Shown here piece by piece: positions 1-64,000 of a stretch of 64,000 nt of DNA. The notes beneath the pieces are model-generated. The model was not told where the DNA came from, made no database searches, and was given only the letters and a program-made list of their open reading frames with translations. How positions within the stretch are numbered: the first letter of the stretch is position 1; the number at the start of each line of letters is the position of its first letter. Source of the DNA: the human T2T-CHM13v2.0 reference genome, Homo sapiens. Both the position numbers and the translations under genes were made by a program. The stretch lies in the NCBI RefSeq assembly GCF_009914755.1, contig NC_060946.1; one strand, given 5' to 3'.

Positions 1-12930: not shown

Positions 12931-13289
12931 GACCCCTCCCCACTAACAAAACAAAACAGTGATTTAACTCAGTGGAACATGTTTATTCTGTGATGAACTC
13001 AGACAAACTGGCTTTGGAGGGACCATCTCCCTCATGAAACTCACAGGCCCAGGACAGGTCAGGAGCAGGTTGGCTGACAGGCTGTGGGATCTGGAACACT
13101 CCATAGCAGGAGGAGAGCTTTGCAGGGCTGCTCAGCTGGAAGTGAAGACGTGGGGGCTAGCTTCCTTGGTTGCCACCCCACTATGGGCCAGCTCCCTCAG
13201 TCAACTGTCAAAAGCTCCCAACAACACCCGCTTACAACAGTCTGTGAGATTTGGTTATACCATGAGCAGAGACTGAATCTCTCTTGACC

Positions 13290-13445
13290 ACCCAGTTACA
13301 GATGAGGAAACTGAGGCTCAGAGAGGCCAGATAACCTGCCTAAGGCCTCACGGGAGGTTCTCCTCTATCACATAGCTGGTGAGTGGCAGGGCCTGGGTTT
13401 GAATTGTGACAGCCTGCTCCCGGGCTCACATTGCAACCACCATCA
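13290..13445 (-). mobile_element. MIR
   Basis: TTACAGATGAGGAAACTGAGGCTCAGAGAGG core. Confidence 0.8.
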
Positions 13446-14949
13446 TATGGCCCTGACATCCCAGTTGATGAACAAGTATTTTATGAAATGACAAGTCTAT
13501 TAATCACTGTCTTGGGGCTCCATCCTGTGGCCCCCGAGGGCAGAGAGGCACAACATATAGAACATAGAAGGGGCCAGTGTAAGGCATACTTTCCAGGGCC
13601 AGAACTCTTCAAAGCTGAAATTGGCTATGGGCATGTGGTAGAGAGCTCCCCATCCCTGGAGGCAAACAAGCAGAAAGTAGTCAATCACTGTATACACATG
13701 GGCTTCAAATGTTCGGTAGGGATATACTAGATGATCTGTATTACTTCTCCCAACCTTAACACCCTATACATGGTCAGTCATTCATCTATAGATTTATTCA
13801 TGCAATTATTGAGCCTTTACTGGGCACCAGGCACCGGGTTAAACACAAAACAAAAAAAATATCAACGTGGTCCCAGTCCTCATGAAGTTTACAGGGAAAG
13901 TGACAGCACAAGCATTTTGGTAACATTTGCTCTCATATCAAAAGTGTTGCCTATAGTCCAGAGATAGTTACATCATGTAACCTCATTAAACTTCTCCCTA
14001 GTAGAGGTTAGCATGCTCCCTTTTGGAGGAGGAACTGAGGCATGAAGAAGTGCAGGGAGCTGCCCAAATCGTGTGTTAAAGACAGAGACAGGACACAAAC
14101 CTTGATCTATATAAAAATCTCTGTAAGAACTTTGTCTCCTACCCAAGGAATAGGTCTACAATCCCTATAGAAAATTCAGGGCCCCCTGGAAGACACTAAC
14201 CACCGCCCCCCGCCCCACCGCCCCCACCACATACACAGAGAAAAAAAACAACCTTCATGCCAATTTCCCTGGCCAAGGATGCTCTAGGAAACCCCCATCT
14301 TCCTTCTTAGGCAGCAGAAGAAGACGTTCGGCAAAAGCCAGATCACTTTCCTCTACGCTTAATGTTTTCTCGACTAAATTAAAGTCATACTTCATTTTAA
14401 ATTAAGGGGATTTTTAAAAAATGAAATATCTACAACATTTAAATATCATTAGTAATTACATTTTATTTTATTTCGAGCTGGTTGGGAACGTTTTATTTCT
14501 AATTAGGTACATTTGTTTTTAATATCCAGTTTACGAAACAGAAGGACCTCGCTGAACTGAATGGGGAGTGGGAGGGAACTAGCTAGGTCTAGCACGTGAT
14601 TGGAGGAAGTGAGCTCTGCAGAGATCAGAAAGATCCCCAGACCACAGGTGCTGCTCCTTCAACACTCACATCTCTGGGACCAGCAGCTCTTCTGCCTTTG
14701 TTGTTAGTCATTGCAGAAGCAATGGGGAGCATGCAAAATTGGGCACTGGTGGAAACGTGTGATAATAATTACAGAAAACTTATTTTAACCAGTGTTTACT
14801 ATATATAAAGCATTTGTACTAAGCATTTTACTACTTGAAGCACCACTGCTAATGATGATAAAAATCAGCTAACATTTATTGAGTAGTTGCCATATGCCCA
14901 ACACTTCATATACAGGATTACTTTAATCCTCACAAGGAACTTTCTTAGG

Positions 14950-15205
14950 TAGATCCAATCCGTCATTCTCAATCTATAATCCGTAAAGCTCTGAAAACTT
15001 CAAGTATTTTTGGAATGCATTTGGCGGCAAATCCTGACCTCACCTGACAAGAGGCACTCTGAGGTCTTCATGAACCCTTGGACTGGGAGCCAGCACAATC
15101 TGTTGCAGAAAGGCTGGCACTGCCCCAGCTGCTGGTGGTGAGACTTCTCTGAAATATGAACAAGACCTGGCCCTAAAAGATCTGGATGAGGAATGGTAGG
15201 CCTGT
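14950..15205. mobile_element. Old TcMar-Tigger-type non-autonomous DNA transposon inserted in a MIR (~14850-15320)
   Basis: AAAGCTCTGAAAAC...CATTTGGCGGCAAATCCTGACCT resembles recalled consensus; MIR halves on both sides. Confidence 0.5.
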
Positions 15206-16339
15206 GTACTATTTTACCAACTTTACAGGTGAGGAAATAGTTGGATATTGAAATAACTTACCTCAGGGTCACACAGCTCTGGAGTGTGGATTTGAACTTA
15301 TGTCTTCCTGTTACACTGTTCAGAAAACAGAGGATCAGCCCTGGTGGCCCCCACCTGTGCCCATGTCTTCCCCCCTTGGTCCTGGGACAAGGCTTGGTGT
15401 CCCAAGTGGGACTAGAACCCAGGACTCTGCCTTGTTGCCCCATCCACCCCAGTTCAGCTGACTGTGCAGAGTATGTGTTGCCTGGCTCTGTGACTGACAT
15501 GACAACATTCACCCTAAAGAAATGGGCTTGGGGTTGGCTGATTACTGAGCTAGCAGGGACCTCAGATGTTGTGGGAAATCTGCAGTTAATACTTTGGGGG
15601 CATTTTCATATAAAATGTAGGTGTCTGAACTTCACACCTACCTATGGAATAAGAATCTTCAAGGGTGTGACCCAGAAACCTGCATTTTCAATATTCTCTC
15701 CCCATCATGATCTGATGGTGAGCAGTTCAGAATCATCTCATTCCCCCTCCACCAGCACCTGTTGTATGAATCTTCTCTCCGGCTTCCCTGACAAAAAGAT
15801 GCTTGATCTGTTTTGTTTGCATACCTCCAGTAATGGGGAGCTCACTCACTTTCATAGCTATTAAGTCCAAACCTTAAGCTTATGAAACATCCCAATGCTG
15901 ACCCCTGGAGACTTGCAGAACAAACAGCTGCTTCTGCACAGGTTATCTTGACTGGGGGCAGATTACACATGGTGTGTGTGTGGACAGTGGCCAAAGAGGG
16001 GGCTGGGACTATATTCCAATGTTGTCAGAAGTCATCATTCAGATGAAGGAACAGTAATGAAGTTTCAAACAAAATATGCATTGCCATATTTGCATTTGAG
16101 AAGACTCAAGCTGGGGTCACTACCTGTGGCCAGTAGATTAGATGGTGTCAGGCAAAGTTGACCAACCAGGTGATCCAAAGACCCCAGCTGTGCCCATAAC
16201 TTCTTTATGATCTCATGCAAGGTCATAAACTCCACCCAAGTTCTTTGAGCCTCAGTTTTGTCTTCTGTAAAATGTAAGAAGCAATAACTACCTCTTAGGG
16301 ATGTATAGAGAGAATTCCCGCAGGAGAGAGATGGCATAT

Positions 16340-16820
16340 TTCAAATTGAGACTATTCGATCCAGGGGCTGGTCATCAAGATGGAGCAGGGTATAGAGAAG
16401 CCATTAGGGATGATACAGAACACCACCAAAGGGTTAGTAACGGTGGGGAACTGTTTGCACCCCGAAGCCTGAAAGAGTGAAGTAGGGTGGGATTACCTGG
16501 AAAGAGAGAGAGAGACAGAAGGAGAATGAGATTGAGGGAAGGGCTGCCTGGCAGGGGAAGCTGACGCCTTCAGGCAAGTGAAGAAGCCAGCCCGCAGCAA
16601 CTCTGCAGGGAAGAATATAGGGAAATAAACGCCTTCATCTCTCTCTTGTCCCACCCGCAGAGCTCCTTCTGGGATTCTCTATTGGCTGAACTCAGCCAGA
16701 AGCTGCCAAGGGAGACCCCCACAACTGGATGCAGCCCACTGAAGTCAGCTTCCTGGGGTGCGTAGCTGAAGGTAGCAGGGAGCAAAAAGAATCTGAAGGG
16801 GAAGTGAACAATGTAGAGCG
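16340..16820 (-). mobile_element. Old ERVL LTR (LTR40/LTR41-like)
   Basis: ATTGGCTGAACTCAGCCAGAAGC...AAGGGAG...GATGCAGCCCAC...GTCAGCTTCCTGGGG terminal motif. Confidence 0.6.
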
Positions 16821-17754
16821 TATCTGTGCTGAAGACGTAAGGAGAGAGTGGAGGTCAGAAGCTGGCATGGTCCCTGGTGCATGTATCAGCCGCTAAAGGT
16901 AAGTCCCCTCCCACTGCCACAGCCCTGCTGTCCTTGGCATTAACTGACACCCCAAACAGAATACCCAGCTCAAGGACCTTGGGTCGGACCCCTCAGAGAT
17001 TGTGGGACCCACCAAGTGGCCAGTCCTGGGCACTGCACAGACACGGGGCATGGGTTTGCCAGGAAGCCAGGCAGGCTTGAGGCCAGGGGCCGCTGGGGCT
17101 GTTTGTGCAACTCTGCCTGCTTGTAGCTGTGAGCTGCGTAGCCACGAGCTGTCGAAATCAAGAGGCTGACATTTAACATGCAGCAGCTTCCTGTGATGGA
17201 TAAATATTAAACACAGCACGACCGACAGGACTAAGTAAATATCTATTAGTCTCCGAGATGGAGTCTGCAGGCACAAGGAGAGGATGTCCTAATTGTTCAC
17301 CCTCCTTGTAATGTTAAATAAGCATCTCGCCAGACTTCAACCAGGAGGAGATGCCTTGCTTGGTTCTCTCAATTTCTCTCTCTCTGTGTCTCTCTTTCCC
17401 CCCTATCCCCGGTCTCTCTCTCTCCATCTTTTTTGATTTATCTCAATCTCTTTTTAACTTTATTATATTAACTCGAAGAGTCTTAAATTTTTTGAGACCA
17501 GGCCAGAAAAAAAAAAAAAAAACAACATGAAAAAGTAAGCATTTTCATGACCTTCCTCCAAAGACTGGAATAGAAAGCAAAACTGCTGGAGACCCTAGTA
17601 ATGGTACAATTCAACCTATTTCTTTATAAATGTTAAGAAAAAAAATAAATGGTGAAGGACAAGGAGGAAGATTGTGGCAAAAATCCCTAACCCATGAGGT
17701 CAAGTCTAGTGCTGGCTATCTTTCGTCTCCATTGGAAAGTCTAATTTTCTACCC

Positions 17755-17907
17755 TGTGTATGTGTGCATGTGTGTGTATACATATATACACATTATATTA
17801 TCTATAATGTACTATCTACTATATATGTCTACCCTGAATATTAATATGTATATGATAGTATCTATTACACACACACACACACGCACACAATACATACATA
17901 CACACAC
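17755..17907 (+). repeat. Compound (TG)/(TA)/(CA) low-complexity repeat
   Basis: Directly visible. Confidence 0.85.
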
Positions 17908-18049
17908 TTTGGCAACATGCTGCAGTGCCATGTTGCTGAGCACCATGCATTAAATCAGCCAATGCATGTTAACTATGCACCTGCTATAAGAGATACACTG
18001 TGCCAGGCCTTGAGTCAGAGGCGCAAACAAGAGAGAGTAGGTCATTGAC

Positions 18050-18606
18050 TGTATTTGTTATTTACTGTTATGTAACATGTCACCACAAACTTTGTGGCCG
18101 AAAACTACAAACACTTATTATCTCATGTTTTCTGTGGGTCAGGAATCCAGGCTTTGCAAGATCCTCCGCTCAGGATCTCTCATGAAACTGCAGTCACAGT
18201 GTTGTCTGGGTCTGCAGTCTCATCTGCAAGGTTGACTGGGGAAGGAGCCACTTCCCAATTCATGTGTTTGTTGGCAGAATTCCGTTCCATTAACACTGAG
18301 TAATGAAGCCTTCTGTTTTTCATTGGCTATTGGCTAGAGGCTGTCTCCAGTTCCTTACCCTGGGGGTCTCTCCATAGGTTGGCTTACAACATGGCCACTG
18401 GCACCATCTAAGCTAGCAAGGGAGATAATGTATTTGCATATTAGCAAGATAGGCATTACAGTTTTATACAATATAATCATAGAGGTGGCATCCTATCCCC
18501 TTTGTAGCATTGGATAGAGGCAAGACACTCAAGGGAAGTGTCACAAAAGAGTGTGAGTACTGGGAAGTGGAGATCATGGGGCCCACCTTATAGTTTATTC
18601 TCCACA
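18050..18606 (-). mobile_element. MaLR LTR, MLT1F-like, nested in an L2 (~17950-19850)
   Basis: TTATTATCTCATGTTTTCTGTGGGTCAGGAATCCAGG...; L2 resumes at 18607. Confidence 0.75.
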
Positions 18607-19054
18607 CTGGCAATGGAGCTTATGTTCCAGTAGAGAAGGCAGACAACACATACATAGATCAAGAAAATCATCACTAATAGTGAAAAATGTCAGGAAGATC
18701 ACCAGGGATCTTTGATCAAAGATAGTGAAGGGCTAGTTCAAGAACAATGTGGAGACAGAAGGAGCTACTTTACATAGGGCCCCAGAAATAGCCTCTCATG
18801 AAGAGATCAGTTTAGTGGAGACTTGATGAATGAGAAGAGCCCAATCTTGCTGTGGTGAAAGGTTACTCAGGCAGAGGGAATGGCAAGAACAAAAGTCTGA
18901 AGGCAGAAAGGAGGCCAGTGTCGTTGAAGTACAGTGGGCATAGTAGACTGTGGTTTGCAATAAGGTTGAGAGGTAGGCAGAACTCAAGCCATGCAGGGAC
19001 TTATAGGCCAAGTGAGGGGAGGCATTAAAATTTGATTCTTAGGGTGACAGGCAG

Positions 19055-19712
<658 letters not shown>

Positions 19713-20275
19713 CTGGAAGTCATTGGAAGGTTTGAAAAAGAGGAATGGCACTTTTTAAAGAGCCCTTAGGTTACTGTCTACAAAATAAATTTGGGGGCAA
19801 GCATCATAACCTGAATTACAGGTAGATGACCATGCAGATTCATGATGAAGATGGCTCAGTCAAGGGTGAGAACAGTGGCAAGGAAGGGAGGTCTCAGTAG
19901 GAGGTAGATGCACTGGGGTTGGGAAAGGATGGCTGTGCCCTCTTTGTTGTGATCTGTCATCTCAGTATTCTGGGAAGATGGCATCTCGTTGGAGAATAGG
20001 AATAGCAAGAGGAGGTATAGGGGGCACATACTGGAGAAGACCATGGTGGGGGCAGGAGGTGGGTGGCCATTGAGGTCTGTGTACAAATATTCCATCTCTC
20101 CTCCCTCCATTTGGAACAGAAGTGGAGAGTATGAACATAAGCAAGAGGAAGTGATGAGTATCCCTTCCAGGAGAACTCTAAGAGGCAGTGAGTGATTTGC
20201 TGGGCTCCCAAGCCCTCTGCTCTGATGACAGCAAAGCCCCAAATCATGGTGCCTCCATCAGTCGGGACCCCTCAG

Positions 20276-20452
20276 CAGAGCCAGCTTCACAGGTGAGCAA
20301 CCTGTGCAGTCACACAGGGTCCCACAGTTAAAGGGACCCTGCACTTGGTTTATTGCTCTGTTGTCACCATCTTCAAATTCTTAGCAATGTTTGAACAAGG
20401 GGTCCTGCATTTGCATTGTGCACTGAGCTCTGCAAATTACAGAGCTGGTCCT
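20276..20452 (+). mobile_element. MER91A-like hAT DNA transposon
   Basis: ACCTGTGCAGTCACACAGGG...TTGAACAAGGGGTCCTGCATTTGCATTGTGCACTG...GCAAATTA. Confidence 0.8.
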
Positions 20453-21845
20453 ACCTCTGACTGAAGCCAGTGCTTTGCAACACCTCAGCTGTCTCTTGGG
20501 GAGCAAGTAGCATAAGTGAGAAATAAAAATTGTCTGAAGTCACTAAAATTCAGGAATTACTTTGTTACTGCAGAATAGCTTAGCCTATTCTAACTGCCCA
20601 TGGAAGCAACGGCAAGGCCAAAGGCTTCTAGAGGGGAAAGAAATAAGCCTAGAAGAAAGAGCACTAAGATGGGCTCAAATCTCTTATGTTACGTTTTGAG
20701 CTCTGGATGAGATTTGCTTGAAAGGTATTTTTGTTCTTATTCTAAGGGCAACTACATTTCTAACTAGATCTATGGTATATTGGTATATGTCTTGGATAAT
20801 ACCTCTCAGACTTAGGCAGACCTGAGTTGCACTACTGGCTGTGTGACCTTGAGCAGATGACTCAACTCTCCAAGGCTCAAATTCTCACCTGTAACATGGG
20901 AGTGATCATGACAGGTTCTCCTTCATAGGGCTGTTATGATAATCCAAGTAAGTGCTCAAATCCTGGTAGCTGTTATCTTTGTTGTTGACTAATGAAGAGT
21001 GTGAGGCTTCCCCAAAGCCAGCTTCTCCATCTGATCCCTCTGAGTCTCACCCATTTAGCTGGAGTGGATGAATCAGAACTTTCCCCATGGGAGCATTTAT
21101 AAAAAGGGGACACCCAGCGCAGAAGATGTTTTCCAGGGAGATCTCGGGGAGCCCAACAAGCCAAGAAGAGCAGAGCAAAGCATTCCAAGGAAGGACTCTA
21201 AGTCTGCAACCGAGCACACACGAGGTAGGTGCTTTTACCCCTGCTGTGCATTCAAGGAAAGGAGATCCGGAGAGGTTATAGCATCAGTCCCTAGTCACAA
21301 AAATTAGTAGCAGACCTGGGATTCATGCCAAGACATGCTGATGCCCTAACCAGGTCTCTTAACCACACCACTGCATGGCTTTTTGCAAAACTGTGGTTGA
21401 TAAATTTTCCCTCTTTGTTATTTTGTGTCCTTCATGCCGGTAACTAACACGGTAAATTCCCATGCAAGTTTATTTCAAGGTTAACACTTGCCTTTGTAGA
21501 TGACTTCCCTTGCTTTCTCTCATCAGAAATCCCTAACCGTGCGGGGTAAGCCTGGATGGCAAGGAGCTTAGAACACAACTCAGTGGTCATGAGCCTGACG
21601 TCATTCATCACTTTGCATACCTTCAAGTTCTTCCAACCTCCTCTCTCCTTCAAAAATCTTACTTTGGGCTCTGCCTCTTCCAAGAAGCAGTAGCAAGTCC
21701 CCCAGCTGATGAGCAGAATAAAAATTTTTACAAATGTGCATACCAATGGAGTTATTTTAGAATATGCCCAGGCCTGCAGAGGATGACTGCAAAAGCCCCT
21801 ACTATTGGTAGAGCAGTGAGAAAATTGGTTTCACTGTCATGCCTT

Positions 21846-22330
21846 GTGTATTAGTTATCTATTGACTTATGCTAATTGACTGATGCTACATTTTTTAAAA
21901 AAACCACAAAACCTCAGCAGCATACAGCAATAAGTTTGCATTGCTTGTGCATTTAGGGTGCTCAGCCAGGTGGTTCTGCTGATCTTGCTAGGGATTACTC
22001 ATGCCCAGGGCTTGGCTGGCTGTTGGCTGATTGAGACTGGCCTCAGTGGGAATGATTCTGGCATCTCAGTTTGCTCCATGTATCTCTCATCCTCCAGGGT
22101 AGCCTACGCATGTACGTCTTGCAGTGATGGCAAGGAGCAGGAGAAAGAAAGCCCATCCAAACAAGCATATTGGAAGCCTATGTATCCCATAAGCTGACAT
22201 CTTGTTGCCCAAAGCATGTCATGTGCGTGGTCCAGAGTCAGTGTTGAAGGGCTCTGCAAAATCACATGGTAAAGACTGTGGTTTCAGGGAGGAGTGAAGA
22301 TTTGTGCGCATTGCTCCAATTGACAACCAT
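21846..22330 (-). mobile_element. Old MaLR LTR (MLT1H/I-like)
   Basis: TGTGTATTAGTTATCTATTG...CTCAGCCAGGTGGTTCTGCTG...GCAAAATCACATGGTAAAG. Confidence 0.65.
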
Positions 22331-23108
22331 GGCACTAGGCTCAGGCCACACTTCTTCCTAACAAGAGAGCAAGTCAAAGCGTGGTTAGTTAAAGTCCATA
22401 CAAAAACTCACTTTAACAGGCCTCCTCTGGATTGAACAGCTGATATTAAGTCATAAGGTACCACATCAGAAAGATACTGGGTATCTTTGGTTCAGCAATT
22501 CCATCACCAGGGACTTTTTCATCCTAAGGAAATCACTGCACGGTGGACAAAGATATATGCATAAGGATGCTCCTTCTGGCCAAAGACCAAAAACATAAGT
22601 GGCCATCAGTAAAAGCCAAGTGAGTAAACTATGGTCTATATATGCAATGATCAAAGAAATAAAGGAAAATATATAATTCTCTAGAAAGTATCAAGTAATA
22701 TGGAAGGAAACTAGGCAGGGGAGGAGAATGGGTGTGGGGGCAACAAGGAGAGGCCAGAGTGAGAAGGTGAGGCTGTGACCTCAGAATGATGAGGTGTGCG
22801 GGGAGGAGATTCCAGGCAGTGGGACAGCATGTGCAAAGGGCCAGCGTGTGTGAGGGGTCCTGATGTCACCAACACTACCACTAGCCCTCCTCCAAGTCCT
22901 CTCCCATGGGTCACATGAGCTCATATGGTTGCAATCCAATTTCAAAAAGGTCTCCTAACTTACCAGGCTCAAGCTGTTACTGAGAGTCCACCTTGACTTC
23001 TCAGGGGTCACTCCATTTTCCAAAGACCAACCAATTAGGTACAAGAGCAGAAGGGCTGTGGCCAAACAGACTTGCTGGAATTGCTCTTTGAAAGGGTATG
23101 AGCCAAGA

Positions 23109-23411
23109 TTTTTTTATTTTTTCTTTTTTTAGACAGAGTCTCACTCTGTTACCCAGGCTGGAATGCAGTGGCACGATCTTGGTTCACTGCAACCTCCGCC
23201 CTCCAGGTTCAAGTGATTCTTCTGTTTCAGCCCCCCAAGTAGCTGAGACTACAGGCACAAACCACCACGTCCAACTAATTTTTGTATTTTTAGTAGAGAC
23301 GGGGTTTTGCCATGTTGGCCAGGCTGATCTCAAACTCCTGACCTCAGGTGTTCCCTCTGCCTTGGCCTCCCAAAGTGTTGGGATTACAGGTATGAGCCAC
23401 CCCACTTGGCC
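23109..23411 (-). mobile_element. AluS (Sx/Sz-like)
   Basis: Full dimer; flanked by CAAGATTT on both sides. Confidence 0.95.
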
Positions 23412-23431
23412 CAAGATTTCTAATAGGTGGG

Positions 23432-23790
23432 TGCTACAGGTTGAATGTGTCCCCCAAAGTTGATGTGCTGGAAACTTGATCCCCAATGCAACAGTGTTGG
23501 GAGGTGGGGCCTGATGGGAGGTGTTTAATGAGGGCTCCACTTTCATTAATGAATTAATGCCAATTATAAAAGGGCTGACTCGAGGCTGCAAGTTTAATCT
23601 CTTGCTCTCTCACTCTTTCTCGCCCTTCCACCTTCTACCATGGAATGACACAGCATGAAGGTCCTCACTAGATACAGCCCCTCAATCTTAGACATCCCAT
23701 TCTCCAGAACTGTAAGAAATAAATCTCTGTTCCTCATAAATTACCCAGTCTCAGGCATTCTGTTATAGTAATACTTCATGGACAAAGACA
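23432..23790 (+). mobile_element. MaLR LTR, MSTC/MSTD-like
   Basis: TGCTACAGGTTGAATGTGTCCCCCAAAG...ATAAATTACCCAGTCTCAGG...AAGACA. Confidence 0.85.
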
Positions 23791-25469
23791 ATGTGTGAGC
23801 AGAGGGAAGGGAGTAACCAATGGGACCAGAGACAGCCTGGGATGGAGGAGAAGAGAGAGGTTTTGCAAATCAGTTGAGCTGGCTTTGCCTGGCCCCACCA
23901 TTTACCCACTTTATGACCAAAGGCCTGTCACTTCACCTCTTGGAGCCTCAGTTTCCCTGTGAATATGAGAATCACACCCACTGCTAAGGTCATAAAGATT
24001 CAATGGCATGCACAGTACTTGGCACATTGGATATACTCAACTGATGGTAGCTAGATATTGTTGTTGCTGTTTCCTCTATCTCATTCTCTTTTCCTGACTT
24101 CATAGAACAAAACCACAATGCACTTCAACCAGGGCCCAAGCTTCTATTGAGCATGAAGCAGTCTTTGTTTTCCCTGAGCCCTCTTTTGAATTTTAGATTA
24201 TAGGTTTGATTAAGGATTCAAGATATTAGAATATGAGAATGCAAGTAACATTCTGTTTTTCCTGCTTGCAGATATTGATTTTCTGCCCCCATCTTTCTAT
24301 TCCATGGAGTTTGATGCCCAGGGACACATGTGGGCTGAAACAGACTGCCTCACCCACACACTGAGGCAGGCCCAAGCCTCTAATTATAGGGCAAGTTTAG
24401 GGTGGTCAGGCAGTCAGTACCTGGGTAAAGTCAGGCCTGAATTCATTCATTTATTTGCTAAGAAACATATGAATTCATTTATTTGCTAGTGAACCCAGCA
24501 TTTACTGTGAGCAGGCAGTGTACTGGGAGTGGAGAAGCAGTAGACAATACCCAGCCCCAAAGAACTCACTATCATAAATACCATGATGATAATAATGACA
24601 GCTATTTACTAAACACTTGCTACAGGCACTGTCCTTTTATTTTCTAATTTGATTATCCTAACAGTCAACATCCTGCCACCTGCCTACATCTCCCCAGGTA
24701 CCTGACTGTGATGTAAGACAGGCTAGAGCCCTCAGGGGAAAAGAGGTGTCTTCCCAAAGAACAGACATGGCAAAGGGCTGGCATGGTGGTCACCTTCGTC
24801 TGCTGGGCCACACACTCAGAGAGGCATGAGTAGAATGAGACACCAAAGAGGGCCTTGCAGTGACTGCTCACCAAAGAGGGGGCAGTTCTCATCTCCACAT
24901 TCCCACCCTGGACCACAGCATGCTTGGTCAGAGTCTCTGGGATTTGGACAGTAGTAGCCTTTGGTCACTTGGAGTGGCTCTGTGCTGCATGACACATATC
25001 ACTTTTTACTCGGAGACAGTGAGATGAACATGGAAAGTTCCCACTCTCTGCCAGGCCTTAGGAAGCAGAGGCAGGTTGAGGAGCACCTGACCCCAGCATG
25101 GGAGAAGGGAGGCCAGACAAGTGAACTGATCTTTACAGTGTGGAATGATGGAGGTGATAGTAAATATCTGGATGTCTATTCATGTGCCCATTTTATGGGA
25201 AAGCAGACTGAGGCTCCAAGAAGTTAAGCCATTTGTTCTCATTCTCAAAGCAAGCATAAAGTAAGATGGGGGCTTGAACTCAGATCTACTTGATAGGAAC
25301 AGTCAAGGGCTTATCCATTCCCTCCTACGTGTCAAGTGTGGTTGGGACCTTAGACTAATAAGAGGAAATTTGTGTAGTTCTCACCCTCAGGGGCTGATAG
25401 CAGACTCAAATTGCCAAGAGCAGGACTCTGCGATTATGTTTACTTCTAAAATTCTTTCTTATTTCATTG

Positions 25470-28400
25470 GTTTTGGCATATGTATGCACCTATAAAAGCA
25501 TCAACACATTCAAGATCATAAACATATGATCAATTGTGCCCCAGAAGTCACCTTGTCATCTTTTCCTCTCATCATTCCCCACTTCCACTATCACCCTGCA
25601 ATCCAGGCAACCACTGTTCTGCTCTCTGTCAGTATAGATTCCTTTGCTTTTTCTATAATTCTATATGAATGGAATCATATAGCATGTAATCTTTTGTGTC
25701 TGGCTTCTTTAACTCAGCATACCTTTGAGTTTTGTCCAAGTTTTTGCATATGTCAACAGCTCATTCTTTTTTATTGCTAAGTAGTATTCCATTGCATGAA
25801 TGTACTGCAGTCTGTGGATCCATTCACCTTTTGATGGGTGTTATTTAGATTATTTCCAGTTTTTGGCTATTACACATAGAGCTGCCATGAATATTGATGT
25901 ACAGTCTTTGTATGAATAGATCCCTTCAGTTGGATAAGTATCTAGGAGTGAAATGGCTAGATCACATGGTAGCAGTATGTTTAAGTATTTTTAAAACCAC
26001 AAACCATTTTTCAAAGAGGCTGCACAGTTTGCATGTCTAACAGAAGTGAATAAGAATTCTAGTGTCTCTCTGTCTTTGCCAACACCTGATAGGAATAGCC
26101 TTTTACATTTTGGACTTTCAAATCAGTATACAATGGTATATCATTGAGATTTTAACTTGAAGTATCTTAATGGCTAATGATGTTGAGCATCTCTTCATTG
26201 CTTATTTGCCGTCTGTATATTGTCTTTGTTCAAGCATCTATTCAAACTTTTTAGCCCTTTCTCAAAACTAAGCATCTTATTTTGAGATAGTTGTAGCATC
26301 AGTTTTGAGCATGTGCCCATTCTTTAATCAGGCTCTTTGTTTGCTTGTTATCAAGCTTTAATAGTTCTTTACGTATTCTGGATAAAAGTACTATATCAAA
26401 TATGTGTTGTGAAAATATTCTCTCTAACTCTGTGCATTTTTAGATTCCTTTAACAATGCCTTTCAAAGAGCAAAAGTTCTTAATTTTTATGAAGTCCAAT
26501 TTATCCATATTTTCTTATATGGATAATGGTTTTGGTGTCATATCAAAGATCTTTTTGCCTAACTCAGGGTCAAAAAGATTTTCTGATATGCTTTCTTCTA
26601 GAAGTTTTATAGTTTTGGGTTTTATATTTTGATCTTTAATCAATTTTAACCTAATTTTTATTTTATTAAGTATGGACAAAAGGTATTAATTCTTTGGATA
26701 TGAATAGCCCATTTTTCCAACATTATTTGTTGAAAATACTATCTTTCCACCACTAGATTGCCGAGGCACCTGTGTTGAAAGTCAACTGATTGTATATGTA
26801 TGGGTAAATTTCTAGATTCTATTCTGTTCCATTGATATATTGATCTTTTTGCTAATACCATACTAGGAATAGGAGGAAACTTGGACTTAGCCTTTGAAAT
26901 CAGGTACTGTAAATATATTTTCAATTTTATTTATCTTTTTAAAGAGGTTTGGGTTTTTTAGGTTCTATACTTTTCCATACAAATTTTAGAATCATTGTAT
27001 CTTTTTTTCTACCAAATAATAAAAGCCTGCTGGGATTTTGATTGGGATTATGTTGAATCCATAGATCAATTTAGGGAAAATTGGCATCTTGATGACATTG
27101 ACTCTTTTGTTCCATGAACATGGTATACCTCTTCCTCTATTTTGATGTTCTTTAATTTCTCTTAACAATATTCCCTAGTTTTCAATATGAAGGTTTTGCC
27201 CACCTTTTCTCAGATGTATCCCTATTTCATATTTTCACATGCTATTGCAAGCAGTAGTGGGTTTTCATTTCAATTTTCAATTATTCATTACTAATATATA
27301 GAAATGTAGTTGAGTGTGTATATCAATCTTGTATTCTTCAGCCTTGCTAAATTTACAAGCTCTAGTGTAGATACAGCAGGTTTTCCAGAAAGATAATTAT
27401 ATTGTTTGCTAATAAATATAGATGCCTCTTATTACTTTCTTTTTCTTCCTTTATTGTACTGGCCAGAATCTCCAGAAAAATGTTGACTAAAAGTGCTATC
27501 AGACGTCATTGCCTTGTTCCTAATATTAAAGGGAAAGCATTCACTTACTTACCATTTAATATTGTGTTTGTTGTAAGTTTTTCATAGATAACCTTTATCA
27601 AGTTAAGAAAGTTTCTCTCTGTTTCTAGTTTGCTAGGAGTTTTTAATAGAAATTGATAGATATTGAATTTTTTCAAATTCCTGTTCTGTGAATACTGAGA
27701 TAATTATATGGTGTTTCATCTTTAGTTTGTAAATATGATGAATTACGCTGATTTTTTAATGTGAAACCAAGGCTTGCATTCCTTTTTATCAATAAAAATA
27801 TTTTTTGCTCAAGAATTTACTTTGTTTGACATTAATATAGCCACACAAGCTTTCTTTAATTAGTGTTAGGAAGTATATCTTTCCATCTTTTAATTTATTG
27901 CATCCTTATATCTAAATTAAATTTCTTATAAGAAGCAATAGTTGGGTCTTGCTTTTTTATTCAATCTAACAACCTCTCCTTTAATTAGGTATTTGAATAA
28001 TTTTTATTTAACATGATTATTCATATGATTGGACTGAAATCTATCTTCTTACCATATTATTATTTACTTTGTATTTGTCTCATCTGTTTTTTGTTTTATT
28101 CTTCTTCTCTTCCAGTCTTCTGGATTTATTGAGTGTTATTTTATTATTCTGTTTTATCCCTTCTGGAATTAACCATAACTTTCTGTGTTATTGGTGGTTG
28201 CTTTAGAGTTTATAGCATACATCTTTAACTTATTAGAGCCTACCTTTAAAAAATACTAAGCTACTTCATATATTATATAGGAACCTTTCAACAATATGCT
28301 TCTATTTCTCCTCACCTGGCATTTGTGCATTTACTGTAACAATTTACATACTATGTATGTTATAAACCCCACAATACATTGTTAGTGTTCTCCCTTTAAA

Positions 28401-30055
28401 CCATGAATTATCATTTAAAGGGATTTAGATGTTAGGAAAAAAAGTATTTTATATTTTCCTATTCAGTGACCATGCCCAGTGCTCTTTATTTCTTTGAATA
28501 CCCATATTCCACATTAGTATCATTTTCCTTTGGCCTGTAGGACTTTCTTTAACATTTCCTGCAGAGTTTAACATGTCTTTTTTTAGCTTTCACATGTCTT
28601 TTTTTTTTTTTAAAGAAATCTTTATTTCACTTTATTTTTTGTAAAATATATTTCCTGGATATATAATTCTAAACATTTTTTTTTTAAGATACTGCTTCAC
28701 TATCTTCTGGCTTGCATTGTTCCTTATGAAAAGTTTACTATAATTCTTATCTTTTTCCATCTGCATGTAATATGTTCTTTTCTCTGTTCCTCTTTTTCAT
28801 TGTTTTAGGTATTTATCATTTGTCTTGGAATAGATTTTATTTGTTTGTTTTTTGCATTTGAAGTCTGTTAAGCTTCTTGAATCTGAGTTTTCATCAAACT
28901 TTTTTTCCATCCTCTCCTTTCAGAACCTCCAATTACATGTGTGTTAGGCTGCTTAAAGTTGTCCCCCAGTTTACTAATGCTTACTAATGCTCTGTTCTAT
29001 TTTTTAATTCTTTGTTCTTCTGTGTTTTGATTTGGTTTGTTTTTATTTCTGTGTCTTCAGATTCACTAATCTTTTCTCTTGCAATGTCTAATCTTCTGTT
29101 AATGCCATTCAATATATTTTTCATTTCAGATATGGTCATTTTTATTTCTGAAAATGTTTATGTCTCCATGTCTCCACTTAATATGCTCAATCTTTTCTCT
29201 AGGTTCTTGAACATAAGAAATACAACTTTAAAAGCTCTTTCAATGTCCTTGCCATTTTGACTCAGTTTCAGTAGACTGATTTTCTCCTCATTATGGGTTC
29301 TATTTTCCTGCTTCTTTGCATACCTGGTAATATTTTGATTGTGTGCCAGCTATTGTGAATTTTATCCTTTCAGGTGCTAATTTTTTTGTATTTCTATAAA
29401 TATTCTTGAGCTTTGTTCCTAGATGCAGTTACTTGGAAACAGTTTGATCCTTTCAGGTCTCGCTTTTAAGCTTTGTCAGGTGGGACCAGAAAAATGTTTG
29501 AACTAGGAGTAATTATTCCGAGTACTAAGGTAAAATGTTTCTGAGAGCTCCACCTGATGGAACAGGAGTTATTCCTGGGTACTATGGTATCTAATCCTTT
29601 CAAGTGCTTCTTCCTCTTTGCCTCTGGTCATTTCCTCACAAGCATTTGTTGATAAGCACTCTGCTGAGTACTTAAGGAGAGCCCTCTGCAAATCCCCAGA
29701 GCTCTCTTTTCCAGCTTTCTCTCTCTGGTACTTGGCTCTGCCAATTGTAGCAGATTTGGCCTCCCTGGACACCCAGGCTTATCTCCTCCATTTAAGAACA
29801 CCCAGATCTGTCTGAGTTCCCCCTCCCTATGTTGTGGACTGGAGTCTCTCTCAAGGTATAAGCTGGGGCAATTGTAGAGCTCACCTCATTTGTTTGCCAT
29901 CTCTCTGGGATCACTGTTCGTTGATATCTGATGTTCGATGTCTTGAAAACCATTGTTTTATGTGTTTTCTTTTGTTCTGTTTTAGTTGTTTCATATGGGA
30001 GGGTAAATCCAGGCCCTGTTATCCCATCTTGCTGGAAGCAAAAGTCCTTGTATGA
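25470..30055 (-). mobile_element. Long degenerate L1M element
   Basis: T-rich plus strand; ORF2-like peptide IYQWNRIES (26739-26924, minus); 3'UTR at left, 5' region at right; apparent internal gap near 27785. Confidence 0.85.
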
Positions 30056-31130
30056 TTAAGTTCTCATAAAAAAAAATAATAAAGATATGAAGAGGGGCTC
30101 TAAAATTGGGAAATTGGTGTGATCTAGGGATTTATTTTGTACCGGGCCCTCTAATTTTACCTTCATGTAGATCTCCCCTCTCCGGTACTTGGGGATGGTA
30201 ATGCTATACTCACTTTATAGAGGTCCCTGGGTCCTCAGGTAAGTGAGGTCCCAGGCCTTTGAGGGAGCTGTCCCAGGTAACAGAACTGACATTTGAATAT
30301 AGGTCTGTCTAATTACGCTTGCCATCCCACCTCACCAGCTTACTTGTTCACTCAAGCACCAGAATGAATGAATGAATGGAGTGGTAGGAAGAAGTGAGTA
30401 AACACATGCATCAATGTTTAACATATCTGCGGGTCCTCTCATTTCTCACAAATAATAAAAATGTCAGCACTGGAAGGGAACATCTGTAGGTCATCTTGAC
30501 CCATTTGAAAGGCTCAAGGAAGGCAAGGAATTTACCTGAGGCTGCACAGCCAGGGAATCAGCCCTGAGAAAGATCTCCTCTCCCCCTCTTCCTTCTCCAG
30601 TTGAGGCTAATAAAGCAAGAACAGCATTCTCATAGTATGTATATGTGTGTATATATATATTATTTGACTTTAAAGATGTATTTAAATATATCGCTTTCAC
30701 CTGGGCTTGCAAACAGTCAGGTTTTATTTGAACAAATTAGTCCTGAGTGCCTGGCGGAGTGCTGGGTGAGGGAGAGAGGTCAGAGCTAACAAGGAGAAAT
30801 AAAGCAGGCATGTGCCGTTAGGCTGTGTCGAGGCTTATTTAGAAAACATTCTCAGTCCACTCTCCTCCGCAGCCGGTAACTTAATCTGGAGGGCTCTTCT
30901 CCCGGACCCACTCCAGGCTGCTCTCACTCTGTCAAACCTGCTGGGACTGTTTTCTTAGAAAACCAGTTTGAAAGCAAACCATTAAAAATGACCTGTATTA
31001 AGGGGCTTTTCAGTGAGAGGAACCTAGGGATGAACATGAGTTTGCAGGAAGATAAAGTCCAACTTGGTCTGCAACAGTGTATTAATTGGGACTCCTTCTG
31101 CTATAAATTATAAAACCCAACTCAAACTAG

Positions 31131-31830
<700 letters not shown>

Positions 31831-33829
31831 TAAATATATGTGTGTGTAAATATACGTGTGTGTGCACATGGCACACACATCTGTTCATGTAACTGGGAAG
31901 TTTATTGGACTACTTTAAGGTACAGTTGAGTCCATTTGTTTTTGTTCCCTTTTAAAATAACTTTATCATTGCTCTTACAAAATGAATCCATTGTTGTTTA
32001 AGAAAAAAAAGTAATATATTAAAAAGTGGGAAAAAAAATAAAAATCACCCAAAACCTGTCATGCAAAAATAATCGTAGTTTTTCCTAAGCTTTTTCAAAC
32101 ATCCTTAAGATTGATAGGTATGTAAATATTGTAAATTCTAATGTTTGTCTTCTTTTCTGATTCTAAGGTCAATAAACACTCATGGTCAAACATTTGGGAA
32201 AGAGAGAGAAGTATAGAGTAAAAGTAATCAATCAGAATTCAACCAACAAAGAGGTCATCTCTGTTAATGTTATAGGATTTGCTTTTTAACTTTTCACCCT
32301 CTTTTTCTGTGTTTAATATATACTGTACATCATACATCATGTATGTGTATTCATTCAAAAGAAGGTAAAGTTAACATTGGATCATTTAGGAATCCCAGGC
32401 AGAAGACAACAGGTTGAGCCCTTCAGAATTCCCTAATATTTACCACTGGGCAACCAGTTTGTCTTTCTCAATTAAAAAAAAAAAAAAAGTCCAGTGAAAT
32501 CAGGTCATTCAATGTCAGTTTTTAATATTTAGAAAATATTTTCTCAGGTTTCTGACAGGAAAAGTAACTCTCATGCTGCTCTCTGAAGCTCTGCTTTTGT
32601 GGACACAGAATAGGCCATATTGGTTGCATCCTTTTCTCCTTACCTTCCGCCTAACGCCCCCCAGCCCCCAACTCTTGTGCAAATGGTTCCACCATTGCCG
32701 GAAAGTGCTAGAACAGAATGGCTGTGCTTAAGAGCCATCAGTGTGGTCCTGTACCAGTGAGTTAGGGATTAAGTAGGACTTTTGGCTGCTCCCCACCAAT
32801 CCCCAGCCTGTCTGCTCACTTACAGGAACAGGCTGGAAAACCTCTTTGAGCCTGGGCTTCGGTATTGATACCATTATAGAAATCACAAGTCTCCACTGCG
32901 TTTTCTTTGAAAGGTATACAAATACATTATGCTTTTGTGGGGTCTTGGAGACAATCTTCTTGTATTTGGGCAAATTTGGCTTGGCGGTGAGGCCGGAGGT
33001 ATGGCCAGGAAAACCCTGCACTACTCTTTTAAAGACTGTTGTTAAGAGGAACTTGTTTAAGAATTTTACACATGACTGCTTCCCACTGGGCGTGGAAGAG
33101 CTGCTTCTGGGGCATATGCAGACACAGCTTTAAATAGCCTTGACCCATGGAATGAAGTAGACCTTCCACAAATCCCTTTCGATCTGATTATATGGGAAGA
33201 TTTCACTTGTTATACTTGTTTTTAACACTTCTCTAGCACTTGCTAATCTCCCTTTTTAAGCAGCAAATAGTCTTCAAACACAAAACTTTTGGTGAGAATT
33301 GCTTATATGGCCAGCTACATGTAATAGAATATTATAACTGTATTCCACCCACTCTAAGATGCCATGATTGTTCAAATGCGCCATTATTTTTGCATACCTC
33401 TAAGAAAGAAAACCAATCTTCCAATTAGTTGTAAAAGACCATTTGTTGTAAGTTACATTTTAATTCCCAAGTTGCTAAAGTATAAAAAAAAGAAACAGAC
33501 AAAACCCTGTATGTCCTGGTAATGTCAAAATTTAATATTCTCACTGCTTTTATATGTATGATTGCCTTCTATTTATGGCTGATGGTGACGGTTTTACATT
33601 TACAAGTGTTACATAAATTATCTTTTGAAATAAATGTTTTTAAAAATCAAGTGGATTGATTTAAAGAAAAACCTCAATTATAACACTATGGATACAGATA
33701 CTGCAAGCTGGTTTATGAACAACTAAAGATTGTGAAATCTCACTACAAGTGATTTGGCAAGGCTGGTACCACGTCATCTCCAGGACTTTCTTAATACTGA
33801 GTGAGAATCTCTTATGACTGGAGACATCT

Positions 33830-34519
33830 TGTTACCAGCAGAAGAGATCCGGGTTACCCCAAGTTACTGCTCTGTATCTGTGTGGATCTGCAGCAACTTC
33901 AGCCCTTGCCTCCTCAGAAAGAAGAATTTGATTGAGGGGCATAAAGCAGAAAAAGAGACTGAGGCAAGTTCCAGAGCAGGAGTGGAGGTTTATTAAAAAG
34001 TCTTTAGAACAGGAAAGAGAGGAAAGAACCCTTGGAAGAGATCCAAGTGGGCACCTGAAGGTCAAAGAGAGAGAAAAAAGTAGGTCATTTAATCTTGATC
34101 CTAGGACTTTATAGGCTCACCTATTTCCCATGATTCTTCCCTTAGGGTGAGCTTTCTGCATGTTCAGTGTTTTCCTCACCCTTGGGAATTGAGGATGTGC
34201 AGTGTATTTAGGGAGTTACATGCATGCCCATCTGAGGCTTTCATCCTTTTTCTGGTGGTGTACCCAGAAGATCATACTTTGCCATTTTTGTCTCTTAATG
34301 TGTATGCCCAGGGAGTTGCTTCTCCCTGGGGCCTGGCTTTAATTAACACTTTATTGTTAATAAGTGTGGACCATCAGGAAATAGCCTCTCCCTGGTGCCA
34401 GCTGCCAATTTATCACTTTCAGAGAAGCAATGTAATAATTGCTGAGCCATCACCACAAATTTCTAGTGGGTGGGGGGAGAACCCTCTCCTGCCCTGCTCA
34501 TTCCTAACTACCTGTAATA
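33830..34519 (-). mobile_element. ERV1 solo LTR, MER50-like
   Basis: TGTTACCAG...GAGGGGCATAAAGCAGAAAAAGAGACTGAGGCAAG...CTAACTACCTGTAA. Confidence 0.8.
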
Positions 34520-35668
34520 TAGAGAGAGTTTCCCCCTTCTCTTCCTTTGCTGGGACCAAATTCTAAGCTGCATTCTTTACTATATTGGTCAGATGGAATC
34601 TCTTGCTGGATTCAAACCAAGACATGGTTTATGTGCAAGTCCTTTCTTATCACCATTTAGCCATTCTTGAGTTCCACATTTTGCTATATTTGTTGTCTGT
34701 AGACCATCCTCAAGTAATTTTTTCTAGAAGAGAATATGAAGATATGCTTTTTAATACTAAAAATAGATAAGAATGTTTTCTTCTGCCACTTCCAGACAAT
34801 AAAAACAGTTTGGCTGGGTATAAAATTATGGGGTCTCATCTTTTATTCTTTTAAGTTGCCCTTTTGGGGACATTTATTATTGCAGGGAGAAATCTTAGTC
34901 TTTTGAAGTTAAATTATTATTTTAATGTTTAATGTTTTCTGTCTAAATCCTTAGAAGATTTTTCATTTACCTTTGGAATTCAAAGCCAGAATTAATCTAG
35001 TCATGGTCATTTTTTTCATTACTTTGTTCATAACCTGGTGATATTTTTCAAGACACATTATTAAGGTTTCCTTAACTCTGGAACTTTTTTCCATTGTATC
35101 TTTGATTAATACTGGTGCTATAATGCCTGACTCTCATGATGGTTATTATAATTAATTGATATTTCTCTCATAAAACAATTAGGGTGATGCCTGGCATCCA
35201 CTGAGTGCTCAACAATTTTAATTATCTTATCTGTCTCCTTTACAGTCATTTTCTAGGGTATTTGGGCTTCTTATTTGGATAAAGCTCATATTTTTTATAA
35301 ATTGGTGTTGCCTGTCATTATTTTCATTAGATCCCTAGTAATAGGTCCAAGACAGGACACTTTATGATCCCCTGAAACATAAGATACAACTCCACCTTGG
35401 TGAAAGAGACTTTGAGATCTGACCCTAATCTCTAAGAAGGCACCAGACTTTTGATCTCATACAAGCCAAGAATAGACTCTCATAAAACACTTTGAGTATA
35501 CAGCTATGCATTCCAAACTTTCAGTGAGTAAAAAAGCATAAAAATTTATCAACTTATAAATTCTTTCTACAAGTGCAATTAGGCTGGCTAAGCAAAAGTA
35601 AACAGGATAAAAGAGTATCTCTTAAAAGAGGAAGAACTTTTTTCAAGCAGTTGTTAAAGACCTATCTA

Positions 35669-36247
35669 CAAATTGCTTATATGTTAATTATAAATCAAGT
35701 ACTCTAGAAACACCCATTGATAAATGATTTTCATGCAAATTATAAATTGCTTAAGAGAGCTCATTCACAAAATGATCTGTGCGCTAATTACAAATCAAGA
35801 AACTTAAACATACACATATACAAATGGTTTATGTGCTAATTACAAAAGGCATTTTAGAGACTATCATTTACAAATTAAATACATGCTCATTGCCCACTAA
35901 ATACTTTAGAAATTTCTATGTACCAATAATTTTCATGCTAGTTACACAGCAAATAATCTGAAACATACACAGTGTTTGCAAATAATCCATGTGCTAATTA
36001 CACAACACACACTTTAAAAACACCAATGTAAAAATGATTTGTGTGCTAATGACATAACAAACACCCTAGAAACTCCCAGATACATATGATTTATGTCTAA
36101 TTACACATCAGACACTTCAGGAACACCCATGTGCAAATGATTTATGTGCTAATTACACCGACACTTAATTTCAAAAATGTCTAACAACAAATTATTTGTA
36201 TGCTAATCACAAATCCAAACACTTACAATTGATTTATGTCCTAATGG
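35669..36247. repeat. Degenerate tandem array, 12 units, modal period 52 bp
   Basis: Unit starts 35669, 35721, 35769, 35821, 35871, 35923, 35979, 36031, 36083, 36134, 36188, 36226; core CAAATGATTTATGTGCTAATTACA. Confidence 0.9.
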
Positions 36248-36313
36248 TTAGCTGCTCTTATTTTGTTTCCTTTAAGGACCCACCATCTCAACAGATTGAC
36301 AGCTTTCTTCTGA

Positions 36314-36759
<446 letters not shown>

Positions 36760-38463
36760 AGGATTTATCTATTAGAGCAGGCTGAGAAGTATTACTTAGG
36801 GTAAGAGTGTTCTCTTCCTTTTGTCTGTTTCATTGGAACCATCAAATTAATGTAATGAATGAAGTATAGGTGCTTATTAGCCACTCAGTCTATATACTAA
36901 TCTTTCATGTTCAAAGACCTATTACTGTCCTCAAATGTATTTATGCAGAAATTTTGTCCATCATGGCCACTACTGCTTCCTTATGCCCTCTCTAGCATGT
37001 GATAGCTTACAAAAAAATTTTCCATATTCATTATCTTATTGGACTTGCTTCTTATAAAGGAGGAAGGACTCAAAAATAGAGGTTAAAAGTTCCCGTTTTG
37101 CAGATGGGAAAACTGAGGCTCAGCATAGCCAAGCAGTATTTCTCGTGGCAGACTTGACTCCAAAGTCAGCCAAACTTCACAACTAACGGTTTTTCTTCCA
37201 GTTGACATTCCTCCACAGGAAAACCTTCCATGGCCATCTTCCCAGAAGTCTCTAGAACAAAAACACCAACACTGCCCATAGGATGGGATCCACTCTCCCC
37301 TGCTACTGCATCCCATCCTGTCTCCTCCTGGCTCTCTCAGATCCCTGGCCTCTCCCTCCACACCATGCTGGCGTTTCAAACCAGACTGGGGGCCCCAGCA
37401 CGCTTCTCACCTCTTTAAGAGTGAAAATGTATATCCCAGAGATTGCTGCTTAATTGGCTGATTAATAACAGAAAACCTAATTGAATGCTCCCAGCTCGTA
37501 TGTACGATGTCTTAATGTTAGAGCCTTGGGAATAAACACACAGCAGGGAAGTCTGAACCGCAGCACAAGCACTAGCACTTTCAATTTAAAAGTCAATCTC
37601 ATTATACAAGAAGCTGTTGCCTTTATCCCCCTGGAAAAGCTCACACTCTCAAACCAGATTCCCCTTGTACCAGCATCCTCTGCTCCATCCTGTCTCTGAG
37701 TGACGCAAATATTAGGATAGGTCCCCTTTTTCCTTCTTTCCCCTTCCCCTCTCCTTCCCTCTCTCTGTCTCTGTCTCTCTCTCTCTTTCTGTTTGTTCTC
37801 CCTGCTGCATATCTGAGCAGCTCAGTAAATATTCATGAAATGCCATTGTGAGGTCTGTGAAGAGCGCAGACAATGGGCCGTCAGAGGTGATGTGCAATTT
37901 GGCATCGCCAGCACCCAAGGGTGAGGGAGGCAGTGAGGTGCCTCCAAGTCAAGCCTCATGTTACATACTGGTCCGTTCAGCTTTCTCCTTCAGGGCAGCC
38001 TGACTGGAAGTCTTATGGTGCTCAGAAAGCTGAGCTAGGTATTCTTGGCTGGGCTTAGAGTGACCAGGGAAGAGTCAGTAAGGGCTCCCGTACCCTAGGC
38101 TCGTCCTGGTCAATCACAGCATCTGAGGTAGGGCTGAAGCTCCTGGACAACTTTATTAATCAGCAAAGGGCTGCCATAACAATGTAGCACAGACTGGGTG
38201 GCTACCTTCTAAACAACAGAAATTTATTTTCTCCCTGGTCTGCAGGCTGGAAGTCCCCGTTCAAGGTGTAGCAGGGTTGTTTACTCCTGTGTCCTCTCTC
38301 CTTGGCTCAAAGATGGCACCTTTACGTTGTGTCCTCAACATGGTCTTCCCTCTGTGCATGCAGAGTGTCTTTCTCTGTATCCAAGTTTCCTCTTAAAAGG
38401 ACACCAATCAGACTGGATTAGGACCCCACCCTAAGGACTTCATTTTAACTTAATCATCTCTTT

Positions 38464-38782
<319 letters not shown>

Positions 38783-38796
38783 TTAATCACCTTTTT

Positions 38797-38965
38797 TTTA
38801 ACTTTTATTTTAGGTTTAGGAGTGCATATGCAGGTTTGTTACATAGGTAAATTGCATGTCATGGGGGTTCGGTGTGCAGATTATTTCATCACACAAGTAA
38901 TAAGCATAGTACTGAATAGGTGGTTTCTCCATCCTCTCCCTTTTCCCACCTGCCACTCTCAAATA
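38797..38965 (-). mobile_element. Short L1PA15/16-like 3' end
   Basis: AACTTTTATTTTAGG...GCAGGTTTGTTACATAGGTAAA...GATTATTTCATCAC. Confidence 0.8.
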
Positions 38966-39623
38966 CACATGTGGTCATGTTAATCACCTCTTTAAAGGCC
39001 CTATCTCCAAATACAGTTGCCTTCTGAGGTACTGAGGGTTAGGGCTTCAACATATAAATTTGGTGGGGGAGTGGAGGGAAGACACAATTCAGCCTATAAC
39101 AGCTTGTCTTTCTGCTTGGATTATCTCTAAAACTCCTCAACCTCAACATGTCCAAATGAATCCTCATGACCTTGAACCTCCGCCCAGGCCCCTGATGCCC
39201 TTGAGAATTTCCCATCTAGCAGAATGTCACCAACACAAGCTGGATACCTTTTGACTTATCCTGTCCACTCATCCCCCTGCCCAATTCATCTCCAACTTGC
39301 CCCGTTGACCTGACTCCCCAAATGCCACATCCCCAAGCCCAAGTTCCCATCATCTCTTTCCTGAACCTCCACTCCAACCCCCAGGTGTCTTTCTGCATCT
39401 AACCCTGCACATCTGCAGCCTATTCTGCAGAGTGGCAGAGGTATCTTCTTCAAGGCACATCTGATTATGTGCCCTTGCACCTGCTGAGCTTCCTGCATCT
39501 TCTCTGACCATCTCTTAAATGCTGATGCTCTTGGAATTCAGTCCCATCCATCTCTCTTCTCTCCATGTCATCTTCCTGAACACTCTCATCCACTTCTACA
39601 GCTTCAGTTACCGGCTAAAACCT

Positions 39624-40351
<728 letters not shown>

Positions 40352-41439
40352 TCATTCCCCAAACCCCAAGCCTCTCAACCAGCTTTCAAACCCAAGGGTC
40401 TTAAATGCTTTAATCCATTATCACTAAGCATAATAACAGCCCTGTAAATATTTGTAATGAGATACTTGGTGAAACAGAACTTGTAATTATTATTTTATTT
40501 TCATTAAAATATTATTTTAATAAATTAGTTTATTTTCACTAAAAGAACCCACCAGTCACTTCTCTAGGTTGACATGGTAAGTCACCCTGTGGTAAAATTT
40601 TGGACTGTAAAAGAGCCACATAAGTGGTGTCTCCAGTTAAGGTGAAAACCCATTCCTTGAAGGAAAGGTATAATAGAACCATTGGCACATGACTGCCACT
40701 CTCCCCTCCAAGATTTCTCAATGGGCAAGGATAAATTTACATTGTGGTTGGAAAAGAAGCCACCTGGGAGCAGAGAGATTGAGACCTGAACTCACTTTGT
40801 TGCAAAATTCAACATTTTTAGAACTTCTTTGCAGGGTTGGGGAGGTCCTGGATGAAGCAAATTGGTGGCGGGTTCAGGGGGTGGACATCTAAAGCCCTAC
40901 AGTGGAGATCACTGTGAAGAAATGGGGTGTCTAGTCTAGAGATGCAGCCTCATAATAACATCTGGGTGCTTGGGGAAAAGGACCATAGCTGAAATGGATA
41001 GACCCTCTAGTCACAGCCCCCTGATTTGATTGTTTCTAAAACACGACCACCAACCTATAGTGTTCAGTGACTGTGTGGTTGACTGTGGCTTCTAAAAGAC
41101 TACTTGAGACCCTGAGCATGGAGCAGTTCTGTAATCTGGACAGGAATCTGGAACAACATCCTCAAAACTTGGGAAACAGGTGCCAGACTTCACCAGACAA
41201 GTTCCCAACAGTGGCACATTGTGGAGACTAAAGACTAGATAGTGATAATTTATGAATGAAACTCTAGTTTACTCTACACCTGTCTTCAGAAGCAAGACTG
41301 ACCTCCTTGGAACAGACTTTCTGGACAATTTGCTGGCAGAGGAAGAGACCACAAGAGGAAAAAAGTGGACTTCCTGGTAATTTAGGGGTTTGATTAACAA
41401 ATTTGAATATTTAAAAGAGATGTTATTTTCACTAAAGAA

Positions 41440-42695
41440 GATAGCTAAATGGTAAATAAGCCTATTCAACATTATTAGTCATCAAAGAAATTCAAGTTAA
41501 AACTACAATGACATATCACCACACACCCTTGAAAATGGCTAAAATAAGGACTGATATTATCAAGTGTTGGGGAAGATGTGGAGCAACTAGAACTCTCATA
41601 CTCAATTTGGGAGTGCAAATTGGTTCAATCTCTTTGGAAAACTGTTTAGCAGTAGCTACAAAAGCTGAAAGCATAGACTGTGACCCAGTAATTTCATTTC
41701 TGGATATTACTACACATATATACACAGGAATGTTTATATATTTCCACCAAAGTGCCTACGCAAGAATATTCATAGCAGCACTATCTGTAATAGCCTAAAA
41801 CTAGAAACTACCTAAATGTCCATCAACAGGTTAAAAAAAGATAAATTGTGGTATGTTTCTATAATGCATTGTTACTCAGAAAGAAGAAGGATGAGGAGAA
41901 TGTAACAACATGAAAGAAACTCACTGCCCTAATATTGAGCACAAGAAACCAGAAATACATACAGAAAAGTATACCATACTCATTGTTCTATTTATATGAA
42001 ATTCAAGAACTGGCTAAACTAATCTATGATGACAGAAGTCAGAATATGATTACTTTTGGAAGGAGGAGCATTAACCAAAATGGGACATAAAGGAGGCTGT
42101 TGAGATACCTGAAATATTCTTGTCATAATCTGGGTAGTGTTGTATGGGTATTGCCATGTATTAAATTGTGTCTCCCCACACCTTCAAATTCATACTTTGA
42201 AGCCCTATTCCCCAATATGGTTATGTTTAAAACTAGGGCTTTTAGAAGGGAATTAAGGTTAAATGAGACCATCGGTTCCCTGATCCCATAAGATTAGCAT
42301 CCTTATAAAAGAAACAGCAGAGTTTGTGCGCTCACTCTGTCTTTCACTCTCTGTTTCTCTGTCTGTCTCCCCCTCTCTCCCTCTCTTCCTCCTGCTCTCT
42401 GCATGCATAGCACAAGGAAAGACCATGTGAATACACAGCAAGAACGTGGTGCTCTGCAAGTCAGAAACAGACCCGTCATCAGACACCAAATCAGCCAGCA
42501 CCTTGATCTAGGATTTCTGGCCTCCAAAACAGTGAGAAAATAAAATTCTGTTGTTTAAGCCATGCAGCCTGTTGTATTTCATTATGGCAGCCTGAGCAGA
42601 ATAAGACAGGTATATACAAATGCAAATTCTATTAAGAAATCTGTATCTTTTACCCTATTGAAGTAAGTTATACCTCAATTGAAGAATAAATAAAA
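41440..42695 (+). mobile_element. Old L1 (L1ME-like) 3' end
   Basis: ORF 41508-41798 resembles the ORF2 C-terminus (MTYHHTPLKMAKI...KCW...FIAAL). Confidence 0.8.
42152..42608 (+). mobile_element. MaLR LTR, MLT1A-like
   Basis: TG...CA ends with 5-bp TSD GGTAT at 42147-42151 and 42609-42613. Confidence 0.88.
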
Positions 42696-43134
42696 GAGAA
42701 AGAAGGAGCAGCACAACCTTGTTTGTATTCCCAACCTGGTGAGTGGGTGATATAGGTTGCCTCTCACTGTGCCCACTCAGCTGATGAGAAAAGTGCAGCT
42801 TTGAGTGAAGAAGTGACATGTGGCTATGGTGGCAGAACTAGGCACATAATCCAGTTCAGTTTGGTGAACAATGACAATGTGTGCCCTTTGCAAGCCCCAC
42901 GGTGGACATTGCTGTCAGGAGTGGCCTCACAGGAGGTGCCCAGGCCTTAAAGGTAAATAAGCATTTACAATACGGTGTGGTCCACACTGTGATGGGCTTC
43001 ACGGAGGTCACAAGAGCGCCGAAGGACCACCTAGCATAGCCCAGGATGTGGGAGTGGAAACCTGAGCCAAGACTTCAGGGGTACCAGACAAATCCTGTAC
43101 TTCCCCTTCTCCCAAAGTCAGCCTGGAGCTCCAT

Positions 43135-43292
43135 GTCTTGCTCCTTAAAGTGTGGTCCACAGACCAGCAGTCTCTGTCACCTGGATGCTGGCTGAAATTG
43201 TAGAATTGCGGCTCCACCCAGGCCTACTGCATCAGCATCTGCTTTTTACCAAGATCCCCTGGGAAAGCACACTCGCACTGGAAAAGTGCTGG
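43135..43292. mobile_element. MER5A-like hAT-Charlie element
   Basis: AAAGTGTGGTCCACAGACCAGCAG...TCAGCATCTGCTTTTTACCAAGATCCCC. Confidence 0.75.
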
Positions 43293-44729
43293 TCTGTATA
43301 TTTCAGAAGGACACTGGGAGCCATGGACAGCTCTAAACACAAAGTGGCATCCTCCCAGAGCTGAATCCCCCACCGTCTCTATCTTGGCCACAAACACTTC
43401 TGAGCACCAGGACATCCACTCAATTCCCACTGACCCAGGTGACTAGGTCCCAGGAGATTGTGTGTCTATATTCACCTCCCCAACAGAGCAAGTCTGGCCC
43501 TAGCAGGTGTGCAAGCCAGTGATCTGGCAATTAGAGCCACTGATTGGAAAATGGGCTGCTTACCTGCGACAAAGGAGGGCTTCTCTTCTCTGAGGCCTTA
43601 GACAAAGCAGGCTTCCAGGGCAGCTAATTACCTGATAGGTAGCAAAGCTATCACCTACTGGGCCTTTTAGCTCAGTTAATAGAGCAATTTGCCCAGCCTT
43701 TTGTCCTTCTCTTGTTGTGATTTCTTGACCTACAATCGTTTTACAAAATGAGAAAGTTACACAAACGCTGCTTAATCCGGAGTTCAGAACTTGGGGCCCA
43801 GCTTCTGGCCAGGCCAGCAGCAAAGCTACTGTAGAACCAGGTACCTAGGAAAAGATGTGGGTCCCTGCTCCTGGGTTTGTAGACCAAACAGAGTATATGA
43901 ATGATGGCACAGTTTGCAGATTGTCCTATGAAATAATTTAAATAAGATCATCTATATGGGGATTAGTAAAATGTAAGCTCTATTGAAGGATAGCAGTTAT
44001 TTTCTTAGACCAGGTCATTGAAATTTAATGTGAACACTTTCATATCAAAATGCACACACTGTAAGAGCTAAGGTGTCCAATCATTCCAGTTTGCCATAAG
44101 CAAGATCCCAGGCCCTGTCCTCATGGAGCTGGGAGTCTAATGGGGGGAAAGAAAAGAAACAAGTAAGAAAATAAAATAGTTACCCATGATAAGTGATATG
44201 TTGGAAACAAAGAAAGAAAGGCCATAGAGTGGCCCAGGAAGGCTTCTCCAATGCCTGACAAATGTCAAGTGTCCAGCCATTTGAAGAGATGTGTATGGGG
44301 TTTGAGAGAGAGAAAAGTGGGAGTTCCAAGAAGATGCAGCAGCAAGTGCAAGTGTCCTGAGACAGGGCAGAGCTTGGTGTGTGAGATGTCAGAAGCCTGG
44401 CATAGACTGTGTTTGTGTGTGTGTGTGTGTGTGTACACAAATGCACACTTGTATGCCTCTGCTGAGGGCAGTGAGAGGAGATGGGGTCAAGGTTGAAGTA
44501 GTGAGCAAAGTCCAGACCATGCAGAACTCATAGACCATGGTAGGAGTTGGAATTTTACTCTGAGTATAATAGAAAGCATTAAAGTGTTGGCCCTACTATT
44601 CCTTTCCCTAATTTCTCAAGTCAAATACATTGCTCATTACTTGTCAGTCATCCTCCTTTTGAAACAGATTCATTTTAGGTCTGTATATCTGCCACTAAGT
44701 GCAGCTATAGCTGCTTTGCATAATTTTTT

Positions 44730-47700
44730 TAACTAATAAACTTTACTGTGTTTTAGGATCACAGCAAAATTGAATGGAAACAACCGAGAGCTCCCATATG
44801 CCCCCTGTCCCCCACATATGCACAAGTTCCCTCACTGTTGAAATCCCCCACCACTGTGGTACACGTGCTACAGTAAATGAACTTACATTGACACATCATT
44901 AGCATCCAATGTCCATAGTTTACATTAGGCTTCACTCTTGGTGTCAGACATTCTATGGATTTGTACAAGTGTGTAATGACATGTACCCATACCTGTAGTA
45001 TTATACAGAATGGTTTCTCTGCCCTAAAAATCTTCTGTGCCCCACCTATTCATCCTTCCCTGAGCCTACCCCATAGAAACCACTGATATTTTTAACTATC
45101 TCTACAGGTTTGCCTCTTACAGACTGTCATATATTTGGAAACATACAGTATGTAGGCTTTTTAGACTGGCTTCTTTCATTTTGTAATATGCATTCAAGTT
45201 TCCTTCATGTCTTCTTATGGCTTAATAGCTCATTTCTTTCAGTGCTGAATAATATTTCATTGTCTGAATGTACCACCGTTTACTCATTCGCCTACTGATG
45301 GACGTCTCAGTTGCTTTCACATTTTGCCAATTCAGAATACAGTTTCTATAAATATCCATATACAGGTTTTCTGTGAAAAGTTTCTACTCCCTCAGGTAAA
45401 AGCCAAGGAGTTCAACTGGTGGATTGTATGATAAAAGTATGTTTTGTTTTGTAAGAAACAGCCAAACTGTCTTCCAAAGTGGCTGTACCATTTATTTGCC
45501 TTCCCATCAGCAATGAATGAGAGTTCCTGCGGCTCTATATCCTTGCCAGCATTTGGTATTGTCAGTGTTTTGGATTTGGGTCATTCTAATAGGTCTGTAG
45601 TAGTATTTCATTGTTGTTTTAATTTGCATTTCCCTGATGACATACTATGCAGAACATCTTTTCATAGCTTATTTCCCACCTATACCTTCTTTGGTGAGGT
45701 GTCTGTAAAGGTTTCTGGGCCACTTTTTAATAGGGTTGTTTGTTGTCAAGTTTTAAGAGTCCTGTGTATATTTTGGACAGCAATCCTTTATCACATATGT
45801 CTCTTGCAAATATTTTCTCCAAGCTCTCTTAACATTGTTTCTTGCAGGCAGAAAATTTTAATTTTAATTTTAATGAAGTACGGCTTATCAATTATTTCTT
45901 TCATGGATTGTGCCCTTGGTGTTGTACTTAAAAAGTCACCACCAAACCCAAGGTCATCTAGATTTTCTCCTATGTTATCTCTAGGAGTTTTAGAGTTTTG
46001 CATTTTACATTTAAGTCTGTGATCTATCTTGAGTGAAGGGTAAAAGATTTGCACGTAGATTGACTTTTTTTTGCATGTGGATATCTTGTTGTTCCAACAC
46101 CATTTATTGAAAAGAGTATCTTTGCTCCATTGCAATGCCTTTGCTCATTTTGTGAAGATCAGCTAACTATATTTCCATGAGGCTACTTCTGGGCTCTCTG
46201 TTCTCTTCCATTGCTCTAGTTTTTTTCTTTCACCAATACCATACTGTCTTGATTACTGTAGCTTAATAGTAAGTCTTAAAAGTCAGATAGTGTCAGGTCT
46301 GTTTGTTCTCCTTCAGTATTGAGTCGGCTATTCTGGGTCTTTGGCCTCTCCATATAAATTTTGGTTTTGTTGTTTTCTTTTGTTTTTCTTCTTGTAGAGA
46401 CAAGGTCTTGCTATGTTGTGCCCAAGCTGGTCTCAAACTCCTGGCTTCAAGCATTTTCCCATCTCAGCCTCCCAAAGTGCTGGAATTACAGGTGTGAGCC
46501 ACTGTGCTCACCAGTTTATATAAACTTCATAATCAGTTTTCCAATATCCACAAAATAACTGTCTGGGATTTGATTGGGTATTGCATTGAATCTTGATGGA
46601 TCAACTTGGGAAGAACTGACATCTTGACAATATTGGGTCCTCCTATCCATAAACTTGGAATACCTTCCCATTTATTAAGTTATTATTTAGTATCTTTCAT
46701 CAGAGTTTTGTGGTTTTCCTCACATAGATTTTGTACATTTTTTTAGATTTATACCTAAATGTTTTATTTTAAATGGAAATAATATGCTTTTTATTTTAAA
46801 TTTCATTTGTTCATTGCTGGCATTTAGAAAAGTGATTGACTTTTGTATATTAACCTTGTATTTTGTAACCTTGCTATAATTAGTTCCAGGCATTCTTTTG
46901 TTGATTCTTTCACATTTTGTACATAGACAAGTCATGTCATCTATGAACAAAGACAGCTTTATTTCTTTCTTCCCAATCTGTATGCCTTTTATTTTATTTT
47001 CTAGTCTTACTGCATTAGCCAGGATGTATATTGAAAAGGAGTGCTATGAGGGGATATCCTTGCCTTGTTCCTGACCTTAGTGGGAAAGCTTTGAGTTTCT
47101 CACTGTTAATCATGAGGTTAGCTGTAGCTTTTTTTTAGATGTTCTTTATCAAGTTGAGGAAGTTCCCCTCTTTTCCTAGTTTGCTGAAAGATTTTATTAT
47201 GAATGGGTATTGAACTCTGTCAAATGCATTTTCTGCATCTATTGAAAACAAATTTTTTTCTTCACCCTGTTGATGTAATGAATTACACTTATTGATTTTT
47301 GAATGTTAAACCAGTGCCACATATATAGAATAAATCTCACTTAGCTGTGGTATATAATTTTTATATGTTGTTGAATTCAATTTTCTAATATTTTGAGAAT
47401 TTTTACATGTACATTCATGAGAGATATTGGTTTCTAGTTTTCTTGTAATACTTTTTCTGGTTTTGGTTTTAGGGTAATACTGGCCTTATAGAGTTAGTTA
47501 AGAAGTAGTTACTCTGCTTCTATCTTGTAAAAGAGGTTGTAGAGAATTGGCATAATTTCATCCTTAAATGTTTGTTAGAATTCACCAATGAGTGTATCTG
47601 GGCCTAGTGCTTTCTGTTTTGGAAGGTAATTAATTATTTATCCAATTTCTCTAATAGATACGGGCCTATTCAGATAGTCTGCTTCCTCTTGTGTGAGTGT

Positions 47701-50700
47701 GTCTTTCAAGGTATTGGTCTCTTTCATCTAGATTATCAAATCTGTGGACATAGACTTGTCCATAATATTTCTTTATTATCATTTCCATGTCCGTGGGATA
47801 TATAATGATGTTCTTTCTTTCATTTCTGATATTAGTAATTTGTGTCTTCTTTCTTTTTCTTAGGCCAAGTAGAGACTTATCAATTTTATTAATCTTTTCA
47901 AAGAACCAGCTTTCCGTTTCATTGATTTTCTCAATTGATTTCCTGCTTTCAATTTTATTACTTTCAGCTCTAGTTTTTATTATTTCTTTTCTTCTGTTTA
48001 CTTTAGATTAGATTTTCTCCTTTTTTCTAGTTTCCTAAAGTAGAAATTTAGATTATTGATTTTCAATCTTATTTTTAAAACATGCATCTATGCTATAAAT
48101 TTCCCTCTAAGCACTGCTTTCACTGCATCCCACAAATTTCGACAAGATGTATTTCCATTTTCATTTATTTCAAAATAATTCTTAACTTCCCTTAAGATTT
48201 CTTCTGTGATCCAATTCTATTTTAGAAGTATGTTGTTTCATCTTCAGGTATTTGGGGATTTTGCAGCTATCTTTCGGTTATTTATTCCTAATTGTGCTCT
48301 GAGAGCAGACATTGTATGATTTCTATTGTTTAAATTTGTTAAGGCATATTTTATAGCCCAAAATGTGGTCTACCTTGGTGGATGTTACATATGAGTTTGA
48401 GAAGAATGTGCATTGTGCTATTGCAGGATAAAATTGTCTATAGATGTCAATTATATCCTCTTGATTGATGGTGCTGTTGAGTTCAAGTTCAACCACGTTC
48501 TTGCTGATTTTCTGCCTTCTGGAACTGTTCCTTTCTAATAGGGGGGTGTTAAAGTCTCCAGTTACACTGGTGGATTTATCTATATCTCCTTGAGGCTCTA
48601 TTGGTTTGTGCCTCATGCAGTTCAATGCTCTGTTGTTAGGTACCTCTGTATTAACAATTATTATATCTTCTTAGAGTATTGACCTCTTTATCATTATATA
48701 ATGCCTCTCTATTCCTGATACTTTCATTGCTTTGAAGTCTACTCTGTCTGAAATTATTATATAGCTACTCCAGCTTTCTTTTGATTGGTGTTAGCATGAG
48801 CTACCTTTCTCTACTCTTTTCCCTTTATCCTATATATCTTTATATTTAAAGTGGGTTTCTTTTGGACAGCATATAGTTGAGTCTTGTTTTCTGACCCACT
48901 CTGATAATCATTGTCTCTTAATTGGTATATTTAGACCATTGACATTTAAAGTAATTATTGATATAATTGAATTAATATCTATTATATTTGTTACTGTTTC
49001 CTATTTGTTGTCTTTGGTTTTTTGTTCCTAATTTTGTCTTCTACACTTTTTCTGACTTTTGATGCTTTACTTGAGCACCTTATACAATTTCAGCCTCTCT
49101 CCATTCTTAACATATCGGTTATACTCATTTTTCAAGAGTTTGCAACATACATTCACAACGAATCCAAGTCTACTTTTCAATAACACTATACCTCTTCATT
49201 GTTAGTGCAACTACCTTGTAATGACAAAATATTCCAAATTCCTCCCTCCTGACCCTGTATCATTGAAGTCATTATTTTCACTTATGCATATGTGTGTGTG
49301 CCTGTGTGTATGTAATCAAATACATTGTTGCTGTTATTATTTTAAACAAATTCTTATCAGTTAACACAATTTGAAATAAGAAAAACAGAAGTTTTCATTT
49401 TAATTTCAATTATTTATTCTCTGATGCTCTTTGTGTAGAGCTGAACTTCTGCTACATTATCATTTTCCTTCTCCCTGAAGAACTTCTTTCAACATTTCTT
49501 TCAAGGCAGGTCTACTGACACCAAAATTTCTCAATTTTTGTTTGAGAAAGTATTTATCTCTCACATTTAAAGGATAATTTTGCAGGGTACAGAATTCTAG
49601 ATTGGTGGGGTTTTTTTCTGTTATACTTTCACTCTCTTCCAGTTTGTATGGTTCCTGAGGAGACATTGGATGTAATTCTTACTTTGCTGCTCTATAAGTA
49701 AGGTGTTTCTTCCCTCTGGTTTCTTCAATAATTTTTCTAATTTTTGACTTTCAGAAGTTTGAATATATGTTGAGGTGTTAAGTTTTTTGGCATTTTTCCT
49801 GTTTGGTATTCTCTGACCTTCCTGGATTTACGTTTTGATGTCTGACATTAATTTGGGAAGATTCTCCATTATTGCTCTAATATTGCTTCTGTTCTCTTCT
49901 CTTTTATTCTTCTGATATTGTCATTATGCATATGTTATTTACACCTTTTGTACCTGTCTCATAGTTCTTGGACATTCTGTTATGGGTTTTTTTTTTCAGT
50001 CTTTTTTCTCTTTGCTTTTCAGCTTTGAAAGTTTCTGGTGTCATATCCTCAAGCTCAGATATTCTTTATTCAGTCATGTCTGGTCTACTAATGAGCCCGT
50101 CAAAGGCATTCTTATTTCTGTTACAGTGTTTTTTATCTCTAGAATTTTTTATTCCTTCTTAGAATTCCCATCTCACTGCTTACTTTGTTCATCTCTTTTT
50201 GCATGTTGTCTACTTTTTTCATTAAAGCCCTTAGAATATTCTAAAGGGCTTAATATCAATTATAGTTTTTTAAAAATTCTGTTCTGATCATCTCAACATT
50301 CCTGCCATATATGATCTGGTTCTGATGCTTGTTTAATATCTTCAAACTGTGCTTTTTCTACTTTTTGTATGCCTGTAATTTCTTGTTAAAAGGTGAACAT
50401 AATGTACTGGGTACAAGGAACTATGATAAATAGCCCTTTAGTAATGTGGTGGTAAGCTGTGTGGGGAGAAAAAGTATTCTATAACCCTGTGATTAGGTCT
50501 CAGTCTTTTGGTATGAATTTCACTAGTGCTGCTAAGTTATTTTCCCCTCTTAGGTGGGACAGAATTCCTAGAGGTAGGTGGATTTGGGTATTTGCCTTTC
50601 CCCACATGGAAGGCTAGAGCCAGCTAGAATAGGATATTTTCCTTTCCCCAGATGGGTTCGGTTCTTCTGAGGATAGGACTTGCTAAGAACAATCAAAATG

Positions 50701-51165
50701 GCAAAATGGGTCCTTTTCCACATACTCTGATGGAAGCATGGGAATATTTTTTTCCTGTATTTACTATGAATTTACTATGAGAACCTGGCAAACTTCCTGG
50801 AGGTAAAACTCACAAACATGTGGTAGCTCCCTATAAACTGGATCCCCCGGGAGTTTTTAACTCTCAGACTTGTCCACACCAAGCATCCAGAAATTTGTCG
50901 ATTCCAGTTTAGGTTTTCCATCTCTGGCACTGGTTCCCACTGAGGTTTCTGCTAATGGATTTCTGCTATGATAAATTGTGATTCTCTGTATCCACCTGTT
51001 CATCGCTCCAGTTTTGGGGGCAGTGGTTTGCTCTGTGATCTCTTTTCCCCCGACATGTTTAACAAGTGTTGTTGACATTTCCTTGTTTTCATTCTTTTAC
51101 TTGTTGTTAGGACAGAGCAGCAATTTTTAAGTTCCTTACATGCTGGATTAAAAGCCAGAAATCTG
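44730..51165 (-). mobile_element. Near full-length L1MC (L1MC1-like), ~6.4 kb, inserted in an older L1M
   Basis: ORF2-like peptides QWSKDTLFNKWCW, YSKVTKYKVNIQKS and GDFNTPL; flanks TAATTTTTTT on both sides; contains an Alu monomer at ~46360-46512. Confidence 0.88.
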
Positions 51166-51847
51166 TAATTTTTTTCTCTGTTTTTAATCATCATTCAAGA
51201 CTAAATATTTGTGGTTAATTTCATTACAATGTCTTCTTTAATAATTGAATTACTTATACGTGTTTTAATATCTAAACATATGATAAGGAAAAACTTGTCT
51301 TTTTTTCTTTTTTTCCATAATGGTCAATGACAAAATGTGGATTATTTGAAATATACTGAGACTAGCCCTGTAGTCTGGTAAATGGTAAATATTCTATACG
51401 TAGTTAAAAATGTTTTGCATTCTCTAATCACTTCAGGCACACATCTATAAACACCAGTTTATAGAGTTTCATTATTCACAAGTTTCGTTATTCAAATTTC
51501 CTACGTGCATATTAACTTTTTGTCTCCTTGATCTATCATTTTCGGAGAGCTATGCTAAACATTTCTCATTACAATTATGAATTTGCCTATGTCTTCTGTC
51601 AATTTTTTAACATATACTTTGGGGCTTTGTAAGAGGGGACATATAGGTTCAGAATTGTCTTGCTGGCACATTTTGGCTTCCAACTTTACATAATGAGCCT
51701 TTCCCTAATGATTTCTCTACTTTATCTGATATTGCTACAGTATTTCTTTTAGTTTAATATTTACCTGGTTTGTCTTTTTACATTCTTTACTTTCAGTAAC
51801 TGGTTTTCTTTAGTCTTAGGTGGGTCACTTGCAAATAATATATACGT

Positions 51848-52148
51848 GGCCAGGCACAGTGGCTCACACCTGTAATCCCAGATCTTTAGGAGGCTGAGGT
51901 GTGTGGATCACTTGCTCTCAGGAGTTTGAGACCAGCCTCCTCTTTTGGTGAGACCTCATCTCCACAAAAAATACAAAAATTACCCGGGCATGGTGGTACG
52001 CACCTGTAGTCCCTGCTACTCAGGAGGCTGAGGTGGGAGGATGGCTTGAGCCTGGGAGGCAAAGGTTGCAGTAAGGTAAGATCGCACGTCTATTCCAGCT
52101 TGGGCAACAGAGTGAGACCTTGTCTTCAAAATAATAATAATAATAAGA
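51848..52148 (+). mobile_element. AluJ
   Basis: Dimer with GGGAGGATGGCTTGAGCCTGGG; (AAT)n tail. Confidence 0.92.
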
Positions 52149-53348
52149 AGAAGTGGATTTTTTAAAAACTTTGTCCTTATTTAATCTAAATAAATGTATT
52201 TTCAGAATGACTTCTGATATATTTTAGCCTGCTTCTGATCCTCCCTACTCACTTTCTATTGTGTGATATTTTCCTTACATCCTCTCCCTTCTCTCTTTTA
52301 TTTAACGCTACTGATTTAGAAGTTATTTGTTCTATTTTATTCTTCCAGTGCCAACCCATACATTTTTAACATGCAAACTTGTCTTGAATGCTAAGATTTA
52401 TCATTGTTATTATCTTCCTGTCAAGCAATATAAGAACTCTAGAACTCCTAACTCTCCCCTTTCTTTCGTAACTGATATTTTAGTTTCATTTTTTTTAATT
52501 CTCTTAAACCATAGACATTATTATATCTATATTCTCTGTGCTGGTTTGGATTTCTTTAACATCTTTATCTATTTCTTTGCTCAGTGTTGCTTCTTCCATT
52601 CTATTTCTTCTCCCTACATTCCAATTTCTACTTATATCCTTTGGTAATTCTTTTAGTGAGTGTCTCTGAGAAGTAAGCTCTCTTCATTTTGTTTTAGAGT
52701 ATCTATATTTAACCTCCACCCTTTTATAATGGTTTAGTTGTGTGAAAGAAAAGAAAGAAAAGTTTAACCTGACAATCAGTTCCCTCAACACTTTGAAAAT
52801 ATTATATTTGGCCTCCCCACATATACTGGTGCTAAATAAAAATCCACTGTCAGTCTGATTCTTGTTCCTTCGAAGGCCATTTGTCTCTTCTGTCTAATAG
52901 TTTTTCAGATTTTTCCCTCTGTCTTTGGTGTTCTGCACTTTTATCAAGATGTGCCTTGGTCAAGACAGTTTGTTATTGATTGATTGATTCATTCATTTCT
53001 CTATTGAGAAGAAGGGCTCTGTGATCCACCAATCCGAAAACACACCTTTCCTCAGTTTTGTCTTTATCTCTTTGACTCATGCTCTCTCCCATCACCATTT
53101 TTCTGTTCTTTTGGAAGCCCTATCACACTTAAGTTGGATTCACTCATTCTGTCATCCATGTGTCTCAGTTGCCTTTCCATATGTCCCATGTCTTTATTTC
53201 TCCCTGACGTACCCAGGATAGTTTCTTCAAGCATATCTTCCTATTCATAATTTCTGTCTTCCCTTGTGTAATTTGCTGTTGGTCCTATCTATTGAGATTT
53301 TAATGATTGTGAGTAGATAGATAAATACATAAGGAGATAGACAGATAA

Positions 53349-53716
<368 letters not shown>

Positions 53717-54152
53717 TCAAACCTGCCTTTTATAGCATCCTCTTTGTTATTACATTTTCTTGTACTTTTTAAAATCTTTTTAATCCTCTTAAATATCACG
53801 TTTAAAAAATCTCCTTCAGACTACTCTATATGTTTGAGTTTTCCAGGTACTGATTTTTCATTAATCGCTCCTGCTGCTGGCCCTCCCCTGGCTGATTTGT
53901 TTCCTATGCTTCTCTGTGATTCTGCTTGTGAGCTTGTCTTCAGCAGAACTGACTGTTCCGGGGGATTCTAGTGTACCCTGAATTACAGTACAATCCACAT
54001 TGAGGGCTTTCTGGCTTCCTACTTTGCAGTTCAAGAGACTTCTATTGTCCTGGGCCAGTTCTTATGTTACTATCTTATTTGTGGTTCCCACACTACAGAG
54101 GAAGAGGGCATCTGTACTCCACATCCATGCATAGGGCAGGATAAGGTTTTGA

Positions 54153-54491
<339 letters not shown>

Positions 54492-55300
54492 TGATCCTTT
54501 GCCACTCTTAAAGCCCCATATTGTGGAGTTTCTGCCTGCTGCTCTCGGCTGGAGGTAGGGGTGAATTATTTCAGTCTATGTGATCCAGGAGCACTTTACA
54601 GAGTGAGGGGGAGGAGGAGGGCTTGTTTCTGAGCCCTTTGCTTTGTGACAGATCTGGTTGCCCATGGTGCTAGGACCCCAGACCCCAGCCTCAGGATTTG
54701 TGTCTGCTCTGGCCCTGAGGCTGGGATCTGAGGTCTTAACACCAGCCTGCTACTCTTAACGTCAGCTTCTCACACGGCCCCAGCTTGAACCTCTGTCTTC
54801 TGTCTTTGTTTCTGAATCCCGGGGATGTTCCTTCTTTTGTTCACACTGGGAAAATTTTTATAATTGTGTTTATTATTTGATTATATTGTATTCACAATTC
54901 TATGCATTTGTATTGAGAGAGGGGAAATGCTACACCAGCTCAGGCAACCATGATGCTGAAAGTCCTCCATGATTTACTATTTCTTTAGTGAAATATTTAA
55001 ATTGATACATCACATGCAAAATCATTAAAAAGGTACACGTCATAAGGTGCAGCATGATTTACAGCTCAAAGAATCCTCATTTAAGTCAACACACCTGTGT
55101 AACTAGCACCCAGACTAAGAAGTAGAAAGCTATCAGCACCCTAGAAGCCACATTTGCACCCCACTTTACTCAACCCCCTCAAAATAATTGTTACCCTGCC
55201 CATTGACCCCCCACAGTAGCTTTGCCTATTCTTGATTTTTATAAAATGGAAACATACAATATGTTCTTTTTTGCATCTCACTTCATTTACTCAATATTGT

Positions 55301-55684
55301 TGATATGGCTTGGCTCTGTGTCGCCACCCAAACCTCAGCTCAAATTGTAATCCCCACGTGTCGGGGGAGGGGCCTGCTGGGAGGTGATTGAATCATGGGG
55401 TGGACTTCCCCTTTGCTGTTCTCATGATAGTGACTGAGTTCTCATGAGATCCGGTTGTCTGAAAGTGTGTGGCACTTCCCCCTTTGCTTCCTCTGTCTCC
55501 TGCCACCATGTGAAGAAAGTGCTTGCTTCCCTTTCACTTTCTGCCATGATTGTAAGTTTCCTGAGGCCTCCCAATCATCCTTCCTGTTAAGCCTGCAGAA
55601 CTGTGAGTCAATTAAACCTCTTTTCTTCATAAATTACCCAGTCTCAGGTAGTTCTTTATAGCAGCGTGAGAACGGACGAATACA
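55301..55684 (+). mobile_element. MSTA-like MaLR LTR within an L1ME-like fragment (~54990-55930)
   Basis: TG...CA ends with 5-bp TSD ATTGT at 55296-55300 and 55685-55689. Confidence 0.92.
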
Positions 55685-56783
55685 ATTGTGTGTTGAGATT
55701 CATCCAAACTCTTATGCGCAGTTGTAGATCATTCGTTTTATTACTGTGTAGTATTCCATCATGTGAATAGACCATAATTTATGTATCCATTCTACTACTG
55801 ATGGGCAGTGGATGGCTATTACAAATACTACTGCTATAAATATTTGGTGACCATATGGGCTCATTGACGTTGGGTGTGTACATTGAAGTGGAATTGCTGG
55901 CTCATAGGTAAGTGCATGTCCAGATATACTTGCTTAGATCCTTCTTGCCCTCTCGTACTTGTCTATCTCCCCAGCTATGCTTAAGGGCCTCGAAGGCCAG
56001 GTCTCTGTCAGTATTCACTGCTCTCTGCTCAATACCTTATACACAGTGGGTGCTTAATAAATGCTTGCTGCATAAATAAAGGCATCAGTGAACCCAGGTG
56101 GCAGATCCAGGCCTGCCTATCAATCTCACCCCACCCCTACCTGCTCCCCCACACCTGGGGAGTCAGACGCAGAAGGGGGATGATGTCTGGAGGGTAACCA
56201 GCCCTGCATGTGAGGAGGACAGGGTTGGGGGATTGGGGAGTGGTGCCAGGGGCAGGCACTTGAGCAGCTGAGCAGACCCAGCCTGGCACTGGCTGCTGGT
56301 GTCTCCAGCCTTGGACACATTCGCAATGCAGAGCTCCTCACCTTCCCATTGGGCCACAACATCTTTTGAAATAGCCAAAACGTGTGACCTTCAGCCATGC
56401 CACAGCAGAGTCTTGGCCACCAGAAAATTCAACTGGACATGTACCTTTGCTTAACGCAGGATTTCAGGGAGCCTAGAGAGGAGGTTTTTGTTCCCAGTCT
56501 CCTATCATTTTCAGAAATGTCGAAAACGCTGACAGGTCTGGGAGAGGAAGCAATTCCCCTTTGAGCTAATCAATATAAGAGCCTCAAGGTGCCTCATGCC
56601 TGTGTCAAACATGGGGCTTTCAGCATCAAAGTGCTTGCAAGACTTGGTGAGTTCTTTTTTTCTTTTTTTTTTTTTTTTTTTTTTGTCTTTTTGGCCTGTC
56701 AGGTTGTAAGGACACTGTACCTTCAATACATACCAAAGTCACAATGTGTCTGGTTCCTGATCTCCTGCCATGTTCTCAAGAAA

Positions 56784-56819
<36 letters not shown>

Positions 56820-57200
56820 CAGAGAGAAGGAGAGAGGGAGGAAATGGGGAGGAGAGAAGAGGAGACAGGCAGGGTAAAGAGGAGAATAGAAGGAGAGAGA
56901 AAAGAAAGACAGACATGGAAATGAAATAGAGCAGGAGAGAGAAGTGGTAAGAGAAGGGAGAAGAAAAAAGTGAAGAATGAGAACAGACAGACAGGAGACA
57001 AGGAACAAAAAATTAGCAAAATGGCCAGAGAAAAGAAAAAAAAAGATTGAGAAATAAAAGAGAAGCAAAGAAAAAGAGAGACAGAAAGGAGTGAGAAAAT
57101 GAAATAGGCAAGCGGTTCTCAAGACAGAAAATGGGAAAGGGAAGAAATGACTGAGAATGAGAGAAAGATAAAAAGAATAAAAAGATGAAACAGAAGGGAA
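56784..57200 (+). repeat. (TG)n(AG)n microsatellite followed by a ~390-bp purine-rich tract
   Basis: Directly visible. Confidence 0.9.
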
Positions 57201-59019
57201 ATGCCTCAAGGGCCCTGCCCAAGAGACTCAGAGACACCCATGTTTTCTCATGACCCTTCATGATGGCAGTTGTCAGGCAGACCCCAAGAAACCCTGAGAC
57301 CAAACAGCAAGGGGAAGTAGCCAGGCTCCAGTGAATTTACCTTCTCTGCCCTTCAGCATGGAATTGGGATGACCTGAAATGCAGCTGAAAATTCATCCTG
57401 AGCTCCCCAGCAGCCCCAGAGAGGAGCTGAAGCAGCAGCTCAGCAGCAAAGAACACTTGGGGCTTTGCCTTTCTGTGGAACTGAGAGTGTCTTCAGGTTG
57501 GCTGGGTTCACACCCTCCTGGGTACCAGGACCCCACTCTGTCCATATGAGCCTCTCTGCATTCATTCCCTGGGCCCACCTGAAACCACAGGGTCCTCAGA
57601 GTGAAGGTGGCCTCTCAGCTTCCAGGAGATCTAGTGCTGTCTGTATTTTGCCATGTGTGAACTTCAAATGATTTCAGGGACATATTATGTTCCCATTTGA
57701 AAGATACTTCGGTATGGCATCTCTATTACCTAAGTCCTTAGTGCTTTGTATGAAGCACAGTGGACAAACATTATGCATAAATACCAACCAAACTGAGCAT
57801 TGCAAAGCAAAGAGAAATCTGATTCATTGTTTTCTACTTTTTAAAATAATATTTGTACCCCATAACATTTGGGAAAATAAGTTCAAAAACTTGTTTAGAA
57901 AAATAAGAAGAATCATACCATAGACTAATACAATGGGAATTCAAAAGAAGAAAAAAAAGATCAAAAAAATGGATAAGAATGCTCTGGGCCTCTGTTCCAA
58001 CATGGCCAAAAAGGAACAGCTCCAGTCTGCAGTGCCCAGCATGATCAACACAGAAGACGGGTGATTTCTGCATTTCCAACTAAGGTAAGTGGTTCATCTT
58101 ACTGGGACTGGTTGGACAGTGGTACAGCCCATGGAGGGCAAGCTGAAGCAGGGTGGGGTGTCGCCTCCCCTGGGAAGTGCAAAAGGTCAGGGGATTTCTC
58201 TTTCTTAGCCAAGGGAACCCATGACAGACTGTACCTGGAAAAACAGGACACTGCCACCGAAATACTGTGCTTTTCCCGAGGTCTTAGCAACCGGTAGACA
58301 AGGAGATTCTCTCCCATGCCTGGCTCAGCGGGTCCCATGCCCACAGAGCCTTGCTCGCCACTAGCGCAGCGGTCTGAGATGGAACTGCCAGGCAGCAGCC
58401 TTGCTGGGGGAGGGGCGTCCACCATTGCTGAGGCTTGAGTAGGTAAACAAAGCAGCCAGGAAGCTCAAACTGGGCGGAGCCCAACACAGCTCATCAAGGC
58501 CTACTGCCTCTAGACTCCACCTCTGTGGGCAGGGCACAGCTGAACAAAAGGCAACAGACAACTTCTGTAGACATAAACATCCCTGTCTGACAGCTCTGAA
58601 GAGAGCAGTGGTTCTCCCAGCACGGCGTTTGAGCTCAGAGAATGGACAGACTGCATCCTCAAGTGGGTCCCTGACCACCATGTAGCCTAACTGGGAGATA
58701 CCTCCCAGTAGGGGCCGACAGACACCTCATATAGGTGGGTGCCCCTCTGGGACGAAGCTTCCAGAGGAAGGATCAGGCAGCAATATTTGCTGTTCTGCAA
58801 TATTTGCTGTTCTGCAGCCTCCACTGCTCCTAGGCAAACAGGGTCTAGAGTGGACCTCCAGCAAACTCCAACAGATCTATAGCTGAGGGACCTGACTATT
58901 AGAAGGAAAACTAACAAACAGAAAGGAATAGCATCAACATCAGCAAAAAGGACATCCACACCAAAACCCCATCTGTAGGTCACCAACATCAAAGACCAAA
59001 GGTAGATAAAACCACAAAG

Positions 59020-60019
59020 ATGGGGAGAAACCAGAGCAGAAAAGCTGAAAATTCTAAAAATCAGAGCATTTCTTCTCCTCCAAAGGATTGCAACTCCTAC
59101 CAGCAATGGAACAGAGCTGGACAGAGAATTATTTTGACAAGTTGACAGAGTAGGCTTCAGAAGGTCGGTAATAACAAACTTCTCTGAGCTAAAGGAACGT
59201 GTTCGAACCCATGCAAGGAAGCTAAAAACCTTGAATAAAAATTAGATGAATGGCTAACTAGAATAAACAGTGTAGAGAAGAACTTAAATGACCTGATGGA
59301 GCTGAAAACCATGGCATGAGAACTTCATGATGCATGCGCAAGCTTCAGTAGCCGATCTGATCAAGTGGAAGAAAGGGTATCAGTGATTGAAGATCAAATT
59401 AATGAAATAAAGCAAGAAGAGAAGGTTAGAGAAAAAAGAAACAAACAAAGCATCCAAGAAATATGGGGCTATGTGAAAAGACCAAATCTATGTTTGATTG
59501 GTGTACCTGAAAGTGATAAGGAGAATGGAACCAAGTTGGAAAACGCTCCTCAGGATACTATCCAGAAGAACTCCAACATAGCAAGGCAGGCCAACATTCA
59601 AATTCAGGAAATACAGAGAACATCACAAAGATACTCCTTGAGGAGAGCAACCCCAAGACACATAATTGTCAGATTCACCAAGGTCGAAGTGAAGGAAAAA
59701 ATGTTAGGGGCAGCCAGAGAGAAAGGTCAAGTTACCCACAAAGGGAAGCCCATCAGACTAACAGTGAACCTCTCAGCAGAAACCCTACAAGCCAGAAGAG
59801 AGTGGCGGCCAATATTCAACATTCTTAAAGAAAAGAATTTTCAACCCAGAATTTTATATCCAGCTTCATAAGTGAAGGAGAAATAAAATCCTTTACAGAC
59901 AGGCAAATGCTGAGAGATTTTGTCACCACCAGGCCTGCCTTATAGAGCTCCTGAAGGAAGCGCTAAACACGGAAAGAAACAACCAGTACCAGCCATTGCA
60001 AAAACATGCCAAATTGTAA
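59020..60019 (+). pseudogene. L1 ORF1p remnant (stops/frameshifts)
   Basis: ORF 59365-59871: YVKRPNL...RATPRHIIVRFTK...GKPIRLT...LKEKNFQPRI. Confidence 0.92.
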
Positions 60020-60082
60020 AGACCATCAATGCTAGGAAGAAACTGCATCAATTAACGGGCAAAATAACCAGCTGACATCATA

Positions 60083-61318
60083 ATGACAGGATCAAATTCC
60101 CACATAACAATATTAACCTTAAATGTAAATGGGCTAAATACCTCAGTTAAAAGACACAGACTGGCAAATTGGATAAAGAGTCAAGACCCATCAGTGAGCT
60201 GTATTCAGGAGACCCATCTCACATGCAGAGACACACATAGGCTCAAAATAAAGGTATGGAGGACGATCTATGAAGCAAATGAAAGCAAAAAAATAGCAGG
60301 GCTTGCATTCCTAGTCTCTGATAAAACAGAATTTAAACCAACAAAGATTAAAAGAGACAAAGAAGGCCATTACATAGTGGTAAAGGGATCAATTCAATGA
60401 GAAGACCTAACTATCCTAAATATATATGCACCCAATACAGGAGCACACAGACTCATAAAGCAAGTCCTTAGAGACCTACAAAGAGACTTAGACTCCCACA
60501 CAATAATAATGGGAGACTTTAACACCCCACTCTCAATATTAGACAGATCAACGAGACAGAAGGTTAACAACGATATCCAGGACTTGAACTCAGTTCTGCA
60601 CCAAGCAGACCCAATAAACATCTACAGAACTCTCCACCCCAAATTAACAGAATATACATTCTTCTCAGCACCACATCGCACTTCAAACAACCCCATCAAA
60701 AAGTGGGCAAAGGATATGAACAGACACTTCTCAAAAGAAGACATTTATGCAGCCAACAGACACATGAAAAAATGCTCATCATCACTGGTCATTAGAGAAA
60801 TGCAAATCAAAACCACAATGAGATACCATCTCATGCCAGTTAGAATGGCAATCATGAAAAAGTCAGGAAACAACAGATGCTGGAGAGGATGTGGAGAAAT
60901 AGGAACACTTTTACACTGTTGGTGGGAGTGTAAATTAGTTCAAGCATGGTGGAAGACAGTGTGGCAATCCCTCAAGGATCTAGAACTAGAAATACCATTT
61001 GACCCAGCAATCTCATTACTGGGTATATACCCAAAGGATTATAAATCATGCTACTATAAAGACACATGCACATGTATGTTTATTGCAGCACTATTCACAA
61101 TAGCAAAGACTTGGAACCAACCAAAATGTCCATCAATGATAGACTGGATTAAGAAAATGTGGCACATATACACCACAGAATACTATGCAGCCGTAAAAAA
61201 GAATGGGTTCATGTCCTTGGCAGGAACATGGTTGAAGCTGGGAACCATCATTCTCAGCAAACTATCACAAGGACAGAAAACCAAACACTGCATGTTCTCA
61301 CTCATAGGTGGGAATTGA
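60083..61318 (+). pseudogene. L1 ORF2p remnant: endonuclease N-terminus fused in frame to the C-terminal domain, one internal TGA
   Basis: MTGSNSHITILTLNVNGLN...GDFNTPL...FFSAPHRT|[16 protein letters not shown]...HCWWECK...LIGGN. Confidence 0.92.
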
Positions 61319-62063
61319 ACAATGAGATCACTTGGACACAGGGCGGGGAACATCACCTACCGGGACCTGTCAGAGGGTGGGGGGCTGGAGGAGGGATAGC
61401 ATTAGGAGAAATAATATAAATGACAAGTTGATGGGTGCAGCAAACCAACGTGGCACATGTATACCTATGTATCAAATCTGCATGTTGTGCACATGTACCC
61501 TAGTACTTAACATATAATAAAAAATAAAAATAAAAATAATTCAGAGGAAAATGGAATCAGCTTTTAAAAAAAAAAGAATGCTCTGGCATGAGAAATAAAA
61601 TCTCACTTGGAACTTTCTAGAGGCCTGGGAAAAGGAATAAAAATAAAATTAATTAAAAAATAAGTTGCAAACCCTTTTCAGAAAATTTTCTTAATGTTGG
61701 CCAAATATGTCCTTACTCTCCATTTTGAAATAAATGTATCAAATGGGACTTCACTTAGAGACTAAAGATTGAATTTATGAACAATGCCTTCAAAGGAGCA
61801 ACATTCGTAGTACTGTTTTAAAATGGCATCACTTCAGTAAATACAATTCTGCAAAAATATATCCTTATGTGATCTAATTCTGTTCCTTGCAAGTATTTGC
61901 TAGAGTGCTTTTTCTTGTTGCTTTGTTTTCAGTTGCTGAACAATCTTAGTTTTGCGATTTTGGGGGAGAGACTGAAGACAAACTGTTAAGAAACAGTGAG
62001 AAAGACACATATTTGTACCTAGCAGTTAAAATCTTACTTAAGGATTTAAAATATATTTTATAG

Positions 62064-62330
62064 TCCAGGTGCAGTGGCTTATGTGTGTAATCCCAGCACT
62101 TCGTGAGGCCAAGGTGGCTGGATTGCTTTAGCCCAGGAGTTTGAGGCCAGCCTGGACATCATAGCAAGACTCTTTCTCTTAAAAAAATTTTTTTTAATTA
62201 GCTAGAGGCTGAGGCAGGAGGATTGTTTGAGCCTGGGAAGTCAAGACTGCAATGAGCAATGATCACACTGCTGCACTCCAGCCTGGGCAACAGGGTGAGA
62301 CCTTGCCTCAAAAATAAAATAAAACAAATC
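62064..62330 (+). mobile_element. AluJ with an internal deletion at the start of the right arm
   Basis: AATTAGCTA joined directly to GAGGCTGAGG. Confidence 0.88.
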
Positions 62331-62879
62331 TTATAATATATATAAAATAAAATATATTATGTAAAATATATAATAAGATATATATGTGGACATGTATTTG
62401 TGTAGATGTATATGTTTTGTTCTTGAATGTTGCAATTACTCATTCATTATGGAGAACTCGATTTTGAACAAGGAAAGGAACCTTTCGTGAAAACACATAT
62501 TAATCCTTCAATTAACTCTGCATAATGATAAAGGCCTTTGGCTGGGCAGACCATACACCCTAGGCCTGCTTCTCCCTGTGCCAACCATGCCGACTCCAGG
62601 CAAACGAGTTCAACCTGAAGCCCAGGGACGTGCGAGCAGAAGTCGGCTAAGTGTCTTAGAGCAGGTGTTTTACCTTTAATAACTCCATGGCGTAATTATG
62701 CAGGAATTTGTCCAAGCCTTTTTTGAAACTATTTATACATTCAGCATTTACCAAATCAGGGGGGAGGGGGGATGAAAAAAAACAGAGAGATTTTAATCTC
62801 ATGCGATTTATTTTTTTTTTTTTTTGTCCTAAAATGACTTAAAGAGAAACGGGTTGGGTTAGTGGCAAATTGTCCTGCA

Positions 62880-63110
62880 CTGAGAGCATGCTGTGTGCCA
62901 GGCACCACGCTGGGGGCTTCATAAACAGCCTCTCATTTAATCCTCGTAACACCCCTACATGGTAGGGATCACCATAACATTTCACGGATGAGGAACTGGG
63001 CTCAGAGAGGTCCTGGCAGTTGCCCAAGGTCATTCAGCTTTCACAGATAGGGTTTGAAACCTGGTGTGTTTGCTCTCAAAGCCTGTGGCTTTTTGCCTGA
63101 CACCAGCTGT
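62880..63110 (-). mobile_element. MIR
   Basis: CTCATTTAATCCTCGTAAC...ACGGATGAGGAACTGGGCTCAGAGAGG...TTGCCCAAGGTCA. Confidence 0.85.
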
Positions 63111-64000
63111 TCCCTGGGTGCCAGAGGGAACAGCAGCACTGCCTCCTTGTAACAGCCTCGCGGGAGCTGAAGTCATGTGTGTCGTCTCAAGTATCTTCTG
63201 CAAAAAGTACCTTCCCATCTAAATTCTCTCGCTTGTCCTGCTCACTCCCGAAACTCCAACCCAGTTTTCCTGGAGTTTTCAAAGACAGAGAAGTTTGGGA
63301 ATATAAAGCTGTATGTTGAAGGGATCTCCCAGCTCTGAGAGTTTGTGAAATACTCAAGAAACCACAAGGACTTTCATAAAAAGGCAATTTCTGTAGCACG
63401 CGGTGGGGGGATAAAAGCCACGATATTTTCCCATTCCTTTTCTTCAGAACTTGATGAAAACATGAAACCATCCACAGGCAGGAAGCAGAAAATGATCATT
63501 TCACAGCAGGGGGCTGCTGCGGCTGTACACAGTGCGCTGTCAAGCGGGAGGGGGGCCGTCTGGGCTGGTGCCTCTGAGGGATGGTCTCTCCACAGCCTGG
63601 CAGGGCCCCTTCCCTCTGCGGGCCCTAGCACCCCCATGATCGCTGTCTCCGCGACCTCCTTGCTCTGATGGTCTCGGATACCCTGAGTTCCCTGGGTAAA
63701 GTCCAGGCTCTAGGTGAGCCATGCGCTTTGCTGTGGGGGCGTTAGGAGTTAAAGAGGCCAAGCAAATGCCTTCTGATTTCTAGCAGGAGAGGATGTTCAG
63801 GGATGCTAGCAGCCCTGAGTTCATGTGCTGCTCCACTTCTTACTAACTGTTTGAACTTGGGAAACAGCATACCTCTGGGAAGGAACATTGCCCCTCCACC
63901 TGCAGCCACTGGGCAACAGGGGCAAGCCTCAGACGCTGGTTCCCACCTCAGACAAATCGTTTGGGCTTCTGTCTTATAGGAGGGTCAGGTTTCTGCAAAA

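What the first reader, a model, noticed from the sequence alone, without database searches (positions are those of the whole stretch)
35669..36247. Cryptic 52-bp tandem array with a preferentially conserved homeodomain-motif core
Seen: 12 diverged units with spacings 52, 48, 52, 50, 52, 56, 52, 52, 51, 54, 38. By-eye consensus CAAATGATTTATGTGCTAATTACACATCAAACACTTTAGAAACACCCATGTA (52 nt). The first ~24 nt look better preserved than the remainder (exact core at 36134; near-exact at 35821, 36031, 36083). It matches no transposon I recognise. Established: TGATTTAT is a PBX-HOX composite site, TAATTA a homeodomain site, ATGCAAAT (35733) the POU octamer and ATGCTAAT a variant; 52 bp is about 5 helical turns. 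Inference: an ancient minisatellite retained as a helically phased homotypic enhancer or chromatin-binding array, with selection on the motif half of each unit.
Basis: partly seen in the sequence, partly recalled or inferred. Interest (0 to 1): 0.8.

Follow-up and report, generated by a model that had tools for sequence, protein, structure and literature searches.

The report
Old decayed 52-bp minisatellite, chr22
This is a real but very old and worn tandem repeat of a 52-base unit, found only once in the human genome, and nothing tested here shows that it is more than ordinary decaying repeat DNA.

Summary
The array is real. TRF reports period 52, 7.5 copies, 64% matches and score 213 at 35770-36158. 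The best of 300 dinucleotide shuffles scored 68. At relaxed settings it spans 35656-36228 with 11.0 copies.

It is a single-locus array. Whole-genome BLAST and four word or pattern searches of the T2T assembly found no second array and no dispersed family. Unit identities are flat at about 66% at every lag. This fits one amplification burst followed by long independent decay.

The better-kept 24-nt core is true in raw counts, 16% against 32% mismatches. It shrinks to 16% against 23% with gap-aware alignment and vanishes in the six gap-free units (p = 0.32). A neutral simulation gives p = 0.35 for substitutions alone and p = 0.017 with indels added.

The motifs are poorly kept: TGATTTAT in 3 of 12 units, TAATTA in 6 of 12. 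Only 5 of 11 spacings are 52.

Most likely this is a neutrally decaying ancient minisatellite. An enhancer role is untested. Dfam, cross-species alignments and epigenomic data were not available.

The parts
35669..36247 (+). Whole decayed 52-bp tandem array (about 11 units plus a 22-nt partial unit)
   Evidence: TRF relaxed run gives 35656-36228, 11.0 copies. cmsearch with R1 finds 12 consecutive hits at 35669-36245 and nothing else in the window below E = 0.3 (the model was built from these units).
35770..36158 (+). Best-kept stretch of the array (units 3-10), the part TRF sees at 2/5/7
   Evidence: Period 52, 7.5 copies, 64% matches, score 213. The maximum of 300 shuffles was 68.
35669..35720 (+). 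Unit 1 (52 nt)
   Evidence: Found by held-out profiles: E 1.6e-4 (trained on units 3, 4, 7-10) and E 0.0028 (trained on units 7-10).
35721..35768 (+). Unit 2 (48 nt), weak; carries the ATGCAAAT at 35733
   Evidence: Not recovered when held out. Supported only by register and 56-69% pairwise identity.
35769..35820 (+). Unit 3 (52 nt)
   Evidence: Held-out E 6.6e-5 (trained on units 7-10).
35821..35870 (+). Unit 4 (50 nt)
   Evidence: Held-out E 1e-4. Its core is 95% identical to that of unit 10.
35871..35922 (+). Unit 5 (52 nt), weak
   Evidence: Held-out E 6.6, not significant. In register, with 58-69% pairwise identity.
35923..35978 (+). Unit 6 (56 nt, extra bases at its end)
   Evidence: Held-out E 0.018 (trained on units 7-10) and 0.08 (trained on units 3, 4, 7-10).
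35979..36030 (+). Unit 7 (52 nt)
   Evidence: Held-out E 4e-4 (trained on units 1-6).
36031..36082 (+). Unit 8 (52 nt)
   Evidence: Held-out E 4e-6 (trained on units 1-6).
36083..36133 (+). Unit 9 (51 nt; 1-nt deletion inside the core)
   Evidence: Held-out E 1.8e-4. Alignment.
36134..36187 (+). Unit 10 (54 nt; core identical to the consensus, second half scrambled by indels)
   Evidence: Held-out E 0.0022, over the core only. Alignment.
36188..36225 (+). Unit 11 (38 nt, truncated)
   Evidence: Held-out E 0.014-0.028.
36226..36247 (+). Unit 12 (22-nt partial unit, core only)
   Evidence: 90% ungapped identity to the 20-nt core. Held-out E 1.7-3.6, not significant on its own.

Best explanation
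This is a single-locus, very old minisatellite. One AT-rich 52-nt unit was amplified head to tail to about 11-12 copies, by replication slippage or unequal exchange, in essentially one episode. That episode lay roughly at or before the radiation of placental mammals. Since then each copy has decayed independently and close to neutrally by substitutions, CpG loss and small indels, until the array is at the limit of detection.

The homeodomain, PBX-HOX and octamer-like words are inherited copies of what happened to lie in the founding unit. The apparently better-kept first half mostly reflects where a handful of indels fell.

Shown: the array, its uniqueness, the flat identity structure, the eroded motifs and the broken period. 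Inferred: the mechanism of birth, the age and the neutrality.
For: - The array is real and far above chance.
- It is unique in the assembly. BLAST of the whole array finds only itself. A two-core gapped pattern finds only itself.
- The 23-nt core at up to 3 mismatches gives 48 hits genome-wide, 7 of them in the array. All 27 outside loci that were fetched (of the 41 outside hits) show a single core-sized match and no second unit.
- A second-half 23-mer gives 13 hits against 120 for its control.
- A unit-junction 24-mer gives 5 outside hits, none with an array.
- Both flanks are single-copy by BLAST.
- Unit identities are 56-82%, with means of 0.65-0.67 at lags 1 to 7 and no higher-order period.
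- Columns 12-13 read TG in 7 units, CA in 3, TA in 2 and CG in 0. This is the pattern left by a lost CpG. C at column 12 always goes with A at column 13 (hand-computed one-sided Fisher p = 0.045).
- A mean pairwise identity of about 66% equals what two neutral copies reach after roughly 0.2 substitutions per site each. That figure for the human lineage since early placental mammals is recalled, not computed.
- Substitutions alone show no significant core effect (p = 0.35; p = 0.32 in gap-free units).
- The period is broken in 6 of 11 spacings.
- There is no single-strand structure signal: z = +1.17.
- No RNA family overlaps it.
Against: - Taken with indels, the first 24 columns are less damaged than the rest beyond my neutral simulation (ratio 0.567, p = 0.017).
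- In-register 6-mers of the core survive in 2-6 of 12 units, against 0-3 of 10-11 for the rest.
- TAATTA is intact in 6 of 12 units. That is more than expected if the core decayed at the second half's rate (binomial p = 0.024 at 23% change per site).
- A/T and G/C columns are both better kept in the core under the MAFFT alignment, so base composition alone does not explain the difference.
- The genome searches are word-based and would miss paralogues below about 85% identity to my probes.
- Dfam was not available.
- Neutrality was not tested across species.
Confidence: 0.65

Rival explanations
1. The array is transposon-derived. It is either the internal tandem region of an ancient, low-copy interspersed repeat or a minisatellite seeded from a fragment of one, later amplified in place. 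It would then be an already catalogued or catalogable repeat family rather than a locally born sequence.
For: - Many minisatellites arise inside transposons (established knowledge, recalled).
- The core 23-mer has more near-matches genome-wide than its reversed control: 41 outside the array against 11.
- 4 of the 27 fetched loci (L008, L016, L021, L025) are copies of one interspersed family. They are about 81% identical over 160-180 nt and end in an A-rich tail. By recall they look like the 3' end of an old L1.
- In one of them the match to the array runs 44 nt across the unit 6/7 junction.
Against: - The reversed control contains a CG, which is depleted in human DNA, so the control is biased low (my reading).
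- The four family copies were preselected for matching the core.
- A profile built from them hits the array only over about 28 nt of that same core (E 0.0027 at best) and nowhere else in the unit.
- Local alignment scores are matched by 2-22 of 200 shuffles despite the preselection.
- There is no second array and no second-half or junction family.
- Flanks 34600-35668 and 36248-36462 are single-copy by BLAST.
- No terminal inverted repeats were found around the array.
- 0 of 20 open frames between 32.5 and 38.4 kb give a credible Pfam hit.
Confidence: 0.17
2. One reading: the array has been co-opted as a homotypic cluster of homeodomain, PBX-HOX or POU sites, that is, a tandem-repeat enhancer or silencer acting in the gene desert. 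Purifying selection acts on the motif-bearing half of each unit.
For: - The core is less damaged than the rest when indels are counted (p = 0.017).
- The best-kept words are GCTAAT and TAATTA (6 of 12) and CTAATTAC and TAATTACA (5 of 12).
- TGATNNAT is the HOX-PBX site and TGATTTAT is among the variants enriched in HOXA2 peaks (PMC8707757, passages read).
- Tandem repeats carrying up to 61 homotypic motifs can be potent, regulated enhancers, with motif clusters conserved across mammals (PMC13373173, abstract and section 12 read).
- By recall, the locus lies in a gene desert near the developmental gene MN1.
Against: - The substitution-only test is null (p = 0.35; p = 0.32 in gap-free units).
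- TGATTTAT survives in register in 3 of 12 units. Its last base lies in the TG/CA/TA dinucleotide, so the founding unit may have read ...TTTAC, which is not a TGATNNAT site (inference).
- TAATTA is lost in 6 of 12 units. An octamer or its ATGCTAAT variant is present in 2 of 12.
- The phase is kept in only 5 of 11 spacings.
- No RefSeq functional element overlaps the array (hub table).
- Motif clustering is an automatic result of amplification.
- The finding was picked by eye for its conserved core, so p = 0.017 is post hoc.
Confidence: 0.1
3. The array acts structurally as an AT-rich, one-strand G-poor base-unpairing or matrix-attachment stretch (the 'chromatin-binding array' variant of the reader's idea). 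It would be bound by AT-hook or SATB-type proteins rather than by sequence-specific homeodomain factors.
For: - The array is 70% A+T, against 58% for the window.
- GC skew is -0.28 at 35750-36249, among the three most negative values in the profile from 33.5 to 38.5 kb; 37250-37749 is lower at -0.305.
- Long stretches of each unit have no G on the + strand (seen in the consensus).
- That such 'ATC' stretches bind SATB1 is recalled, not tested.
Against: - The case rests on composition only.
- The surrounding 1.5 kb is also AT-rich, with GC of 0.29-0.34.
- There is no binding data.
- There is no single-strand structure signal.
- Nothing requires the tandem organisation.
Confidence: 0.04

Closest known systems
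Degenerate (fossil) minisatellites of the human genome, as catalogued by Tandem Repeats Finder and VNTR surveys (e.g. PMC8096271, search listing and abstract start only)
   Same: Head-to-tail copies of a 10-100 bp unit, at a unique locus, AT-rich, intronic or intergenic. Copies diverge by substitutions and small indels.
   Different: Far more decayed than the arrays usually catalogued: 58-64% matches. TRF with penalties 2/7/7 and threshold 50 does not report it. By recall those are the settings of the common genome-browser track. Whether copy number still varies between people is unknown.
Tandem-repeat enhancers with homotypic transcription-factor motif clusters (MORC3-repressed elements; the IFNB1 element with 45 PU.1 sites; PMC13373173, abstract and section 12 read)
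   Same: A tandem array in which every unit carries the same factor-binding word, giving a dense homotypic cluster.
   Different: Those arrays keep tens of intact motifs, and the motif cluster is conserved across mammals while the units turn over. Here only 3-6 of 12 units keep the proposed words, and no binding, accessibility or activity is known.
Interspersed-repeat 3' end shared by L008, L016, L021 and L025 (L1-like by recall)
   Same: Contains a word within 3 mismatches of the array's 23-nt core.
   Different: The similarity stops at about 28 nt and was preselected. There is no tandem structure in those copies and no match to the second half of the unit.

Membership tests
Minisatellite (tandem repeat, unit 10-100 bp) | Head-to-tail copies with a constant period, beyond chance | tested here: met
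   TRF gives period 52 and score 213, against a maximum of 68 in 300 shuffles. The relaxed run gives 11.0 copies.
Minisatellite (tandem repeat, unit 10-100 bp) | Local array, not copies of a dispersed element | tested here: met
   Only self-matches for the array, a two-core pattern, the junction and the flanks. The sensitivity limit is roughly 85% identity to the probes.
Minisatellite (tandem repeat, unit 10-100 bp) | Copy-number variation between individuals (VNTR) | not testable with these tools
   Only one assembly is held.
Known transposon or satellite family (Dfam/Repbase) | Many dispersed copies in the genome | tested here: not met
   The core 23-mer gives 41 outside hits, each a single core-sized match in the 27 loci fetched. 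The second-half 23-mer gives 13 hits against 120 for the control. The junction 24-mer gives 5 outside hits.
Known transposon or satellite family (Dfam/Repbase) | Structural hallmarks: terminal inverted or long terminal repeats, coding remnants | tested here: not met
   One 14-nt, 86% inverted pair only. 0 of 20 frames with a credible Pfam match.
Known transposon or satellite family (Dfam/Repbase) | Significant match to a curated consensus or profile | not testable with these tools
   No Dfam or Repbase library is held.
Homotypic motif-cluster (tandem-repeat) enhancer | Many intact copies of one factor's motif | tested here: inconclusive
   TAATTA in 6 of 12 units, TGATTTAT in 3 of 12 in register, octamer or variant in 2 of 12. 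Density is high against the window, but it is inherited from one founding unit.
Homotypic motif-cluster (tandem-repeat) enhancer | Selective retention of the motif part relative to the rest of the unit | tested here: inconclusive
   p = 0.35 for substitutions and p = 0.017 with indels. p = 0.32 in gap-free units.
Homotypic motif-cluster (tandem-repeat) enhancer | Chromatin accessibility, factor occupancy, reporter activity, cross-species retention | not testable with these tools
   No epigenomic tracks or other mammalian genomes are held. The hub's RefSeq table lists no functional element over 35669-36247.
Helically phased site array | Site-to-site spacing kept at a whole number of helical turns | tested here: not met
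   Spacings are 52, 48, 52, 50, 52, 56, 52, 52, 51, 54 and 38. Only 5 of 11 equal 52.

The most novel reading that the evidence does not exclude
A roughly 100-million-year-old minisatellite in the chr22 gene desert has been kept as a cluster of about ten GCTAATTAC-type homeodomain sites. Selection tolerates substitutions between sites but removes indels and changes within the 24-nt core. It would be a fossil tandem-repeat enhancer or silencer of a neighbouring developmental gene.
Probability: 0.08. Interest if true: 0.6.

Novelty: new member of a known kind. Interest (0 to 1): 0.2.

Why it matters
As it stands it matters little. It is one more decayed minisatellite, notable mainly because standard TRF penalties miss it. 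It also shows how amplifying a single unit can mimic a designed cluster of binding sites.

If cross-species data showed periodic constraint on the core, it would be a rare case of a tandem-repeat enhancer conserved at the sequence level over deep mammalian time. The known tandem-repeat enhancers instead keep motif number while their units turn over.

Tried and rejected
1. HIGHER-ORDER STRUCTURE. A 4-unit or 2-unit repeat was suggested by shared variants (units 2 and 6, 3 and 7, 1 and 3, 2 and 4) and by TRF's period-103 row. Mean identity is the same at lags 1-7, 0.65-0.67. Rejected.

2. L1-3'-end origin of the unit. Similarity is confined to the preselected core. Rejected as unsupported.

3. 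RNA gene or structured element. Rfam gives only Alu-type hits outside the array. The DNA fold z is +1.17, and 89 of 100 shuffles fold at least as well. Rejected.

4. Coding remnant. No Pfam support in 20 frames; the best hits are E 0.005-0.19 and below cut-off. Rejected.

5. Searching the genome with my unit profile R1. The tool does not accept a model for this genome, so I used words and patterns instead.

7. Literature.
- 'LOC102724900': 0 papers.
- 'ancient tandem repeats' + conserved + mammals: 0 papers.
- tandem repeat + homeodomain + enhancer + minisatellite: 14 papers, none about this locus by title.
- The search for tools that detect degenerate repeats gave nothing usable among the 10 papers listed.

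8. Base composition as the cause of the core effect. A/T and G/C columns both differ under MAFFT, so composition alone is not the cause.

Full report
WHAT IS THERE

Window 35669-36247 (T2T chr22:27,811,669-27,812,247, + strand) lies in an intron of the predicted lncRNA LOC102724900, according to the hub table. It holds a decayed tandem array of a 52-nt AT-rich unit.
- TRF at match 2, mismatch 5, indel 7 reports period 52, 7.5 copies, 64% matches, 5% indels and score 213 at 35770-36158.
- The same program on 300 dinucleotide-preserving shuffles of 35600-36300 never exceeded 68.
- With relaxed penalties (2/3/5) the array grows to 35656-36228, with 11.0 copies and 58% matches. A period-103 description scores slightly higher.
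- With penalties 2/7/7 and threshold 50 nothing is reported. By recall these are the settings behind the usual genome-browser simple-repeat track.
- It is the only long-period, multi-copy array in the 64-kb window.

THE UNITS

That model was built from these units, so its matches are by construction.

Held-out profiles are the fair test.
- Trained on units 7-10, the profile recovers units 3, 4, 1, 6 and 11.
- Trained on units 1-6, it recovers units 8, 9, 7, 10 and 11.
- Units 2, 5 and 12 are not recovered when left out. They rest on filling the register.

So 9 of 12 units are independently supported. Held-out matches to units 1, 3, 4 and 6 run to profile positions 38-48. The second half of the unit is therefore also recognisably conserved, not only the core.

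HISTORY

Pairwise unit identities are 56-82%. Their mean is 0.65-0.67 at every lag from 1 to 7. There is no higher-order repeat and no gradient.

This is the pattern of one amplification episode followed by independent decay. A pairwise identity of about 66% corresponds to roughly 0.2 substitutions per site per copy. By recall of neutral rates on the human lineage, that is about the age of the placental radiation. This dating is inference.

The most variable dinucleotide of the core, columns 12-13, reads TG in 7 units, CA in 3, TA in 2 and CG in none. This is the classic residue of a lost CpG. C at column 12 is always paired with A at column 13 (hand-computed one-sided Fisher p = 0.045).

If so, the founding unit read ...TTTACG... 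Its supposed PBX-HOX octamer would have ended in C, which does not fit TGATNNAT. The TGATTTAT copies would then be by-products of CpG decay. This is inference. Descent from TG is the alternative.

IS IT A COPY OF SOMETHING?

No Dfam library is available, so I used the assembly itself.
- BLAST of the whole array and of both flanks returns only the locus.
- The exact 23-nt core with up to 3 mismatches gives 48 hits, 7 in the array, against 11 for the tool's reversed control. The reversed word contains a CG, which is depleted in human DNA, so that control is biased low.
- I fetched the 27 best of the 41 outside hits. Every one shows a single, core-sized match and no neighbouring unit.
- Four of them (L008, L016, L021, L025) are copies of one interspersed family, about 81% identical over 160-180 nt with an A-rich tail. 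By recall this looks like an old L1 3' end.
- A profile built from those four hits the array only across the same roughly 28 nt for which they were preselected. Local alignments are matched by 2-22 of 200 shuffles.
- A two-core gapped pattern finds only the array.
- A second-half 23-mer gives 13 hits against 120 for the control.
- A unit-junction 24-mer gives 5 outside hits, none with an array.
- No terminal repeats flank the array.
- None of 20 open frames within 3.5 kb has a credible Pfam match.
- Rfam finds only Alu-type signals outside the array.

Within the reach of these word-based searches, roughly 85% identity to my probes, the array is unique.

IS THE CORE PREFERENTIALLY CONSERVED?

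In the MAFFT alignment of all twelve units, mismatches to the consensus are 46/285 (16.1%) in columns 1-24 and 89/282 (31.6%) in the rest. A circular best-window permutation gives p = 0.013. A/T and G/C columns both show the difference.

The effect depends on the units that carry indels in their second half.
- In the six gap-free units (1, 3, 5, 7, 8, 9) the figures are 17.5% against 22.6%. Fisher p = 0.32, scan p = 0.91.
- With gap-aware realignment of all units they are 16.0% against 22.6%. There are 4 deleted columns and 0 insertions in the core, against 16 and 8 in the rest.

I then simulated 1500 arrays decaying uniformly from the consensus. Substitution rates were base-specific and about ten indels fell at random. 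I applied the same pipeline, including choosing the best 24-column window afterwards.
- The observed ratio for mismatches alone (0.705) is ordinary: p = 0.35.
- The ratio for mismatches plus indels (0.567) is reached in 1.7% of simulations.
- The simulated overall damage rate was 0.210, against 0.234 observed.

In-register word survival tells the same descriptive story: 2-6 of 12 units across the core and 0-3 of 10-11 across the rest. GCTAAT and TAATTA are kept best, at 6 of 12.

My reading is that there is a modest asymmetry, carried mainly by where a few indels fell. It is nominally significant at best, and it concerns a feature that was picked by eye because of it. It does not establish selection.

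MOTIFS AND PHASING

TGATNNAT is indeed the HOX-PBX site, and TGATTTAT is one of the variants seen in HOXA2 peaks (PMC8707757, passages read). TAATTA and ATGCAAAT as homeodomain and POU sites are recalled.

In register, the motifs survive as follows:
- TGATTTAT in 3 of 12 units
- TAATTA in 6 of 12
- ATGCAAAT in 1
- ATGCTAAT in 1

Their density against the rest of the window is high. TAATTA occurs at 10.4 per kb in the array against 0.38 per kb outside. But the copies are not independent, because they descend from one founding unit.

The 52-bp period, about five helical turns, holds in 5 of 11 spacings. The others are 48, 50, 56, 51, 54 and 38, so the phase has not been protected.

The array has no single-strand structure signal (z = +1.17). 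It is G-poor on the + strand, with GC skew of -0.28, and 70% A+T. No RefSeq enhancer or silencer in the hub table overlaps it.

COMPARISON WITH WHAT IS KNOWN

It meets the definition of a minisatellite and fails every transposon test I could run. The Dfam test remains open.

Tandem repeats with up to 61 homotypic motifs act as strong, MORC3-repressed enhancers, and their motif clusters are conserved across mammals while unit sequences change (PMC13373173, abstract and section 12 read). This array differs in having few intact motifs and no functional data.

VERDICT

- Ancient, unique minisatellite in near-neutral decay: about 0.65.
- Transposon-derived: about 0.17.
- Selected homeodomain-site array: about 0.10.
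- Structural AT-rich element: about 0.04.

Noticed in passing
window 5436-5513: A 36-bp unit repeated 2.2 times (81% matches, TRF score 100) lies inside the RefSeq-annotated enhancer 5357-5526 of the hub table. It is a small tandem duplication within an annotated functional element.
   Followed up: no
window 36463-36762 and 38492-38781: Alu-type elements on the minus strand. They give Metazoa_SRP hits below gathering score and mir-1268, mir-3135 and mir-1285 look-alikes, with many 70-86% BLAST matches in unrelated loci. The first starts 215 nt downstream of the array and does not interrupt it.
   Followed up: partly
window 9829-10275: (TGGA)n microsatellite with 111.8 copies and 83% matches. 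It coincides with the masked stretch 9887-10281.
   Followed up: no
L008, L016, L021, L025 (around position 1500 of each): Four loci fetched for a core-like 23-mer are copies of one interspersed family. They are about 81% identical over 160-180 nt and end in an A-rich tail. By recall this is an old L1 3' end that happens to contain ...ATGCTAATTAC....
   Followed up: yes
window 35750-36249: Strong strand asymmetry of the array: GC skew -0.28 and 70% A+T against 58% for the window. Long G-free runs occur on the + strand of each unit.
   Followed up: partly
window 35667-36224: At relaxed penalties TRF also describes the array with period 103 (5.4 copies, 62% matches, score 423). Unit identities by lag give no support for a dimeric higher-order repeat.
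   Followed up: yes
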